DNA from: an uncultured bacterium
Lineage (GTDB): Bacteria; Desulfobacterota_D; UBA1144; Nemesobacterales; UBA2774
Assembly (NCBI GenBank): GCA_963705505.1
Contig: CAVPJU010000006.1
Coordinates: 416,001 to 480,000 of the forward strand
DNA length: 64,000 nt
Direction of reading: 5' to 3'
In this document: positions 1 to 64,000 of the stretch, piece by piece
Numbering within the stretch: position 1 is the stretch's first letter
How the letters are laid out: each line of letters opens with the position of its first letter
The notes under the pieces: generated by a model
What the model was told of the DNA's origin: nothing
Databases searched by the model: none
Seen by the model: only the letters and a program-made list of their open reading frames with translations
Program-made: the position numbers and the translations under genes

Positions 1-2
1 TA

Positions 3-194
3 GGCCAGTACCTCCAGCCCACGAACGAGCACCTGCCCGTGTCGAAGTTCTACCACCCGATGGAGTTCGAGTCACTTAAAACGTACGGCGAGAGCATCAT
101 TGGAATCCCGCACGTCGAGGCGGGCCCACTCGTCAGAAGCTCTTACCACGCGGAAAAACAAGTCCTTAAAATGGCCGGCCATTCGCTCTCCTGA
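3..194 (+). CDS. lipA: Lipoyl synthase, 3' end only (truncated by window edge)
   Basis: Manual translation of frame 3 gives [13 protein letters not shown]...[11 protein letters not shown]..., which contains the LipA C-terminal GQYLxP and RSSYHA motifs; stop TGA at 192-194. Confidence 0.93.
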
Positions 195-309
195 AAAATT
201 AACTGCACGTACAGAAAATTTAAAACCTTTATCTGACAACTCATTTGGACAGTTTTCCGGGCCCGTTCGTTCTTGATAAATCGCCAAAAACATATAACAT
301 CATATCCTC

Positions 310-1521
310 ATGAAATACGTGATATTACAGGGTGACGGGATGCCCGACCACCCTCTGCCGGAGCTGGGAGGGAAGACCCCTCTCGAAGCGGCGAATACCC
401 CAAATCTCGACAGGATAGCCAAGTCTGCAATAAAATTCGGCATGGTAAAGACCATCCCCGACAACCTTCCGCCCGGAAGCGACGTCGGCAACCTCACTGT
501 GCTCGGATATAACCCCAACCTCTATTACACGGGCAGGTCTCCGCTCGAGGCAGCGAGCATAGGCGTGCCGCTAAAGGAAGGAGACGTCACGCTCAGGTGC
601 AACCTCGTTACCCTCTCTCCACTGAACGGCGGGATGATAATGGAGGACTACAGCTCGGGGCATATCACGACTGAAGAGGCGCGCCTGATAATACTCGACC
701 TGAAAAAAGAACTGGACGAGAAAAACCTGACGTTTTTTCCCGGAGTGAGCTACAGGCATCTCCTCGTGTGGGCGGGCGGGAATAAGGACATACATACGAC
801 CCCGCCGCACGACATATCGGGCAAGGAAATCGGGGCGTATATACCGACAGGAGAAGGGACAATAAAACTTAACGAATTGATGGAGCGGTCACAGAAGATA
901 CTGAAAGACCACCCCGTGAACAAAAAGAGGATCGCCGAAGGGAAGAACCCCGCATCGAGCATATGGCTCTGGGGACAGGGCGTAGCGCCCGAAATGCCTT
1001 CCTTCAAAGAGCTCTACGGACTCACAGGCTCGGTCATATCCGCTGTTGATCTGGTCAAGGGGATAGGGCACTACGCAAAACTGAAAGTGATCGACGTGCC
1101 CGGGGCGACGGGATACCTGGATACGAATTACGAAGGCAAGGTCGACTATGCGCTCGATTCGTTAGATGAGGTCGATCTCACTATGATACACATAGAATCC
1201 ACGGACGAGACGGGACACGTCGGAAAGGCGGAGCTAAAGATCCAGGCGATAGAGGACTTCGACGGCCGCGTGGTGGGACGTGTGTTGGAAGGGATAAAGA
1301 GGTTCGGGGATTACAAGATACTCGTCATGTCGGACCATCCGACGCCTATAGATTTGAGGACGCACGTAAACGAGCCGGTGCCTTTCGCGATATACAGCTC
1401 GGAAGACGAAAGTATAAAAAATGACTCCTTCGTTTATACGGAAAAATCCGCGAATACGTCTGACGTATTTATACCCGAAGGCTGGAAACTGATGGGGATA
1501 CTGACCGGGAAAGAGATTTAA
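310..1521 (+). CDS. apgM: Cofactor-independent phosphoglycerate mutase (ApgM/archaeal type)
   Basis: GDGMPD, GKTPLEAANTPNLD, PGSDVGN, YTGRSPLEAA, DETGH and SDHPTP motifs. Confidence 0.93.
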   Translation: MKYVILQGDGMPDHPLPELGGKTPLEAANTPNLDRIAKSAIKFGMVKTIPDNLPPGSDVGNLTVLGYNPNLYYTGRSPLEAASIGVPLKEGDVTLRCNLVTLSPLNGGMIMEDYSSGHITTEEARLIILDLKKELDEKNLTFFPGVSYRHLLVWAGGNKDIHTTPPHDISGKEIGAYIPTGEGTIKLNELMERSQKILKDHPVNKKRIAEGKNPASSIWLWGQGVAPEMPSFKELYGLTGSVISAVDLVKGIGHYAKLKVIDVPGATGYLDTNYEGKVDYALDSLDEVDLTMIHIESTDETGHVGKAELKIQAIEDFDGRVVGRVLEGIKRFGDYKILVMSDHPTPIDLRTHVNEPVPFAIYSSEDESIKNDSFVYTEKSANTSDVFIPEGWKLMGILTGKEI

Positions 1522-1529
1522 AAACATCT

Positions 1530-2555
1530 ATGAACACAAATACGAATACAAAACTGCGCTTTGGTTTGTGGTATGACTTTCGTAACCCTCCTCAGTGGAG
1601 ACGTCCCTACACGGACATCTACGGTGAGGTATTTGATCAGATTGTCTGGGCGGAGGAGAACGGCTTCGATGATGTATGGCTCCAGGAACATCACTTCCAC
1701 GAGGACGGTTTCTCTTCGTCCGTGTTACCGATCGCGGCGGCGATCGCGGCGCGGACCAGGACAATTCGCATAGGCACTGCTGTTATGCTTTTACCCCTTC
1801 ACAATCCTGTCCGTGTGGCGGAGGACGGTGCAACGATCGACATCATCTCCGAAGGCCGCTTCCAGCTCGGCGTAGGGAACGGTTACAAGGTCGAAGAGTT
1901 CGAGAGCTTCGGAATCCCCAGAAAAGAGCGCGGCGGGCGCTCCGATGAAGGGCTGGAAATCATACGTCGTCTGTGGGAAGGCGAAACACTCACCTTCAAA
2001 GGCAAATATTACGAGGTCAATAACGCAAAGCTCGCCCCAGAGCCTGTCCAGAAGCCCCGGCCGCCCCTGTGGGTCGGAGGATTCAGCCCCGCCGGGGTCA
2101 GGCGCGCCGCGAAGTACGGGGACGGGTTTCTGGGCACGGGCCCGCTTAAAGAACTCTACGACCACTACATCGCTGAATTACAGAACCTGGGCAAGCCGAC
2201 AACTAATCTACGGCTCGCCGGCGGGTATTTCTGGTTAATCGTGTCGAACGATCCTGAGAAGACCTGGCACGAGGCCGTGGACCATATACTTTATCAGCTG
2301 AACGGGTATGCAGAATGGTTTGAAAAGGCGGGGATGCCATTACTCCCCCATATACGTGATGCGGAACACCTCCGGGAGCTGGGCATTTTTAATGTGGTGG
2401 ATGTCGATACCTGCATCGAAATGATTCGCGCCTACGTGAAAGAGGTGCCGCTGACTCACTACTACTCCTTCACGGTTCCCCCGGGCCTACCGACGAGCTG
2501 GGTGCAGCCGCACCTGGAACTGTTCGCAAGTAAAGTGATACCGGCGTTTCGTTAG
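1530..2555 (+). CDS. Luciferase-like (LLM class) flavin-dependent oxidoreductase
   Basis: GFDDVWLQEHHF, IAARTRTIRIGTAV, P.RVAED.ATID.IS.GR motifs. Confidence 0.9.
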   Translation: MNTNTNTKLRFGLWYDFRNPPQWRRPYTDIYGEVFDQIVWAEENGFDDVWLQEHHFHEDGFSSSVLPIAAAIAARTRTIRIGTAVMLLPLHNPVRVAEDGATIDIISEGRFQLGVGNGYKVEEFESFGIPRKERGGRSDEGLEIIRRLWEGETLTFKGKYYEVNNAKLAPEPVQKPRPPLWVGGFSPAGVRRAAKYGDGFLGTGPLKELYDHYIAELQNLGKPTTNLRLAGGYFWLIVSNDPEKTWHEAVDHILYQLNGYAEWFEKAGMPLLPHIRDAEHLRELGIFNVVDVDTCIEMIRAYVKEVPLTHYYSFTVPPGLPTSWVQPHLELFASKVIPAFR

Positions 2556-2721
2556 CGCATACGGACTTTCCGGAAAAATATCCGAGCGGCTCGGTTTTCT
2601 CGAACTTTGGTTTAATAACTCTATCACTCTGAATAATGAACTCATTTGCTATCCGCGAAGCACATCCGGTCTTCACTTGGTCGGAACCGTTCTCGATGTG
2701 TGATTCAGAATGACAGATTAT

Positions 2722-2992
2722 GGATTCCCGATTTCTCGGGAATGACAGAAAAATTAATGTACCCCCTCACCCTGACCCTCTCCCACTGCGGGGAGAGGGA
2801 ATTGAAAGAGAAAGGCAATAGACGAGATTGCCGCGCTTCATTTCCCTGCGCTCGCCAAGACGAGGGGAGGAAGGCGTCCTTCGATCCTTCCCGGCTACTC
2901 GTCCGGGCGAAGGCTCCGGCCGTAGCGCGACGGCTCGTGCCTTCGCCGAGACGAGCGATAAACTCAGGACAGGCTCCTGCTCAGGATGAACG
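2722..2992. repeat. Cluster of several different REP-like palindromic elements, partly nested
   Basis: ATTCCC-N8-GGGAAT (2724-2743); CCCTCACCCTGACCCTCTCCC..GGGAGAGGG (about 2762-2800); GAGATTGCCGCG..CTCGCCAAGAC (2824-2860); CCTTCGA..GCTCAGGATGAACGG enclosing a long hairpin (2898-2955). Confidence 0.7.
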
Positions 2993-3062
2993 GGCGGCGG
3001 GTCGCCGCGGACATATGATATGACGGCAAGGCTGAGGAGTTTCAGTAGAATCGTAGAACACA

Positions 3063-3839
3063 CTATGCGTGTGTGTGCTCGCGCTTCACCTCTTCCCAGA
3101 GCTCGTCCATCTCCGCAAGCGACAGCTCCGATAACTCTTTGCCGCGGGCTTCCGCTTTATCCTCTATCCTCCCGAACCGCTCGATAAAGCCGTCGATCGC
3201 CTTATGAGCGGTGCCCTCGGCATCAATCTTCAAATGCCTCCCGAGGTTGACGAGAGAAAAAACGAGATCCCCCCATTCCTTCTCGATGCCGACGCCGTCG
3301 CCCTTTTTCATTTCCTCCTCCAGCTCAGACAGCTCCTCCTTCACCTTGGCGATGACCTCACTCGCATCGTTCCAATCAAAACCCACCTGTGAGGCTTTCT
3401 CTCCGACCCTCTGCGCCCGCAGCAGTGAGGGCATTGTGCGCGGGATATGCAGGAGCCGCCTCTTCCGGGACTTCTCCTTGAGCTTCTGCGTGTGCCATCT
3501 TTTCACGGCCTCCTCCGCATTGGCCGCCTTTTCCTCGCCGAACACGTGGGGGTGCCTCCTGACGAGCTTGTTGTGGAGCCTGTCTATGACATCGTCGATA
3601 CCGAACTCCCCGCTCTCCTCGGCGATCTGAGAGGCGAAAAGGACTTCATAGAAAAGGTCGCCGAGCTCTTCCAGAAGCTCCTCCCTGTCCCGGGACTCTA
3701 TCGCCTGGACGACCTCGTAAGCCTCCTCGATTATATAAGATTTCAGTGTGTCGAGCGTCTGCTCCCTGTCCCACGGGCAGCCCTCGGGGCTCCGCAGGTG
3801 CCTGGATAAATTTATCAGTTCCTGAAAAGACTTCTTCAT
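3063..3839 (-). CDS. mazG: Nucleoside triphosphate pyrophosphohydrolase MazG
   Basis: LRSPEGCPWDREQT, EEAYE, EELGD, RRHPHVF and a second MazG domain; start set at the ATG at 3839 following AAGGAG. Confidence 0.95.
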   Translation of the reverse strand: MKKSFQELINLSRHLRSPEGCPWDREQTLDTLKSYIIEEAYEVVQAIESRDREELLEELGDLFYEVLFASQIAEESGEFGIDDVIDRLHNKLVRRHPHVFGEEKAANAEEAVKRWHTQKLKEKSRKRRLLHIPRTMPSLLRAQRVGEKASQVGFDWNDASEVIAKVKEELSELEEEMKKGDGVGIEKEWGDLVFSLVNLGRHLKIDAEGTAHKAIDGFIERFGRIEDKAEARGKELSELSLAEMDELWEEVKREHTHA

Positions 3840-3961
3840 AACGTCTCCTTTTTCATACATACTTGAAAGTGAAATAATTAACGACGGGTGATAACACTAA
3901 AATTAAATGGATTGATATGCATATATAACGAGTATTATTTATCATAAATACAAAATTTCAC

Positions 3962-4552
3962 ATGACTAAAAGAACAGGCAACGCAAAAGGATCGATTTTA
4001 ATAAATACGAAAGAGTACATTATAACCTCGCACGGCGAGAGTGCGTGGATAGAGATTTTAAATAATCTACACGATTCGGATACAAGGGTTTTAGAAAGCG
4101 AAATAATAACAACAGAATGGTATCCCGCCCCTCTATTGAACCGTCTCCTGAACACATACGATATCCTGCATGGAAAAGGCGACTTTTTATCGGTCGTACC
4201 GATTGCGGAATATATTGCGAATCAGGACCTGGGTCCAATGCTCGAATCGTTGGTAAATTTAAAAAAACCGTCAATTATTCTGAAAAGCGCCCCGTCACTC
4301 TGGAACAGATATTTCGACAGCGGTCTCATGGAACTGGAGCTGCTGGATGCGGAAAAAAAATTCTCGACGCTCTATCTGGACGAAATTGCGGATGAAAACA
4401 TGGCTTCCGGCATTGCTGTCTGCAATTTCGCGGTGCCCGAATGGTTCAAAACAGGACTGACCATGTCCGGAGCAAGTTCGGCTGAAATCGTTCACACCGA
4501 GTGCCGTTATAAAACCCCGAAACCATGCAGGTTCGAGGTACGGTGGGAATAG
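3962..4552 (+). CDS. Hypothetical protein, H-NOX/V4R-like fold (resembles myxobacterial TIGR02265/DUF2378-type proteins)
   Basis: N-terminal AKG...HG..AW, WYP, LW.RYFDSG; C-terminal C-x6-C-RFEVRW typical of V4R-like domains. Confidence 0.55.
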   Translation: MTKRTGNAKGSILINTKEYIITSHGESAWIEILNNLHDSDTRVLESEIITTEWYPAPLLNRLLNTYDILHGKGDFLSVVPIAEYIANQDLGPMLESLVNLKKPSIILKSAPSLWNRYFDSGLMELELLDAEKKFSTLYLDEIADENMASGIAVCNFAVPEWFKTGLTMSGASSAEIVHTECRYKTPKPCRFEVRWE

Positions 4553-4580
4553 TTTTTATTTTATCGGCGAATGTGAGAAG

Positions 4581-5714
4581 CTACATTTCCGCTATCAGCC
4601 TTTTCGGATACCTGGTGAGATTAGTGCAGCCGTGCTTTTCGACGACCACAACGTCTTCTATCCTTACGCCGCCCGTTTTCTCGTAATAAAGCCCGGGCTC
4701 GACGGTTACGACATTGCCCGCCTCGAGAACCTCGTCTCCGAGGCCGATCCTGGGCGGCTCGTGAATCTCAAGCCCGAGGCCGTGTCCGGTCGAATGTATG
4801 AACCCCTGCATCTTTCCGTCGATCACACCCGTCCCGAACCCGCGGCTCTTAAAATATTCGACCACGGCAGAGTGGATGTCCCTGACTTTGACGCCGCCCT
4901 TTATCATGCTGATCGCAAGCTTCTGACCCCGCAGCACAGTGTCATACATTTTTTTCAACTCGGACGACGGCTCGCCGCGGACTACGGTCCTTGTCATATC
5001 GCCGAAGTATCCGTTTTTCTGCGACCTGGGGAATATGTCGATTACGACGGGTTTATCCGCAAAAATAGGCCCCTCCCCGCTGTGATGGGGCATGGAGGAA
5101 TGCACGCCCGAGGCGACTATGGTATGGGACGCCGTGAAGCCCATCCTGGAAAGCTCGGCGTTTATTTCCCCCTTAACCCTTTCCGAAGTCAGGAGACCGC
5201 CGTTCAGGTAAAGCCTGTTCCTGCGAATCTCGGAAGACGCTATCATTTTTATCGCAAGATCCATGGCTTTTACGGTTTTTTTCAAGGCATCGCTTATCAT
5301 TCCGATTTCGCGGGGCGTTTTCCTGAGTCTCTCTTCGAAAAACGGCTCTTCTTCTCTCAATGTAACGGTGTAACCCCTCTTCCGGAGCCCGTCGGCATAT
5401 TTTAAAGAGAACCGTCCCGGGACAATAACCTTTTTTATCTTCAGGTCCTTGAGGACCAGATCGGCAACGTCCAGAAGCTTTACCCTCTTCACCTTTTCCG
5501 CAATCAGTCTTTTCTGGTAATCCGTCAAAGAGAGCACCCTATCGACGGACGCCTCTTCCTTCCCCCTGTCTATCTCGAGGTCGCTTAAAACGAGTATCTT
5601 TTTCCCGTTATGCTCCAGATAGATAACGGGGTCGGGAACAAAAAAGCCGGTCTTGTAATAGAGATCGGCGTTATCTTCACTCGTATCGATAATCAGGTAT
5701 GTTTCTTTCTTCAT
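4581..5714 (-). CDS. Xaa-Pro aminopeptidase (M24B family)
   Basis: DIFP...YFGDMTRT, HSTGHGLGLEIHE.P, TVEPGLY, GVRIED. Confidence 0.93.
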   Translation of the reverse strand: MKKETYLIIDTSEDNADLYYKTGFFVPDPVIYLEHNGKKILVLSDLEIDRGKEEASVDRVLSLTDYQKRLIAEKVKRVKLLDVADLVLKDLKIKKVIVPGRFSLKYADGLRKRGYTVTLREEEPFFEERLRKTPREIGMISDALKKTVKAMDLAIKMIASSEIRRNRLYLNGGLLTSERVKGEINAELSRMGFTASHTIVASGVHSSMPHHSGEGPIFADKPVVIDIFPRSQKNGYFGDMTRTVVRGEPSSELKKMYDTVLRGQKLAISMIKGGVKVRDIHSAVVEYFKSRGFGTGVIDGKMQGFIHSTGHGLGLEIHEPPRIGLGDEVLEAGNVVTVEPGLYYEKTGGVRIEDVVVVEKHGCTNLTRYPKRLIAEM

Positions 5715-5894
5715 TGAAAAAACACTATACCTTACGGCCTATCCATATCAAGGGAAAAGCGTTTAATCGCAAGCGCAGGGATACACATGAAAATTTTCCC
5801 GCGCCACTGGGGATATATTTTTATAATCCGCCGACTACGTGTTATAATTAAGGGCTATGGGACCGGGAATAAGCCAAAAAAAGAAGAGGGTATA

Positions 5895-6350
5895 ATGAAT
5901 TATAAAAATTCGGCTCTAATCCTGGCCGCCGCGCTGATTGCTTGTCTGATTACGGCATCTGAAAAACTTTGCCTCGCTCAGAACGGAGAGCCGGCAAAAA
6001 ATGTATCTCTAGACCAGATATGCGAGCTTTATTTGGATTATCCGATGTCCGCTGATGACCTTTATCATGATAAGGTCGTGAAAACTACGGTCGAGGTTTC
6101 GAGCGTGAGAAAAATCCCTTCGATCTGCTCCGATGCCCCGGAAGGGAGTTTTACGATGGAGGCTGTAAGCAAAAGCGGACCCATACTCGAATGCGTATGT
6201 AATGCGCCGGTTTATAAAAGCGTTCCAGATAACACACCCCGGGGAAGCAGTCTGACGGTGCAGGGGACGTTCAAATCGATGACTGGCTCATACACGCAGA
6301 GCGAGCAGAAACAGTGCAAGGTAACTCTATTCAACTGTAGTTTCAAATAA
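5895..6350 (+). CDS. Exported hypothetical protein, possibly OB-fold (tRNA_anti-like)
   Basis: Signal-peptide-like N-terminus from the ATG at 5895; AD..Y.DKVV...V...G..LTVQG.F pattern. Confidence 0.5.
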   Translation: MNYKNSALILAAALIACLITASEKLCLAQNGEPAKNVSLDQICELYLDYPMSADDLYHDKVVKTTVEVSSVRKIPSICSDAPEGSFTMEAVSKSGPILECVCNAPVYKSVPDNTPRGSSLTVQGTFKSMTGSYTQSEQKQCKVTLFNCSFK

Positions 6351-6352
6351 CA

Positions 6353-6835
6353 ATGCAAACGCTATTAAAATTTCTTTACATTCTGGCTGTTTGTTTCTGG
6401 ATAGGGAGCATCTTCTTCTTTTCGTTCTTCGCTGCGCCCAGCATTTTCAAAGTACTCCCGAGAGAAATGGCGGGCAACGTAGTATCCGACATATTTCCCA
6501 AATACTATCTCGTCGCATATATATGCGGGGGTGTGGCGATCATAACTGCTGTAATGCCGAGACTACTTTATGAGCATAAGACAGGCCTATTGTTTGCACT
6601 CAGGATAGGGGGGCTCGTAGCCATGCTGGCGCTTGCCGTTTATGCCGGACAGGTATTGAGACCCAAAGCGGTAGAAGCCAGGACCGAGATGAGGAGCCTT
6701 ACCGAAAGTTCACCTAATTATCCGGCAGCACACGATAAATTCAGTAAGCTCCACGGTCAGTCGGCTATCATTAACTCCGCCGTATTTTTATTGGGAATTG
6801 CCATATTGTTCCTGAATGCTTATAATAAAGAGTAG
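6353..6835 (+). CDS. DUF4149/TMEM205-like membrane protein
   Basis: Four hydrophobic helices, AP.IFK.L....AG......FP.YY and F.KLH..S motifs. Confidence 0.8.
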   Translation: MQTLLKFLYILAVCFWIGSIFFFSFFAAPSIFKVLPREMAGNVVSDIFPKYYLVAYICGGVAIITAVMPRLLYEHKTGLLFALRIGGLVAMLALAVYAGQVLRPKAVEARTEMRSLTESSPNYPAAHDKFSKLHGQSAIINSAVFLLGIAILFLNAYNKE

Positions 6836-6866
6836 GGATTTCATTCATTTAGGGAGGCATTTATAA

Positions 6867-7190
6867 ATGTTTACAGTGACCACAAAAGCGACTGAAGAGA
6901 TCAAGAAGCTGTTATCGGAAGAGAATATTCCGAACGCTGTTTTAAGGGTGAGGGTCGTGCCCGGCGGATGCTCGGGTTTCTCATATGAAATGGGATTCGA
7001 TGACGAGACAGAGGAATCGGACAAGCTATTCGAAAATGAGGGCGTTAAAGTAGCCATCGACGAGTTAAGCCTGCCCTACCTCGAAGGCGCCATACTCGAT
7101 TACAAGGACGGTCTCAACGGAACCGGTTTTTCGATCAATAACCCGAACGCAAAGGGGTCTTGCGGCTGCGGGTCGTCCTTCAACGCATAA
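6867..7190 (+). CDS. A-type Fe-S cluster carrier (HesB/IscA/ErpA family)
   Basis: GGCSGFSY and NPNAKGSCGCGSSF motifs. Confidence 0.95.
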   Translation: MFTVTTKATEEIKKLLSEENIPNAVLRVRVVPGGCSGFSYEMGFDDETEESDKLFENEGVKVAIDELSLPYLEGAILDYKDGLNGTGFSINNPNAKGSCGCGSSFNA

Positions 7191-7211
7191 GACTAAATCA
7201 TAAAATTACAG

Positions 7212-7246
7212 GGCCGGAGGGAACAATTGTTCAATCCGGCCTTTTT
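7212..7246 (+). terminator. Intrinsic terminator after the iscA-like gene
   Basis: GGCCGGA...TCCGGCC stem followed by TTTTT. Confidence 0.7.
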
Positions 7247-7360
7247 CTATTTTAATCTTATCAATACAAGACCTTTCAGGTTATAATAATCCCAACCGTA
7301 TTAACCGAAAAAAATAATTTAAATTCAATTGCCGTAACATAAATAAAAGGAGATGCCATC

Positions 7361-8386
7361 ATGAAATTCGGAACAGGTTACTACAGCCTCCAGTCCCCGC
7401 CTTTCCGTCCGAGGTCCCATAAGGAGCTCTACTCGGAGATGCTGGATGAAATCAGCACTGCAGACCAGATGGGGTTCGATTCGGCCTGGCTCACGGAGCA
7501 CCATTTTCTGAATGACGGCTATTGCCCGTCCTCACTCGTCACCGCCGCTGCCATCGCTGCCAGGACTAAAAAGATACGCATCGGAACAGGGGTGCTTCTC
7601 ATGCCGCTTCACGACCCCGTACGCATCGCGGAAGACGCTGCGGTTGTTGACCTCATATCCGGGGGGAGGCTGATATTGGGCCTCGGACTCGGCTACCGCC
7701 CGGAGGAATTCGCCGGATTCGGCAGATCCCTTAAAGAAAGAAAGGGGAGGATGGAAGAAAGCATCGAAATATTAAACAAAAGCTGGATGGATGGGCCATT
7801 TGACCATAACGGGAAGTACTACAAGCTCGAAAATATAAACGTGACGCCCAAGCCCGTGCAGAGGCCGATTCCCATATGGATAGGGGCGTTCACGGAGCCC
7901 GCAATAAGGAGGGCCGCCAGGATCGGGGCGCCTCTATACGTGCCCGCGATAGGTGTAATACCGATCATAAAATATCTCTTCGATATGCATAGCTCGCTTC
8001 TCAAAGAGTACGGCAGGAATCCCGATGACTTCGAGAAACCGCTCGTCAGGGAAATTTACATATCCGATCAGAAGAGCGACAAAATCTGGGAAAAGATAAA
8101 AGAGAACGTAACATACACCGCCAAGGGATATGCGTCCTGGGGCTCCATGGTCGACCGCAAGGGGAATTTACTTTCGGACCCGACTGACCCGATACTCTAC
8201 GACATAGCGAGGGATCAATCGATAATCGGAACGCCCGAGGAATGCATCGACACGATCAAACGTTATCAGGAAGAGCTGCCTATAGATAACCTCATATGCC
8301 GTTTCAAATTCCCCGGCATTAGCCATGAAGATGCAATGAGGTCCATGAGGCTCTTTACAGAAAAGGTGCTCCCCGCTGTCTCGTAA
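7361..8386 (+). CDS. Luciferase-like (LLM class) flavin-dependent oxidoreductase
   Basis: GFDSAWLTEHHF, IAARTKKIRIGTGV, PVRIAEDAAVVD.ISGGR. Confidence 0.9.
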   Translation: MKFGTGYYSLQSPPFRPRSHKELYSEMLDEISTADQMGFDSAWLTEHHFLNDGYCPSSLVTAAAIAARTKKIRIGTGVLLMPLHDPVRIAEDAAVVDLISGGRLILGLGLGYRPEEFAGFGRSLKERKGRMEESIEILNKSWMDGPFDHNGKYYKLENINVTPKPVQRPIPIWIGAFTEPAIRRAARIGAPLYVPAIGVIPIIKYLFDMHSSLLKEYGRNPDDFEKPLVREIYISDQKSDKIWEKIKENVTYTAKGYASWGSMVDRKGNLLSDPTDPILYDIARDQSIIGTPEECIDTIKRYQEELPIDNLICRFKFPGISHEDAMRSMRLFTEKVLPAVS

Positions 8387-8559
8387 TTCAGGGCTCCCGG
8401 ACAAAAACGGTCATGGCCGCAATTATCACGGGACATAAGGGATAAGGGCAATATCCGTTTCCGGCCTATATATCTTATCAAATATTCTATGGTTATAATA
8501 TTTCCCTTTCGAGCGCATAAACGGGTAAATTGTTTCAATCTCCACGGAGAATATGATAG

Positions 8560-10377
8560 ATGAGCCGTCCTTCGAAACTGACTTTAATACACGAGCAATC
8601 GAGGTCGTATAACAAGATAAAGTCAAAAGATATAATCGATTACCTTTACAGGGACTTTGTGCCTTACTACGAGATCCCCGATTTCCCCATGCAGATAACG
8701 TCGGCCTCAGGGAAGGTTATCGAGATCGTGGACGACCCCGCGGTTATCGTCGGGACGGCCACGCTTAATAGAACGAATAAACGCGTCGCTGTGATAGCGC
8801 AGCAGATGCCGTCAAGCGATGCGGAGAGGGCGAGGCTCAACTACGGACTCGTGAAAGCGGACGGCTACGCCCTTTCATACAACATGATGACTCACGCGGA
8901 GGAAAACGGCCTTATGCTCCATACGTATGTGGACACCATAGGGGGCGATCCGTTCGAATACTCCGCCGGCAAGCTCCAGTCGTGGCTCATCTCCAACTGC
9001 CAGGCCAAGATGATCTCTCTCCGGACAAAATCGATCTCAATAGTGATTGGCAGCGGTGGCAGCGGTGGCGCGATAGCGCTCCAGCTCGCTCACAAGAGGT
9101 ATATGCTTTCGCGTGCCGAATACTCTGTAATAACCGCCGAAGGCTGCTCCGCCATCCTCTTCCGGAGCGCTGAGAATATCGAAGGGGCGCTCGAGGTGCT
9201 CCAGCCGACTTCCGATTACATGCTCAAATACGGTATCGTCGACAAGGTAATAAAAGAGCCCGCGCTCGACAGCTCGGACTACAGAAAAAAGGTATTGACC
9301 AACATCGAGAAAACGGTCCTCACCGCTACCGAAGAACTTGAAAAATCCGATATAAAATACCTCCAGAACAACCTTGTGGAAAAAATACAGGAGTGCGGAG
9401 AGGTGGAGAAGCGCGAGCACACCTACCATACGATCGCAAGGAAAATCAAAAGCTGGCTCCCCCATTACTCTTTCGCCAGGACCGCGACATCCGATGTATC
9501 CCATATGCAGATAGCGCTTTACGGAGCGGAGCCCCACTTCTGCAATGACGAAAAAGACCAGGAGGGTAAGATCGTAAGGGCGGGATGCCGCAAGCACTTC
9601 GCCAAGGAGGAATTCCAGAAGAACTTTTTCGCGTGCCCTTACTGCGAGAAGCCGAACCCGCTCGGGTCACATGATTATATCGACCTGCTGCTGAACTCAG
9701 ATTCGTTCCATGAGCTTCATTCCGACCTCAGCGTCGACGATATCGATCTGAGGTTCAGTTTCCACGACTACAGCGAAACCCGCAAGAAAAACGCGGGCCG
9801 TATCGATTCGAAAGACTCGCTCGTTGTGGGATACGGGGAGATATTCGATCTCCCGGTCGCGGTTGCGGTCAGCGAGTTCAGGTTCATGGGGGGCTCGATG
9901 GGGGCGGTATTCGGAGAAAAAATGAAGCTCATCGCCGAATACGCGATCAGCGAAAACCTCCCGCTTATCTCCATAACCGCATCGGGAGGGGCGAGGATGC
10001 AGGAGGGAACGGTCGCCCTTTATCAGATGGCCAAAACAATCTCGGCTATCCTGAAAATAAAAGAAGCCGGACTCCCTTATATATCCGTACTCGGGCACCC
10101 GACTACGGGCGGAGCGCTCGCGAGCTACGCTGTTCAGGGGGATTTTATAATCGCCGAGAAAAAGGCTACTATCGCCTTTGCCGGCGACAGGGTGGTGAAA
10201 CTGACGAGCGGCGGGAGGGGCGTTGACCCCGGCACGATGACTTCCGAGTTCTTCTCAAAGAGGGGCGGAATTCATCTCGTTACCGAGAGAAGCCAGCTGA
10301 AATCCTCTATCGCGGGCGTATTGAGGCTCACACCCTGGTATAGCAGACTTAAAACTAATTCATCATTAAACGATTAG
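8560..10377 (+). CDS. Fused acetyl-CoA carboxylase carboxyltransferase, alpha (AccA-like) then beta (AccD-like)
   Basis: N-half has GSGGSGGAIAL and YSVITAEGCSAIL (AccA); C-half has a Cys zinc-finger, FMGGSMG, ASGGARMQEG and PTTGG (AccD). Confidence 0.85.
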   Translation: MSRPSKLTLIHEQSRSYNKIKSKDIIDYLYRDFVPYYEIPDFPMQITSASGKVIEIVDDPAVIVGTATLNRTNKRVAVIAQQMPSSDAERARLNYGLVKADGYALSYNMMTHAEENGLMLHTYVDTIGGDPFEYSAGKLQSWLISNCQAKMISLRTKSISIVIGSGGSGGAIALQLAHKRYMLSRAEYSVITAEGCSAILFRSAENIEGALEVLQPTSDYMLKYGIVDKVIKEPALDSSDYRKKVLTNIEKTVLTATEELEKSDIKYLQNNLVEKIQECGEVEKREHTYHTIARKIKSWLPHYSFARTATSDVSHMQIALYGAEPHFCNDEKDQEGKIVRAGCRKHFAKEEFQKNFFACPYCEKPNPLGSHDYIDLLLNSDSFHELHSDLSVDDIDLRFSFHDYSETRKKNAGRIDSKDSLVVGYGEIFDLPVAVAVSEFRFMGGSMGAVFGEKMKLIAEYAISENLPLISITASGGARMQEGTVALYQMAKTISAILKIKEAGLPYISVLGHPTTGGALASYAVQGDFIIAEKKATIAFAGDRVVKLTSGGRGVDPGTMTSEFFSKRGGIHLVTERSQLKSSIAGVLRLTPWYSRLKTNSSLND

Positions 10378-10542
10378 TCGGGTGGCGTAAGAGACGGGCT
10401 TTTTTAACTTTTTCCGGCTCCGTAGGAGTAATGCCGCTATATTCAAAAAATGTTATGATTGTTCCTTAAACAAAAACCTCAGATCAGGGGGGTAAGTTTT
10501 TAACGTGTCTAAAATTTATTGCCCGTTTCCTCTCCAGCCCGT

Positions 10543-12426
10543 ATGAACTTTAAATCCGATAGAGAAATTAGAAAAGAAGATAAAAAGGTCGTGATAATCG
10601 GAGCCGGACCTGCCGGTCTCACGGCCGCCTACGAGCTTTCAAAAGCCGGGATAAAATCGACCGTAGTTGAAAAAGACGGCGTTGTCGGGGGACTTGCCAG
10701 AACCGTCAATTACGGGGGCTACCGTTTTGACATCGGAGGGCACCGCTTCTTTACCAAGGTGCGCGCTGTGGAACGCATGTGGCAGGAGGTGCTGGGCGAT
10801 GATTTTCTAAAGAGAAAACGCCTCTCGCGAATATACTACAATAACAGGTTTTTTTATTATCCCTTCCGCGTGACGAACGCCCTTTTCGGCCTCGGCGTCT
10901 GGAACAGCTTCCTCATCGCGGTCAGCTACCTAAAATCGCAGCTATTCCCGGAATTGCCCGAGGACACATTCGACAAATGGGTTTCCAACCGCTTCGGAAA
11001 ACGTCTTTATGAGCTTTTTTTCAAAACATACACCGAAAAGGTATGGGGAATACCATGCACTGAAATCAGCGCCGAATGGGCGTCCCAGAGGATAAAGGGA
11101 CTCTCGCTTTTACAGGCATTAAAAAACGCCCTGCTCAAGGAAACGAATTCAAATAAGGAAGAAATAATCAAGACCCTCATCGACAGCTTCAATTACCCAA
11201 AATTCGGGCCGGGCATGATGTGGGAGACCGTTGCCGAAAAGGTTACGGACGACGGGAGCGAGCTGTTATTAAATTCCGATGTCCGGAAAATCCATACAGC
11301 GAACGGCAGAGTGGAAAAGATCGAACTCGGCGGAAGCGCCGGGGAGAAACATGTCTACGGGACTGATTTCATAAGCAGCATGCCCATCAGGGAGCTAGTA
11401 CAAAAGCTTGAGCCCGGGCCGCCGGGGGAAGTAGTTAATGCCGCCGCCCGGCTCAATTACAGGGATTTCCTTACCGTTTCCCTCATAATCAATAAACCCG
11501 ACGTGTTTCCGGATAACTGGATATACATCCACGAGCCGGGAGTAAAACTAGGGAGGGTCCAGAACTTCAAAAACTGGAGCGACGACATGGTCCCCGACCG
11601 TGAGAAAACATGCCTCGGGCTTGAGTACTTCTGTTTTGAGGGGGACGGGCTATGGTCAATGGACGACAGGGAGCTGATAGACCTCGCGAAAGGCGAGCTC
11701 GAAAAGATAAACCTCGTAAACACTTCGCTCATTGAGGACGGCACTGTCGTCAGGATGCCCAAAGCCTATCCGGTTTACGACGCTAACTATCATGAATCCT
11801 TGAGGATTATCCGCGAATACCTGGGGGGAATTCAAAACTTACAGCTCGTCGGCCGTAACGGGATGCACAAGTACAACAATCAGGACCACTCCATGCTCAC
11901 CGCCATGCTCGCCGTGAAGAATATATTGGGTGCCGATTATGATCTTTGGAAGGTAAACGCGGAACAGGAATATCATGAGGAGGCGATGGAAACCGGGGCT
12001 AAGGGCCTTGATGAATTCCGGGACCTCGCAGCGACACAGCCGAGGGTACCGGAGCCCGCATACGCAAACCGGAATTCAGAGCTCGATCAGGCAATTATAA
12101 AGGCTTTTGCGCGTCTGGATAAACTCGCATTTGCAGTTTCCGTGGGCGCCGTTTGCGGCCTGGCCATTTTCCTCGTTACTATATTACTCATCTTAAAGGG
12201 AGGGCCGGTTGTCGGACCTACACTCGAGCTTCTCAATCAATATTTCGCGGGCTATTCGGTAAGCCTTAAGGGAGCTTTTATCGGGTTCGGTTATAGTTTC
12301 TTCTGGGGCTTTATTTTCGGGTGGTTTTTTGCATACTTAAGGAACTTCTTTACCGGTCTTTTCATTTTCAGAATTAAAAAGGAAAGGGAGATCTCGTCGT
12401 TCAAGAATTTTATCGATTACATATAA
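10543..12426 (+). CDS. FAD-dependent oxidoreductase (UDP-galactopyranose mutase/protoporphyrinogen-oxidase-like) with C-terminal membrane domain
   Basis: IIGAGPAGL, FDIGGHRFF, GRNGMHKYNNQDHSM; hydrophobic C-terminal ~100 aa. Confidence 0.85.
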   Translation: MNFKSDREIRKEDKKVVIIGAGPAGLTAAYELSKAGIKSTVVEKDGVVGGLARTVNYGGYRFDIGGHRFFTKVRAVERMWQEVLGDDFLKRKRLSRIYYNNRFFYYPFRVTNALFGLGVWNSFLIAVSYLKSQLFPELPEDTFDKWVSNRFGKRLYELFFKTYTEKVWGIPCTEISAEWASQRIKGLSLLQALKNALLKETNSNKEEIIKTLIDSFNYPKFGPGMMWETVAEKVTDDGSELLLNSDVRKIHTANGRVEKIELGGSAGEKHVYGTDFISSMPIRELVQKLEPGPPGEVVNAAARLNYRDFLTVSLIINKPDVFPDNWIYIHEPGVKLGRVQNFKNWSDDMVPDREKTCLGLEYFCFEGDGLWSMDDRELIDLAKGELEKINLVNTSLIEDGTVVRMPKAYPVYDANYHESLRIIREYLGGIQNLQLVGRNGMHKYNNQDHSMLTAMLAVKNILGADYDLWKVNAEQEYHEEAMETGAKGLDEFRDLAATQPRVPEPAYANRNSELDQAIIKAFARLDKLAFAVSVGAVCGLAIFLVTILLILKGGPVVGPTLELLNQYFAGYSVSLKGAFIGFGYSFFWGFIFGWFFAYLRNFFTGLFIFRIKKEREISSFKNFIDYI

Positions 12427-12437
12427 CGGTCTGAGTC

Positions 12438-12767
12438 ATGAGCGGAAAAACAGAAGATGAGAAACTGCTTCAGGCAGTAGCAATATTGAATGCGAAGATG
12501 CTGGGTTTAATACTCGGCATAATATTCGGGCTCGTTATATTCATTGCCACGAACTGGCTGGTGCTGAAAGGGCCTCAGCCGGACGAATCGGGACAATATG
12601 TGATAGGCCCTCATTTGCAGCTTTTAAGTCAGTTTTTTATCGGATACAGGGTTTCGTTTTTCGGAAGCATAATCGGGTCTATTTACGGCTTCGCCGTCGG
12701 TACGATAGGCGGAGCCCTGATAGGATGGGTATATAACCGTATAGTTATTCTGAGACAAAAATATTAA
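12438..12767 (+). CDS. Small membrane protein homologous to the C-terminal domain of the upstream oxidoreductase
   Basis: Shared pattern G....GL.IF..T..L.LKG....GP.L.LL.Q.F.GY.VS..G..IG..Y.F..G...G...N. Confidence 0.75.
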   Translation: MSGKTEDEKLLQAVAILNAKMLGLILGIIFGLVIFIATNWLVLKGPQPDESGQYVIGPHLQLLSQFFIGYRVSFFGSIIGSIYGFAVGTIGGALIGWVYNRIVILRQKY

Positions 12768-12800
12768 TACCGGGGCATTAAATATATCTCAACCGGATAA

Positions 12801-14603
12801 GTGAATTTGACAGGCGACACAAAGTTAAAAAGGGCGTTCGTAGCAGACTTATTAAGACCGTATAAGAAATACATTCTTCTGCTGATCGTTTTATCATTTT
12901 TCGCATCCGCTTTGGACGGAATTTCCATAGGAATGCTCGTCCCTCTCCTCGGCGGTATTCAGCAGATAAAAAATTACAGCCAGCTCCCGGAAATCCTTCA
13001 ATCGGTTATAAAAATCTTCTCGGGATACCCGATCGAAAGACAGATACTTCTCTCTCTTTCTCTGGTCGTGCTGGCGCTGATATTGAAAAATCTCGTACTG
13101 GCAGTCGCGTATTACCTTGCGTACTGGCTCACAGCGCGATTGATCGAGAACTTGAGAATACGCGTCGTAAATACACTTATGGCGGTCGGAATCGGGTTCT
13201 ATAACAAAGTCAAGACAGGCGATCTCGTTGAAGACATGATCTATAATACGATCCTCACGGAAGAAATCATCAAAAAGTCGACAGAAGTCATTAATTACAT
13301 AATGTCCTTTCTGATCCTTCTGGCGCTTCTGATCATATTCTCATGGAAGCTTACGGCGGTTACGATCATACTAGCCGCACTCATAGCCTTCGCAGTGTCT
13401 ATATATATCAAAAAAATATCGCTTTACGGTCTTATGCTCGTGGACAGCGGAAGAGAGCTCACCGCATCGCTGCAGGAGAACCTATCCGGCATTCATGTAA
13501 TAAAGTCGTTTACAAAAGAAAGAGAGCAATCGCTTAAGTTGAGAAAACAAATCGGAAAACACGCGGTAAACCAAATCAATCTAAATTTTTCAGGGTTCAT
13601 GGTACACGTTATCACGGAAGCTTTCGGAGTTCTCGCTATCGGGATTCTATTCTTAATAGCGATAAAGAGCTCCGATATGGATTACAGGCTCGTGCTGACT
13701 CAGCTGCTCCCTTTCATTTACATACTCGCCCGCATACTCCCGCTCATAAAAGTAATAAATCAGTCGAGGGGGATTATTGTCAGCAGGCTTCCGGCGTTCG
13801 ACGCCGTATACGAGCTCATCAGGCTCGATAACAAACCCGTCATCAGGGACGGCCATAAGCCTTACACGGGCCTTCGCAGCGGTATCAGATTCGAGTCCGT
13901 CACGTTCTCTTATAATCACGATGATAGAGCCGCCCTGATCGATGCGGGGTTTTTTATACCCAAGGGCAAAACGACCGCGATAGTGGGTAAATCCGGGGCG
14001 GGTAAATCCACTGTCATCAACCTGCTCTTAAGATTTTATGACCCGCAGAAAGGTGCGATTTTTATAGACGACGAGCCGCTCACTGATCTTATCGTGGAAT
14101 CGTACAGGCGTAATATCGGCATCGTAAGCCAGGATACGTTTATTTTTAACGATACGGTCAGGAACAATATCGCGTTCGGCCTCCTTGACGCACCGTCCGA
14201 AGACATCATCGCCGATGCGGCGAAAAGAGCGGGAGCGGACGAATTTATAGTCGAATTGCCGGAGGGCTACGACACCATTCTAGGAGAAAGGGGTATCAGG
14301 CTCTCGGGCGGTCAGCGCCAGAGGATATCGATCGCCAGGGCTATATTGAAAAACCCGGAGATACTTATTCTCGATGAGGCCACGAGCTCATTAGACACGA
14401 GGACGGAAGAGCTTATTCACAAGGCAATCACGGACCTGAGCAGAAACAGGACGGTCGTAATCATCGCCCACAGGCTCTCGACGATCAAAAATGCCGAAAA
14501 GATAATAGTGCTGAATGAGGGCAGGGTCTCAGAGACGGGGGAGGAAAAAGAGCTTATGGAGCGAAAGGGGGAATATTACAAATTGGTCACCTCCGGCAGC
14601 TGA
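12801..14603 (+). CDS. ABC transporter permease/ATPase (MsbA/PglK-like flippase)
   Basis: N-terminal TM domain; GKSGAGKS, LSGGQRQR, ILILDEATS, IAHRLST. Confidence 0.92.
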   Translation: MNLTGDTKLKRAFVADLLRPYKKYILLLIVLSFFASALDGISIGMLVPLLGGIQQIKNYSQLPEILQSVIKIFSGYPIERQILLSLSLVVLALILKNLVLAVAYYLAYWLTARLIENLRIRVVNTLMAVGIGFYNKVKTGDLVEDMIYNTILTEEIIKKSTEVINYIMSFLILLALLIIFSWKLTAVTIILAALIAFAVSIYIKKISLYGLMLVDSGRELTASLQENLSGIHVIKSFTKEREQSLKLRKQIGKHAVNQINLNFSGFMVHVITEAFGVLAIGILFLIAIKSSDMDYRLVLTQLLPFIYILARILPLIKVINQSRGIIVSRLPAFDAVYELIRLDNKPVIRDGHKPYTGLRSGIRFESVTFSYNHDDRAALIDAGFFIPKGKTTAIVGKSGAGKSTVINLLLRFYDPQKGAIFIDDEPLTDLIVESYRRNIGIVSQDTFIFNDTVRNNIAFGLLDAPSEDIIADAAKRAGADEFIVELPEGYDTILGERGIRLSGGQRQRISIARAILKNPEILILDEATSSLDTRTEELIHKAITDLSRNRTVVIIAHRLSTIKNAEKIIVLNEGRVSETGEEKELMERKGEYYKLVTSGS

Positions 14604-14671
14604 TTACTGATATATTAAACCATGGCCTCCACGGGCGGGTGAGATTTAACAAAAAAAGCAGAAGAATAGTT

Positions 14672-15689
14672 ATGAATTCCGTAAATCCCTACATATCGGT
14701 GATAATCCCGGTCTATAACGGCGGGAGGTATATTGCCCGATGTCTCGAAGCGCTCGGGAAATCGTCATATAAGTCTTTTGAAATCATCGTCGTCGACGAC
14801 GCGTCCTCCGACAATACGGTCGAAATATGCAGGTGCTCCGGTGCTGCCGTTATCGAGCTTGCTCACCGGTCGGGGCCTGCGGTCGCGCGAAATGAAGGGG
14901 CGGGAAAAGCGTCGGGAGAAATACTGCTCTTTATCGATTCAGACGTCCTGGTGACCGAGAACACAGTCGGGACAGGCGGCGGACCGTTTTACTGAAAACC
15001 AGGATATCTCGGCCGTGTTCGGTTCTTATGACGACAGCCCCTCGGCCCCTGATTTTTTATCGCAGTACAGGAACCTGCTCCACCATTTCATCCATCAGAG
15101 ATCGGATGCGGACGCCGTGACATTTTGGGCGGGATGCGGCGCCGTCAGACGCAATGTGTTTACGGAGCTCGGCGGCTTCGATCAGGAGAGGTTCTCCGTC
15201 CCGTCTATCGAGGATATAGAGCTCGGCTACAGGATGCGGCAGAAGGGCATGAGAATAATGCTCGATAAAGATATTCAGGTAACGCATCTCAAACACTGGG
15301 AATGGCGCTCGGTAATCAGGACCGATATATTAAACCGCGCCCTACCGTGGTCGAAGCTGATACTCGAGACAAAACAGATGCCGAGGGACATGAACCTCCG
15401 CATTTCCGACAGGATCAGCACGGCTCTCTCCGGATTGCTGCTCATATGCCTGATCCTTATCGTCTTAGGTTTGTCAGGAGCTTACGATAAAGAAATTCTG
15501 GATAAGGTCGCCGTTTCCGCGTTAATAATAATTACAGCGCTGCTTATACTTAACAGGGACCTATACGGATTTTTCCTTCGAAAGCGGGGGTGGAAATTCA
15601 CGCTCCTCGCTATACCGATGCACTTCTTTTATTATCTCTATTGCGGCGCTTCGTTCGCGGTATGCTGGATACAAAATAAGATCTCTTAA
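14672..15689 (+). pseudogene. GT2 glycosyltransferase with one frameshift (probably a sequencing indel)
   Basis: ISVIIPVYN, VDDASSD and FIDSD in the first ORF; FW.GC...F..LGGFD..IEDIELG in the second. Removing one G from GGG at 14969-14971 joins them (VGQAADRFTENQDISAVFGSY). Confidence 0.85.
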
Positions 15690-15715
15690 AAGGGCATCAA
15701 ACAGGGACAGAAAAA

Positions 15716-16312
15716 TTAAGACCGGGATGACGTATAGGTTCCGGTGAGTTTTTTAACATTCTCCACTTCTTCGGGCTTGTCGAGAATCTCTCCCTTGCCC
15801 ATCTCATAAAGGAAATTCGCATTATCCCGTGGCGCGTAGCTTTTTACATTCGGATCGAAGAAAACCTCCTTCGTGTGCACAAGCCCCGCCCTGTTGTAGG
15901 ACGCAAGCTCGTACTTCATCCCCATCCTGAGTGCGTCGCATGGACACGCTTCGACACAAAAGCCGCAGAATACACATCTCATAAAATCGATATTGTAAAC
16001 CTTGGGTCTCCTCTCTATCCCGTAGTCATCGGCGGGCTCGGCCACTATCGATATGGCCTGCGTGGGGCATGCGACCTCGCAGAGCTTGCAGGCTACACAC
16101 CTTATCTCGCCGTCGTCGTCGGCAGGCATTACATGGAGACCCCGGTACCTGGGGGGAAGCTCCTTTACCTCTTCGGGGTACTGGATGGTAATGGGCCTGA
16201 AATGTATTAAATGCTTGATAGTTATAATCAGACCGTCCACGATCTGAGGCAAATAGAGCTTCTCATACCATGTGAGCTCGGGGTGTTTCAGTACTTTTAT
16301 CTTGATGGTCAT
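15716..16312 (-). CDS. nuoI: NADH-quinone oxidoreductase subunit I (stand-alone)
   Basis: TIQYPEE, RYRG.H, CVACKLCEVACP, RCVFCGFCVEACP. Confidence 0.9.
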   Translation of the reverse strand: MTIKIKVLKHPELTWYEKLYLPQIVDGLIITIKHLIHFRPITIQYPEEVKELPPRYRGLHVMPADDDGEIRCVACKLCEVACPTQAISIVAEPADDYGIERRPKVYNIDFMRCVFCGFCVEACPCDALRMGMKYELASYNRAGLVHTKEVFFDPNVKSYAPRDNANFLYEMGKGEILDKPEEVENVKKLTGTYTSSRS

Positions 16313-16383
16313 ACGAGCTACCCTGATTACGACTACATATAACTTATAACATATATCGCCGATTTTTAAAGCCGGTCCGCTTA

Positions 16384-18178
16384 TTAATGCGAACTGTCGG
16401 CCAGCTCTTTTTTAAGCCTCGAATAAACTATCAACCCGGATACGAGCGAGACGACGATCATCCCGGCACCCAGTATAAATGAACCGAGAAGCGCTTTCCC
16501 GACCCCCATCATCCCGAATAGAATGAAACCGACCCCGAAAACCCAGTTTATCATTACGGGGGTAAGCCGGGGCCTTTCGATCTCAGGGTTCAATTCGCTC
16601 ACCGGCTTCCACCATCCCCACGGACGCACCCTCTTGTAAAACGCCGAGAGGGTTTCAAGAGGCTCCGGGCGTGTGATGAAGGTCACCGATATCCAGACAA
16701 TCAAAGATACGGGGATCACCAATATCTGGTGCTTGAGCTCAAGCGGTATGCCCTTGGACCCGGTATATATGACCAGCACAAGGATAGCTAAAAGGGATGA
16801 GGCGAGCGCCGATATCTCGGACCACGCGTTTATCCTCCACCAGAACCACCTCAATAATATTACCAAGCCTAGGCCCGAGCTCATCGCCCAGAGGAAAATC
16901 CAGGCTTTTCCGATATTATCAATATGATACGCGAAATAGCCCGCAAGCACTGTCAGCACGAGGGTACAAATCCTTGAGACCTTTATATAGTGCCGCTCGC
17001 TCGCGTCTTTATGTATGAAGCGCCTGTAAATATCGTTCATTACATAAGACGCCCCCCAGTTGAGATGGGTCGAAAGGGTACGACATGAAGGCCGCGAGAA
17101 AGCTTACGAACAGGAGTCCCTTGAGCCCGGGCCCTAAAAAGTCCTTTATAACCACCACGTACATTGCTTCTTCATCCCCTCTGGCGGCATCGGCTCTCGG
17201 ATAAATTATCAGCGATGCCAGGGCGACGAGAACCCATGGCCACAGGCGGATAATATAATGGTTGACCGCGAACCAGGCCGTTCCGGCGACCGAATGACGC
17301 TCATTTTTAGCGGAACACATTCTCTGTATGAAATAACCACCGCCGTCCGTATTGTGGGAAGACCACCAGATGACCGTGATGTATACAAAAAACGTGAAAA
17401 AGCTCGACGACCAGAAGCCCTCGCTGACAGGCTTGCCGCCCGAGGGGGTCATGATAAACGCTAGATGCTTGGCGTCTATGGTATTCAGCTTGTCGAGGAA
17501 ACCGGAGAACCCTCCGATTGCGGGAGAGTTTATAACCACATAGGCGAGAATGATCGTGCCCGTGAGCGCTATGAAATACTGAAGGAAGTCAGTCAGCGCA
17601 ACCCCCCAGAGCCCCGACATCATAGTGTAGAAAAAAGCGATGGATATGCATATCACGATCGCTACAGTCGTGTCCACGCCGAAAAATATCTTCAATACCT
17701 TAGCCATCGCGCTTATGACCCATCCCATTACAATGAAATTAAAAAGCGTGGAATAATAAAAGGCTTTAAATCCCCTCAAAAAAGCGGCGGGCTTTCCGCT
17801 GTAACGAATCTCGTTGAGCTCATTGTCCGTAATGACTTCGGCCCGTCTCCAGAGCCTCGCGAATACGAGGACTATGAAGACGTGGCTGAACACGTAATTC
17901 CACCAGAACCAGTTCTTCCATATACCCTCGGTCCTGATCCATCCTGTTACGGCAAGGGGGGTGTCGGCTGCGAACGTGGTTGCCACCATCGAAGTGCCCA
18001 ACAGCCACCACGAAAGATCTCTGCCCGATATGAAATAGGAGGACATACTGCCGCTTGCCCTCCGTGTGAAATAGACGCCGAGCACAAGGGACGCAATCAT
18101 GTACACCGCTACAATAATCCAATCTAGGGGGCTTAAGGTTGACAGGACAGAATTCAGGGATACTCCCATGGACGGCAT
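16384..18178 (-). pseudogene. Sodium:solute symporter (SSS), frameshifted (probably a sequencing indel)
   Basis: SMVATTFAADTPL, QRMCSAKNE, AAFMS; removing one base at about 17080 gives [23 protein letters not shown] continuing into ORF 16384..17040. Confidence 0.85.
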
Positions 18179-18213
18179 AATCTACCTGATTAGGGCTTAA
18201 CGGGATAGTTAGA

Positions 18214-19755
18214 TTAAAATCCGGTATCGACGGGCATTATTCCTTTTGCTTCGCTATTCCCCAAAAGCACCCGGGCGGCGGCGGACTGGCATACGTTCAA
18301 GGAATCGAACGCGCAGATGACCGTGTCAAATCCATTGAAACCGGAAACTACGTACGGAGAGCCGAAGGATATGAGCACCTTCTCCGCCGGAAGCGCCGCT
18401 AATTCATTCAAGACGGTCCTGAAAAACTCCGGCAGGGACGACTGTTTTTTCCAGGCTCCGACCGTAGTGTAAACGAGGCATATGAGAGCGTCACGGTCAC
18501 CTGACTGATCAATCAATCTATTTAAATTCGTCGTAAAACCGACGTGGGCGGTTTTAAAATCTATACCTGCATTAGCGATGCTATTCGTAAACCCGCTTGA
18601 AATATCGCCGCCCGACTGCGTCACGTCGAATACGCAGACAAGCGCTTTCCCCGAGCGGAGCTTCCCGCCCTTAAGCATGCAGATCGAACCCTGCGATATG
18701 CGTTCTATAAGACCCGCTGCCGTTTGATTGCCGGCGGGCATCTGAGGGGGCGAATCTATCAACCGTGTGTTCTTCACGGAAATGATACGCCTGACGGAGC
18801 CGTTTAAAGTGCTTTCATTGACCTCCCCTGTGAGAGCCATATCGTGAAGCCTGTTAAGTAGCGATAGCGGGGCCCTGGGGTCGAGTATGATGTCGCAGCC
18901 TGCCTGCAGTGCGAGGTGGGAATTGTCCCCCTCGTCCCCAAGCTTATTTATACCCGACATGTGAAAAGAATCGGTTATAACCAGACCCTGATACCCTAAA
19001 CGTCTTCTGAGAACGCCGTTTACTATAGTCTCCGATATGGTCGCAGGAATATTCCCGTCTCCGATCTTCGGAAAAGCCACGTGAGCGGTCATGAGTGCGG
19101 CGATGTCCGACTCGATGGCCTTCTTGAAAGGAACGAGATTACAAGCCTCCAGCTGCTCCAGACTCATATCCTGAACCGGCATATCCTCATGAGAATCCAC
19201 TCCCGTGCCTCCGTGTCCGGGAAAATGCTTTCCGCAGGCGAGGATGCCGCCGTCCCGGGCTCCCCTGATAAAAGCCCCCCCCAGGCGGGATACGAGTCCG
19301 GGATCGTCTCCGTAGGAGCGTACGTTGATTATAGGGTTTTGAGGGTTGGTATTTACATCGAGCACGGGCGCAAAAATGAGATTCAACCCGCACTCCCTCA
19401 TTTCTCCGGCAATGAACAGTGCTTCTTCATAGACGAGCCCTTCGTCCCGGGCGGCACCGAGAGACATGGTAAAGGGAAAGAGCGCCGCTCCCGATACTAT
19501 CTGCCCTACCCCGCGCTCCGCATCGAGGCCGAATAAAAGAGGTATTTGAGAGATCGACCTCAGCTCTTCCGTTGCTTTCTTCAGAGACTCCTTATCCCCT
19601 CCGAAAATGATAAAGCCGCCGACCTTGTAGTCGCTCACGAGCCTCTTCGCCAGTGTAAGCGGATCGGGCTCCCTGAAATCGAGCCTCGGCATTACGACCT
19701 GACCCACTTTTTCGAGCGTGCCGAGATCAGCTGTGTTTACAGGTTTTATATTCAT
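18214..19755 (-). CDS. nagZ: GH3 beta-N-acetylglucosaminidase
   Basis: NagZ signature KHFPGHG-x4-DSH, DAERG, APVLD.N.NP.NPII..RS. Confidence 0.85.
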   Translation of the reverse strand: MNIKPVNTADLGTLEKVGQVVMPRLDFREPDPLTLAKRLVSDYKVGGFIIFGGDKESLKKATEELRSISQIPLLFGLDAERGVGQIVSGAALFPFTMSLGAARDEGLVYEEALFIAGEMRECGLNLIFAPVLDVNTNPQNPIINVRSYGDDPGLVSRLGGAFIRGARDGGILACGKHFPGHGGTGVDSHEDMPVQDMSLEQLEACNLVPFKKAIESDIAALMTAHVAFPKIGDGNIPATISETIVNGVLRRRLGYQGLVITDSFHMSGINKLGDEGDNSHLALQAGCDIILDPRAPLSLLNRLHDMALTGEVNESTLNGSVRRIISVKNTRLIDSPPQMPAGNQTAAGLIERISQGSICMLKGGKLRSGKALVCVFDVTQSGGDISSGFTNSIANAGIDFKTAHVGFTTNLNRLIDQSGDRDALICLVYTTVGAWKKQSSLPEFFRTVLNELAALPAEKVLISFGSPYVVSGFNGFDTVICAFDSLNVCQSAAARVLLGNSEAKGIMPVDTGF

Positions 19756-19793
19756 TCAGTCCGGAAATCCGTCATTTAAGTTAAACTTCGCAA

Positions 19794-20985
19794 TCATAAT
19801 CTCCCCAACACTATCTTTCCCATGGGGACCCTGTGCGAGGCTCCCGTGACTCCCGTGAGATTCCCGGGATTCCCGGAAATAAGCTCGTTTGCCAAAATCG
19901 CAAAAGCCACAGCTTCTTTCGCATCGGACGGAATTCCGTAATCATCGGTCGTCGAGCATTTTATATCTTTAAATTCAGTTCTTAACCTATTCATCAAAAC
20001 CGGATTCCTGCATCCGCCGCCGCTAAAAATTATCTCGCCGATCTTCCACTTGCGGAATATATATTTTTCGTATGAGAATGAAATCGATCTTACGGTCAGC
20101 TCGAGGAGCGTCGCAACCAGGTCATCGAGCGAAATTTCTCCTTTTGCGATCAGATCGTGGAGCTTCCGCTGCTCTTTCCTTACCGAAGAGCTCTTCTCCC
20201 GTGGATTTGGGAGGGCTCTTAAAAAAGTAAGGGTGGGATAAAAGCTCCTTAAGGAGTTTTTTATTCACTTTGCCCTGTGATGCGTATTCGCCGTCCTTGT
20301 CGAAACCCTTCTCGCCTCCGGTAGCGATGCTTATAACCCTGTCCATAAGCATATTCCCGGGGCCCGTGTCGAACGCGATCACATCGTCCATGCTTTCCGT
20401 AACGACGGTCGCATTCGCTATCCCGCCTATATTCTGAGCTATGCGGACCTCGCCGGGCTTTTTAAACAGCAGGTAATCCGCATAAGGAACCAGCGGAGCA
20501 CCCTCGCCGCCCGCGGCTACGTCGCGGGTCCTGAAATCGCCCACGGTCGTAATCCCGGTGCGCTCGGCGATTACGTCTATCTCCCCCAACTGGAGTGTCG
20601 AGGGTATTCCATTATTATAGGACGGGGGGTTATGATAAACCGTCTGTCCGTGGGACCCTATCAAATCCACACTGTCCTTCCCTATCCCGGCCTCGCTTAT
20701 TACCGAAAGCGCCGCGTCCGCGAACGCCTCGCCGATCAGGAAATTGAGTCGAGAGACATCGCCCGGGGAGCAGACAGGCGTCAAACCGTCGAGCCTCCGC
20801 CTTATATCTTCCTCATAAGGAACGCATACGAACTTTATAACTTCGATCCGCGTGCCCGCGCCGCTGCCGAAAATTTTCACGAGGGCCGCGTCGACGCCGT
20901 CCCTTGAAGTGCCGGACATGAGACCGACGACGAGCTTTTCCTTCCTGTCAAAAAGTGATTGAAGGGTTTTGATCATATAGTGCAT
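19794..20985 (-). pseudogene. anmK: Anhydro-N-acetylmuramic acid kinase, frameshifted (probably a sequencing indel)
   Basis: GLMSGTSRDGVD, GSHGQT, GGEGAPL, NIGGIAN, DTGPGN, PPKSTG; C-terminal KEAVAFA in another frame; extra base at about 20166. Confidence 0.9.
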
Positions 20986-21040
20986 GGTGTTCAGGTTCTC
21001 TGATTTAGAAGATATTAGAGATTAGTCCGCAAAACATTTA

Positions 21041-21937
21041 TCAAGTTAATGCCTTACGTAAAAATCCGTTATTTTTCAGCAACAAATCTTTCGCTTGTCG
21101 ATACGTCAGATTCTTTTTCCCCATTACGACCGCAGCCTTTACGTCCCAGCCGGATTTCTTGAGCAGCTTGGCTGCCTTCTCCTCGTCCACACCGGCGATT
21201 TCCATTACAATCCGCTTTGCCCTGTCCCTGAGCTTCGCCGACCCGGGCTGCACATCGACCATCAGGTTCCCGTAGGTCTTTCCCAGCTTGACCATGGAAG
21301 CTGTCGTAAGCATGTTTAAAACCATCTTTGTCGCGGTGCCGGCCTTCATGCGCGTGGAACCCACGACGGCTTCGGGGCCGACGAGCACAGAAATGATAAT
21401 ATCCGCCGCGTGCTCATCCGCGGGATTGCAGGTAACGAGGACCCTGCCGCTCCCTTTTTTTTCAGCATACGAGAGGGCGCTCTCGACGAAAGGGGTCGCC
21501 GCGCTCGCGGCTATTCCCACGAGGACGTCTTTTTTACAGAGCCCTATTTTTTTAAGCTCCGCTCTCGATTCTTCGGCGGAGTCTTCTGCTCCTTCGACAG
21601 ATTTCCACACCGCTTTCCTCCCCCCGGCTATTATCGCCCGTATCATGGAAGGGTCCGTTCCGAATGTCGGGGGGCATTCCGCCGCTTCCATCACGCCAAG
21701 CCGCCCGCTCGTCCCGGCGCCGATAAAAATAAGGCGTCCTCCCCGGCTAATCCTTTCGACGATAAGGTCCACGGCCCCGGCGATATTTTCCTTTTGCTTT
21801 GCAACGGCTTCCGTGATCGTACTGTCCTCCGCTAAAATCGACTCGACTATCTCAATGGGGGAGCATTCGTCGAGGCGGAGGGTGCGCGGGTTAATTTTCT
21901 CCGTAAGGAGGTGTCCTGTCTTTCGGCTCTTTGCCAC
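21041..21937 (-). CDS. murQ: N-acetylmuramic acid 6-phosphate etherase
   Basis: LTEKINP, GAGTSGRLG, ECPPTFG, EGAED, GPE...GSTRMKAGTA.K; GTG start at 21937 chosen because the longer ORF overlaps the tRNA. Confidence 0.95.
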   Translation of the reverse strand: MAKSRKTGHLLTEKINPRTLRLDECSPIEIVESILAEDSTITEAVAKQKENIAGAVDLIVERISRGGRLIFIGAGTSGRLGVMEAAECPPTFGTDPSMIRAIIAGGRKAVWKSVEGAEDSAEESRAELKKIGLCKKDVLVGIAASAATPFVESALSYAEKKGSGRVLVTCNPADEHAADIIISVLVGPEAVVGSTRMKAGTATKMVLNMLTTASMVKLGKTYGNLMVDVQPGSAKLRDRAKRIVMEIAGVDEEKAAKLLKKSGWDVKAAVVMGKKNLTYRQAKDLLLKNNGFLRKALT

Positions 21938-21992
21938 GGGAGTAATTATATCCCGAAGAGATGAAGTTATTAATACGGCGGTAATATATTTA

Positions 21993-22021
21993 TTGACAAT
22001 CCTGCGCGCATATAATAGATT
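21993..22021 (+). promoter_or_regulatory. Sigma70-type promoter for tRNA-Gly
   Basis: TTGACA-N17-TAGATT ending 13 nt before the tRNA. Confidence 0.6.
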
Positions 22022-22033
22022 TTTCGTGTAAAA

Positions 22034-22109
22034 GCGGGTGTAGCTCAGCTGGTAGAGCATAAGCTTCCCAAGCTTAGGGTCGCGGGTTCGAATCCCGTCG
22101 CCCGCTCCA
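22034..22109 (+). tRNA. tRNA-Gly(CCC)
   Basis: 76-nt cloverleaf GCGGGTG...CGCCCGCTCCA; anticodon arm TAAGC-TTCCCAA-GCTTA; T-loop GTTCGAATC; encoded CCA. Confidence 0.97.
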
Positions 22110-23212
22110 TTGTTTTATACAACATCTCCGAATAGTTATGTAAAGGTCGCTACCGTGGGATAGGCGTTCTATTTAGAGCATGGCGTCCGAATAGGTGTCT
22201 ATAACAACCCTAAAGTCAGACTTTGAATGCTTATAGGGATTTATTGCAAATGAACTGTCAAACCCCCGGAAAGTAGCCCGCGGTCTGGCTGAAGCCGAAG
22301 GCAATAGCCACTTTCACTTGCCTTTCTTCAGTCCATCCCGCCAGGCCATAGCCTCGAGTTCGACGCGGACAGCGTCCTCTACAGGAATCACGGGCCGCGC
22401 CTGGAATTCGAAAGCAGGCCAGGTCGAACAAAATTTGTGAATGGCCAGGGGATCGTCGCAGTCAACCAACACATGCCCACCCCACTCACCGACTCGCACT
22501 ACGAACAATTCGATATTGAAATTGGCAGGCGCCTTCCATTGACTGAACACTTCGAGTATTCGCTTCTGGGCATTCTCGTACTCCGTAGGCGAACCTTGCG
22601 GGCGTTCGAACCAGCTGATCATGTACTTCATCGGCATCCTCCTTTATTGTGTTGATGTCATCGGAACGATAGCCGTTCGGACGGGCTAACTACGAAATAT
22701 ACTGCAAAAACTACTATCCTAACTTATGGTACACACAATAAAATAAATCCATTTTATGCATAAACCTTTTCTATTCCTACTATCTCAAAAAAATAACCTC
22801 GTGTCAAGACCAATTCTCTGACCCGTCACCTTCTTGCGAGTCACTGTTTGCCCCGAGGACGATAGAAATGATTTGCAAACATTTGACCTTTGCCCGGAGG
22901 AGCTTTTAGAGTCTGTTTTAAAACTCGACATATCGAGCAAGCCTTCGTGACATAAGTTTTATCATAGCGGTATTAACGACTAGGTCGGAAATCATGGTTT
23001 ATTATAATCTTTGATAGAAAGAGTGTTTATGTCGAACAGGTGTCCGTATGTTATGAATTTTCACCCTAAGGTACAGATTGGTATGGGCTAGTTAAAATTT
23101 CGTAACATATTGTGGTTATATTTTCTATACTACTGAGTACCAATCAGTAAAACTATCAAAACCCCTTCCCAAGCTTAGGGTCGCGGGTTCGAATCCCGTC
23201 GCCCGCTCCATT
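22064..23212. mobile_element. Integrase-less mini-island in tRNA-Gly bounded by a 48-bp direct repeat (att sites)
   Basis: CTTCCCAAGCTTAGGGTCGCGGGTTCGAATCCCGTCGCCCGCTCCATT is identical at 22064-22111 and 23165-23212. Confidence 0.88.
22314..22637 (-). CDS. DUF3303-like protein (island cargo)
   Basis: MKYMISW...W..P.......GG..LV..DD......F...W..F.F..RPV pattern; AAGGAGG RBS. Confidence 0.7.
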   Translation of the reverse strand: MPMKYMISWFERPQGSPTEYENAQKRILEVFSQWKAPANFNIELFVVRVGEWGGHVLVDCDDPLAIHKFCSTWPAFEFQARPVIPVEDAVRVELEAMAWRDGLKKGK

Positions 23213-23266
23213 CAAAACAATTAACTGATAAAAAACAGGATTCGAACCCGCTCGGACAATAGAACG

Positions 23267-24346
23267 CTAGTTCGTGGATGAAACGTCTTTTCCCGATTGG
23301 CCGGCTTTTTCCTGCTCGATAAAGTACTTCACGGCGGCGCGCACGAACCTGCTCCTTTCGGCTTCGCCCAGGATACCCTTTAAGCTGTCATACACGCTGG
23401 GGTCGATCAGAAGCGCCCCGAGAGTGCCTTCCCCTCCCTTGAGCATCTCCGATATCTCTTTAAAATTCGACATGGTCTCTTTGAGATCGGTAATCACGCC
23501 GTTGTCGCCGTTCAGATTAGCCGTCGCAGTTTTCAAATTCGCCACGGTGGAGTTTATATCGTTCGTAAGGTTTTTATTGTAAACAAGGTCATGGAGTGTG
23601 CCGTCACCTTCGTTAATCTGGTCAATCATTTTGTCCAATTTCGTAACGGCCTTGTTGAGCTTAATGATAGCGTTCTCTTCCGATTTTCCGGACTTGCTCT
23701 TTTCACCGTAGATCATCGTATTCAGGATTCCGTTATTTTTCTCTATGGCTTCGATGTTCTTTTGAATAGCCTCGGAACTCGCCCTTATGGAGGCGATGGT
23801 TTTACTGATATTGGTTATATTCTCCTTCTCCCCGAAGGCTTTCACGATTTTGTCCAGGCTTTCGGAGATGCTTATAATGTTAGCCAGCAAATCCCCCGAC
23901 TGGCCGATTATACTCGCAAATTCGACCGGGGTCTGGCTCTCTATCTCCATGGATTCAGGGATCCGGGCAAGCGGCATTTGAACTCCGGGAATTATTTCTA
24001 TGTATTTATCCCCTAAAAGCCCCTCGGTCCTTATAGTAGCTTTTGCGTCGGGATTAATTCTGCTCATTCCGTCTTTGGTGACCTTCATCGTAACCGTTAT
24101 TATTTTATCGCCAACCGGCTTCGGGGAGAATTCTATATCGATGACCTCGCCTATCCTTACACCCGAGAGCCTTACGGCTGCCCCCTTTATCAGACCCGCG
24201 GTGTTCGTAAAGGACGTGGTGATCGTATAACTCTTCTCAAAAAACCGCCGTTCCCCGGACAGAAAAAATATGATCAAAATCAATACGCTTAGAGTTATTA
24301 ATACGAACAGGCCGACTCTAAAATTCAGAACCCTCTGATTTCTCAT
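23267..24346 (-). CDS. MlaD/MCE family protein
   Basis: N-terminal TM (RVGLFV), GL..GA.V.LSGV.IG.V, TEGLLGDKYIEI.PG, coiled-coil C-terminus with G.GTLG.L..D. Confidence 0.9.
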   Translation of the reverse strand: MRNQRVLNFRVGLFVLITLSVLILIIFFLSGERRFFEKSYTITTSFTNTAGLIKGAAVRLSGVRIGEVIDIEFSPKPVGDKIITVTMKVTKDGMSRINPDAKATIRTEGLLGDKYIEIIPGVQMPLARIPESMEIESQTPVEFASIIGQSGDLLANIISISESLDKIVKAFGEKENITNISKTIASIRASSEAIQKNIEAIEKNNGILNTMIYGEKSKSGKSEENAIIKLNKAVTKLDKMIDQINEGDGTLHDLVYNKNLTNDINSTVANLKTATANLNGDNGVITDLKETMSNFKEISEMLKGGEGTLGALLIDPSVYDSLKGILGEAERSRFVRAAVKYFIEQEKAGQSGKDVSSTN

Positions 24347-24654
24347 GAAACCGATCTCCCGAGAATTAAATTAACACTATTAAAGATGCCGATAATATTG
24401 AATAAATATTAAACCCAATTATGTCGAATGGTAAGATTATACGTAAGATTAATAAAATTCTCAAAACATTAGGGAATTGGTAATCCGCGCCGCCGATCGT
24501 AGTTTGACCGTTTGATGCCCGTCTATTGGAATTTCCAAGCGTTCCGCTACAATATTACTTTCACCGGAGCTCGGGTAAAAATTACTTTCCAAACATCGCC
24601 GATGACTTTAGGGAACAGACTGTCCGATAATCTTATCCGGGAAGGAGTGCAAAT

Positions 24655-26217
24655 ATGAACAAAATACACAGAGCCATCATAAGCGTTTCCGATAAAGAGG
24701 GCATAAGCAATTTCGCGAAGGGCCTCAGGGAATTCGATATAGAGATACTATCGACGGGCGGTACGGCAAAACGTCTCAGGGACGGGGGGATAGAAGTGAC
24801 GGAGATATCCGAGTTTACGGGGTCTCCTGAAATCCTGGGCGGCAGGGTAAAAACACTGCACCCCAAGATCCACGGCGGAATTCTCGGGCTCAGGGACGAT
24901 GAGGCCCATGTTAAACAGATGAAAGAGAACGGGATTGAGCCGATCGAGCTCATCGTAGTCAACCTGTACCCGTTTGAGGATGTAATTAAAAAAGAAGACG
25001 TGGACCTCAGCGAGGCGATTGAAAATATAGACATCGGCGGTCCTACGCTTCTGAGGGCCGCTGCAAAGAACTACAAGTTTGTCACTATCCTAACTCACCC
25101 GGAAGACTATAAAGACCTTCTGAAGGAGCTGAAGAAGAATAAAGGCGCCGTATCGCCCGAGACGAATTTCAGGCTCGCCGTTAAAGCGTTCTCCTACGTA
25201 GCCCGTTACGACGCTGCGATCTCGAACTACCTGGGGGCGCTCGAGAAGGACGGCGGGAAAAATAAATTCCCGGCGACCATAACCATGCACCTCGAAAAGA
25301 AGATGAAGCTCAGGTACGGGGAAAATCCTCACCAGGAAGGGGCCTTCTACGTCCTTCCCGAAATTAACGAGCCCTGCATCTCGAATTCGGATCAGCTGCA
25401 GGGAAAGGAGCTTTCGCTCAATAATATATACGACACGGATGCGGCGCTCGAAGCGGTAAAAGACTTTTCAGAGACGGCGTGCGTTATTGTGAAGCATAAC
25501 AACCCCTGCGGAGTCGCGACCGACGAGAGTGTGATGGGGGCGTTCCTCAAAGCCAAAGCGTGCGACCCGGTCAGTGCATTCGGCGGCATAGTCGCTTTCA
25601 ATAAGGAAGTGGACGAGGTCACTGCTTCTGAGCTCGCCAACATGTTCCTCGAAGTGGTAATTGCGCCCGGCTATTCCGAAAAAGCCCTCGAAGTGCTCTC
25701 GAGCAAGGGGAATTTGCGGGTAATGAAGACCGCTCCCCTCATAAATAGCGCAAGGCCGGGTCTCGATTTCAAAAAGGTAGCCGGAGGGGCCCTGATTCAG
25801 GACAGGGACACGGGCATAAACGATGACTTCAGGGATATGAAGGTTGAGACCAAGCGCCAGCCCACTGATGAAGAGCTCGAGGCGCTGAAATTCGCCTGGA
25901 AGGTATGCAAGCATGTAAAATCCAATGCCATAGTCTTCGCCGGAGACGGGCAGACAGTCGGCATCGGGGCGGGACAGATGAGCAGGGTGGATTCAGTTAA
26001 AATCGCGACGTTTAAAGCGGTGCTGCCGACAAAGGGGACGGTAATGGCTTCAGACGCCTTTTTCCCGTTCAGGGACGGTATAGACGAAGCGGCAAAAGCG
26101 GGAATCACCGCCATCGTGCAGCCCGGGGGCTCGATAAGGGATAAAGAGATAATCGCCGCTGCGGACGAGCACGGCATGGCTATGGTATTCACAGGGGTGA
26201 GGCATTTCAAGCACTGA
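24655..26217 (+). CDS. purH: Bifunctional AICAR transformylase/IMP cyclohydrolase
   Basis: ISVSDK, STGGT, GRVKTLHP, IDIGGP, RYGENPHQ, ASDAFFPF, RHFKH. Confidence 0.98.
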   Translation: MNKIHRAIISVSDKEGISNFAKGLREFDIEILSTGGTAKRLRDGGIEVTEISEFTGSPEILGGRVKTLHPKIHGGILGLRDDEAHVKQMKENGIEPIELIVVNLYPFEDVIKKEDVDLSEAIENIDIGGPTLLRAAAKNYKFVTILTHPEDYKDLLKELKKNKGAVSPETNFRLAVKAFSYVARYDAAISNYLGALEKDGGKNKFPATITMHLEKKMKLRYGENPHQEGAFYVLPEINEPCISNSDQLQGKELSLNNIYDTDAALEAVKDFSETACVIVKHNNPCGVATDESVMGAFLKAKACDPVSAFGGIVAFNKEVDEVTASELANMFLEVVIAPGYSEKALEVLSSKGNLRVMKTAPLINSARPGLDFKKVAGGALIQDRDTGINDDFRDMKVETKRQPTDEELEALKFAWKVCKHVKSNAIVFAGDGQTVGIGAGQMSRVDSVKIATFKAVLPTKGTVMASDAFFPFRDGIDEAAKAGITAIVQPGGSIRDKEIIAAADEHGMAMVFTGVRHFKH

Positions 26218-26416
26218 TATGGACCCTCTCGTTTTATATACCCACCAAAGCCCATAAGGCTTCAACTCCGAGGGAACAGCTTGCGCTTATCCGTCGTTAA
26301 ATCTATATATGATCTCAGGCTTTGAATGCGGGGATACCCGATTTTAGATCCGGCTTACTTAAATACACATCTAACATTTTGACGCTAATTATCATCTGTT
26401 CTATACTAGGTTAAAA

Positions 26417-27004
26417 ATGAAAGTAACTGTGTTTTATGATTATATCTGCCCCTTCTGCTATATAGCTTCTAAAAATCTCGAGACGCTTTCCGGTGAGTTC
26501 GATCTGGATATCGATTGGAAAGGCATAGAGATTCACCCGGAATACCCCGCCGCCGGAGAAAAAAGCTCCGGGTCTCTTAGGTCATTGAAAGCGGGACAAA
26601 TAATTAAACAAACCGCGGAAGAAAGCGGGATCCAGATTACCCTTCCCGGGTTCAGGACAAACTCGAGGCTGAGCCTCGAAGCTTCGGAATTTGCCAAAAC
26701 CAGAGACCTATTTAAAGGTATTCATAAAGCGATTTATGAAGCCTATTTCCTGAAGAGAAAGAATATAGGTGATGTAAGGATAATCCTGGAAATAGGAGAA
26801 ACAGCGGGAATCGACAGGGCTCTACTCGAAGAATCCATAAATCAGAGATCGATGTTTCATAAAATTGAGGAAAACAAAAAGGCCGCCCGGGGATTTCAGG
26901 TATTAGGAGTCCCTACCCTTATTTTAGGAAATTTCCCCGTTCACGGAAATCAGTCGCTTGAAACATTGAGGCATATGATCAGAAGGGCCATTGAAAGGTC
27001 TTAG
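26417..27004 (+). CDS. DsbA/FrnE-family thioredoxin-fold protein
   Basis: YDYICPFCY and GVPT (cis-Pro loop). Confidence 0.88.
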   Translation: MKVTVFYDYICPFCYIASKNLETLSGEFDLDIDWKGIEIHPEYPAAGEKSSGSLRSLKAGQIIKQTAEESGIQITLPGFRTNSRLSLEASEFAKTRDLFKGIHKAIYEAYFLKRKNIGDVRIILEIGETAGIDRALLEESINQRSMFHKIEENKKAARGFQVLGVPTLILGNFPVHGNQSLETLRHMIRRAIERS

Positions 27005-27052
27005 CCAGGGCTCACCCACCCCCCCAAGCCAAGCGCGATAAAATATCATTCT

Positions 27053-27103
27053 AAAATAAAAAGCCCCTCCCCCCGCAATCGCAAGGGAAGGGGCTTATTT
27101 TTT
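27053..27103. terminator. Bidirectional intrinsic terminator
   Basis: A-tract, AAGCCCCTCCC...GGGAAGGGGCTT, T-tract, between convergent genes. Confidence 0.75.
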
Positions 27104-27154
27104 ATCACATCGAAGAGAGAAGGCTCTGAAGCCTCAACTGCGATGCATTAATTT

Positions 27155-28752
27155 CTATTTAAAGAACTGATCGATGAAGATCATCAATCTGCCCTGTACA
27201 GTCCACGGTGTAGAATTGTAATTTACATTATCCGGGGCTATATCGTTTGCACCCAACGTGTTGAGAGCCTGCTGCGTGAGCAAGTCATCCAAGCTGCTGC
27301 CCGGGAATACTACGCCGCCGATAAGGTCCAGATTAACACCGGGGTACATATGCCACGTAAGCGTGCCTTCAACCTCCGTAGCCATGTATGTGCCCAAGTT
27401 AAGACCGGTATAGTCACTGCCGCCTATTGCAGCCGCGCTGGGGTTATGCGTTTCATTGTTGAAAGCTACGAGCACCTGAGGAGTAAAGGAGATCTCGTCG
27501 ATCAGCTTAACCGTACCCCAAGCCCTGGCATAGTACGCGTTGTATACGCTGCTCTCTACCTGGTAGATGTTCGGAATCATGTTCTTGAAAAGAAGGTTGT
27601 CGATATTGTAGGCAGGGTTAAAGAATATCGCACCACCGTTAACACTGCTCGATGCCCCATTATCGCCCGCTGCCCATCCGAACTCAGCCGCGATCAATTT
27701 CATCGGCCAGCCCGGATAAACTTCGGCTCTTGCAGCCCAGATGATGTTTCCTGCACTGAGGTCAATACTGCCACCACCGAGAGAAGCCGGTAAATCGATT
27801 GTACCCCAGGCTCCCTGAAGCTCACCAACTAATCTCCAAAGATCGGTCTTATAATCGATCAAACCGGAATAAAGGGTTAAACGGCTAAGGTCTATACCGA
27901 TGTTGCTGCGGCCCGGCATTCGGCGGACACTCCAGGGTCGGCACCACTAGTCGGAACACTTCCGAGTATGTTGTTCTGATGGATGTACGGGAATATATAA
28001 CCGCCAATCGTTAAGTTACCACCCCCAACGTTCGGGTTGTTGAAAATAAGAGCCGCTGCGGCTACGTCGTATCCGTTGCCCTGGGCAGTAACTACGCTGT
28101 TACCCTGTGTGAATATATCCGATACCAACACGAAGGTAATAGACGAAGACCCGGCAGCGAAAGACTTAAGATAGAGGAACCTGTCAACTACGAAACCGAG
28201 GTCGGAATAAGGATCCCAACCGCCGTTCGCAAGAATTCCGAGACCCCAGTCAAAAGGCTGACGGCCAACCCTGATGAACCCGAGGTTATGCGGCAGAACT
28301 ATATCCGCATGTAACATCCTGACATCAAAAAATCCGGGGTCGTCTATAGCCCTTGGACCGGTCAGGATAGCGCCTCTGAACCTGTCACTGAAAGATATGC
28401 TGGAATTTACAACAGTGTTGCCTCCTCCAAGGAACCCTGTTGTCGCTCCTCCCCAAATATTGTTGTCAAACACGTTGAGCTGCGCTCTGATCGTGACTGC
28501 GTCGCTGAGCACCAGCTGAGGAGTTAAACGCAGAGTGGTATCCATAAAAAAGATTTGGTCATCGGCGTTGGAATATCCCAGTTGCTGAGCATTGGTGTCG
28601 CTCAATGCGGATATAAAGGTTGCGTGATCAATAAAACGCGCTCTTGTACGCATGTAACTCGGGAATCCGCCCAAGCTGAGTTCAACAGCGAATGAAGGTG
28701 CGGCTATACAAAGAGCCAATAAAAACATAACAAGCCATTTGGCTTTACTCAT
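27155..28752 (-). pseudogene. Outer-membrane beta-barrel protein (TIGR04551-like), split by a frameshift at about 27910-27925
   Basis: Signal peptide; GRQPFDWGLGILANGG...DRF motif; amphipathic beta strands; two overlapping ORFs; strong RBS AAGGAGG. Confidence 0.7.
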
Positions 28753-28794
28753 CTCTCCTTACCTCCTTTGATTTAGTTTTAAAGTTCTGACCTT

Positions 28795-28823
28795 ACTTTA
28801 TATAAATTACATCTTTTTGTCAA
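28795..28823 (-). promoter_or_regulatory. Sigma70 promoter for the beta-barrel gene
   Basis: Minus strand TTGACA-N17-TAAAGT. Confidence 0.65.
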
Positions 28824-29004
28824 GAGGTTTTTTTGCCGCCTTACGTAACCCTCTCGACTCTTCTCTCCGATTTACACATTCTAACACTCTTTGTTTAAAA
28901 AATCCAGTTCTAATTTGAAAAAAATGTAAAAATTCTCTAAATCCCACGCACCAATTGTACACCATTTTTAATGTATAAAATACGCTGTGAAAAAAGAACC
29001 GAAC

Positions 29005-29048
29005 CTAAACGCAGTCTTAACGGTAAATTGATATCATATTAACAATAG
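29005..29048 (+). promoter_or_regulatory. Putative Pho box array upstream of the metallophosphoesterase
   Basis: CTAAAC/CTTAAC/ATTGAT/ATTAAC at exact 11-bp period (29005, 29016, 29027, 29038). Confidence 0.6.
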
Positions 29049-29059
29049 AACCCTATATT

Positions 29060-29797
29060 ATGGATAATATGAAAATTCTAATAATATCAGATATCCACGC
29101 AAACTGGCAGGCGCTTCAGGCCGTGCTTGCCAAGGAGAGTTACGACGCGCTTATCTTCCTGGGCGATGTAGTCGATTTCGGCCCGGACCCGAAAAACTGC
29201 GTCAATTTCCTGATCAAATCCTCAAAAGCGCGTTTTTGGGGTGTAAGGGGGGACCATGACCACGCGCTTGCTTTCGGGTCGAACAGCAACTGCGCCGAGG
29301 AGCTGAAGAAGATCTCAAATATCACGAGGGAATGGGGGGAGTGCTTTCTCACGGGCGAGGAGGTAGGGTTCCTGAGAAGACTGCCGCTCGACAGGGATTT
29401 TTCGATCGACGGGCTTGAATTCGAGCTGGCGCACGGCTCTGACCCTTATTCCTGTATTCTTTATAATTTCGTCCGGGGCGTTGAGGAACCGAATACCGAA
29501 ACGCTTGAGCGCTTAGATGCTGAGGAAAAGCGAAAATTTATCCTTGTCGGACATTCTCATAAACCGTTTATAAAAATTATGGGGAATACGACGATACTCA
29601 ATCCCGGCTCCGTAGGGCAGCCTCGGGACCACGACCCGAGAGCCTCCTACGCGGTAATCGAGAACGGCGAGGCTTCGATCAGGCGGGCGGGGTACGACAT
29701 CGAGAAAACGGTCAAGGACCTGGAAAGGAGCGGAATGCCCTATGAAGTAAGGGGCAGGCTTATATCGATGCTCGTTTCAGGATCCCTCGTGAATTAA
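29060..29797 (+). CDS. Metallophosphoesterase (YfcE/calcineurin-like family)
   Basis: SDIHAN, LGDVVD.GP, RGDHD, AHGS, GHSH.P, NPGSVGQPRD. Confidence 0.92.
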   Translation: MDNMKILIISDIHANWQALQAVLAKESYDALIFLGDVVDFGPDPKNCVNFLIKSSKARFWGVRGDHDHALAFGSNSNCAEELKKISNITREWGECFLTGEEVGFLRRLPLDRDFSIDGLEFELAHGSDPYSCILYNFVRGVEEPNTETLERLDAEEKRKFILVGHSHKPFIKIMGNTTILNPGSVGQPRDHDPRASYAVIENGEASIRRAGYDIEKTVKDLERSGMPYEVRGRLISMLVSGSLVN

Positions 29798-29992
29798 TTT
29801 TGTTTACTTCAAATACATAGAGTAAAACCCTCTAACCGCATTCCCTTTCCCGATTATAATAAAACCTGCTTCCACGAACGCCTGCCCCGGAATTAATCCC
29901 TTCGTATTTACATGCTCAAATCTAACCGCTCAAAGCTGAATATTCGGGGTGGATTCGGATTTTCCCTTCGGGATTTTTCATCCGATATAAAA

Positions 29993-30031
29993 GAAACCCG
30001 GCACAAGAGGCCGTCTCTTGTGCCGGGTTTC
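29993..30031 (-). terminator. Intrinsic terminator after the porin gene
   Basis: Perfect 17-bp stem GAAACCCGGCACAAGAG / CTCTTGTGCCGGGTTTC followed by TTTT on the minus strand. Confidence 0.75.
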
Positions 30032-30112
30032 GGAGGTTTCGGAGCCAGAATGAAAAAGGGAGATGAATCTATTTTTTCTTGCTCTTTTTATACAAGCCGG
30101 GCTCCGATCAAA

Positions 30113-31519
30113 TTAGAAATTAGCCTGAAGCTGCGCCCTGACCACATTCGCATCCACATTGGGCGCGTCTTGAGTAAACTCGTTTCTCTGAAACGTGTAG
30201 CTGACCATGACTTTCCACCGATGGTCATGCGAAATGTAATAGTTTAGTTCCGGTGTCAGCTCCCACTGTACATCGGGCTCGCTCGTATCGGGTGGTACGA
30301 CGCTTGAACCCGTATCGTAGCCTATCCAGGCATACCTTGCCGCGAGCTCCACTGTCTTAGGCATTAAGAATACGCCCGCCTGTACCCTGAACCCCTGGTC
30401 GTATGCCGTGCTCTGGCCGGTGTCAGGATTAAGCCATCTGCCGTCATACTCCGCCTCAACGTTGAAGTACTTCATTTTGAAGTTTATGTCACCCGTAATC
30501 TGCGTGAAGTCCGTCGTCTGGAACCCAAGCTGGCTGATCCTCGGGCAAACTCCGCCGTTCGGTATATTCCTGTCGCAATTAAGTCCCGGTATGGCAGCCG
30601 CGCCAAAACCTACTACGAAGGTTGGATTTTTCGCAAAATTGGGAACTATGTCGTATGCTTTTGCGGTGGCAAAAGTGCCGTTCGAATTAAACTTATAGTC
30701 ATCGTCTCCCGCCAAGCCCAGCTGAATCCTGCCGACATAGAGCAAGTTCGAGTCGATGTTTGTAACGCCTTTTGAACTGTTGTTCCCCTGCGAATTAAAC
30801 ACACCGGCGCTGTATGAAAAGTTACTGTTCGCTCCGATGCCGCCCATCAATGCCGCGCCCCGCGTCCTCTCAAGAGAGAACTGCGCATTGACTATGGACC
30901 TTTCGATTATCTGCAGCGCCGCAGTAGAAGTTAGCTCTTCCCTGTTGAAAGGGACCTTCCACTGTCCCACCCTGGGCCCGATCTCCTTCTGATACGCCGC
31001 AGTCAGATAAGCGTCCTTGAGGAGAGTGCTGCTGGCAGGGTCTATCATGAACGTATAATAGAACCAGGGCGCGAAAGCATACCCGTCCCACTTCAGCTCG
31101 AGTCTCCGAATTTGGAAATTGGTCTGCGTAAGCTTTTTATCGGTATCATTTACAAAGAGCTGGATCTGAGCCAAAGTGCTGAATTTCATCTTGAACTTAA
31201 ATCCTTTGTCGTCCGCCGACTCGAAAACAAAACCTTTATCATACTTACCTAAAAACTTGTTATACCATGCCTCCTCATCAACTGTCGCCTGCTTCGTCGC
31301 CACTTCGGCTATCTTCTCCTGATCAGCCTGTCTGGCATTTTCCAACAGCTCAATCTGCTGTTTGAGTTGTTGTATCTGCTGCTGGTTCTGGAGTTGAATG
31401 GCCTCGATCTGCTGTTTTAAATCCTGTATTTGCTGTTTAGTCGATTGCGCCTTCGCGGTGATGCCGGAAAGGGGCAGGACTAAAACTGCAATCAATAGCA
31501 GTTTCAGTAACGTCTTCAT
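30113..31519 (-). CDS. Phosphate-selective porin (OprO/OprP-like)
   Basis: Signal peptide, N-terminal coiled coil, F.IRR..L...G, GQWKVPF.RE.L.S, C-terminal QLQANF; divergent from phoB/phoR. Confidence 0.85.
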   Translation of the reverse strand: MKTLLKLLLIAVLVLPLSGITAKAQSTKQQIQDLKQQIEAIQLQNQQQIQQLKQQIELLENARQADQEKIAEVATKQATVDEEAWYNKFLGKYDKGFVFESADDKGFKFKMKFSTLAQIQLFVNDTDKKLTQTNFQIRRLELKWDGYAFAPWFYYTFMIDPASSTLLKDAYLTAAYQKEIGPRVGQWKVPFNREELTSTAALQIIERSIVNAQFSLERTRGAALMGGIGANSNFSYSAGVFNSQGNNSSKGVTNIDSNLLYVGRIQLGLAGDDDYKFNSNGTFATAKAYDIVPNFAKNPTFVVGFGAAAIPGLNCDRNIPNGGVCPRISQLGFQTTDFTQITGDINFKMKYFNVEAEYDGRWLNPDTGQSTAYDQGFRVQAGVFLMPKTVELAARYAWIGYDTGSSVVPPDTSEPDVQWELTPELNYYISHDHRWKVMVSYTFQRNEFTQDAPNVDANVVRAQLQANF

Positions 31520-31570
31520 CTCTCGACTTCCTCCTTTTAAAGAATTTGGAGAAGATAATAGAGAGATATC

Positions 31571-31609
31571 ATTAATTTGATGTGAAATTAATGTTAAGAT
31601 ACGGTTAAG
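31571..31609 (-). promoter_or_regulatory. Putative Pho box array upstream of the porin
   Basis: Minus strand CTTAACCGTAT CTTAACATTAA TTTCACATCAA ATTAAT: four units at 11-bp period. Confidence 0.75.
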
Positions 31610-31693
31610 GGGGGTTCGGCATTATTGCATGTAGAGACTTATCGTTTAATCTAATGATATGGTTTCCTTTATACTTAGAATAGGTTAGGTGAT

Positions 31694-32383
31694 ATGACTG
31701 AAAAATTGATCACAATAGTAGACGATGAAGAAGACATCGTTAAGCTCGTAAGCCACCACCTGAAAAGAGAGGGGTTCAAGGTAAAGGAGTTCCACAACGG
31801 GAGGGACTTCCTATCCTACATAGAATCCGTGGTTCCCGACCTTGCAGTGCTCGACATCATGCTCCCCGGAATAGACGGGCTTGAGATTTGCAGAATACTC
31901 AAAAACAAGTCGACGACTTCTTCCGTGCCCATCATTATGCTGACGGCCAAAGCCTCTGAAGCGGACGTGGTCGTAGGGCTTGAGCTCGGGGCCGACGACT
32001 ATATCGTAAAACCGTTCAGCCCCCGCGAGCTCGTAGCCAGGGTAAAGACGGTGTTAAGGAGAACCGGGGCCAAAGAATCGGACGATAATATAATAAAGAT
32101 CGGCCCGCTGACCATAAACACCGAAAAATACGAGGTCTCGGTGGATAACGATAAAATCCTCCTCACGACGACCGAGTTCAAGATACTCGAAGTGCTCGCC
32201 GACGGTAAGGGCAGGGTATTTACAAGGGATCAGCTCTTGAAAAAGAAACGGCTTTGGGGTGATGATAAACTTGTCTATGACAGAACTATCGACGTCCACA
32301 TCAAGAATCTCCGGGAGAAGCTGGGAACAGCAGGGAATATGATTAAAACAGTCAGAAGCATAGGTTATAAATTAGAAGAGTAG
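31694..32383 (+). CDS. phoB: OmpR-family response regulator, PhoB-like
   Basis: VDDE, LDIMLPG.DG, MLTAK, GADDY..KPFS.REL, RTIDVHI..LR.KL; context next to phoR and porin. Confidence 0.85.
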   Translation: MTEKLITIVDDEEDIVKLVSHHLKREGFKVKEFHNGRDFLSYIESVVPDLAVLDIMLPGIDGLEICRILKNKSTTSSVPIIMLTAKASEADVVVGLELGADDYIVKPFSPRELVARVKTVLRRTGAKESDDNIIKIGPLTINTEKYEVSVDNDKILLTTTEFKILEVLADGKGRVFTRDQLLKKKRLWGDDKLVYDRTIDVHIKNLREKLGTAGNMIKTVRSIGYKLEE

Positions 32384-32390
32384 GTAACTG

Positions 32391-34160
32391 TTGAGCATAT
32401 TTTGGAAGCAGTTCATTTCCAGTTTTCTGATAATATTCCTCGTATTGTTTCTGTTCACTTTCCTCGTCATAGGTGAATTAAAAGATTACGATAAATCACT
32501 CACCAAAGACAGGCTTCTGACCACCGCCAACCTCGTGAGCGAGGTCCTGAAACATCCTATAGACCAAGGTAATCCGGCAGAAATACAGCAACTGGTATCG
32601 GAGCTCGGTGAGAAGACAGGGGTCAGGGTCACTGTAATCGCACGCGACGGCAGAGTTCTGGGCGATTCCACCAGGAACCCCGCGGAAATGGAAAACCACT
32701 CGGACAGGCCCGAGATAAGGGAAGCCATATCGAACGACATCGGCGAGAGCAGCCGATACAGCGAGACCCTTCAAAAGCAGATGTCCTATGTAGCCGTCCC
32801 GTACAGGGACGGCAGCGGCCAGATAAGGGCCGTCATACGGACTTCGCTCCCCCTGAGCTCGCTTGAAAACGCGATCCACCCGATCGAAAAGAAAGTCATC
32901 TACCTGGGAACGGCTCTTACAGTGCTTGCGATATTCCTCTCTCTCGCGCTCTCGAAAACGATAACCATATCGCTCAGGGGGATTATGAATATTTCCGAAG
33001 AGCTCGCAAAAGGGAACCTCAACGTGAGCATTCCCGTGGCGGGCAGGAAAAATGAACTTTCCACGATCTCGGCAGCGCTCAACCGCATGGCTCAAAAATT
33101 AAACGAGCTGTTCAAGCAGTTGTCGAGGGAAAAGAACCAGCTCGAAGCCGTGCTCAGCGCCATGAGCGAAGGCGTAATGGTCGTATCCCATGAAGGCAGG
33201 GTGATCATCATTAATAACGCCTTAAAAAAGATGTTCAACCTGAAGGAGGACCCGACACGTAAACCCTACTGGGAGATATTGAGAAACAGGGAATTGACCA
33301 AACTGGTGGAAAGCGTGCTTGAGAACTGGATGCCCGACAGCCGGGAGATATTCTATCTCTATCCGGACGAAAAGTATTATTTCGTAAACGTCATTCCGCT
33401 CGATTCCCCGGATAAAGAGCTCATAGTGGTAATGTTCGACATCACCGACTTCAAAAGGCTCGAAAAGATAAAAGCGGATTTCATAGCCAATGTTTCGCAC
33501 GAACTGAGGACACCGCTTACCGCTATCATGGGGTATACCGAGACGCTCGAGGAAGAGGCTTATGAGAGCCCGGAGGACCAGAAGCACTTTTTAAGGATAA
33601 TAAAGCGCCACACGGACAGGCTCATAAACATTGTATCGGACCTGCTCGTTTTGTCGGAGGTCGAAAGCAGGGACTCTCTTTCGAAAGAGAATTCCGCAAA
33701 CGACCTCGAGGAAATCGACATAAACGAAGTTATTAAATCCTCTCTCGAAGCGCTCCGATCGAAAGCCGCGGAAAAGGAGCTCGAGGTGTCGTTCGAGGCC
33801 GCCAAAGACGTCTATAGAGTCAAAGCGAACAGATTCCTTCTCGAGCAGATGTTCATCAATTTGATAGACAACGCCGTAAAGTACACACCGGAAAACGGGA
33901 AGATCCGCATCAGGGTCTCAAACTCGGACTCTCAGGTACTGACCGAGATAGCGGATACGGGCATAGGGATACCGAAAGAGCACCTGCCCAGGATATTCGA
34001 GCGGTTTTACAGGGTCGACAAAACACGCTCGAGAAACCTCGGGGGCACAGGACTCGGACTCAGCATAGTCAAACATGTAGTGATAATGCACGGCGGTAAA
34101 ATAGAGGTCCAGAGCGAAGAGGGGAAGGGGAGTAAATTCAGTATAACCATCCCTCAGTAG
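32391..34160 (+). CDS. phoR: Sensor histidine kinase, PhoR-like (TM, HAMP, PAS, HisKA, HATPase)
   Basis: MENHSDRPEI, DF.ANVSHELRTPLT, NLIDNAVKY, RIFERFYRVDK.RSR..GGTGLGLSIVKH. Confidence 0.88.
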   Translation: MSIFWKQFISSFLIIFLVLFLFTFLVIGELKDYDKSLTKDRLLTTANLVSEVLKHPIDQGNPAEIQQLVSELGEKTGVRVTVIARDGRVLGDSTRNPAEMENHSDRPEIREAISNDIGESSRYSETLQKQMSYVAVPYRDGSGQIRAVIRTSLPLSSLENAIHPIEKKVIYLGTALTVLAIFLSLALSKTITISLRGIMNISEELAKGNLNVSIPVAGRKNELSTISAALNRMAQKLNELFKQLSREKNQLEAVLSAMSEGVMVVSHEGRVIIINNALKKMFNLKEDPTRKPYWEILRNRELTKLVESVLENWMPDSREIFYLYPDEKYYFVNVIPLDSPDKELIVVMFDITDFKRLEKIKADFIANVSHELRTPLTAIMGYTETLEEEAYESPEDQKHFLRIIKRHTDRLINIVSDLLVLSEVESRDSLSKENSANDLEEIDINEVIKSSLEALRSKAAEKELEVSFEAAKDVYRVKANRFLLEQMFINLIDNAVKYTPENGKIRIRVSNSDSQVLTEIADTGIGIPKEHLPRIFERFYRVDKTRSRNLGGTGLGLSIVKHVVIMHGGKIEVQSEEGKGSKFSITIPQ

Positions 34161-34314
34161 AAATAAGCCCTATGCCGGGCCGGGAAAATTCTTAATACAT
34201 CGGAAAATAGCGGAGCGGCCCCGGACTCGCAGAAAGTCAAAATCCCCTCAAATTCTCTTCATAAACGCGCCGGTTAAATCTTCCGGGGCCGGGAACGTGG
34301 TATATGTGGACAAA

Positions 34315-35400
34315 TCAGGCGTTTCTGCCTATGGGGTAAGATCCGAGCACCTTCATATAAACACAATTTTTAGCGACCCTATCCAGGAGGCTCTTAATCG
34401 CCTTATCCTCTCTGTGCCCCTTAAAATCGACAAAAAACAGATATTCCCAGGGCCTTTCCTTGGACGGCCTGGATTCGATTTTAGTGAGATTCACCCGGGC
34501 CTCGGCAAAGGGCTGAAAAAAGGATTTTTGCAGCTCGCCGGGCTTATCCTTAAGCGAGAAAACGATCGATGTCCTGTCGTCCCCCGAGGGGCCGCTCATG
34601 CGGCTGCCTATCACAAAAAATCTGGTCGTGTTCCATGAATTATCCTCGATGTTCTTCTCGAGGATCTTCAATTTATAGATCGAAGCCGAATGCTCACTCG
34701 CCACTGCCGCAATCCCTTTATTCCGGGATGCGAGCCTCGCTGCGGCGGCGGTGCTTGCGGTTTCACGGACTTTCGCGTTCGCGAGATTCTTGTTCAGCCA
34801 CTTTTTACACTGAGCAAGGGGCTGAGGGTGGGAAGCGATAACTCTGATATCCTTGAGCGATCCGGTTTTAGAGAGGAGGAAGAGATTAATTTTTTCGAAG
34901 AGCTCGGCCGAGACGGTGAGGTTCGAGCGGGAAAGCAGGTCGAGTACCACGCCGATCGAGCCTTCGATGGAGTTCTCGACCGGAACCACTCCGAAAGAGG
35001 CCCTTCCGTTCTCAACTTCCTCAAATACCTCAGCGAAGCTCCCGACAGGCAGGAGCCCCGCGGAGCCTCCGAACTCGTGAAAGGCCGCCTGGTGCGAAAA
35101 GCTTCCTTCCGGACCGAGGAACGCCACTTTGAGCGGGTGCTGAAGGGCCCGGCAACCGGAAATAATCTCACGGTAGATATTCAGCACGGAGTCGTCGGAG
35201 AGGGGGCCCGGGTTTATTTCCCTGAGCCTTTTTTCGATCTGACCCTCCCTTACCGGGTCGTATACGCCGACGTGATTTTCTTTCTTGAGCTCCCTGATTT
35301 TGAGCACAACCTCACCGCGCCTGTTCAATAAATCGAGTATCTCGCGGTCGAGTTCGTCTATTTTTTTTCTGAGATTCGTTAGGTTGTCCGAGGAGCCCAT
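34315..35400 (-). CDS. pheA: Chorismate mutase/prephenate dehydratase (P-protein)
   Basis: LRKKIDELD..I, FLGPEGSFS, VPVENSIEG, SHPQ..AQC, NTTRF, LTKIESRP. Confidence 0.95.
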   Translation of the reverse strand: MGSSDNLTNLRKKIDELDREILDLLNRRGEVVLKIRELKKENHVGVYDPVREGQIEKRLREINPGPLSDDSVLNIYREIISGCRALQHPLKVAFLGPEGSFSHQAAFHEFGGSAGLLPVGSFAEVFEEVENGRASFGVVPVENSIEGSIGVVLDLLSRSNLTVSAELFEKINLFLLSKTGSLKDIRVIASHPQPLAQCKKWLNKNLANAKVRETASTAAAARLASRNKGIAAVASEHSASIYKLKILEKNIEDNSWNTTRFFVIGSRMSGPSGDDRTSIVFSLKDKPGELQKSFFQPFAEARVNLTKIESRPSKERPWEYLFFVDFKGHREDKAIKSLLDRVAKNCVYMKVLGSYPIGRNA

Positions 35401-35522
35401 TATTTATTATTCGAAGTGATTTAAGGACAATGATAGCAACAGGGAAAATATATGTCAAATTGGCCCGGGCGGCCCCGGAACTATACGTCAAGAGCATAAA
35501 ACCGGCACACAATACAAAGCCT

Positions 35523-36044
35523 TCACAACTCCCTCTGCACCACGTCCGACTCAATCAGAGCCGCTTTCCCAATCACCGATTTTTTCACGAAAATAGGTGC
35601 ATTCATCCTCGACGCAAGCGCTATCGCATCGCTCGGGCGGGCGTCTATCTTCGATACCCTGCCGTTTACCGACATTATCACCTGAGCGTAAAAAACCTGG
35701 TCGCGAAGATCCGTTATAACGATCCTTTTTACCTCCGCATTCATCGTCCTCACGATCGCGGCAACCAGGTCGTACGTGAGCGGCCGGGGCGGTACTATTC
35801 CGGAAAGCCCTATCTCTATAGACCGTGCCTCACACAACCCGATCCATATCGGAAGAACATTCCCATTTTTTTTATCCGTAAGCAGAACGACAGGCGTTTG
35901 GGCTGCCTGGTCGAACCCGAGGCCCGTGATTACCATCTCCTGCTCAGGGTCCTCGTTCTTCTTTTCAACACCGAGCGTCACGGAAACGGCAAAAAATGCG
36001 AAAATACTCAAAGCCATCCCTATAAAATTGACCCTGCTGCCCAT
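35523..36044 (-). CDS. Bifunctional nuclease family (DUF151) protein
   Basis: LPIWIG..EA, RPLTYDL, IDARPSDAIALA. Confidence 0.9.
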   Translation of the reverse strand: MGSRVNFIGMALSIFAFFAVSVTLGVEKKNEDPEQEMVITGLGFDQAAQTPVVLLTDKKNGNVLPIWIGLCEARSIEIGLSGIVPPRPLTYDLVAAIVRTMNAEVKRIVITDLRDQVFYAQVIMSVNGRVSKIDARPSDAIALASRMNAPIFVKKSVIGKAALIESDVVQREL

Positions 36045-36154
36045 AACGAATGCCTCCCGGGAGTAGAATATCACAAACCCGGGTGAATCAGTACAGGATT
36101 GCTTCAGGAGATGAGATTGAAAACGTGCAAGCGGGGAAATCGGCTTACGGGACG

Positions 36155-36424
36155 TTATTTTTCGCCGATCATATAACGGCAGCCCTCGGGGCCGATCTTC
36201 GCGGAATGAACCGTGCCCGCGGGAACGTCGAACCTCTCTCCGGGACCGTAAGTCGCCGTGTTTCCCTCCGAGGTCACGGTTATTCGACCCTCGAGTACTA
36301 TATGTGCGGTTATTCCCCTATGGGTATGCTCGGGGTAAAAAGCGTAGGGGCTGTCTCTGTGGACGAATATTCCTGAAAACCCTTCCGCGCGGAGCTCCTT
36401 CTCAAAGTCTTTTTCGCTCTTCAT
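36155..36424 (-). CDS. Cupin domain protein
   Basis: HTH...H.VLEG and PG.RF.VPAGTVHSA. Confidence 0.85.
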   Translation of the reverse strand: MKSEKDFEKELRAEGFSGIFVHRDSPYAFYPEHTHRGITAHIVLEGRITVTSEGNTATYGPGERFDVPAGTVHSAKIGPEGCRYMIGEK

Positions 36425-36475
36425 ATTTCACTGAAAGTTTCTCGGAGAATGCAGCTATAAAAGATTAGAGACGGA

Positions 36476-37372
36476 TCAAAACCTTGTTATTGATCCCTTT
36501 TCGAACCTCGGGTTCTTGACCGTGCCCAAGATTTTACCGCCCAGGCTGCCGTCCCTCTGAGTTACCAGATACGGGGCTAAAAGCCCCTTGTACTTCGCCA
36601 TCTGGTCCCCCTTTATCTGCAGCCTGTACCCCAGATCTATAACTCCACCTTTAGGAATTTCCCAGAGGAGCGGGGCATTGCCGGTTATCTCCAGGTCGAT
36701 GTCTTTCCCGGTCACATTAAATTCCTCTATGTTTGTCCTCTTTCCGTCGATATTCCCTTTGAAAACCGACTTCAAATCAGTGAAGCTCGGGAGACTGAAC
36801 CCCTTAACTTTTATGTTCTTTATATTCAGCTGATTTATCTCGAACTGGAAGTCACCCTTGGGCTCGCGTCCCATCTGAATATTAACCCTCCCGTCCACCA
36901 CGCCGCCCAGGGCGAATAACTCACCGCTCTCAGGGGACAACAGAGAGGGGATCGAATCGATCTTCAGATGCCTCACAGTCGCTTCTACGCCACTGAGGCG
37001 CGATTCCGCTTTGATTAAACTGAGGCTCCCTTCTATCTCACCGTTCAGGAGCTCGGCCTTAAACGGAAATTTCGGGTTATCCGAAAAGACTGCGAGGACA
37101 GAAGGCCTTATGCTTAAGCTATCCAGCTCGAGGTAACGGTCCTTTGACTTATACAGCTTAACGCCTTCGAGGTTTATGCTTAATAGGGGAGAAATGCTCG
37201 CCTTCTCTACATCCGCCTTAAAGGGGGTGTTGTTCTCGATCTCGGCTATTATACGTTTTTTTATCAGTTCGCCGGGGAATGTTATAAATAGAAATAGAGA
37301 GAACACTATTAAGAAAAATATAGTATATGACAACGGTTTAATGTGTTTGTATTTCGTGAACCTTTCTTTCAA
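36476..37372 (-). CDS. gspN: Type II secretion system protein N (deltaproteobacterial type)
   Basis: N-terminal TM ending TFP, beta-rich periplasmic body ending G...P; follows gspL and gspM. Confidence 0.7.
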   Translation of the reverse strand: MKERFTKYKHIKPLSYTIFFLIVFSLFLFITFPGELIKKRIIAEIENNTPFKADVEKASISPLLSINLEGVKLYKSKDRYLELDSLSIRPSVLAVFSDNPKFPFKAELLNGEIEGSLSLIKAESRLSGVEATVRHLKIDSIPSLLSPESGELFALGGVVDGRVNIQMGREPKGDFQFEINQLNIKNIKVKGFSLPSFTDLKSVFKGNIDGKRTNIEEFNVTGKDIDLEITGNAPLLWEIPKGGVIDLGYRLQIKGDQMAKYKGLLAPYLVTQRDGSLGGKILGTVKNPRFEKGSITRF

Positions 37373-37373
37373 A

Positions 37374-37973
37374 TCAGCTTAACTCCCTGAACTTGAAGGT
37401 CGACACGCGGAGCTTAACAGTCATGGAATCCGACTTGTTGAACTTCGTGCTTATATTCAAGTTCGACACCTTGAGAAATGAAGACGTATTTTGAATCTTA
37501 TATAAAATGTCGACTAGGTCTTTGAGCGATAAATCCTTCAACTCGACATCGATGCTGCTCTCTTCATAAAAATCCTCGGACTCGGAGGTTTTTAAATTAA
37601 CATCCTTTATCGAAAAGTTCTTTCTGTCTATATTCTCATCCAGAAGTATACGTTCAACAACGGAAATAAGGGGCTCGTTCTCCTCCTTCATCTTACTTGA
37701 GAGCTCGGCTATTCTTTTTTTCGAATCTTCGTATTCATTCTGGAGATTCTCTATCCTGCCGAGCTCCGCCTCAAGCTGTTTCACCTGCTTCTCGAGATGC
37801 TCGGTCCCGGAAGAGAAGGAATGGAAAATCATGTATACAATCAGGAGACATAAACCCGCTCCGCCGATTTTAATGGCCCTTTTGTCCCTGTCCGATGAAG
37901 AAAGACGGGTAAACCTTTCACGCAGTTCCCTGAAAGCCTTTCTTGTATTTTCGATCGACGTATTCACGTCCAT
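37374..37973 (-). CDS. gspM: Type II secretion system protein M
   Basis: LS..DK then TM, coiled coil, ferredoxin-like C-terminus (L.L..LV..L..I). Confidence 0.7.
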   Translation of the reverse strand: MDVNTSIENTRKAFRELRERFTRLSSSDRDKRAIKIGGAGLCLLIVYMIFHSFSSGTEHLEKQVKQLEAELGRIENLQNEYEDSKKRIAELSSKMKEENEPLISVVERILLDENIDRKNFSIKDVNLKTSESEDFYEESSIDVELKDLSLKDLVDILYKIQNTSSFLKVSNLNISTKFNKSDSMTVKLRVSTFKFRELS

Positions 37974-37974
37974 A

Positions 37975-39477
37975 TCAGACTTCCGACCTCAATACGAGGG
38001 ATAACTCGAACTTCGTCTTGCCGTCAACAGTATTACCCGTTTGGTCCCTTGTTACCGACTCGAATATTTTAGATTTGGAAAGGGCGTCTTCGATTTCCGT
38101 GACTTCCTGGTATGAATCGCAGACTCCCTGAATCTTCAGCTTTTTATCGCTCTCGAATTTTATATCGTTTACGACTAATTTCATGCTCTCAGGCAGGCTG
38201 CTGGATATATTCCTCAGGACTTCAAGAGGGGTGCTTGCGCCCTCTACGCCCTCGATCAGATTGAGTTTTTCCCTCAGTTTCGAAACCTCCGAATCCATGA
38301 ACTCGACCGGCCTAGGTATTACTTTTTCATTCGGGAAAGTATCCTTCACTACCTGCGTAATCTGCCCTTCGAGACTGTTCACTTCCTTTTTCAGCTCAAA
38401 ATACCTGGATGCGCCGTTGTAGAGGAAAAGTATAAGCAGTAATGCAAAGAGTATGGCCGGGGCCATAAAGACCTTTCTCAATTCACGGTCCGCGCCCGAG
38501 TACTTGAACTCCTCCTTCCTGTAATTGAGGTATCCGCTCTTAAACGAGCTGCCGTAGAGGGCGAGCGCATAAGACCTCGCGTACAAGAGGGAGTTATCCG
38601 CGCCGAGGTCGGGGATAAACAGTTTTTTCACTTCCCTCCCGAATTCCTGCTTAAAAATATCGGTTATGCCCGGCGTTTGAGAAATGACGCCCGAAATCAG
38701 TATCGTCTTTATCGAATCCTTTAGCTCTATCTCAAAAAAATGCAGTGTCTTTTTTATCTCGCTTATCACGGGCGAAAGACAGCTCTTTAAATGCTCGCTC
38801 CCCGCACCTGCAAGCTCCTCCTTGGAAAACCCGAAATCATCGACAGGGGCCCCGGTGTATCCGCACAGATTCTCGACGAATGACTCGACAGGTTTTTTCG
38901 ACGACCGGGCCCGTTTTATTCCGTTCTCATCGAACAGGGTAAAACTCAAATCCCCTTCCCCTATGTCGACCAGCATAAGCGGCCTTGGACCCTCAATCAC
39001 CTCATTTAAGGCTCCGAATGCCAGAGGGGTATAGGTCATTACCTTGGGATCAATGCCCGCTTTATTGAAAAAACCCAGGAGGGACCCTACGTCCTCTTTT
39101 TCGAAGACGCATACGAGCGCCTCGCTCCCGCTTTCGTTCTTGACCAGATGGTAGCCATGGATCTTCTCCCGAGGGTCGAATGTGGATATGTTCTCGAGCT
39201 CAAAGCCGTATATCTGGTCTATCTTTTTCGGATCGGAGAACGGGAACTTTATTACCCTTACGGAAATGGGGTCCTCGGGGAGGGAAACGGCGATATCGCC
39301 TTTGGGTAAAGAGTATTCCCTGAATACGTTGTTTAAGGATTCGGACGAGCCCTCAGCGAATTCAGATGACTTCGTCCTTATCGTCTGAAGCAGCTGGACA
39401 TCTCTTAAGCCTCTTTTAATTAAGGATATCCTTACGTCTTTCCTACCTAAATCGAGCCCTATGAATCTTCCGTACAT
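37975..39477 (-). CDS. gspL: Type II secretion system protein L (PilM-like actin fold + TM + PilN-like domain)
   Basis: IGLDLG, VDIG, ILISG actin-like motifs; LNYRK..F before the TM; C-terminal periplasmic domain. Confidence 0.75.
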   Translation of the reverse strand: MYGRFIGLDLGRKDVRISLIKRGLRDVQLLQTIRTKSSEFAEGSSESLNNVFREYSLPKGDIAVSLPEDPISVRVIKFPFSDPKKIDQIYGFELENISTFDPREKIHGYHLVKNESGSEALVCVFEKEDVGSLLGFFNKAGIDPKVMTYTPLAFGALNEVIEGPRPLMLVDIGEGDLSFTLFDENGIKRARSSKKPVESFVENLCGYTGAPVDDFGFSKEELAGAGSEHLKSCLSPVISEIKKTLHFFEIELKDSIKTILISGVISQTPGITDIFKQEFGREVKKLFIPDLGADNSLLYARSYALALYGSSFKSGYLNYRKEEFKYSGADRELRKVFMAPAILFALLLILFLYNGASRYFELKKEVNSLEGQITQVVKDTFPNEKVIPRPVEFMDSEVSKLREKLNLIEGVEGASTPLEVLRNISSSLPESMKLVVNDIKFESDKKLKIQGVCDSYQEVTEIEDALSKSKIFESVTRDQTGNTVDGKTKFELSLVLRSEV

Positions 39478-39544
39478 TTTTAAGTAATTTACTTAATCTA
39501 ACCCTGTAAATCTAAAGTAAAGCCCCTTTAAAGTCAAATAAATC

Positions 39545-40288
39545 TTACATCCCCTTCGCTCTCGAAAGTGTGAATACGGAAACCCGGGACGCGCCCGATT
39601 TGAGGATTACACGGGCACATTCGTCACACGTAGATCCGGTAGTAAACACATCATCGACAAGTAATACGGATCTATTCTTAAACCTATCGGGAAAGGCGGC
39701 CGAAAAGGCTCCCCTAACGTTCCTTCTTCTCTCGTCCTCGTTTCTGAATTCAAACTGGGGACGCGTATCCCTTGTCTTTTTTAAAGCGAGAAAGTCGCAT
39801 TTAACACCCGCGCTGCGCGCCAAATTATACGCGAGCACCGCAGACTGATTGTACTCCCTCTGTCTCAGCTTGCTGATGTGCATCGGCACAGGCACGACCA
39901 GATCGAAGCTGCCGGGAACATTATGAAAATTTTCAATCATCAGAGCCGAGAAGACTCTCTCGAGGCCGAGCCTGCCCTCGTATTTGAATTCATGAATCAT
40001 GTCTCTTATCTTACCGTCATAAAGCAGGACTGAACGAGCCGCATCAAACCTGAACGCACCTCTTAAACACCTGCCGCAGAGATGGCCTTCTTGGACGCGG
40101 GAAGGGGCTTCTTCCCCGCTTTCATAATCTTCATCGCTGAAGAATCCGAAAGGAGTCCCGCATCTGATACATGAGGTAAATTCACTTATAAACTTAGCTT
40201 CGGAAAGACACTCAACGCATACCGATTCTTCTCCCCCTAACGGGCGGTCACACCTGGAGCAGACATTCGGAAATATCAGGTCGAGCAT
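39545..40288 (-). CDS. comF: ComF family amidophosphoribosyltransferase-like competence protein
   Basis: Double zinc ribbon, VPVP.H..K.RQR.YNQ, RRRNVRGAF, LLVDDVFTTGST. Confidence 0.93.
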   Translation of the reverse strand: MLDLIFPNVCSRCDRPLGGEESVCVECLSEAKFISEFTSCIRCGTPFGFFSDEDYESGEEAPSRVQEGHLCGRCLRGAFRFDAARSVLLYDGKIRDMIHEFKYEGRLGLERVFSALMIENFHNVPGSFDLVVPVPMHISKLRQREYNQSAVLAYNLARSAGVKCDFLALKKTRDTRPQFEFRNEDERRRNVRGAFSAAFPDRFKNRSVLLVDDVFTTGSTCDECARVILKSGASRVSVFTLSRAKGM

Positions 40289-40352
40289 TTATGCGGGCTT
40301 AAAAATTTAATAAACAGACGGTTCTTTGGTTTCGAGGATATGTACGGGAGAG

Positions 40353-41453
40353 CTAAACCCGCATCGGCATTATCACGGACAGATAAACCTCATCCCCTTC
40401 GGGCCTCAGAACAGCGGGGCTCAACTCGTCGATGAGTCCGATCTGCACCCTTTCCTCCGCTATTACCTCCAGGACATCCATCAGGTATCTAGCATTGAAC
40501 CCGAGCTCCATAGGGTCGCCGGAATAGTCGAGCGGCACCGTTTCTTTTGCCTCGCCGATCTCCGGTGAGACGGAGATCATGGTCATCCCTCCACGGTTAA
40601 TTATAAACTTCACGCTTCTCGTTTTTTCGGAAGAAAGTATCGAAACCCTCTTAAGCGCTCTCAGAAACTCGTTCCTGTCCAGCGTAAGCTTGGCCTTCGT
40701 TACCTCGGGCGTGACCTGACGGTAATCCGGAAAATCTGCGTCGATCAGCCTGGCAATGAGTATTATGTCCTCTCCCTCGGCCATGAAAAAATTATCCCCC
40801 GCGCCTATCCTAACCTTATCCGAAAGCTTGAGGACTTTTCTCAGCTCCGCCACGCCTTTTTTCGGCACTACGAAGCCCTTACTGAACTTCACCCTGCTGT
40901 CTATGTTCTTCTCTACGAGGGAAAGGCGGTGGCCGTCTGTCGCAACGAGCCTCATACTTTTGCTGCCCGCTTCCTCAAAAAAAATACCAGCCAGATTCCT
41001 TCTCAGCTCGTCTGGAGAAACGGCAAAAATAGTCTTCGATATCATTTCCTCAAGGAGCGAGCTTTCGACGGAAAAAAGGTTATCGGAATGAAGCTCCGGG
41101 ATAATGGGAAAGTCTTCGCTCGGGAGCCCGGCTATCTTGAATACCGCCGACGAAGACCTTATTTCCACCCAGTGGTTCCCTATTTCCTCGACCTCTATTT
41201 CACCCGTCTCGAGCTCTTTGATTATCTCGTAGAGCTTCCTCGCGGGGACGGCTATGCTTCCCGCCTCCGATACCTCGGCCCCCGACCACGTGCTCATGGT
41301 CGTTTCCAGATCGGTAGCCGAAATTCCGATCTTGTTTTTATCGACGTTCAGGAGGACGTGCGAGAGAACGGGCATTGTGGCGCGTCTTTCCGAGATTCCC
41401 TGTACCAGCCCCAGCTTCAGCGAAAAGTCTTCTGCTTGAGTCTTGAACTTCAT
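40353..41453 (-). CDS. dnaN: DNA polymerase III beta clamp
   Basis: ATDLE, VATDGHRL, FPDY, GFNARY, C-terminal IMPMR. Confidence 0.98.
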   Translation of the reverse strand: MKFKTQAEDFSLKLGLVQGISERRATMPVLSHVLLNVDKNKIGISATDLETTMSTWSGAEVSEAGSIAVPARKLYEIIKELETGEIEVEEIGNHWVEIRSSSAVFKIAGLPSEDFPIIPELHSDNLFSVESSLLEEMISKTIFAVSPDELRRNLAGIFFEEAGSKSMRLVATDGHRLSLVEKNIDSRVKFSKGFVVPKKGVAELRKVLKLSDKVRIGAGDNFFMAEGEDIILIARLIDADFPDYRQVTPEVTKAKLTLDRNEFLRALKRVSILSSEKTRSVKFIINRGGMTMISVSPEIGEAKETVPLDYSGDPMELGFNARYLMDVLEVIAEERVQIGLIDELSPAVLRPEGDEVYLSVIMPMRV

Positions 41454-41469
41454 AGTATCTGCTCCTGCT

Positions 41470-41693
41470 TATAACATTGAATAGTATTATATATTTATAG
41501 TAGTAGTAATAGTAGGGCCTGTTAATTTGTTGAGAAGTACTCAAATACATCTAAAACAAACGGAATTTTATGTTCACAAACCTGTTGATAATCGGGACAA
41601 GTTATCCACGTCCATCCACAGGGTATCTCTTAAAATGTAAAATCCCGCCTTTTCCACAAATGTATACACAACGTTATTCACCCTCTATCCACT
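41470..41693. other. Replication origin oriC (dnaA-dnaN intergenic): DnaA boxes, GC cluster, DnaA-trios, AT-rich DUE
   Basis: TAGTAGTAGTAATAGTAG (41498-41515), GGCC, TGTTAATTT/TGTTGAGAA; box-like 9-mers TGTTGATAA 41583, TTATCCACG 41602, CCATCCACA 41612, TTTTCCACA 41650, TTATTCACC 41674. Confidence 0.9.
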
Positions 41694-43223
41694 TATGAGA
41701 CTTTCTATCTTTCTCGAAAGCGCTTTCACCGTGTTTTCGAGTGAAGGGTCTTTGCCCATGTTGTTTTCTATTTTCTTCACGGCGTGGATTACGGTCGAGT
41801 GATCCTTGCCCCCGAATTTTTCCCCGATTTCGGGATAGGAGGCTCCCGTGTATCTCCTTGCGAGATACATGGTAATCTGTCTCGGTCCCGCGATGTTCTT
41901 GTGTTTCTTGTCGGATTTCAGGTCCTGGACCCTGATGCCGTAAAAGTTTGCGACTTCCCTCTGGATACTCTCGATGCTCAGAAACTTCTTGTCCTGATGT
42001 TTAAGTATGGTTTTGAGCACTTCCTTTGCGAGGTCTAGGGTAATCTCGGTTTTGAGCAGTTTCGCGTGAGCGATGATGTTCGTCAGAGTGCCCTCGAGCT
42101 CCCTGATATTGGAAGTCGTATTCTGAGCCAGATATAAAGCGACATCGTTCGGAAGCGGCGTCCCGCCGGACTCGACTTTGTTCTTGATGATTGCGATCCT
42201 CGTCTCGGTTTCCGGAGGCTGTATATCGGTTATGAGGCCCCATTCGAACCTCGACCGGAGCCTTTCCTCGAGGTATGACATATCCTTCGGGGACTTATCG
42301 CTTGTGAGCACTATCTGCTTTTTTGATTCATAGAGGGTGTTGAACGTATGGAAGAATTCTTCCTGCGTGCTCTCCTTTCCGGCGATGAATTGTATATCGT
42401 CGATCAGGAGCACGTCGCAGCCGAACCTGTACCTGTTTCTGAACTCTTCCATCTTATTGGACTTTATGCTGTTTATCACCTGGTTCGTAAAATGCTCTGC
42501 GGAGATGCAGCAAACCCTGGCCATATTGGATGTGGATTTGATGATGTGATTACCGATGGCGTTGATGAGATGGGTTTTTCCGAGACCCACGCCTCCGTAA
42601 ATGAAGAGGGGGTTGTAGGCTTCGCCCGGTTTTCTTGCAACCGCGGTCGAAGCGGCGTGCGCAAACTGATTGCTCGGTCCGACTATGAACCTGTCGAATG
42701 TGTAATTGGGGTTTAATACTCCCGTGAAAAGCTTGCCGGGTCCCGAATTTTTCGAATCTCTGGGTTCGTCGCCGGTATTTTTTTCTTCAGGGGGGACCTT
42801 TTTGTCCTGCTCCGTGATTATGGTTACGGCTGTATTTTTTCCGTAGACTTCTTTTATCGTATCCCCGATGAATTCGAGATAGTGATTATTTATCCAGTCT
42901 CTGTCGAAGTCGCTGTTTGCCCGGAGCGTCAACGAATCTTCGGTTTCGGAAACAGGCTTAAGCGGCGCAAACCAGAAAAAAACCTGCGGGTTTGACTTCT
43001 TTTTTATTCTTTCGAGAACCCGGTCCCAGACTATAGTCTTTTGCGCCCGGTCTTCGCCGGTCTGGTGGGATTTGCTCGGTCGTAGAGACTGTCCTATAAA
43101 AAATTCGAGTCCCTTTCCGTCGTCTTTTTTTCCCGTAAAAAGTGTTCTAAGGTTATGTTTCAGGGGCGTTCTTTTAGCGGCCAATTTCCTCTGCTCCTCC
43201 AAGTCGAAAGACAACTCTTCCAC
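41685..43223 (-). CDS. dnaA: Chromosomal replication initiator DnaA
   Basis: YTFDRF.VG.SN, NPLFIYGGVGLGKTHL, LLIDDIQF, RL.SRF.WGL, GG.DHSTV.HA; start is GTG 43223 or TTG 43184. Confidence 0.98.
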   Translation of the reverse strand: MEELSFDLEEQRKLAAKRTPLKHNLRTLFTGKKDDGKGLEFFIGQSLRPSKSHQTGEDRAQKTIVWDRVLERIKKKSNPQVFFWFAPLKPVSETEDSLTLRANSDFDRDWINNHYLEFIGDTIKEVYGKNTAVTIITEQDKKVPPEEKNTGDEPRDSKNSGPGKLFTGVLNPNYTFDRFIVGPSNQFAHAASTAVARKPGEAYNPLFIYGGVGLGKTHLINAIGNHIIKSTSNMARVCCISAEHFTNQVINSIKSNKMEEFRNRYRFGCDVLLIDDIQFIAGKESTQEEFFHTFNTLYESKKQIVLTSDKSPKDMSYLEERLRSRFEWGLITDIQPPETETRIAIIKNKVESGGTPLPNDVALYLAQNTTSNIRELEGTLTNIIAHAKLLKTEITLDLAKEVLKTILKHQDKKFLSIESIQREVANFYGIRVQDLKSDKKHKNIAGPRQITMYLARRYTGASYPEIGEKFGGKDHSTVIHAVKKIENNMGKDPSLENTVKALSRKIESLISG

Positions 43224-43331
43224 AATCCATCAACAACCTGTGGATAGTTATGTAATTAGTTTTAGTATGTGAAATAAGCCCCACCCAAATCCGTAGGTTA
43301 CATCCTAACAGATGGAAAAATATATTGTCAA
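43216..43331 (-). promoter_or_regulatory. dnaA promoter with DnaA boxes (autoregulation or second oriC part)
   Basis: Minus strand TTGACA-N18-TAGGAT with extended TG; TGTGGATAG 43239-43247 and two weaker boxes at 43216 and 43227. Confidence 0.6.
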
Positions 43332-43503
43332 GTATTATTTTTTTATCCTTAAATGACTGCTCGTTACGTTTTATTCTTCAAGATATGATTGCCCCGGCAT
43401 CTAATGACCGGCGGGGCTTAAACCGGACGCAACCATTCGGGGAGTATTGAGAATTTTAAGGGCCGAGGAAGGAAAATTTTTAGCCGGGATCGCAAAAGAG
43501 CCG

Positions 43504-44796
43504 TTAAACAGGGCGTTTATCGAGTGCGTCGCTCACGCCCTTTTCGACATCGACGCGGCTTAGTATGAGGGCGCCTGCTATGAAGAACGAAATGAGAGAA
43601 AAAATGCTGAGCCGGCTCGTCCCGGTCAACTGTGAAACAAGGGCGAATACGAGGGGGCCGATTATACCCGCAAACTTCGAGCTCATACCGTAGAACCCGA
43701 AGAATTCCGCTGTTTTGTCCCCGGGAATCATCGACCCGTAAAGAGAGCGGCTCAACGCCTGTGTACCCCCCTGGACAGTCCCCACGAGGAATGCGAGGAT
43801 AAAGAAATGAAGGGCTGTCTGCATGAAATACCCGGCAACCGAAATTACGGCGTAAACAAAAAGCCCCAGCATTATCGAATTCTTTGTACCTATATGGCGG
43901 GCCAGTATTCCGAAGGCAAAAGAGAAGGGGATTCCGACGAACTGGGTCATAAGCAGCGCTCCTATGAGCGCGCCCTGACTTATCCCTATCTCGGCCCCGT
44001 AGATGGTCGCCATCTTGATAATCGTCCCAATCCCGTCGTTATAAATCCAGAAGGCGGCCAGAAATAAAAAGAGCTCCTTATAGCTCCTAAGCTCTGAAAA
44101 TGTGACGGAGAGTCTTTTAAATCCGGCAGTCAGAATATTGCCGTCAGTTTTCTTTTTTTTTCCGACGGCGGGTTCCTTCACATTTAAAATGAAGGGTATA
44201 GTAAATACCGCCCACCAGACGGAGACGGTTATGAATGAGATGCGCGTGGCAAGCGCCTTATCCGACATGAGCTTGATCAGACCGATATCCAGAGCGAGCA
44301 GTATCCCTCCTCCCAGGTATCCGAGCGCGTATCCCTTGACCGAGACGCGGTCGATCTCTTCGGGACCGGCGATACTGGGGAGAATCGCGTTGTAAAAAAC
44401 CTCGGACATCGAAAACCCTATGTTCCCGAGTATGAAAAAAACGGATGCCAGGAGCCAATCCCCGGTCGTAATGTAGTAAAGAAGCGCGGTCGCAAGTATC
44501 CCCACAGCGGCGAATATGAGGAGGAGCCTCTTCTTGGTACCCGAGTAATCCGCAATCGCTCCCATCACGGGAGCCAGCAGGACGGACACGAGAAGCGCTA
44601 TAACGGTCGTATAACCCCAGTACACCGTGGCGGTGTTGCCCGGGAGGTTTGCGGCAGCCACCTGGCTGTAGTAGACGGGGAGGACGGCTGATATCACGAT
44701 AGTGGCAAACGAAGAATATGCCCAGTCGTACAGGCACCAGCCGAGAACCTCTCTATTATTTTTCTTCCCGCCGGCTCCGCCTGATCTATCGCTCAT
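43504..44796 (-). CDS. MFS transporter (UMF1/ATG22-like)
   Basis: W.LYDWA.S.F, G.IADY, GY.LGYLGG, GG.QALSRS, EFFGFY. Confidence 0.9.
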   Translation of the reverse strand: MSDRSGGAGGKKNNREVLGWCLYDWAYSSFATIVISAVLPVYYSQVAAANLPGNTATVYWGYTTVIALLVSVLLAPVMGAIADYSGTKKRLLLIFAAVGILATALLYYITTGDWLLASVFFILGNIGFSMSEVFYNAILPSIAGPEEIDRVSVKGYALGYLGGGILLALDIGLIKLMSDKALATRISFITVSVWWAVFTIPFILNVKEPAVGKKKKTDGNILTAGFKRLSVTFSELRSYKELFLFLAAFWIYNDGIGTIIKMATIYGAEIGISQGALIGALLMTQFVGIPFSFAFGILARHIGTKNSIMLGLFVYAVISVAGYFMQTALHFFILAFLVGTVQGGTQALSRSLYGSMIPGDKTAEFFGFYGMSSKFAGIIGPLVFALVSQLTGTSRLSIFSLISFFIAGALILSRVDVEKGVSDALDKRPV

Positions 44797-44894
44797 GTGT
44801 TTTACCGAGTCGTTTCGGAAGGGCTTTATGCTTTGACTCTGTATCTGTCCAGTATTATTATTGGAAAACGTATAAAAGTGAAGAAAAGATCTAT

Positions 44895-45068
44895 ATGAAA
44901 GGTCTCGTTATCTTTCTAATCCTATGGACGCCGCTTTGTTTATTTATCATGTATCAGCTCCCCGAGGGGTTCGATGCAAAGAGCAGGCTCAACCTCGGGG
45001 TCATTGTATGGCTCATAGGCGGGCTTCTGGGATTTTATTATCTCGTGGCCAGAAAGTGGAGATATTGA
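44895..45068 (+). CDS. Small two-helix membrane protein (57 aa)
   Basis: Two hydrophobic segments from the ATG at 44895; no family recognised. Confidence 0.5.
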   Translation: MKGLVIFLILWTPLCLFIMYQLPEGFDAKSRLNLGVIVWLIGGLLGFYYLVARKWRY

Positions 45069-45327
45069 TGATTTTTTTCCCTTCAATGCTCACAGTTTGA
45101 TATTCCGTTAATCACTTCAGATTATTGGAACTGACGGGGGAAATAACGGAACAGCGAATACGCACAATATGAACGGTTTAAGGGTTCGGGTGTAGATGGT
45201 AATTATTCCCAAATGATAATTACTTGAAATTAGTCCCGATTTATGAGATAATTTTAATGTTAATTTGGCTACAGAATTAAGTTTTTTGTGCATTTAAGGC
45301 ACTATACCAGATCCGAGCAAGGAGGCT

Positions 45328-45819
45328 ATGATGCTTAGCAAAGAAATTCAGGACGCCTTGAATAATCAGATAAAGAACGAGTATTTCGCGTCTTATACGT
45401 ATCTATCAATGGCTGCGCACTGCGAATCTATAAATTTGAGGGGTTTTGCAAAGTGGCTCAGGAAACAGAGTCAGGAAGAGCTCGGGCACGCGATGAAACT
45501 CTTCGATTATGTCATCGACAGGGACGCCCATGTGATCCTTCAAGCCATCGAAAAACCGCAATCAAAATTTAAGTCGCTTTCCGATATGTTCCAGCAGGTG
45601 CTTGACCACGAGAGGGAAGTAACCGGGATGATAAACAAGCTCTATGAAAAGGCGATAAATGAAAATGACCATGCGACTACCGTCGAGCTTCATTGGTTTA
45701 TTCGCGAGCAGGTGGAAGAGGAAAAGAACGCGACTGAGATTCTGGATAAACTGAAACTGGCGGGGGATAACAGCTCTGCCCTTCTCCTTTTGGACGGTCA
45801 GCTGGGACAAAGAGCTTAG
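45328..45819 (+). CDS. Non-heme ferritin
   Basis: LN.QI..E, Y.YLSMA, EE..HA.K, HE..VT, WF..EQVEEE ferroxidase residues. Confidence 0.95.
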   Translation: MMLSKEIQDALNNQIKNEYFASYTYLSMAAHCESINLRGFAKWLRKQSQEELGHAMKLFDYVIDRDAHVILQAIEKPQSKFKSLSDMFQQVLDHEREVTGMINKLYEKAINENDHATTVELHWFIREQVEEEKNATEILDKLKLAGDNSSALLLLDGQLGQRA

Positions 45820-45909
45820 TTCGCACTTTATTCATTCTGCACCTAAATGAAGGAAGAGGGTTTCCGCATGACCACCGCATGAGCAGTCCTGCGCGACCCG
45901 GAAAACACA

Positions 45910-46521
45910 GTGCCTCTAAAATTCGAGTTCTGGTATGATTTCGCAAGTACTTATTCCTACATCTCCGCATTCAGAATCGAAGCCCCGGCTTTAGACGCTG
46001 GCATAGAGGTTGAATGGAAGCCTTTTCTCCTCGGACCGATTTTCAAGAGCCAGGGATGGGACACTTCTCCCTTTAATATCTACGCGGCCAAGGGCAGGTA
46101 CATGTGGCGGGACGTCGAGCGCCTGTGCGATAAGTACCGCATCCCTTTCAATAAGCCCTCTCAATTTCCGAGAAACAGTGTTTTAGCTTCGAGAATCGCC
46201 TTGTTCGGAGAGCACCAGGACTGGGGCAGGGAGTTTTCGAAACTGGTCTATCGTTTTAATTTTGCGGAGGATAAAGATATTTCGGATGAAGGAGTGATTT
46301 CCACCATTCTGGATTCGATCGGACAGGACCCGGCGCGAATAATTGCAGGTTCGGCTTCGGGGGAGAATAAGAATAAGCTGCGTAAACAGACGGAGGAGGC
46401 GGTTGGCAAGGGAATCTTCGGAGCCCCTGCGTTTATGATTGGAGACGAGCTCTTCTGGGGGAACGACAGGCTCGAAGACGCTCTTGATTGGTTTAAGCGC
46501 TGCCGGGAGCGTAAGGAGTGA
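45910..46521 (+). CDS. 2-hydroxychromene-2-carboxylate isomerase / kappa-GST (DsbA family)
   Basis: FWYDFASTYSY, W.PFLLG.IF, G.FGAP.F....ELFWGNDRL. Confidence 0.9.
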   Translation: MPLKFEFWYDFASTYSYISAFRIEAPALDAGIEVEWKPFLLGPIFKSQGWDTSPFNIYAAKGRYMWRDVERLCDKYRIPFNKPSQFPRNSVLASRIALFGEHQDWGREFSKLVYRFNFAEDKDISDEGVISTILDSIGQDPARIIAGSASGENKNKLRKQTEEAVGKGIFGAPAFMIGDELFWGNDRLEDALDWFKRCRERKE

Positions 46522-46661
46522 TCCGGATGTCGGTTCGGGGAATTTCATTCTTCAAAACCGGGCGGGGAAAATATCGTTAACCCGCCCGGATAATCGTACT
46601 CAAATTCGTCCATCAATAATTTATACTATCAGGAATAAAATTTTGAAAAGGACAGCTCGCA

Positions 46662-47570
46662 TTGACCCGCCGCGCCGTACGGAATCTGTCGAAGTTAATA
46701 CTGATCTGCATCGTCCAGTCGATCCTGCTATTCCAGATATGCGCAAGCGAGGACGCATACGCCTGTAATAAGCACTTTATATGGAAGGTAAGCTCGGGCT
46801 CCAATACCCTGTATATAATGGGCTCGCTGCACCTGCTGACAAAGGACAGTTATCCGCTGAATGAAGCGTATATGAATGCGTTCGATCGCTCGGACGTGAT
46901 AGTGTTTGAAGTCGATCCCGGGACGCTCGAGAAGCCCGAGACGATGAGAATGATGCTTTCGAAGGCTACGCTAAAGGGGGATAAGACGCTCGATCGTGTT
47001 TTGTCCGGCAAGACGTATAAGCTGACCGGGGACAAACTGAAGGAGCTCGGAGCCGATATACAGGTGTACAACAAGTCCGAGCCCTGGTTTGTCGCGATTT
47101 CGCTCGGAGTATTGAAGCTCAAGAGCCTCGGGCTCGAGGGGGATGAGGGGGTCGACAAATATTTTTATGATAGGGCTCTACAGTCCGGGAAAAAAGTGAA
47201 GGGTCTCGAGACGGCCGAGTTCCAGGTCGACCTGCTGGCAAAAGCCGGAGGCGCGAACCAGGAGGAGCTGCTGCTTCAGACGTTAAAGGACCTCGACGTC
47301 ATGGAACATGAGTTCAATGAGATCGTTGATTCCTGGGACAGCGGGGACACGGAAAGGCTCGAGGCCGCGATGCTCGAGAGCTACAACGACTATCCCCTGA
47401 TCTATGAAGAGCTTATCGGTCAAAGGAATAAGACCTGGCTTTCGGAAATCGAAAGATATCTCGGGCTCAACGAAAACTATCTCGTAGTAGTCGGCTCAGG
47501 GCACCTCGTCGGGAAAGAGGGACTCATAAACCTTCTCAGGCAGAGGGGTTATAAGGTCGAACAGATGTAG
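46662..47570 (+). CDS. TraB/GumN family protein
   Basis: Signal-like N-terminus, LY..GS.H, GLET...Q, RN..W, VVG.GHL.G..G. Confidence 0.9.
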   Translation: MTRRAVRNLSKLILICIVQSILLFQICASEDAYACNKHFIWKVSSGSNTLYIMGSLHLLTKDSYPLNEAYMNAFDRSDVIVFEVDPGTLEKPETMRMMLSKATLKGDKTLDRVLSGKTYKLTGDKLKELGADIQVYNKSEPWFVAISLGVLKLKSLGLEGDEGVDKYFYDRALQSGKKVKGLETAEFQVDLLAKAGGANQEELLLQTLKDLDVMEHEFNEIVDSWDSGDTERLEAAMLESYNDYPLIYEELIGQRNKTWLSEIERYLGLNENYLVVVGSGHLVGKEGLINLLRQRGYKVEQM

Positions 47571-47713
47571 GAGAGAGCACAGGAGCCGACTTTTGAAGCT
47601 CGTCCCATTAAAGAGAAGGGACGCAGCAGGCGTGCATATATTATTCTAATTCGAGGGTTCGTCCGTATAATATTCATATGCATATGCATGAATAAGCCGA
47701 GGAGGTAATTCCG

Positions 47714-48181
47714 ATGACCGTAAAAGAGCTTGTCCTGAATGCCATAACCCCGTCACCGCTATTTCTCATAGAATTGCCCAATACCAAGTGCAGGATTATT
47801 AAAAATAATGATTCCAGGGTCTATTGCGGTGTATATCCGCTAATCGGCGGTTTGTTCAGAAAGGATATTGAGGAAACAAAAAAATTCGGCAGAGCTATGT
47901 GCGATGAAGTCGCTCAAAAAATGGATAACCATGGATTTTTTACTACGGACGAAACGCCTGAATACGGAATTTCTTACGGAATATCCGAGGAAGAATATCA
48001 AAAAATATTCGAGCAGACCGGCGCTTCGCCGGATCGTCACCTTGTCGTCATGTTCGCATACCCGGAAAGAGAAGCGCTTGAGACTCAGACTTGCTTCGAG
48101 GAGCTCCTGAGAAAAACTTATTTGAAATACAGGATGGAAGACGCGGGCGCTGCTTCCCGCTTTGAGTTCCTTTACGAATAG
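47714..48181 (+). CDS. Hypothetical protein resembling the GatE insertion (AspRS-like GAD) domain
   Basis: NTKCRII...GGLF.KDI...KKFG...GFFTTDE.PEYGI.EEE pattern; GGAGG RBS. Confidence 0.55.
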   Translation: MTVKELVLNAITPSPLFLIELPNTKCRIIKNNDSRVYCGVYPLIGGLFRKDIEETKKFGRAMCDEVAQKMDNHGFFTTDETPEYGISYGISEEEYQKIFEQTGASPDRHLVVMFAYPEREALETQTCFEELLRKTYLKYRMEDAGAASRFEFLYE

Positions 48182-48194
48182 AATTGACAAAGGT

Positions 48195-49074
48195 TTAGAT
48201 CGACGAAAAGAATTTTAAGAGCTCGTCGGATACGTCTTCCGGTTTTTCCTCGGGAAGGAAATGGCCGCAGTCGAGCGCACGTCCTTGGACGTTCACAGCT
48301 TTTTCTTTCCACGTATCGATTACATCGTAAGTCCTGTGTATGAACCCCTTGCCTCCCCACAGCACTAAAAGCGGGCAAGCGATCTTTTTATCGAAGTCTT
48401 CCTCATCGTGTACGAGGTCTATTGTCGCCGCCGCCCTGTAATCCTCGCAGCTCGCGTGAATAGCGGCGGGGTCGCTGAAGCACCTCACGTATTCACTCAC
48501 GGCATTTTCATCGAACCGGGCGCCGGGCGCGCTCCAGCGTCTGAGCTTTTCTTTGAGATAATATTCCGGATCGCACCCGATCATTTTTTCAGGGAGGTTG
48601 TCGGGCTGGATTAAGAAGAACCAGTGGTAGTAGCCTGTCGCGAACGCCTTGTCCGCGCCCTTGAACATCGTATGCGTGGGAGCGATGTCCATGACGCAAG
48701 CGGCTTCTATGCGGTCCGGATAGTCAAGAGCCATCCTGTGCGTTACCCTTCCTCCCCTGTCGTGCCCTGCCGCGAAGAAGCTCTTATATCCGAGGGATTC
48801 CATTACCTCGACGCAGTCCCTTGGCCATAGCGCGCTTGGAATACGTGTGGTGGTCGGGAGAGGATTCGGGCTTCGAGCTGTCCCCGTAGCCTCTTAAGTC
48901 CATGCATACGACGTGGAAGTTTTCCGCGAGCCCGGGCGCGGTCCTGTGCCACATCACGTGCGTCTGAGGGTATCCGTGGAGCAGCAGGAGGGGCCTGCCC
49001 TTTCCCCCGTGGACGAGATTGATTACTGCGCCCGAGGTTTCGATTTTAGTCTTTTGGAATTTGTCGTCGAACAT
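48195..49074 (-). pseudogene. Haloacetate (fluoroacetate) dehalogenase-like alpha/beta hydrolase, frameshifted (probably a sequencing indel)
   Basis: [43 protein letters not shown]; removing one base from CCC at 48818-48820 joins the halves ([14 protein letters not shown]). Confidence 0.88.
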
Positions 49075-49126
49075 GACGGTCGATCACCGACTGGGAAATT
49101 GCAATTACCTCTATTCAATTTTGACG

Positions 49127-50008
49127 CTATATATTGTTTCTGTCGAGCGACCTGTACTGTATCGCTTCGGATATGTGGTGAGCGAGGACGGTTTCGGAGC
49201 CTTCGAGGTCGGCGATAGTGCGGGAGACTTTCAATATTCTGTCATAGGCCCTTGCGCTCAAGCCGAGTTTATCAATCGCGGTCTCGAGCAGCTTTATCCC
49301 TTTCTCATCCGGTCTCGATGCTTTCCTGACCATTGACGGAGACATCTGGGAATTCGAGTGAATTTTGCTCCTCTTGAACCTCGCCTTCTGTATCTCCCTC
49401 GCGCGGTTGACGCGGCTCTTGATCGGGGACGAGCTTTCCCCTCCCGCTTCGTCGGCGAGCTCCTTATACCTCACGGGCGGGACTTCTATGTGTATATCTA
49501 TCCTGTCGAGGAGCGGTCCGGAGACCTTCGCCCTGTATTTCTGTATCTGTATGGGCGAGCAGGTGCACTCTTTTTGCAGATCGCCGTGATACCCGCATGG
49601 GCATGGGTTCATCGCCGCGACCAGCATGAAGTTGGCGGGGTATGTGATCGAAGTGGACGCCCTCGATATCGTCACCATGCCGTCCTCGAGAGGCTGGCGC
49701 ATTACTTCGAGGACATTCTTCCTGAATTCCGGGAGCTCGTCGAGAAAAAGGACGCCGTTATGCGCGAGGCTCACCTCGCCCGGCTTAGGGATCGCGCCCC
49801 CGCCTATGAGCCCGGCGTCGCTTATCGTGTGGTGAGGGGAGCGGAAGGGCCTCGTCGCGTATAGCGATGAATGGTTGGGGAGAAGGCCCGACACGGAGTA
49901 TATCTTCGTCGTCTCCAGCGCTTCCTCGAAGCTCATATCGGGGAGTATGGTGGGGAGTCTCCGGGCGAGCATCGTTTTCCCCGTGCCGGGGGAGCCAATC
50001 ATGAGCAC
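49127..50008 (-). pseudogene. comM: comM (YifB Mg-chelatase-like AAA+ ATPase), 3' fragment
   Basis: [12 protein letters not shown]alker [39 protein letters not shown]. Confidence 0.95.
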
Positions 50009-50052
50009 ACATGATCTCTTAAACTCCAGATAATCAAGAAATGGTTCATCTG

Positions 50053-52008
50053 TCAGATTGGGAGACCGTTCTCGTCCAGCCCAGCGAGAGCTCTAGTGGC
50101 TTCTAGGTATAGCTGTAAACGGCGGGAGTTTTCCGCTACCGAAAAATGCTTTTTTAGATTGATGCGTTCACTCAAAGAAGGAAGCGCGAATAATCGGGTT
50201 TGGAGCGAGTACTCGAGTGCTGACTCAATAGCAGGAAACAACCCGTTATCACTGATTAATTGAATGACTGTTCGCGCCGTATTGGCAGCTTCCACAGCTT
50301 TGGCCGGAGGTGATGCGTTCGATGGAAACCAACTAGGTACACCGCCTGCATTTTTCCATCGGTTTTGAATACCGACGGTGCGCCAAATCAGCTCTCCGGT
50401 AGGGAAGCGCGTATCTGCAATATGCGGAGGGTTGTAGTAAACCGCCGGTTGTTTCCAAAAGTCGAGTGCAGATTGTATCGTGGTTGTGAGTGAATCCGCG
50501 TGAGCTTGTGTCCAGCCGGCCGTGTTCAACAGGGATGGAAGCCAACTGGAAGCAGGTACGGCGTTCTTCCATTCCTTTTTTGACTCCTTCGTACTGTCGG
50601 ACTCCCATTGGGTGCTGAGCGAACGCATGTCCTTTAACAGCCGGATCAGGATGCCCATGAATAGAACGTCGCCGAGGTGGTAGCGAAGATAGGCCGTGTA
50701 GGGGCCGAATCTCGGCATCTGCACGGCGCGTGACCTGTCACGCCAGGCGAGAAGTGTGGCGGGGTTGGTTCGAGACTGATACCACCGGGCTGCAACGGTT
50801 AAGGTTATGAATGTGGAGTTTCCGTAATCATCGCCCAGTAAAGCCAGCTTGCGCGCGGTTGCTGAGTCAGGTATCCCACGAGGTTTATGCATTTGCAACA
50901 GCTGGTTTATCTGTGTGTAGGCAGCCTCAAGACTCGCCGAAACGGCCGGTAGGTCCGCCTGAGTTTCGATTGAACTCATCCATAGGGTTTCTACTAGCCG
51001 GTCGAAGGAGGGTTTGTATGAGGTCGAAAGCCTATTACGACGAGTTAGGTCCACGACTGGTGATATGTTGGAAGCGGCGTGAGTTTCTGCCAAAGCACGT
51101 AGCTCGTCTCCCAAAGGAAGAGGCCACGACGTAATCGCATCCAATCCACCCAGCCAATTCAAATTCTCCTCCGTCAAAGTGAGCCGGTAACTTTCGTCTT
51201 TGTGATCCATGGCGACGTCTGCTTGCCTGATCATGATCCACCCTGGCCTGCTGAGAGCATCGTTGGTCAGCGTAGTGTCGGTTGTGCGAAATACATTGGG
51301 CTCACGGCATGTGCCTTCCATCGTAAGAGTCAGAGGCCCATTAGGGAAACTACGCTCAGGAGGTGTGCAGCAGAAATTGCCTTCCAGTCGGTACAGAGCC
51401 ATCATTTCAGTAAAGGGGATCGATCGGTTACCTGAGGCCACGAGTGGCGAAACTAGAACACTCATACGGGATGTATAATCGAACCGCAGCAGTAGTTCGT
51501 GGACTTGACGTGCGGCCTGCACACCTAACGCTTGCAGCTCACGTGACAGTGAGCCGGTCTGTCCAAGGAGTGTTTGCCGCATTATAGAGAGAAGCTCCGT
51601 ACCACTAAAAGAGGATAACTGCGCAACGAATGCAGCGATCTCGTCAAGCGCCACCATGCAACGATAGTCGTGCAAAAAGACATCATCCAAGATTTCGGAC
51701 TGGTGGAGTGCAATCCGCGAATCGATTGTGGCGAGGAGTGAATTATTCGATGCCGCAAGTGCAAAAGCGATGCCGGGAGGCGGTGCTGATTCTAGTCGGG
51801 ACAGATCGGAGATCCATGCTGAAAGCACTCCGGTCCAATAGCTTCGAGCTGCCTGCAGTCTGGAGGGATTGTCAACGATTTTCAGCGCTTCGTTGGGGTT
51901 CATGGTCGGTCCACCATCCCAAAGGGTACCGATACCAGCCATTAAACGATATCCGAGCTCTATGATTAGCTCGGCAAAACTGAGATCTAATTTGTGCTGG
52001 TCAGGCAT
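50053..52008 (-). CDS. Hypothetical protein (about 651 aa), island gene 2
   Basis: Long open frame; ATG at 52008 overlaps the upstream stop (ATGCCTGA) and has an AGGTG RBS; no family recognised. Confidence 0.8.
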
Positions 52009-55000
52009 GTTTAACACCTGCCCTTTGCAATACTTTGGACTGCGGTTTTATCTTTTGGGACCTCACTTTGCTCACCAACCGCTCTCTCGATTCTTTCCGA
52101 CGTATCTTGTGTTCGAACAGATGCTGCCCTGAGGGCTTTCGCGGTGACTTTCGCTTCTGAGGTTTACCGGGCATTAGTACAATCACTCTCGTCGGAGGTT
52201 TCGGAGCCGCAGATGCGGGGACAGCGACGAAAGTCGCGGTCTGTTCGATGCGGCTATCGCTCTCTGCGATCACAATCAGTATTGTATGGAGACCTTCGTA
52301 TAAAGATCCCAGTTTCAGCACGGTTCGCAATCGTAATGTTATGTCAGATTGCTGCTTGAGCTTGGGCATCCGACCTGCCGGGATTTTCGAATCGAGGGCC
52401 CACGTAGCGGCGGTCTTCTTCTTTTGCGACCTGTTCTTGCTCATCCGGATCGCTTGGTCGAAGTGTTGACCCCACACGCCTATATTGTCTCTCAGATTGA
52501 CGATTGGAAGTCGCAGGCCATCGAGTGCGGTTTCAACTTCAAAACGGTCGAGCTCTAGCTCGACGCCGTCGAGCCAAACGAAGACTCGCTGTTGTTCGTT
52601 CTCGCCAAGCCCAAGGAAGGACTGAGGTACACCTTCCAGTTCGATCTGGACGGTGACGTCGCGATCATAAGCGCTGGCATGCTTCGGTTCAACGATGTTA
52701 ATCGATCTCGGGCCAGGTAGCGTTTCAGCTAATTGAGTATTTACGTGCGTCTGTTCCTGCTTCACATCGCTCTGCGTGTGTTCTGCCTCTGCCAGCTCTT
52801 GCTCAAGACCGAATGCATGGGCGAGCGCCTCGGCTAAGTCGTTCGCGGCGCTCTCAAACAGTTGCAGCCCACTAATCAAGCTTCGCAGGGTCGGCTCAAT
52901 CCAGCTGAGGTTCAAGTGAACGGAACCAAGATTGATGTCCACTTCAAACCTTCGCGTGCGCAAGTGCGCTCCCGACCAGTCTATCTCCACAACCTGCATG
53001 TTCCAAGCGACCTCAAAGCCGATGGGAATTGTTGGAGAGTGTCCAAGGCGGTCCAGAACACGATCGACAAACCAATCCACTAAAATCCCCGAAATCTCGC
53101 TAGCCAGATTCGCTCCTGGCTCCACATCTCGGAAGCGATCCATTAGATCGTCCACCTCATTGCTGACAGCCTCGATCGCTTCCCAGATTGCGTCCGCAAA
53201 GGAATTGTCTAGAAGATCGTTGATGGTGTTTCGTAATTGATTTCGTGCAGACTGCTTAGCTGATCTGGGAAGAGACTTGTACACAATGTTGTCGGTCAAA
53301 ATCGGTTTGATGAATTTATACACTTCATCAACCAATGCGGAACGGATAGCGTTTCTGCCGGCGCCCGTGGAGAGCATCGAGATGAGCGAACGTAGCTCAG
53401 CGAAAGCAGCGGTAAATGCAGCACCGACCTGAGCGATTAATTGTGATATCTGCTGTGCGAGATCTGCAAGCAGTGCGAGGATATCCAGCGCTAGTTGATT
53501 CAGCTGATTCAACCATTGCTGAACCTGTTCCTGGATAGCTTTGATAACTTCCAACAGATCCTCGAGCAGCTTCTGACCAAGCCGCAAAAGCAGCTTGGTC
53601 ACGAAGAGTTGGAAGCGCTGCCCGGCTATGCCGGCTAACTCATGGGAGAGTGCATCCAGAGTAAGGGGGTCAGGTACAAAGGTGTTATCAGCCAGTTGCT
53701 GAACGAAAGAGCCCTGGTTATCCAGAGGCAATGGCTCTAAGAGCTGGAACATAGCTTCGCGGATGTGTACGCGGGTTTCCGGTGGCAGTGGCCCGAAAAC
53801 TTCCCCCCCAATCCGAAGAACTTCTTGGCATAATTCTTCAATGTCCTCCGCGTTCGAGTTGCCTACCAGTGGCGTCAAGGTATCAACTAGTCCGACTTCA
53901 TCAACATGATCGGCGAGATCGAACATCAGGTCTTGCATTTCTCTCTGTGCAGTAGTCATGAGAATGTCAGTCGTGACGGCGAGACTGCGCCCAAGCAGCA
54001 TGATTAACACACTCGACAGCGCTTCGGTAAAAACACTCTTGTCGATAGGATCGGTATCCCAGGTGAGGATACGGTCGAATACCAGATCCGTGGATAGCGA
54101 CATGGAAGGCATCAGCACTTCGTCAAAATACAGGCGGAGGTCGGGATTTTCGCTCGACACATTTTGCACAATGGGCTCTAGCTGCTGTCGGACACCATCT
54201 TCAAGGAAGCTTGAAAGTCCTCCGGCGAGCGAGCTCAGACTCGCTTGAACATCGGGTCTTCCCTGGGCGTTATTTTTGAATGGCCCAAGCTGTGTCAAGA
54301 GAATCTCAGCAACCTGGGATAGTCCTGCAGCTACTTTGTCCTGGAAAATTTCCAAAAAGACCTTTACGTCCGGCGCGAGAGCGATGGCAAGCTGGACGCC
54401 CTCAGTCAACAGATACTGGATGAGCTCGTTCAGTTGTAATGCACTGGTAGTATTGTTGCCGCGAATTTCACGACGAATGTCACTTCCCGGGTCGGACACC
54501 ACCGATCCAGTGAAACTTTGTTGAGCGCTTGCCGGATTAAGACCCACTAGTGAGAAGGAGGCCCGTGCTTGGGGCTGGTCGAGTCGATCTGAGCAAACGC
54601 GCATCAATTCCATAGCAGCCCACAGGATCGCCACAGGTTTTCGAGGCAGTGTCGCATTAGGACTAACCGCGTCGAGCGCGGCAACGGCGAGCGGTACGAG
54701 CTCGGACCAGTAGCTGAGGCTTGTGGTCGCGAAGGGGTCATCTGGACACTGCGTCATCTTCAAGCCGAGTGCGCTAATTGCAGAATTGGCTGTATCCCAA
54801 CTGTTGCCGCTGAGCGTGGCAAGCTCGGATTCGAGGGTTTGTTGCAAATTGAGGAGACCAGCGGTTGCGATGCGCTGCAACAGGTAGCGCTGGCTTTCTT
54901 CCAAGATGACTTGGCAGCAGCGAAGAGCCAAACGCTTGGCACCGTCGGATGTGACTGGTACAGGCTCAGTTCCATTACCAAGCAGGATTCCGATCTCGTA

Positions 55001-55759
55001 AGCGGTACGGAAGGCAATCTTTGCCGGGGCTGAGAAAGCTCTAACAATGGACGCTTCGTTGATGGCCGTGGGTGGTAGCTGGCCTATAATCTGCGAAACG
55101 ACTTCATCGACGACCACGTCCACTGAGCGGCTCACCAGGCGGTCGAAGTTCGTGATGCCAGCATTGACGAAAAATCGAAATCCCGCGCCTGCTTTGAGGC
55201 CAGCTCCCATCTCAAAGAGGAAATTGAAACCGGGCTTTTCGTTCTGTGTAGGACCTTGCAGAGCACGTCCTGTTACTACAAGGTTCACATAGGCCATGGC
55301 GGAAGCGGCCGCCTTCGCATATAGGCCTCCGCCGAATGTTACTTCATCGAGAAAAATCACGAAGAGTTTCAGCGGTAAACCTTTCACCTTTAGGTCGTTC
55401 TGAACCAGGCTTAGTAGATCTCCTGCGCTTAAGCCAAGCCTTAGAGAAACGCCAGCCGCGGCCTCAGCTGATAGCTTGAGACGCACAGCGAGGCCGATCT
55501 CATCGAATAGGTTAAGCGGCACCTGCACTTGGCCTGTGATACGCACTTCGGCCATGGCTTGGCCGGTCAGCTCGGCGGCGATATATTTTTGGAAATTTGC
55601 ATCAAGGTTAATATATGCGCCTAAGCCAAGGTCGAAGGCAATTCCGTGCCTGACCTCAGCCTTGAGTGTGGCAAGAACGTTCCCCTGTATCCCCGCACTT
55701 CCCCAAGGACTGGAAGCACCGGCGGCTGCAGTGACAATTGGCTGGTCCAAATTCGGCAT
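52001..55759 (-). CDS. Hypothetical protein (1252 aa), island gene 1
   Basis: 3.76-kb open frame, AAGGA RBS; Gly/Ala-rich beta N-terminus, helical and coiled-coil middle, Ig-like C-terminal segment, basic tail. Confidence 0.85.
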   Translation of the reverse strand: MPNLDQPIVTAAAGASSPWGSAGIQGNVLATLKAEVRHGIAFDLGLGAYINLDANFQKYIAAELTGQAMAEVRITGQVQVPLNLFDEIGLAVRLKLSAEAAAGVSLRLGLSAGDLLSLVQNDLKVKGLPLKLFVIFLDEVTFGGGLYAKAAASAMAYVNLVVTGRALQGPTQNEKPGFNFLFEMGAGLKAGAGFRFFVNAGITNFDRLVSRSVDVVVDEVVSQIIGQLPPTAINEASIVRAFSAPAKIAFRTAYEIGILLGNGTEPVPVTSDGAKRLALRCCQVILEESQRYLLQRIATAGLLNLQQTLESELATLSGNSWDTANSAISALGLKMTQCPDDPFATTSLSYWSELVPLAVAALDAVSPNATLPRKPVAILWAAMELMRVCSDRLDQPQARASFSLVGLNPASAQQSFTGSVVSDPGSDIRREIRGNNTTSALQLNELIQYLLTEGVQLAIALAPDVKVFLEIFQDKVAAGLSQVAEILLTQLGPFKNNAQGRPDVQASLSSLAGGLSSFLEDGVRQQLEPIVQNVSSENPDLRLYFDEVLMPSMSLSTDLVFDRILTWDTDPIDKSVFTEALSSVLIMLLGRSLAVTTDILMTTAQREMQDLMFDLADHVDEVGLVDTLTPLVGNSNAEDIEELCQEVLRIGGEVFGPLPPETRVHIREAMFQLLEPLPLDNQGSFVQQLADNTFVPDPLTLDALSHELAGIAGQRFQLFVTKLLLRLGQKLLEDLLEVIKAIQEQVQQWLNQLNQLALDILALLADLAQQISQLIAQVGAAFTAAFAELRSLISMLSTGAGRNAIRSALVDEVYKFIKPILTDNIVYKSLPRSAKQSARNQLRNTINDLLDNSFADAIWEAIEAVSNEVDDLMDRFRDVEPGANLASEISGILVDWFVDRVLDRLGHSPTIPIGFEVAWNMQVVEIDWSGAHLRTRRFEVDINLGSVHLNLSWIEPTLRSLISGLQLFESAANDLAEALAHAFGLEQELAEAEHTQSDVKQEQTHVNTQLAETLPGPRSINIVEPKHASAYDRDVTVQIELEGVPQSFLGLGENEQQRVFVWLDGVELELDRFEVETALDGLRLPIVNLRDNIGVWGQHFDQAIRMSKNRSQKKKTAATWALDSKIPAGRMPKLKQQSDITLRLRTVLKLGSLYEGLHTILIVIAESDSRIEQTATFVAVPASAAPKPPTRVIVLMPGKPQKRKSPRKPSGQHLFEHKIRRKESRERLVSKVRSQKIKPQSKVLQRAGVKHA

Positions 55760-55866
55760 TAGGCAAGCATCCTTACAATAGAAGGCTAACTAATAATAAG
55801 AACGCAATTAATGCAAAATTACATTCGAAATGAAGGGTTTTACAATATAATTCGCTATTAATCCTG

Positions 55867-55895
55867 ATACTACAACAATTATAATTTCTCGTCAA
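55867..55895 (-). promoter_or_regulatory. Sigma70 promoter driving the island operon
   Basis: Minus strand TTGACG-N17-TAGTAT about 110 bp upstream of the 1252-aa gene; AATTATAATT palindrome in the spacer. Confidence 0.6.
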
Positions 55896-56119
55896 CAAGG
55901 TATATAGAAACAGAATAGAGGCAAAGCAAAAACTATTAGATCAGTTTGTTGTGATCATGTTCAATAATTATATTAGCTTCCCGAATGACGATATTGAAGT
56001 AAGATTTCAGATAAAATCGTAATATAACTTTGTTCACAAAACAATTAAGTATCAACAAGAATGTTTCTTTATAGAACAGAAAAAGGGAAACACAATTGTG
56101 GATTTCTGGCTATAACGTA

Positions 56120-56781
56120 AGCACGTTGTGCACGTTGTGCCCGCCGCTCGCCGCGACTTCGAGAGCCCTCTTTACGTGCTCCTGCCCTTTCACCTCGTGG
56201 AAATCGACGTCGTAGGTCTTTGCCTTTGTGAATATCGATCCTATATCTATCCTCGTCGGAGGGATTTCCTTTTTGCCTGCGAGAAACTCGATTAATTCCT
56301 GGAGGGATTCTATCGCGAATACGTCAACACCCTCGACGACCGCGGCTTCTTCCGCGTTTTCTTTAGGGAGAAATATTCCCTTGAGCCCCGAGTCCCTCAC
56401 GCAAATAGAAGAGGGCAATGCGCCCTTAATCGGCTTTACCCTGCCGTCGAGTGAGAGCTCGCCGAGGATTACATACCTGCTCAGGAGCTCGTGGTCTATC
56501 AGTCCTATCGCGGAGAGGATTCCAAGCGAGATGGGGAGGTCGAAGGCCGAGCCCTCTTTCCTTATGTCGGCGGGGGCCAGGTTGACCGTGATCCTTCTGG
56601 AAGGGAATTCGTAGCCGCAGTTCTTTATAGCCGCCCTCACTCTCTCCTTGCTTTCCCTGACCGCGCCTTCGGGGAGGCCTACTGTGTTGAACTGCGGGAG
56701 CCCGAACGCGAGGTCCACCTCGACATCCACCAGGTAGGCGTCGACTCCGAGTACTGCGCTGCTCAGGACTTTTGACATCAT
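56120..56781 (-). pseudogene. comM: comM 5' fragment
   Basis: V.VEVD...GLP.F..VGLP...VRES.ERV, ITVNLAPAD..KEGS.FDLPI, GELSLDG, VKGQ...KRALEVAA.GGHN. Confidence 0.95.
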
Positions 56782-56973
56782 GTTAGCGGGGCCTATTGCA
56801 ACCTTAAATGCCTTTTTTATATCGGGTTATGAAATAAAAATCAATCTAAGAACTAAAATAGTATTTTACCCTGACCTGCTCGAACATCTTTTGTCTTGAG
56901 GACAATCCTCCGGGTATGCAGGGATCCTAGTAAAAAACGTTCGGCAACGAGGGCATTAATCTCACTTTTACAA

Positions 56974-57030
56974 TTGACAACCCGGGCATTCTTATTAATA
57001 TTTATAGCAGTCTAAGTAAGTACTTACTTA
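56974..57030 (+). promoter_or_regulatory. Promoter and perfect 18-bp palindromic operator upstream of the RND operon
   Basis: TTGACA-N16-TAATAT (56974-57001); TAAGTAAGTACTTACTTA (57013-57030). Confidence 0.7.
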
Positions 57031-57218
57031 CACTTTCTTCAAAGCTTTTCACCGGACGGGCAGTAGAATGAAGAACCTGATATATGCTGGTAATTTATAA
57101 TTACGGCTGACAAATGATCAGACCCGCAGGCTTTCGGGTGCGGGTCTTGAGGTATTGTGAAAGTGGATGAAATTCGCTCCGGGCTTTTTCGAATAGTGAG
57201 GACGGGAGGAAAAATTTT

Positions 57219-58412
57219 ATGACTCGTCTATGGTCGCAATACCTTATCACGATTGCGGCATCTTTGATGCTTATCACGGCTTGTTCCGGGGATAGTAATA
57301 AGCAGGCTGAAAAAGCGGCACAGAAAGCTCAGGGAGCGGCTGTTCCCGTGAGGGTGGCCAGCGTAAAGCAAAAGGACGTGCCTGTTCAGCTTCACGCAGT
57401 GGGCAACGTCGAAGAGTATTCAAAGGTGGACGTAAAGCCCCAGGTGGACGGAGAGCTCGCGCGGATCTACTTCAACGAAGGTGATAACGTAAAGAAGGGC
57501 GAGCTGCTTTTTCTCCTGGACACACGCCCGTTCGAATACGCGCTCCGGGTATCCGAAGCCAACATGGCGAGGGATACTGCTCAGATGAAAAAGGCGAAAG
57601 AGGACGCCAGGCGGTACGAGGACCTGGTCAAGAGGGGGGTCGTCTCAGAGCAGCAGTATGAGCAGTACAGCGCGGATTATCAGGCCCTCGAAGCGACCGT
57701 CAAGGCCGACGAGGCCGCGGTCGAAAAAGCCGGGCTCGATCTCGAGTACTGCTCCATAAGCTCTCCGATTGACGGGCGCATAGGCGAGATACTGGTCCAT
57801 GTCGGAAACACCGTTGAGAAGAGGTCTACACTTCTTGCCGTTATTAATCAGACGAAGCCCGTATATGTAAATTTTTCACTGCCCGAGCAGTACTTATCCG
57901 ACGTCAGAAATTATTTGGCTTCCGAAGGTAGTCTCAAAGTATACGCCGACATTCCCAAAGGAAAATCCGGGCCTCCCGAAGGTTCCTTGAAAGAAGAGCC
58001 GGCATCGGAAACGACCGTGTCCGAGACAGTTACGGGGGAGCTCAGCTTTATTAATAACGAGGTGAACGAGTCTACGGGCACGATTATGCTGAAGGGGGTC
58101 TTTCAGAATGACGACGAGGCTCTCTGGCCGGGCAAATTCGTAAATGTGTCGCTTACACTCACTATGCAGCAGGATGCTATCCTGATACCGGCAAAGGCCG
58201 TTCAGACGAGCAGGGACGGGACATACGTTTTCGTGGTCACACCCGATTCCACGGTGGAGTCCCGGCCTGTTGTGGAAGGGGTCAAAGCCGGTCAGGACGT
58301 CGTGATACTTAAGGGGCTTAAGCCCGGAGAGCGTGTAGTTACGGAGGGACACCTTCGTCTCGCTCCCGGCGTAAAGGTGACTATAAAGGACGGCAACGAA
58401 AATGAGGTTTGA
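57219..58412 (+). CDS. RND efflux periplasmic adaptor (MdtA-like lipoprotein)
   Basis: Lipobox ITAC, V.V.PQV.G, I.SPI.GR.G, LWPG.FV, GL.PGE.VV.EG. Confidence 0.92.
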   Translation: MTRLWSQYLITIAASLMLITACSGDSNKQAEKAAQKAQGAAVPVRVASVKQKDVPVQLHAVGNVEEYSKVDVKPQVDGELARIYFNEGDNVKKGELLFLLDTRPFEYALRVSEANMARDTAQMKKAKEDARRYEDLVKRGVVSEQQYEQYSADYQALEATVKADEAAVEKAGLDLEYCSISSPIDGRIGEILVHVGNTVEKRSTLLAVINQTKPVYVNFSLPEQYLSDVRNYLASEGSLKVYADIPKGKSGPPEGSLKEEPASETTVSETVTGELSFINNEVNESTGTIMLKGVFQNDDEALWPGKFVNVSLTLTMQQDAILIPAKAVQTSRDGTYVFVVTPDSTVESRPVVEGVKAGQDVVILKGLKPGERVVTEGHLRLAPGVKVTIKDGNENEV

Positions 58413-58484
58413 GGAATCCTGGTGTGAGAACAGGCGTAGAAGATATATATCCGGTCTCAGCGCTCAGACGGGGGAAAGCGCGAG

Positions 58485-61400
58485 TTGAATATATCCGGGA
58501 TTTTCATACGCAGGCCCATTATGACGACGCTCATAATGTTGGGCATTCTGCTTTTCGGTATCGTGGGTTACAGGTCTTTACCAGTGAGCGACCTTCCGAA
58601 CGTCGATTTTCCTACGCTCCTGGTATCGGCCAGCCTTCCCGGAGCGAGCCCCGAAACGATGGCGTCATCAGTCGCCACACCGCTCGAGCGTCAGTTCTCC
58701 ACGATCGAAGGCCTGAGCTCCATGAGCTCGGTAAACGCGCTGGGATCGACTCAAATCACTCTTCAGTTCGACCTCAGCAGGCAGCTTGACTCAGCCGCCC
58801 AGGACGTTCAGACGGCGATTTCCCGCGCCACGCCGCTGCTCCCTCCGGACATGCCCCAGCCGCCCACTTACAGGAAGGTGAATCCCGCAGACCAGCCCAT
58901 CCTGTATTATGCGGTGATCTCGGAAACCCTCCCGCTCTGGGAGCTTAACGAGTACGCGGATACCATCATGGCGCAGCGTATTTCCATGGTCAGCGGCGTT
59001 GCACAGGTACAGATCTTCGGCGCTCAGAAATACGCAGTGAGGATACAGCTCGACCCCGACGCGCTCAGCAGCAAAGGCATCGGCATAAATGAAGTCCAGG
59101 ACGCCGTGAGTAACGCGAACGTCAATATGCCGACCGGGACTCTATACGGTCACGACAAGGCCTTTACCGTGCTCGCGACGGGACAGCTTTATAATGCGGA
59201 GCCGTACCGCGATATCATCGTCGCTTACCGTGACGGATCTCCCGTGCGCCTCGGTCAGCTGGGAAGGGTGATCGACGGGGTCGAAGAGGATAAGAACGCC
59301 GCCTGGTTCGTAACGCCCCAGGGCTCGATTAGGGCGATAGTGCTCGCCGTTCAGCGTCAGCCCGGGACGAATTCGACCGCTGTCGCGGACGCGGTCAAAG
59401 AGGTCATACCGAAACTCGAGTCTTATCTTCCGCCCTCGGTTCATCTGCAGCTTCTGTATGACCGTTCCGCTTCTATAAGGGAATCGATGTCCGAGGTCAG
59501 GTTCACGATGATGCTGACGCTGGGTCTCGTTGTAATGGTCATATTCCTGTTCCTGAGAAATATTTCCGCCACGGTTATTCCGAGCCTTGCGCTCCCTCTC
59601 TCTATCGTGGGGACCTTCGTCGTCATGTATATGCTCGGTTTCAGCATGAATAACCTTTCCATGATGGCGCTCATCCTGGCTACCGGTTTTGTTGTCGACG
59701 ACGCCATAGTGATGCTCGAGAACATCGTGCGGCACCTGGAGATGGGAAAGACCCCCCTTCAGGCGGCTCTGGACGGCTCCAGGGAAATCAGCTTTACGCT
59801 CGTTTCCATGACGCTCTCGCTCGCCGCGGTGTTTATTCCGGTGCTCCTTATGGGAGGGGTCATAGGCAGACTGTTCAACGAGTTCGCGGTATCGATCACT
59901 GCCTCAATACTCATCTCCGGTTTCGTATCGCTCACTCTTACGCCCATGCTCTGCAGCCGGTTCCTCCGCAGCGAGAAGGAGAAAAAACACGGCCGATTGT
60001 ATAATGTGACCGAGAAATATTTTGACACCATGTTCAGGGCGTACGAATGGAGCCTGAGGCGCGTGCTCGATCACCGCAGGGCATTTTTGATTTTAAACGG
60101 AATAATACTTATCATCACCGCCTTCCTTTTTGTGAAGATACCGAAGGGGTTTCTCCCTAACGAAGACCAGGGCACGATATTCACGATTACCGAAGCCCCA
60201 CAGGGGACGTCGTTTGATAAAATGATCGAATATCAGAAGGCCGTGGCCGATGTGGTGCGTACGAGCCCTTACATCGACGCGTTTTTTTCGGCCATAGGCT
60301 CGGGAGGGTCCGGAACGTCGGGACTCAATCAGGGACGCATGTTCTTCCACCTTATTCCCCGCTCGGAGCGCCCGTCTTCGTTTGAGATCATCGAGGAGCT
60401 TCGACCGAAGCTCGCAGAGGTGCCGGGGGTCACCGCGTTTATGCAGGACCTGCCGGAGATACGGCTCGGGGGACAGCTGACAAAAAGCGCTTATCAATTC
60501 ACGATTCAGAGCCCTGATCTCGACGAGCTTTACAAATATGCTCCCATACTCGAGGAAAAAATGCGGACGATGCCCGAGCTTCAGGACGTGACGAGCGACC
60601 TCGAGATAAAGAATCCGCAGGTGAACGTCGATATCGACCGCGATAAAGCCGCCGTTCTGGGCGTATCGGCGGGGCAGATAGAGAACGCGCTCTACAACGC
60701 CTACGGCGACAGGTGGGTTTCGACAATATACGCGCCTACGAATCAGTATAAGGTGATAATGGAGCTTGAGCCCCAGTATCAGATGGATACGGACGCCCTG
60801 TCGAAGCTCTATATCAATTCGTCGGACAAGCGTTTGATCCCGCTCGATACGGTCGCGACTTTTAAAGAGGACCTCGGCCCCAAGACCATAAACCATCTGG
60901 GGCAGTTCCCTGCCGTAACGATTTCATTCAATCTTAAACCCGGGGTTGCTCTCGGGGACGCCGTAAGCAGCATTAACAAGGTTGCAAGCGATACACTGCC
61001 CCCGAATATGAGCACCACGTTCCAGGGAGTTGCGCAGGAGTTCCAGAAATCGCTCGGAGGGCTCGGGCTCCTCCTGCTTTTCTCGATCCTGGTCATATAT
61101 ATGATTTTGGGCATTCTCTACGAGAGCTTCATTCATCCAATAACGATCCTCTCCGGGCTCCCGTCTGCGGGCTTCGGGGCACTTTTGATCCTTATGATTT
61201 TCGGGATGGAATTGAACGTGTACGGATTCGTAGGGCTGATAATGCTCATAGGCATAGTCAAGAAAAATGCGATCATGCAGATCGACTTCGCATTGGATGC
61301 CCAGAGGAATGAGGGGAAGAGCCCGGTCGATGCGATATACCAGGGCTGTCTCATCCGTTTCCGTCCGATCATGATGACTACGATGGCCGCGATGCTGGGC

Positions 61401-61616
61401 GCGCTGCCCCTCGCACTCGGCCACGGCGCGGGAGCCGAGTCCCGCCGTCCGCTGGGCATGACCGTAGTGGGGGGACTGATTTTCTCGCAGCTCATCACCC
61501 TTTACCTCACACCTGTCTTCTACATCTATATGGACAAGTTCCAGAGCTTCGTTCCTAAATTTTCCCTCGGCCGCCTGAGAGGAAAGCGGTCGGGAGAAAC
61601 CTACGCTTCGCGCTGA
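58485..61616 (+). CDS. RND efflux transporter permease (MdtB/MdtC-like)
   Basis: FIRRPI.TTL, PGASPETMAS.VATPLE, GFVVDDAIV, GIVKKNAIM, RFRPIMMTT. Confidence 0.95.
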   Translation: MNISGIFIRRPIMTTLIMLGILLFGIVGYRSLPVSDLPNVDFPTLLVSASLPGASPETMASSVATPLERQFSTIEGLSSMSSVNALGSTQITLQFDLSRQLDSAAQDVQTAISRATPLLPPDMPQPPTYRKVNPADQPILYYAVISETLPLWELNEYADTIMAQRISMVSGVAQVQIFGAQKYAVRIQLDPDALSSKGIGINEVQDAVSNANVNMPTGTLYGHDKAFTVLATGQLYNAEPYRDIIVAYRDGSPVRLGQLGRVIDGVEEDKNAAWFVTPQGSIRAIVLAVQRQPGTNSTAVADAVKEVIPKLESYLPPSVHLQLLYDRSASIRESMSEVRFTMMLTLGLVVMVIFLFLRNISATVIPSLALPLSIVGTFVVMYMLGFSMNNLSMMALILATGFVVDDAIVMLENIVRHLEMGKTPLQAALDGSREISFTLVSMTLSLAAVFIPVLLMGGVIGRLFNEFAVSITASILISGFVSLTLTPMLCSRFLRSEKEKKHGRLYNVTEKYFDTMFRAYEWSLRRVLDHRRAFLILNGIILIITAFLFVKIPKGFLPNEDQGTIFTITEAPQGTSFDKMIEYQKAVADVVRTSPYIDAFFSAIGSGGSGTSGLNQGRMFFHLIPRSERPSSFEIIEELRPKLAEVPGVTAFMQDLPEIRLGGQLTKSAYQFTIQSPDLDELYKYAPILEEKMRTMPELQDVTSDLEIKNPQVNVDIDRDKAAVLGVSAGQIENALYNAYGDRWVSTIYAPTNQYKVIMELEPQYQMDTDALSKLYINSSDKRLIPLDTVATFKEDLGPKTINHLGQFPAVTISFNLKPGVALGDAVSSINKVASDTLPPNMSTTFQGVAQEFQKSLGGLGLLLLFSILVIYMILGILYESFIHPITILSGLPSAGFGALLILMIFGMELNVYGFVGLIMLIGIVKKNAIMQIDFALDAQRNEGKSPVDAIYQGCLIRFRPIMMTTMAAMLGALPLALGHGAGAESRRPLGMTVVGGLIFSQLITLYLTPVFYIYMDKFQSFVPKFSLGRLRGKRSGETYASR

Positions 61617-61930
61617 GCGATGTCATTCAGGGATTCATCGGGTCTATCCTTATTTGAATGAAGACGAATAAGAGCGGGAGTGTTTTGAGACCGTGTAATT
61701 CCGATTCGGCAAAAGCGCGCCCGGGATTTTATGTTGACATATAATAGTGAATATCCTAAACTTACACTAAAACATAAAAACCGAGGATTGAAGCAATAAC
61801 TCGTTATGACAGAAGCCGACCCTCATTTGTGTCACCGTATATCTATCTTTTTTAAATTCCCAGCCTTTAAAACAGATTTTTTTATCAGGAACATTCGACT
61901 AAATAAGTCAGCTTCCGGGATTTAATCAGC

Positions 61931-62914
61931 ATGATAAATGAACTGAGCGCTCTTCGTCTCATCGAAGAGCAGTTTCATGGCGCAGCGAAATGCGTTGAGG
62001 TAGGAATTGGCGACGACGCAGCGGCTTTAAAGGTCGCACCGGGGAAGCTCCTGCTTGCGACGACGGATTGTCAGGTCGAGGACGTCCATTTTCAAAAGTC
62101 CCGTATTTCTCCGAAAGAGCTTGCGAGGAAGTCAGTCGCCGTATCCGTAAGCGATATCGGGGCTATGGGCGGCGTGCCGAAATTCATCCTCGCGTCTCTG
62201 GGGTTTTCCGGGAACGAGGACGAAGGCTATCTAATGGAATTGATTAACGGGTTCAGGTCCTCTGAAGAAGAGTTCGGAGTGAAGCTTGTGGGGGGGAATC
62301 TGAGCGCGTCCGATAAACTCTTTCTGGACGTCACGGCGCTCGGCGAGGTAGAGCCTGAGAAACTGCTCAGGAGGAGCGGGGCTCAGCCGGGGGACATTAT
62401 ATACGTGAGCGGCACGCTCGGGGACTCCGCGCTCGGACTGAGACTGCTCATGGACGAAAAGAGGTCCGGGGAAGACGCTTATTTGATCGACAGGCACATA
62501 CGTCCGCGTCCGCAGCTCTCTTTAGGAAGAAAACTCGCCGAGAGCGGGCTCGTCACTTCTATGATAGACGTGAGCGACGGTCTGCTTCTTGACCTCGAGC
62601 GGATAACTTTACAGCAGGGCGTGGGAGGAAGGGTTCTATTAAACCAAATTCCTCTCTCTCCCGAGTATTGTGAATATATTATGGATTACACCGGAGATTT
62701 TTTTGAATTGGCTTTGAGCGGCGGAGAGGATTACGAGCTCCTTTTTACCTCAGCCCCTGCAAAGAAAGCGGAGGTTCGGGAACTCTCCGGCGGTCTCAAG
62801 ATAAACATAACGGAAATCGGAGAGGTCGTGCCCGGGGAGACGCTCACGGTCCTCGATTCAAGCGGAAAGGAAATAAGTTTAACCAGGAAGGGTTTTATTC
62901 ACTTCGGCAATTAA
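61931..62914 (+). CDS. thiL: Thiamine-monophosphate kinase
   Basis: GIGDDAA, VHF, SDIGAMGG, MIDVSDGL, GGEDYELLF. Confidence 0.95.
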   Translation: MINELSALRLIEEQFHGAAKCVEVGIGDDAAALKVAPGKLLLATTDCQVEDVHFQKSRISPKELARKSVAVSVSDIGAMGGVPKFILASLGFSGNEDEGYLMELINGFRSSEEEFGVKLVGGNLSASDKLFLDVTALGEVEPEKLLRRSGAQPGDIIYVSGTLGDSALGLRLLMDEKRSGEDAYLIDRHIRPRPQLSLGRKLAESGLVTSMIDVSDGLLLDLERITLQQGVGGRVLLNQIPLSPEYCEYIMDYTGDFFELALSGGEDYELLFTSAPAKKAEVRELSGGLKINITEIGEVVPGETLTVLDSSGKEISLTRKGFIHFGN

Positions 62915-64000
62915 ATGGACGACGCAGCTTTAACTTATAACCTTTTATTAATCGTGCTGCTTCTTCTTCTGGCGGGCTTTTTCAGCGCGTCCGAGGGAGC
63001 GCTTTTTTCATTGGTCAGGCATCAGCGCGAGAGGCTCAAGAAGGAAGGGCGAAAGAGCGCGAGACTCATTGAGAAGCTCCTTCACGAACCGTATAAACTT
63101 ATTATAACGATTCTTTTTGCCGACGAAGTAGTCAATGTCGCCTATACGCTTGTAATAGGACTGACGGTCAATAAGCTGCTCGGGGGTTTTTCCGAGCAGT
63201 CGATAACCCTGATTTCGATAGCGATCGCGTCCCCGAGCCTGCTCCTTCTCGGGGAGATAGGCCCCAAGACCCTCGGTGTTAAGTATCCGCGAATAATTGC
63301 GGGGATAGTCTCTTATCCTCTCCATATATTCCACATTGTGATAACGCCGGTCAGATGGGTGCTCGTCATTCTGTCGATCGGGTTCACACGGCTTCTGGGC
63401 GGAAAGATCGAATACGAGCATAGCAAGGAGTTTACGCCCGAGGAGGTCAAGGTTCTGGTGGGGCTAGGGAGCGAGGAAGGCGTAATAACCGACATAGAGA
63501 AAAAGCTTGTAAGCAACCTCTTCAGGCTGGAAGAGGTGCCGGCGTACAAAATCATGACTCCCTCCATCGACTGCTTTTTACTGCCTGTAAATATTTCGCG
63601 CAAGGACGCTATTTATGAAATAAAGAAAAGGGGATTTTCGAGGACGCCGGTTTATGAAGGCGATAAGGACAATATTGTGGGCGTCCTTTATGCAAAAGAC
63701 CTCCTGTCATGCGACCTGTCGGATGATGTGACATTGAGGAGCATCCTGAAGCCTCCGTATTTTATTCCGAGGACGAAGATGGCGTTCGATCTCCTCAAAG
63801 AGCTTCAGCATGAGCGGAAACACATAGCGATCGTCGTGGACGAGTACGGCCGTTTCGACGGCATAGTGACGATGGAGGACATACTCGAAGAGCTTTTCGG
63901 TGAGATCGAAGATGAAAGAAGGGTGGTAAAAAAGCCTCAAGTCAGGTGGGAGGGCGAGTCTCTGGTAATTCCGGGCGGTATGAAGATAGAAGAATTTAAT
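62915..64000 (+). CDS. CNNM/HlyC-CorC (DUF21 + CBS) transporter, truncated by window end
   Basis: Manual translation from the ATG at 62915: AGFFSASEGALFSL, GEIGPK, IMTP, FSRTPVY, VVDEYG..GIVT.EDILEELFGEI.DE. Confidence 0.9.
   Translation, partial: MDDAALTYNLLLIVLLLLLAGFFSASEGALFSLVRHQRERLKKEGRKSARLIEKLLHEPYKLIITILFADEVVNVAYTLVIGLTVNKLLGGFSEQSITLISIAIASPSLLLLGEIGPKTLGVKYPRIIAGIVSYPLHIFHIVITPVRWVLVILSIGFTRLLGGKIEYEHSKEFTPEEVKVLVGLGSEEGVITDIEKKLVSNLFRLEEVPAYKIMTPSIDCFLLPVNISRKDAIYEIKKRGFSRTPVYEGDKDNIVGVLYAKDLLSCDLSDDVTLRSILKPPYFIPRTKMAFDLLKELQHERKHIAIVVDEYGRFDGIVTMEDILEELFGEIEDERRVVKKPQVRWEGESLVIPGGMKIEEFN

Follow-up and report, generated by a model that had tools for sequence, protein, structure and literature searches.

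A recombinase-less island in comM with one arm of a large serine recombinase attachment site, and rows of similar sites in related genomes

The interrupted comM gene and its cargo

In this work we have analysed a 64,000-nucleotide stretch of DNA from an uncultured bacterium (the window), in which the comM gene is split by a 6.1-kb insert with two genes. Both halves lie on the minus strand and remain open frames: the 5' half, which contains the Lon_C/ChlI region up to GGHNV, at 56122 to 56781, and the 3' half, from Walker A onward, at 49127 to 50005 (to about 50008). Their identity as comM is given by TIGR00368 and PF01078/PF13541. A sequence-only reading had placed the interruption just before Walker A and had described an AGCAC repeat at both ends (50004-50008 and 56120-56124) and a palindrome at each junction (49998-50015 and 56114-56127), and all of these are present. 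It had also let the 5' half end in a single HNV, overlooking a 9-bp tandem duplication of the host half-site on the minus strand (56122-56139, with copies at 56122-56130 and 56131-56139), by which HNV occurs twice and the 5' half ends GGHNVHNVL. The duplication is absent from intact relatives: among 30 relative loci scanned, all 24 that read through have a single copy of the motif; in the other six, comM is interrupted or decayed or the contig ends there. The genes comEC and dprA are intact in the same genome.

The cargo genes are also on the minus strand. The upstream one (52001-55759) encodes a protein of 1252 aa that belongs to no known family, and the second (50053-52008) a protein of 651 aa, or 654 aa from a GTG at 52017, with its start overlapping the stop of the upstream gene. 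Their GC3 is 0.54-0.57, compared with 0.63-0.75 in host genes. They are the sole large frames of the insert, and searches of its frames with Pfam, NCBIfam, PADLOC and PHROGs found no recombinase or transposase, in agreement with the sequence-only reading that no such frame lies inside. A cryptic recombinase in the cargo was also rejected: Pfam searches with the query and with 47 homologues gave no match, nor did NCBIfam, PADLOC, PHROGs, the ESM atlas, PDB sequences or, for the modelled 651-aa protein, the Foldseek pdb and viral sets. An ordinary IS or composite transposon can be ruled out, as there is no transposase and no long terminal inverted repeat, and neither end is repeated elsewhere in the genome by an end search or by the 31-site profile described below.

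Neither cargo protein gave a family match above cut-off; the 1252-aa protein has matches below the cut-off only, of coiled-coil type, at residues about 700-880. Its homologues are 29-65% identical and include one from Vineibacter terrae, a species which also has a homologue of the second gene. The family of the 651-aa protein comprises 63 uncharacterised representatives. Only one of 120 genomes of the phylum, the genome studied here, has the cargo family, and a search of genome contigs gave no cargo locus; homologues on Bacillus plasmids are weak and flanked by hypothetical genes. A structural model of the 651-aa protein built from 47 sequences is mainly helical and reached a pLDDT of 89.7, and one built from five sequences reached 37.8. 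In VIA, the top 11 matches to the former model were all lysozyme-like, the best being MltF (Z 8.8, rmsd 3.7, 178 aligned), which is below the tool's bar for helical models, and no Foldseek match was obtained at E 0.001. Residue E209 is shared by all 47 homologues and lies, just after helix 199-208, in the motif LALxRQEG, which we take to resemble a transglycosylase motif. The model thus tentatively suggests a lysozyme/lytic-transglycosylase fold, and we regard a cell-wall hydrolase as a lead and not as a result.

Two unequal junctions and a clade of large serine recombinases

The junction with the 5' half of comM contains a CT dinucleotide (56120-56121, minus strand) in the register of the crossover core used at the loci G010, L118, L119 and L121. 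Next to it, within an AT-rich leader (55760-56119, GC 0.29), lies the P' arm of the attachment site of a clade of large serine recombinases (LSRs; 56052-56119, minus strand), which reads in the integrase frame as a detached 22-codon tail, LRYSQKSTIVFPFFCSIKKHSC. The leader also has a weak sigma-70-like site facing the cargo, with a score no higher than that of shuffles. The arm is identical at 21 of 24 bases to that in the intact attP of L120, a locus found by protein search, and at least 19 of 24 matches to the L120 arm occur at one of 5,763,934 genome positions; with the G010 arm it shares 15 of 24 bases. These two are the only comparisons independent of the arm studied here, since the other site patterns were derived partly from it. 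Against a 16-arm profile the arm scores 16.1 bits, reached by six positions genome-wide, and against a 31-site profile (built after exclusion of four of 35 sites, which were degenerate or derived from comM) 23.6 bits, the next-best genome position having 7.0; our arm is in neither profile, although it had contributed to the patterns that supplied several of the training sites. Translation in the LSR frame gives the conserved LSR tail in most sites, ours included, with conservation of 0.88, 0.83 and 0.75 at codon positions 1, 2 and 3, and the LSR frame of L120 continues across attP into this tail. The junction is thus composed like an attL, of a host arm, a CT core and a clade attP' arm, the host arm being altered by the 9-bp duplication. 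Judged by its sequence, it is a true attP' arm of this LSR clade.

The clade is known to us from relatives. The comM 3' half was matched in 44 of 61 related genomes, in which interruptions fall at two sites. At the same site as here, G010 has a 25.5-kb island bounded by two arms that make up a long inverted repeat with CT at its centre; its 541-aa LSR (PF00239, PF07508 and PF13408) is encoded by a gene whose end coincides with the 3' junction. When metagenomes were scanned with an alignment of 18 sequences, nine loci were obtained, seven of them clade members, and in six the LSR gene end can be seen: four of these ends join comM at the same site (L116, L118, L119 and L121; two inverted), L120 keeps its intact attP, and L117 joins other DNA. 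All same-site relatives use the CT register. These comparisons bear out the earlier proposal of a site-specific element without its own recombinase, for which larger versions in related comM loci were to be sought: such serine-recombinase islands exist and have one end in common with the insert. In G069, five clade ends lie at sites outside comM. The second comM insertion site, about 40 bp downstream, is used by a different LSR group, and the islands of that group (G003, G014, G024 and G028) were rejected as a parent, their LSRs being only 25-27% identical and their ends unrelated. Among 33 genomes of the family only G010 has a close clade member (E 3.5e-278; the next match 2.5e-62). Viral contigs contained neither the arm nor a relative of the LSR.

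Searches of the assembly itself, which is 93.6% complete, with PF00239, PF07508, four LSR queries and the clade profile gave no serine recombinase; as positive controls, PF00239 was found in 12 and PF07508 in two of 14 genomes. A helper LSR could sit in the unassembled part. Neither the element nor the assembly gave a match to the combination of PF00239 and PF07508 by which an autonomous LSR element is recognised, and there is no LSR remnant at either end of the insert.

The junction with the 3' half has a CT dinucleotide (50004-50005, minus strand) followed on the element side by a 47-bp spacer (50006-50052, minus strand) with an off-register palindrome. Scored in register, this side has -27.3 against the attP-arm profile, on which true arms go down to 7.4 by leave-one-out; shifted by 2 nt it reaches its best value there, -1.9. 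A second profile, built from 26 cassette left arms after nine of 35 sites had been dropped (chromosomal targets, comM-derived or degenerate sites and LSR-gene ends), gives it -43.0 in register and -19.0 at best, the leave-one-out scores of true arms reaching down to -5.8. It resembles none of the three left-arm types that we have seen. The value of -1.9 after the shift makes it possible that a true arm has decayed here. The left-arm profile also gave a 19.2-bit match at C10:383878, which overlaps a gene start and was read as chance. The gene of the 651-aa protein ends 47 bp from the core and its homologues align almost to the stop, so there is no room for an LSR remnant. While the 5' palindrome is in register, the centre of the 3' palindrome, on the TG of GTGC, is 2 bp off the crossover core of the relatives; a 6-bp arm like that of the 3' palindrome arises by chance at about 1% of positions (165 of 12,019 within the element and 333 of 43,299 sampled in the genome).

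What would excision restore? The sequence-only reading expected that a join through AGCAC gives an open comM, and the frame of 512 aa, GGHNVHNVLMIG, is indeed open; it has three extra residues, HNVHNV before Walker A, because 56122-56139 is a tandem duplication. The sole join that yields a normal 509-aa comM is through the 4 bp GTGC (56130-56133 with 50005-50008). Neither this join nor the 3' palindrome is explained by the CT core, and both would agree with a crossover in a second register. For the exact letters of the junctions this assembly is the only source, since no contig among public assembled contigs (depth about 3) bridges either junction. Contigs of the cargo with no differences occur in public runs X1-X5, and runs X5-X7, which hold small shares, have nothing on the junctions. 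One X1 contig shows an empty site with a single copy of the motif; as it differs at six of 167 bases, it is more likely to come from a sister strain than to be an excision product. A frameshift near 48790 in the adjacent hydrolase gene indicates that the assembly may contain small errors.

Rows of integrase-less sites in the order

We asked how far such ends occur beyond comM. A pattern of the arm had 33 matches in ten of 101 genomes of the order, and its reversed control had none; 12 of the 33 are in G014, a single contig. A profile seeded on 11 sites then gave 35 sites in 42 loci, most of the loci having been chosen around matches of the arm pattern. An LSR body lies upstream of only one of the 35. 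Sites in rows have one orientation per row and are mostly 1.2-4.8 kb apart, with some pairs at 125-128 bp, and they are conserved from about -44 to about +60 relative to the core. Homology between sites mostly stops about 85-100 bp from the core, and a few pairs reach about 200 bp. One row of G014 has topA on one side and a truncated dprA on the other. A decayed comM 3' half in G013 directly adjoins a cassette left arm (22.3 bits in register), the left arms vary by lineage (G068), and in G031 and G014 comM-derived half-sites are fused to P' outside the comM frame. An integron would have an IntI tyrosine integrase beside its array; by eye, one G014 row, and none of the others, contains a 208-aa tyrosine-recombinase-like ORF. 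For comparison with the attC-type single-strand hairpins of integrons, eight sites were folded as DNA; their energies lay between -0.7 and -14.8 kcal/mol, in a calculation without a shuffle control, and no structure was common to them.

The arrangement fits cassettes stacked by a visiting integrase. The same cassette or block was not found at two loci in this set, and movement is therefore read from the layout. It is possible, though proposed only tentatively, that the family keeps an integron-like gene store on a serine integrase, in which blocks that have evolved gene-less ends of their own, arranged in rows at several chromosomal loci with the competence genes comM and dprA among them, would be moved in trans by a rarely resident LSR, and that the insert in the window would be such a block with an undescribed two-gene cell-wall-hydrolase module. 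The gene-less ends would then be a left end of about 45-90 bp and a right end equal to the severed tail of the integrase, with empty units of about 125 bp.

Origin of the island and its published relatives

We consider it likely that the insert is a recombinase-less island placed in comM by an LSR of the G010-type clade, probably stuck now, with comM knocked out. According to this explanation, recombination by the LSR between attP and the comM site would have taken place at the CT core; as attP is contained in the last codons of the LSR gene, the short tail of that gene would have stayed behind at the 5' junction. The LSR body and its own arm would then have been lost exactly up to the 3' core. 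Since this loss is precise to the core, it suggests a recombinase-guided event at a poor pseudo-site rather than a random deletion: either the LSR may have been deleted in place or a circle of the cargo may have been cut out before its arrival. A visiting LSR would be expected to excise the island poorly, since one arm is absent and the duplication has changed the host half-site, and the product would have the three extra residues. The sequence-only reading had proposed a reversible switch on natural transformation. This we consider unlikely, as only one arm is recognisable as that of the clade, no serine recombinase was found, and excision through the CT core leaves the three-residue duplication; with one arm gone, the host half-site changed and no helper, the island is probably fixed. 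Loss of comM lowers transformation but does not abolish it, according to a review (PMC12378983), and comEC and dprA are intact, so that excision would tune competence rather than switch it.

Could the insert instead be an intact non-autonomous cassette, delivered by an LSR, whose downstream end is divergent and which can still be excised in trans? It would then be the switch of the sequence-only reading whenever a helper arrives. The gene-less clade ends that bound many blocks, the G013 left arm as a sign that LSR-less ends do reach this site, the difference of left arms between lineages and the open comM halves beside intact competence genes all speak for it; we nevertheless judge it rather unlikely, for the 3' side is unlike every left-arm type seen, no helper was found, no excision was seen and the product would have HNVHNV. 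Another possibility is that a different recombinase crosses within GTGC, two bases upstream of CT, the end of the element being a comM-derived half-site with the P' arm. Such a register would yield the normal protein on excision and absorb the 9-bp duplication, it is the one on which the 3' palindrome is centred, and it has a parallel in the half-sites fused to P' in G031 and G014. However, neither an enzyme nor a second example was found for it, the same-site relatives all use CT, the eight tyrosine-recombinase matches in the genome are all at other loci, and the X1 contig lends no support, as any intact allele gives the same join; the explanation appears improbable to us. Improbable too, finally, is that the junction details (the duplication and the 3' TG run), or the junctions themselves, are artefacts of the assembly. 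The lack of bridging contigs and the nearby frameshift would allow it, but misassembly would not put a clade attP' arm at the exact site and register used elsewhere, the contig is 821 kb long, and public runs in which host-like comM DNA is present contain the same cargo DNA without differences. The LSR-placed and later truncated island is thus the explanation that we prefer.

Taken alone, the locus shows nothing unusual for a known hotspot, comM being the best-known target of serine integrases, and our result for it is mostly deflationary. In the study of Durrant et al. (PMC10083194), the Mg-chelatase/ATP-dependent-protease gene (comM/yifB) is the target of 12.4% of predicted site-specific LSRs; those elements share with ours the target gene and a 2-bp core flanked by att arms, whereas in our insert and its assembly no LSR was found and one arm is kept. 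The Tn6022/AbaR and Tsy elements also disrupt comM site-specifically (PMC10293859). However, their targeting, which is directed to the Walker B region, depends on TnsF together with Tn7 proteins or a tyrosine recombinase, unlike that of our insert, which lies just before Walker A, bears a serine-integrase arm and has cargo without a family match to TnsF, TnsABC-TniQ or a tyrosine recombinase; an element of this kind was therefore rejected. The insert behaves like the CIMEs (PMC5704250), which have lost their integration and transfer genes, remain at the target site and accrete in tandem; it, too, lacks such genes and has two cargo ORFs only. CIMEs by definition keep attL and attR, however, while here attR is not recognisable, which places the insert outside this group. 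Pseudo-SCC elements and SCC composites at orfX/rlmH, which lie without ccr genes, alone or in tandem, at the site of their recombinase (PMC6243372), are likewise similar, the Ccr proteins being large serine recombinases (PMC3146451), but differ in target, host and recombinase clade.

For the rows, the nearest published system among those compared is that of the Dehalococcoides ssrA islands, where the 3' end of dsiB, the gene of the serine integrase DsiB, overlaps the att site and where the islands are tandem, 15 of them lacking an integration module and being read as cis-mobilizable (PMC3146451). Those islands are anchored at ssrA with a 20-bp direct repeat, whereas ours are at comM and other sites with a 2-bp core, occur in rows at several loci per genome and have gene-less left ends of their own. 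A literature search covering the main texts of papers free of subscription found no LSR cassette arrays termed integron-like; the attachment-site tables in the supplements of Durrant et al. could contain this clade. One end of the insert names an integrase clade and its attP and ties this enzyme to integrase-less rows across the family, which we see as the part that merits testing. As a candidate enzyme is available together with an intact attP and the two kinds of cassette end, trans-mobilisation by a serine integrase is directly testable. The cargo also brings to light about 60 uncharacterised proteins of one family, possibly with the fold of a cell-wall hydrolase.

Clade ends and recombinase-tail sites away from comM

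The large serine recombinase (LSR) clade whose attP' arm lies at the window's 5' comM junction is also found at other targets, and in the assembly of the related genome G069 we observed five ends of this clade (contigs C291, C300, C150, C296 and C55), each at a different non-comM target, with several genes broken. LSR-tail sites, the attP' (P') side of the clade's attachment site, which reads as a severed integrase-gene tail, also occur in rows of one orientation that separate gene blocks with no LSR nearby, and empty units of about 125 bp lie among them. Such rows were found in G014 (C1 864856-870886, 1609688-1614549, 2685548-2692907 and about 2997100-3015500), G024 (C4 870001-871937; C14 92864-94464), G016 (C57), G018 (C8) and G068 (C29). 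In G014, topA and a truncated dprA enclose an 18-kb LSR-less row of blocks (L115:7509-7983; L103:9098); since this row adjoins truncated dprA, a second competence gene has been hit.

Orientation, core and half-site variants

Some LSR genes are inverted relative to the comM 5' half (L116:1693, L119:11563, L057:2382-3131), and within the clade the core, the 2-bp crossover, varies (CT, AT, TA, AG, GA, TT). G031 (C54; L170:736-2297) has an intact comM directly followed, past its stop, by a fused half-site, CT and P' arm, this half-site being a 23-bp variant copy of comM's own target half-site.

Genes near comM in the window

A 155-aa ORF (47714-48181) has a weak GAD-domain match (E 0.00086, below the cut-off). 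The neighbouring alpha/beta hydrolase gene (48195-49074) is split by a frameshift near 48790, reflecting either a pseudogene or an assembly indel.

Other comM rearrangements

The comM halves of G003 (C5 229053-260809; L052/L053) are on opposite strands, and a segment of host genes, about 17 kb long, seems to have been inverted inside the LSR island at the second comM insertion site, about 40 bp downstream. In G007, where comM is intact on C9, the 5.9-kb contig C8 carries an additional comM 3' half (L050:2687-3812); there an IS3-like element lies 9 bp away from the core. The LSR islands that G014 and G003 carry at the second site share small tyrosine-recombinase-like ORFs of 208 and 217 aa (L054:9439-10062 and L052:7807-8457, respectively).

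Follow-up and report, generated by a model that had tools for sequence, protein, structure and literature searches.

The window (the whole stretch of DNA analysed, 64,000 nucleotides) contains a comM gene interrupted by a foreign element of 6,111 bp, the limits of which were taken from alignment to uninterrupted comM genes (Table 1). Such genes are present in four related genomes (G004, G005, G002 and G007:C9; open frames of 520-531 aa), and in a 193-base contig of run X1 position 50004 is joined directly to 56130, so that 6,125 bases are skipped. The codons for GSPGTGKT (Walker A) begin 12 nt downstream of the junction. The element is flanked by a 5-bp duplication (GTGCT), 5 bp being the size of the target duplication of Tn7-like elements; further, the 9-bp CACAACGTG, held as a single copy by intact comM genes, is doubled at the junction.

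Two long, intact genes, both on the minus strand, occupy 5,707 of the 6,111 bp. The initial annotation had described them as a co-oriented pair of 1252 and 651 aa, coupled by a ATGCCTGA start/stop overlap and forming the sole cargo of a comM insertion that they nearly fill, and this description was borne out. Gene 2 can also be read as a longer frame (50053-52017, minus strand; 654 aa from GTG); it is the ATG start at 52008 that yields the overlap with gene 1. The leader DNA is unique within the genome, matched nothing in Rfam or among plasmids, and holds no further ORF with a convincing start; no tRNA was found in the element. A promoter of the pair's own, TTGACG-N17-TAGTAT, had been proposed, and the site is present (55895-55867, minus strand; 9/12 matches), but promoter-like sites are no commoner than chance (6 found versus 4.8 +/- 1.7 in shuffles).

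Neither a recombinase nor a transposase was detected in the insertion, both long ORFs being without such a domain in Pfam, NCBIfam and PADLOC, and no terminal inverted repeats link the element's ends among the 25 pairs listed. Together with a 36,268-base foreign contig on which both genes of the pair are present but split, these absences would suit a decaying remnant, namely what is left of the cargo of some larger prophage or other mobile element after loss of its mobility genes, with no role in the host any more. We consider such decay very unlikely, given two frames intact across 5.7 kb, pieces of both genes that recur with no differences in the sequencing runs of two studies, a confidently predicted fold, and relatives that align at full length with 28-65% identity.

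comM, noted in the initial annotation as a recurrent integration site for mobile elements, is an insertion hotspot in this genus: of the 7 genomes in which comM was matched, three carry different interruptions of it. In G003, a 569-aa large serine recombinase lies at the junction of another comM insertion, whereas the junctions described here, unlike those of recombinase-borne islands, have no recombinase gene. In published work, Tn6022/AbaR (Tn7-like) elements use TnsF to enter comM at its Walker B region (PMC10293859), and Tsy is another comM-targeting mobile element (PMC11014353). As described there for both, comM is split here into two fragments around the cargo. The present site differs from the Walker B TnsF site given for Tn6022/AbaR in lying 12 nt before the Walker A codons, and the element lacks tnsABC, tnsF/tniQ, a tyrosine recombinase gene and, among the inverted-repeat pairs listed, recognisable ends. 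A second comM insertion site is documented, on the Walker A side and distinct from the Walker B site of Tn6022 and Tsy. Neither comM nor yifB occurs in the text of PMC10121019.

Table 1. Features of the interrupted comM locus (positions in the window)
Feature	Position	Strand	Basis or remark
comM C-terminal fragment, Mg_chelatase AAA and its C-terminal domain	49127..50008	-	Domain search; start 12 nt before Walker A codons
GTGCT, copy 1 of 5-bp flanking duplication; doubles as first codons of comM C-part	50004..50008	.	Junction alignment
Inserted element	50009..56119	-	Alignment to intact comM of G004, G005, G002, G007:C9; X1 junction contig
Gene 2, 651 aa, Trp-rich, mostly helical partner	50053..52008	-	ATG at 52008
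Gene 2 residues 2-25, amphipathic helix at the N-terminus, docked onto gene 1 in the predicted complex	51934..52005	-	N-terminal comparison and complex prediction
Gene 1, 1252 aa from ATG, soluble multidomain protein, proposed platform	52001..55759	-	ORF, homologues, AF2 model
Gene 1 residues 1180-1252, tail rich in Lys/Arg and probably disordered	52004..52222	-	Sequence and AF2
Gene 1 residues 1019-1179, Ig-like beta sandwich	52223..52705	-	
Gene 1 residues 698-1013, antiparallel coiled-coil arm	52721..53668	-	100-residue helix 698-797, beta hairpin 910-948, return helix 966-1013
Gene 1 residues 205-697, helical core	53669..55147	-	AF2, pLDDT mostly 87-97
Gene 1 residues 218-343, main part of predicted docking groove; 461-464 contribute too	54731..55108	-	Predicted complex interface
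Gene 1 residues 28-202, long beta hairpins forming a Gly/Ala-rich domain, the family's most conserved part	55154..55678	-	AF2 strands; alignment A3
AT-rich leader of element	55760..56119	-	One sigma-70-like site at 55867-55895
comM N-terminal fragment, ChlI domain; stop codon inside element	56110..56781	-	Domain search and ORF reading
GTGCT, copy 2 of 5-bp flanking duplication	56120..56124	.	Junction alignment
9-bp tandem duplication CACAACGTG x2, comM sequence at junction, extra to GTGCT, unexplained	56122..56139	.	Alignment

The two proteins and their predicted contact

The AF2 model of the gene 1 protein is confident (pLDDT 83), with helices spanning residues 205-905. Model and composition agree with what had been read from the sequence, that is, a Gly/Ala-rich beta N-terminus, a helical middle, coiled coils, an Ig-like segment and a Lys/Arg tail (18 Lys/Arg in the final 52 residues). 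Conservation is high at the N-terminal end, where the blocks covering residues 51-200 in alignment A3 have a mean identity to the query of 45-48%. Gene 2 encodes 2.6% Trp, and its AF2 model, built from 6 sequences, is mostly helical at low confidence (pLDDT 46, pTM 0.39), which fits its earlier description as a Trp-rich, mostly helical protein.

As first supposed, neither protein belongs to a characterised family or has a recognised domain: Pfam, NCBIfam, PADLOC, PHROGs, PDB sequences and the ESM Atlas gave no match to gene 2 and none above noise to gene 1, and no domain of an effector or sensor could be recognised in either, be it a nuclease, an NTPase, a protease or another type. The noise for gene 1 came from coiled coils, against PDB profiles (profile positions 730-830, e.g., haemagglutinin HA2, E 0.004-0.04), PHROGs (E 0.0045-0.086) and PADLOC-DB v2.0.0, which covers systems to 2023 (best ZorA, E 0.072, residues 820-877; gene 2 had none). 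Searches for gene 2 in metagenomes and plasmids were likewise negative. When the gene 1 model was compared with solved folds (Foldseek, PDB), matches were limited to generic coiled-coil and Ig parts; against BFVD there were 0 matches at E<=0.001, tape-measure-like rows having TM 0.05-0.09.

The initial annotation had suggested a membrane-active effector. This idea is without direct support because membrane-spanning segments are absent from both proteins; over 19 residues, hydropathy peaks at 1.62, within the helical core of gene 1. A pore former acting through the Gly/Ala-rich beta hairpins, with gene 2 as its regulator or immunity protein, would make sense of the length and amphipathic character of those hairpins, of a basic tail with a possible affinity for anionic lipids, and of the tight coupling of the two genes. 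The beta domain, however, is confidently predicted as part of a folded protein devoid of strongly hydrophobic segments, had no such match in the Foldseek PDB rows (where it was queried only within the larger model), and accompanies a partner that is swapped for unrelated proteins (see below), which is unexpected for an immunity protein matched to a conserved effector. We therefore rate a pore former as quite unlikely. XaxAB/YaxAB two-component helical pore-forming toxins, IpaB and the TcA pore helices were among the closest known systems considered; no gasdermin chain appeared among Foldseek or VIA rows, with the beta domain again queried within the larger model.

Modelling the two proteins together gave a complex score of 0.73, compared with 0.00 for the best of 3 controls; 116 of 157 solved complexes, as against 2 of 215 mismatched pairs, attain the mark for this score. 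The pairing had been put forward for exactly such modelling, and it held in two runs (0.74 and 0.73) but not in the third (0.00). The runs share at least 0% of contacts, with partner pLDDT of at least 37, and gene 2's own fold is uncertain. All confident partner contacts fall in gene 2 residues 2-25, and the gene 1 residues touched are 218-240, 295-310, 325-343 and 461-464, in a gene 1 model that was cut at residue 697 and may expose surfaces buried in the whole protein. Within residues 205-469, columns at the interface show no higher conservation than the others (mean entropy 2.69 versus 2.46; permutation 0.92). The N-terminal helix of gene 2 is predicted to sit in a groove of the gene 1 helical core.

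Relatives of gene 1 and exchange of its downstream partner

A word search recovered 19 gene 1 family proteins, and a phmmer search of 1.84 billion representatives gave 368 clusters with E<=1e-3, 135 of them with E<=1e-30. Members are drawn from many phyla and include proteins encoded on B. cereus and B. thuringiensis megaplasmids, while none was found in 60 relatives, in 119 other genomes of the phylum or in 400 other genomes of the class of G064. A lamin tail domain (PF00932) ends 6 of 40 scanned relatives (E 4.7e-18 to 1.9e-10); Pfam gave no such match in the gene 1 protein itself, the C-terminal domain of which is Ig-like by fold only. Literature sought under the accession numbers of relatives, or by general wording, yielded nothing relevant. 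By these searches the gene 1 family is real, yet unannotated, rare and patchy across phyla. Even without a function, its clusters, at least 368 in number, define a conserved and confidently foldable family for which Pfam, NCBIfam, PADLOC, PHROGs and the PDB gave no relative.

The family of gene 2 is tiny, and its members were found solely beside the closest gene 1 relatives. The pair is found at adjoining locus tags in Vineibacter terrae (FHP25_29970, FHP25_29975) and together on contigs of 12,667 and 8,848 bases. One protein, P0007 (2094 aa), joins a gene 1 part to a stretch aligning to gene 2 (residues 1331-1891, E 4e-37) in one ORF. We rejected it as a natural fusion and counted it as adjacency only, because residues ~1190-1300 are rich in Arg, Ala and Pro and the Ig domain lacks its second half; a frameshift or run-through ORF is the likelier explanation. 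The two genes are thus shown to be real and conserved, and to stay together in close relatives. The expectation that the two genes co-occur holds for these close relatives but not for distant ones, beside which gene 2 is missing.

At 6 distant loci the following gene either overlaps the gene 1 stop or abuts it, yet a gene-2 HMM matched nothing in the distant gene 1 loci, nor in 5 whole genomes. The downstream partners are mutually unrelated, except for those of L002 and L005, and the family of these two showed no relationship to that of gene 2 (hhalign probability 0.07%). Pfam gave no match to the distant partners even at E<=5, nor did phmmer of three of them against the PDB return anything credible. 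A His...Cys spacing reminiscent of clan CD peptidases, noticed by eye in two distant partners, was abandoned, as Pfam at E<=5 gave it no support and no protease family matched. We regard it as shown by these comparisons that unrelated proteins take the place of the downstream partner in distant gene 1 relatives. Most partners start with an amphipathic helix and, after it, a Pro/Gly linker; a helix score, defined post hoc once the motif had been seen, was passed by 5 of 9 partner rows, one of the 9 being mistranslated, versus 6 of 55 neighbouring ORFs. A coupled downstream gene is absent in the Bacillus subfamily of gene 1.

The surroundings of the relatives bear on the suggestion that such genes keep company with defence genes. 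On the B. thuringiensis plasmid, MNT/HEPN and Hachiman HamA/HamB genes lie 3-5 kb from the homologue, whereas the B. cereus homologue has no annotated defence genes in its context. Seven distant loci have ordinary transport, regulatory and metabolic neighbours (TRAP transporter, HslUV-like pair, PhoX, LysR, GntR, histidine kinases), with no integrase, transposase or defence system, and PADLOC on 64 ORFs flanking distant loci returned generic kinase or domain matches only. A defence-like context was thus seen in 1 of the 9 contexts examined, and the suggested neighbourhood stands for the B. thuringiensis relative alone. We see no phage link for the family, because no relatives were found in viral contigs (a pattern-limited scan) or in phage records. 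Taken by themselves, the relatives' contexts would lend little support to a defence role. The defence or toxin proposal of the initial annotation is partly supported, and is weakened by distant homologues that lack gene 2 and lie among ordinary genes, findings which that annotation had itself named as counting against it; such a role for the pair is possible.

Possible roles of the two-gene module

In the reading that we tentatively favour, as plausible rather than probable, the element is a horizontally acquired two-gene module whose function would most likely lie in conflict (defence or toxin). Gene 1 would supply a soluble platform that stays constant and gene 2 a swappable partner, tethered through its short N-terminal amphipathic helix in the platform groove. 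The likeliest form would be anti-phage or anti-mobile-element defence, in which gene 1 would act as a sensor or scaffold while the partner would be the effector. We infer a conflict role because conflict systems typically combine a constant core and exchangeable partners with patchy spread, horizontal transfer and landing in an insertion hotspot.

Among modular defence systems, Lamassu (LmuB with variable LmuA), CBASS and retrons join exchangeable effectors to a constant core. The pair described here lacks an SMC/ATPase head, a cyclase, a reverse transcriptase and any other known core domain, and the proposed attachment is an N-terminal helix of about 20 residues, not a conserved domain. Toxin-antitoxin and toxin-immunity pairs differ in other respects: both proteins here are large (1252 and 651 aa), neither has a toxin or antitoxin domain, and the element contains no further gene.

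The variable downstream genes with their common terminal tag could instead be toxic cargo, directed against bacteria or eukaryotes, of an exported or released system in which gene 1 is carrier or translocator. The Ig-like C-terminal domain and the lamin-tail (Ig-fold) domains of the scanned relatives would fit, since lamin-tail domains in bacteria are mostly extracellular, and so would the megaplasmids of B. cereus and B. thuringiensis. The Ig-like sandwich lies at the same end of gene 1 as the relatives' domain; that domain, however, is an accessory end module and leaves the conserved N-terminal two-thirds unexplained. Export is opposed by the lack of a signal peptide or hydrophobic segment, by the absence of secretion-system genes beside any of the loci examined and of a small immunity-like gene 3' of the partner here, in L003 or in L021, and by fold matches restricted to a coiled coil. 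On balance we judge it unlikely.

A role outside conflict would have gene 1 build a structure, in the cytoplasm or associated with the membrane, onto which client enzymes are loaded by way of their N-terminal helices. Microcompartment and encapsulin shells load cargo via short terminal peptides, and the likeness is that otherwise unrelated partners begin with a short amphipathic helix and flexible linker, the helix being predicted to bind a conserved protein. The housekeeping-type neighbourhoods at the 7 loci would be in keeping with such a scaffold, as would the basic tail and the Ig-like domain, for which membrane or nucleic acid are possible ligands. Unlike the shell proteins, gene 1 has no BMC-H/T/P or HK97 shell match in Pfam and no such fold among Foldseek or VIA rows. 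Its family is far rarer, and so patchy a distribution (0 of 119 other phylum genomes) is unusual for a physiological structure; moreover, the module reached this genome by hotspot insertion. A cellular scaffold seems improbable on these grounds.

Returning to the platform and its partners, a bolder proposition is that they represent a new class of modular conflict system: a novel-fold platform of ~1,250 residues (beta domain, helical core, coiled-coil arm, and Ig or LTD end) with a groove that would take many unrelated effectors bearing an N-terminal "plug" helix, the effectors being swapped by replacement of the downstream gene and the whole spreading between phyla and on Bacillus megaplasmids. 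We hold this to be possible but rather doubtful. Were the platform-plus-plug-in reading true, it would amount to a new way to build exchangeable two-part bacterial systems, several orphan partner families would come with it, and the docking helix would serve as a simple rule by which further partners could be sought and selected proteins loaded onto the platform.

The element in comM and its limits

The insertion of the element into comM and its limits are established by alignment to uninterrupted copies of the gene. Relative to an intact comM, the element and the duplications of 5 bp (GTGCT, at either flank) and 9 bp together add 6,125 bases, and a 193-base contig from sequencing run X1 joins 50004 to 56130, skipping 6,125 bases, the exact length added. 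Because this contig has a depth of 3.4, 6 differences in 167 letters and a short side of only 25 letters, it probably comes from a related strain in which the site is unoccupied. Besides the 5-bp duplication, the 9-bp CACAACGTG stands twice in tandem at the comM N-side junction (window 56122-56139); we know of no mechanism that would account for both duplications together.

Features of the comM insertion and of the gene 1 model
Feature	Position	Strand	Description
comM N-side fragment	56110-56781	-	ChlI domain and first 25 positions of Mg_chelatase
Element	50009-56119		6,111 bp; window aligned to uninterrupted comM genes
Gene 1	52001-55759	-	ORF from ATG, 1252 aa
Gene 2, longest form	50053-52017	-	ORF with GTG start, 654 aa
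Gene 2, ATG start	start 52008	-	651 aa
comM C-side fragment	49127-50008	-	Mg_chelatase positions 25-206 and C-terminal domain
Gene 1 long beta hairpins	residues 28-202		AF2 model
Gene 1 helical core	residues 205-697		AF2 model
Gene 1 arm	residues 698-1013		AF2 model; 100-residue helix returning as antiparallel hairpin; beta hairpin 910-948
Gene 1 beta sandwich	residues 1019-1179		AF2 model

Outside its two genes, the element consists of an AT-rich leader (360 bp) and 44 bp past gene 2. The leader yielded no convincing small ORF, no Rfam match and no second genomic copy; no tRNA was found near the element and no recombinase gene within it, and none of the repeat pairs listed joins its two ends. 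The promoter-like sequence that the initial annotation assigned to the gene pair does occur, at 55895-55867 with 9 of 12 matches; such sites are not in excess of chance (6 in the region versus 4.8 +/- 1.7 in shuffled sequence). Just downstream of comM, an alpha/beta hydrolase gene (window 48195-49074, minus strand) is split into two overlapping ORFs of 96 aa (Abhydrolase_1 positions 2-57) and 202 aa (positions 63-245), which looks like a frameshift or assembly error.

A comM match was found in seven of ten genomes of the genus, the source genome included. The gene is a single open frame of 520-531 aa in G004, G005, G002 and contig C9 of G007, and three different interruptions occur within the genus: in the window, on contig C8 of G007 and in G003. 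The C-terminal fragment on C8 (loci L012, L018) begins no more than about 3-5 bp from the position of the window's junction and adjoins unrelated DNA that carries a C-type lectin gene and fragments of IS3-type transposases (HTH_21, rve, rve_3); since an intact comM on C9 exists beside this broken copy, the G007 assembly may be a mix of two strains. In G003 (contig C5; loci L013, L017, L019, L020), the break in comM comes about 60 bp deeper in the gene, at a junction with a large serine recombinase (569 aa); next come an Eco57I/MmeI-type N6-methylase, a tyrosine recombinase and a replication protein. The two comM fragments there point in opposite directions and are separated by about 31 kb that includes core genes, an arrangement that suggests an inversion. 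The comM-targeting elements Tn6022 and Tsy are described as inserting at the Walker B region via TnsF (PMC10293859), whereas the window element occupies a different comM site, 12 nt upstream of the codons for the Walker A motif (GSPGTGKT).

Gene 1 as a new protein family

Gene 1 defines a new protein family, with an architecture that is confidently modelled but unmatched. Against Pfam, PADLOC, NCBIfam and PHROGs it gave only weak matches, confined to a coiled-coil stretch (residues 700-880), and the ESM Atlas held no usable match. A word-index search returned 19 proteins counting gene 1 itself, ranging in identity from 65% (Vineibacter terrae) down to 29% and mostly aligning over 85-100% of its length, while phmmer against 1.84 billion representatives returned 368 clusters at E<=1e-3, of which 276 reach E<=1e-10 and 135 reach E<=1e-30. 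When 40 relatives were scanned with Pfam, 34 carried no domain and the other six had a lamin tail domain at their end.

For residues 1-1200, AF2 gave a confident model from an alignment of 59 sequences (mean pLDDT 83.3, pTM 0.65), and the beta domain is the best-conserved part across the family. Whole-model searches gave no global fold match: Foldseek returned a single PDB match at E<=0.001 (TM 0.06), with residues outside 711-1014 barely probed, besides Ig-domain matches at the C-terminus (probability 1.00), and found nothing in BFVD. Since these searches gave no such match, the beta domain and helical core, as modelled, are so far of no recognised fold at the whole-model level. The initial annotation had proposed a membrane-active effector with a partner; in no 19-residue window of gene 1 does hydropathy reach the level of a membrane helix (maximum 1.62), which argues against that model, and we consider it improbable. 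Residues 1-27 (window 55679-55759, minus strand) are predicted to be disordered (pLDDT about 42-67). Across the 19 relatives A13 and W19 are invariant and M1 nearly so, and such a conserved yet unstructured stretch is suggestive of a signal for recognition or processing.

No gene-1 relative was found in the 60 closest genomes, in 119 other genomes of the phylum, in 400 others from the class to which genome G064 belongs, in a pattern-limited scan of viral contigs or in phage records. A pattern-limited scan of a one-genome-per-species collection found at least six loci with relatives, the hosts among those listed being Bryobacteraceae, Alcaligenaceae, Verrucomicrobia (two), Rhodospirillales and Bacteroidaceae, and metagenome contigs supplied three loci. 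All 11 matches in plasmid records were from Bacillus; these proteins (1042 aa on a B. cereus megaplasmid, 1110 aa on B. thuringiensis megaplasmids) fall in a subfamily of roughly 1000 aa in the phmmer list (P0124, 79% identical; P0158, 56%). Judged by these searches, the family is rare, patchy and horizontally spread. Pieces of both genes without differences were found in contigs of sequencing runs from two studies. Run X5, a peat metagenome of the second study, holds three such pieces (window 50166-54082); as its pieces on the comM flank, which are short, are only 90-95% alike, the element may lie in another background there, at thin coverage.

A coupled, probably exchangeable partner

Gene 1 and gene 2 are real, conserved and coupled. 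The two-gene layout first noted in the sequence holds, with the gene 2 ATG (52008) lying across the gene 1 stop in an ATGCCTGA overlap; that the pair is a functionless remnant is very improbable. Gene 2 matched no family in Pfam, PADLOC, NCBIfam, PHROGs or a PDB sequence profile search, and its relatives were few (five proteins including itself in the first search, six by profile search), with none in plasmid records or the metagenome scan.

The pair is kept in close relatives and the partner is replaced in distant ones, so that the two genes co-occur in the former but not in the latter. Gene-2 relatives adjoin the closest gene-1 relatives: in Vineibacter terrae the two have neighbouring locus tags, two contigs (12,667 and 8,848 bases) each encode both proteins, and a 36,268-base foreign contig carries both genes, each split in two. 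P0007 (2094 aa), from a different foreign contig, holds parts of both within one ORF. Its reading as a fusion was dropped, the 110 or so joining residues being Arg/Ala/Pro-rich and the Ig domain lacking its second half; a frameshift or run-through probably produced this ORF. At the six distant loci where the gene-1 end is present, the next gene lies on the same strand and overlaps or abuts the stop (ATGA at L003 and L005, GTGA at L023, a longer overlap at L002, 2-4 bases at L006 and L021). The gene-2 profile matched none of these partners, and nothing elsewhere in five of these genomes. By BLASTP the distant partners are unrelated to one another, except L002 with L005 (E 1e-16 and 3e-17); hhalign found no link between that family and the gene-2 family, and the distant partners had no Pfam match even at E<=5. 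In the Bacillus subfamily, a coupled downstream gene was not found. Gene 1 would be a constant platform, and gene 2 an exchangeable partner.

By eye, the partners, those of close relatives included, all open with a stretch of 12-18 residues, mainly hydrophobic or amphipathic, after which comes Pro or Gly. A crude helix score devised post hoc (8 or more hydrophobic residues out of 12 near the start and two or more Pro/Gly in the 10 that follow) was passed by 5/9 partner rows versus 6/55 neighbouring ORFs, the nine including three mutually non-independent gene-2 rows and an L002 row scored on the wrong translation. A complex prediction from shortened gene 1 (residues 1-697) and gene 2 residues 1-175 scored 0.73 (runs 0.74, 0.00 and 0.73) versus 0.00 for the best of three controls, with contact agreement of at least 0% and partner pLDDT of at least 37 in the runs; of 157 solved complexes, 116 attain this mark, as do 2 of 215 mismatched pairs, counts that are only rough here because the alignments were custom-made. 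Confident partner contacts all fall within gene 2 residues 2-25, against gene 1 residues 218-240, 295-310, 325-343 and 461-464 (single-chain pLDDT 87-97), a predicted helix-in-groove contact. The model supports binding but does not show it. Interface columns are no more conserved than their surroundings, and a few well-kept core positions (L309, L331, L335, P339, P342, F343) lie at the predicted interface.

Possible role and genomic neighbourhoods

We rate the gene pair as outside every known kind, the domains of gene 1 having been compared by whole-model fold search, because library and structure searches placed neither protein in a known family and the literature searched held no mention of the relatives' accession numbers; single domains might be linked to known folds. 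A module of platform and partner would most likely have a role in conflict. A defence system, a reading we hold tentatively, at somewhat under even chances, has thin support: the design logic, patchy spread, insertion hotspot and one plasmid context. An export-type toxin system, the other form that a role in conflict could take, is unlikely, and a scaffold outside conflict is equally so. Neighbours at the seven distant loci include transporters, regulators, hydrolases, an HslUV-like pair, PhoX and similar genes, with no recombinase among the ORFs scanned, and among 64 neighbouring ORFs the one strong PADLOC match was to a generic Ser/Thr kinase domain, the few others being weak and at domain level.

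The plasmid context is that of B. thuringiensis plasmid NZ_CP015311.1 (L028), where an MNT/HEPN pair and Hachiman HamA/HamB lie 3-5 kb from the gene-1 relative and a reverse-transcriptase gene is also near; on B. cereus plasmid NZ_CP053953.1 (L027), the relative comes after a CAAX-type endopeptidase gene.

Sensor histidine kinases or response regulators occur a few kb from gene-1 relatives at five of the seven distant loci (L003, L004/L023, L006, L002), a proximity that could be coincidental, given how large these genomes are. The relatives on Bacillus cereus-group megaplasmids (L027, L028) lie near reverse-transcriptase and exosporium-related genes (an exosporium leader peptide protein, CsxC).
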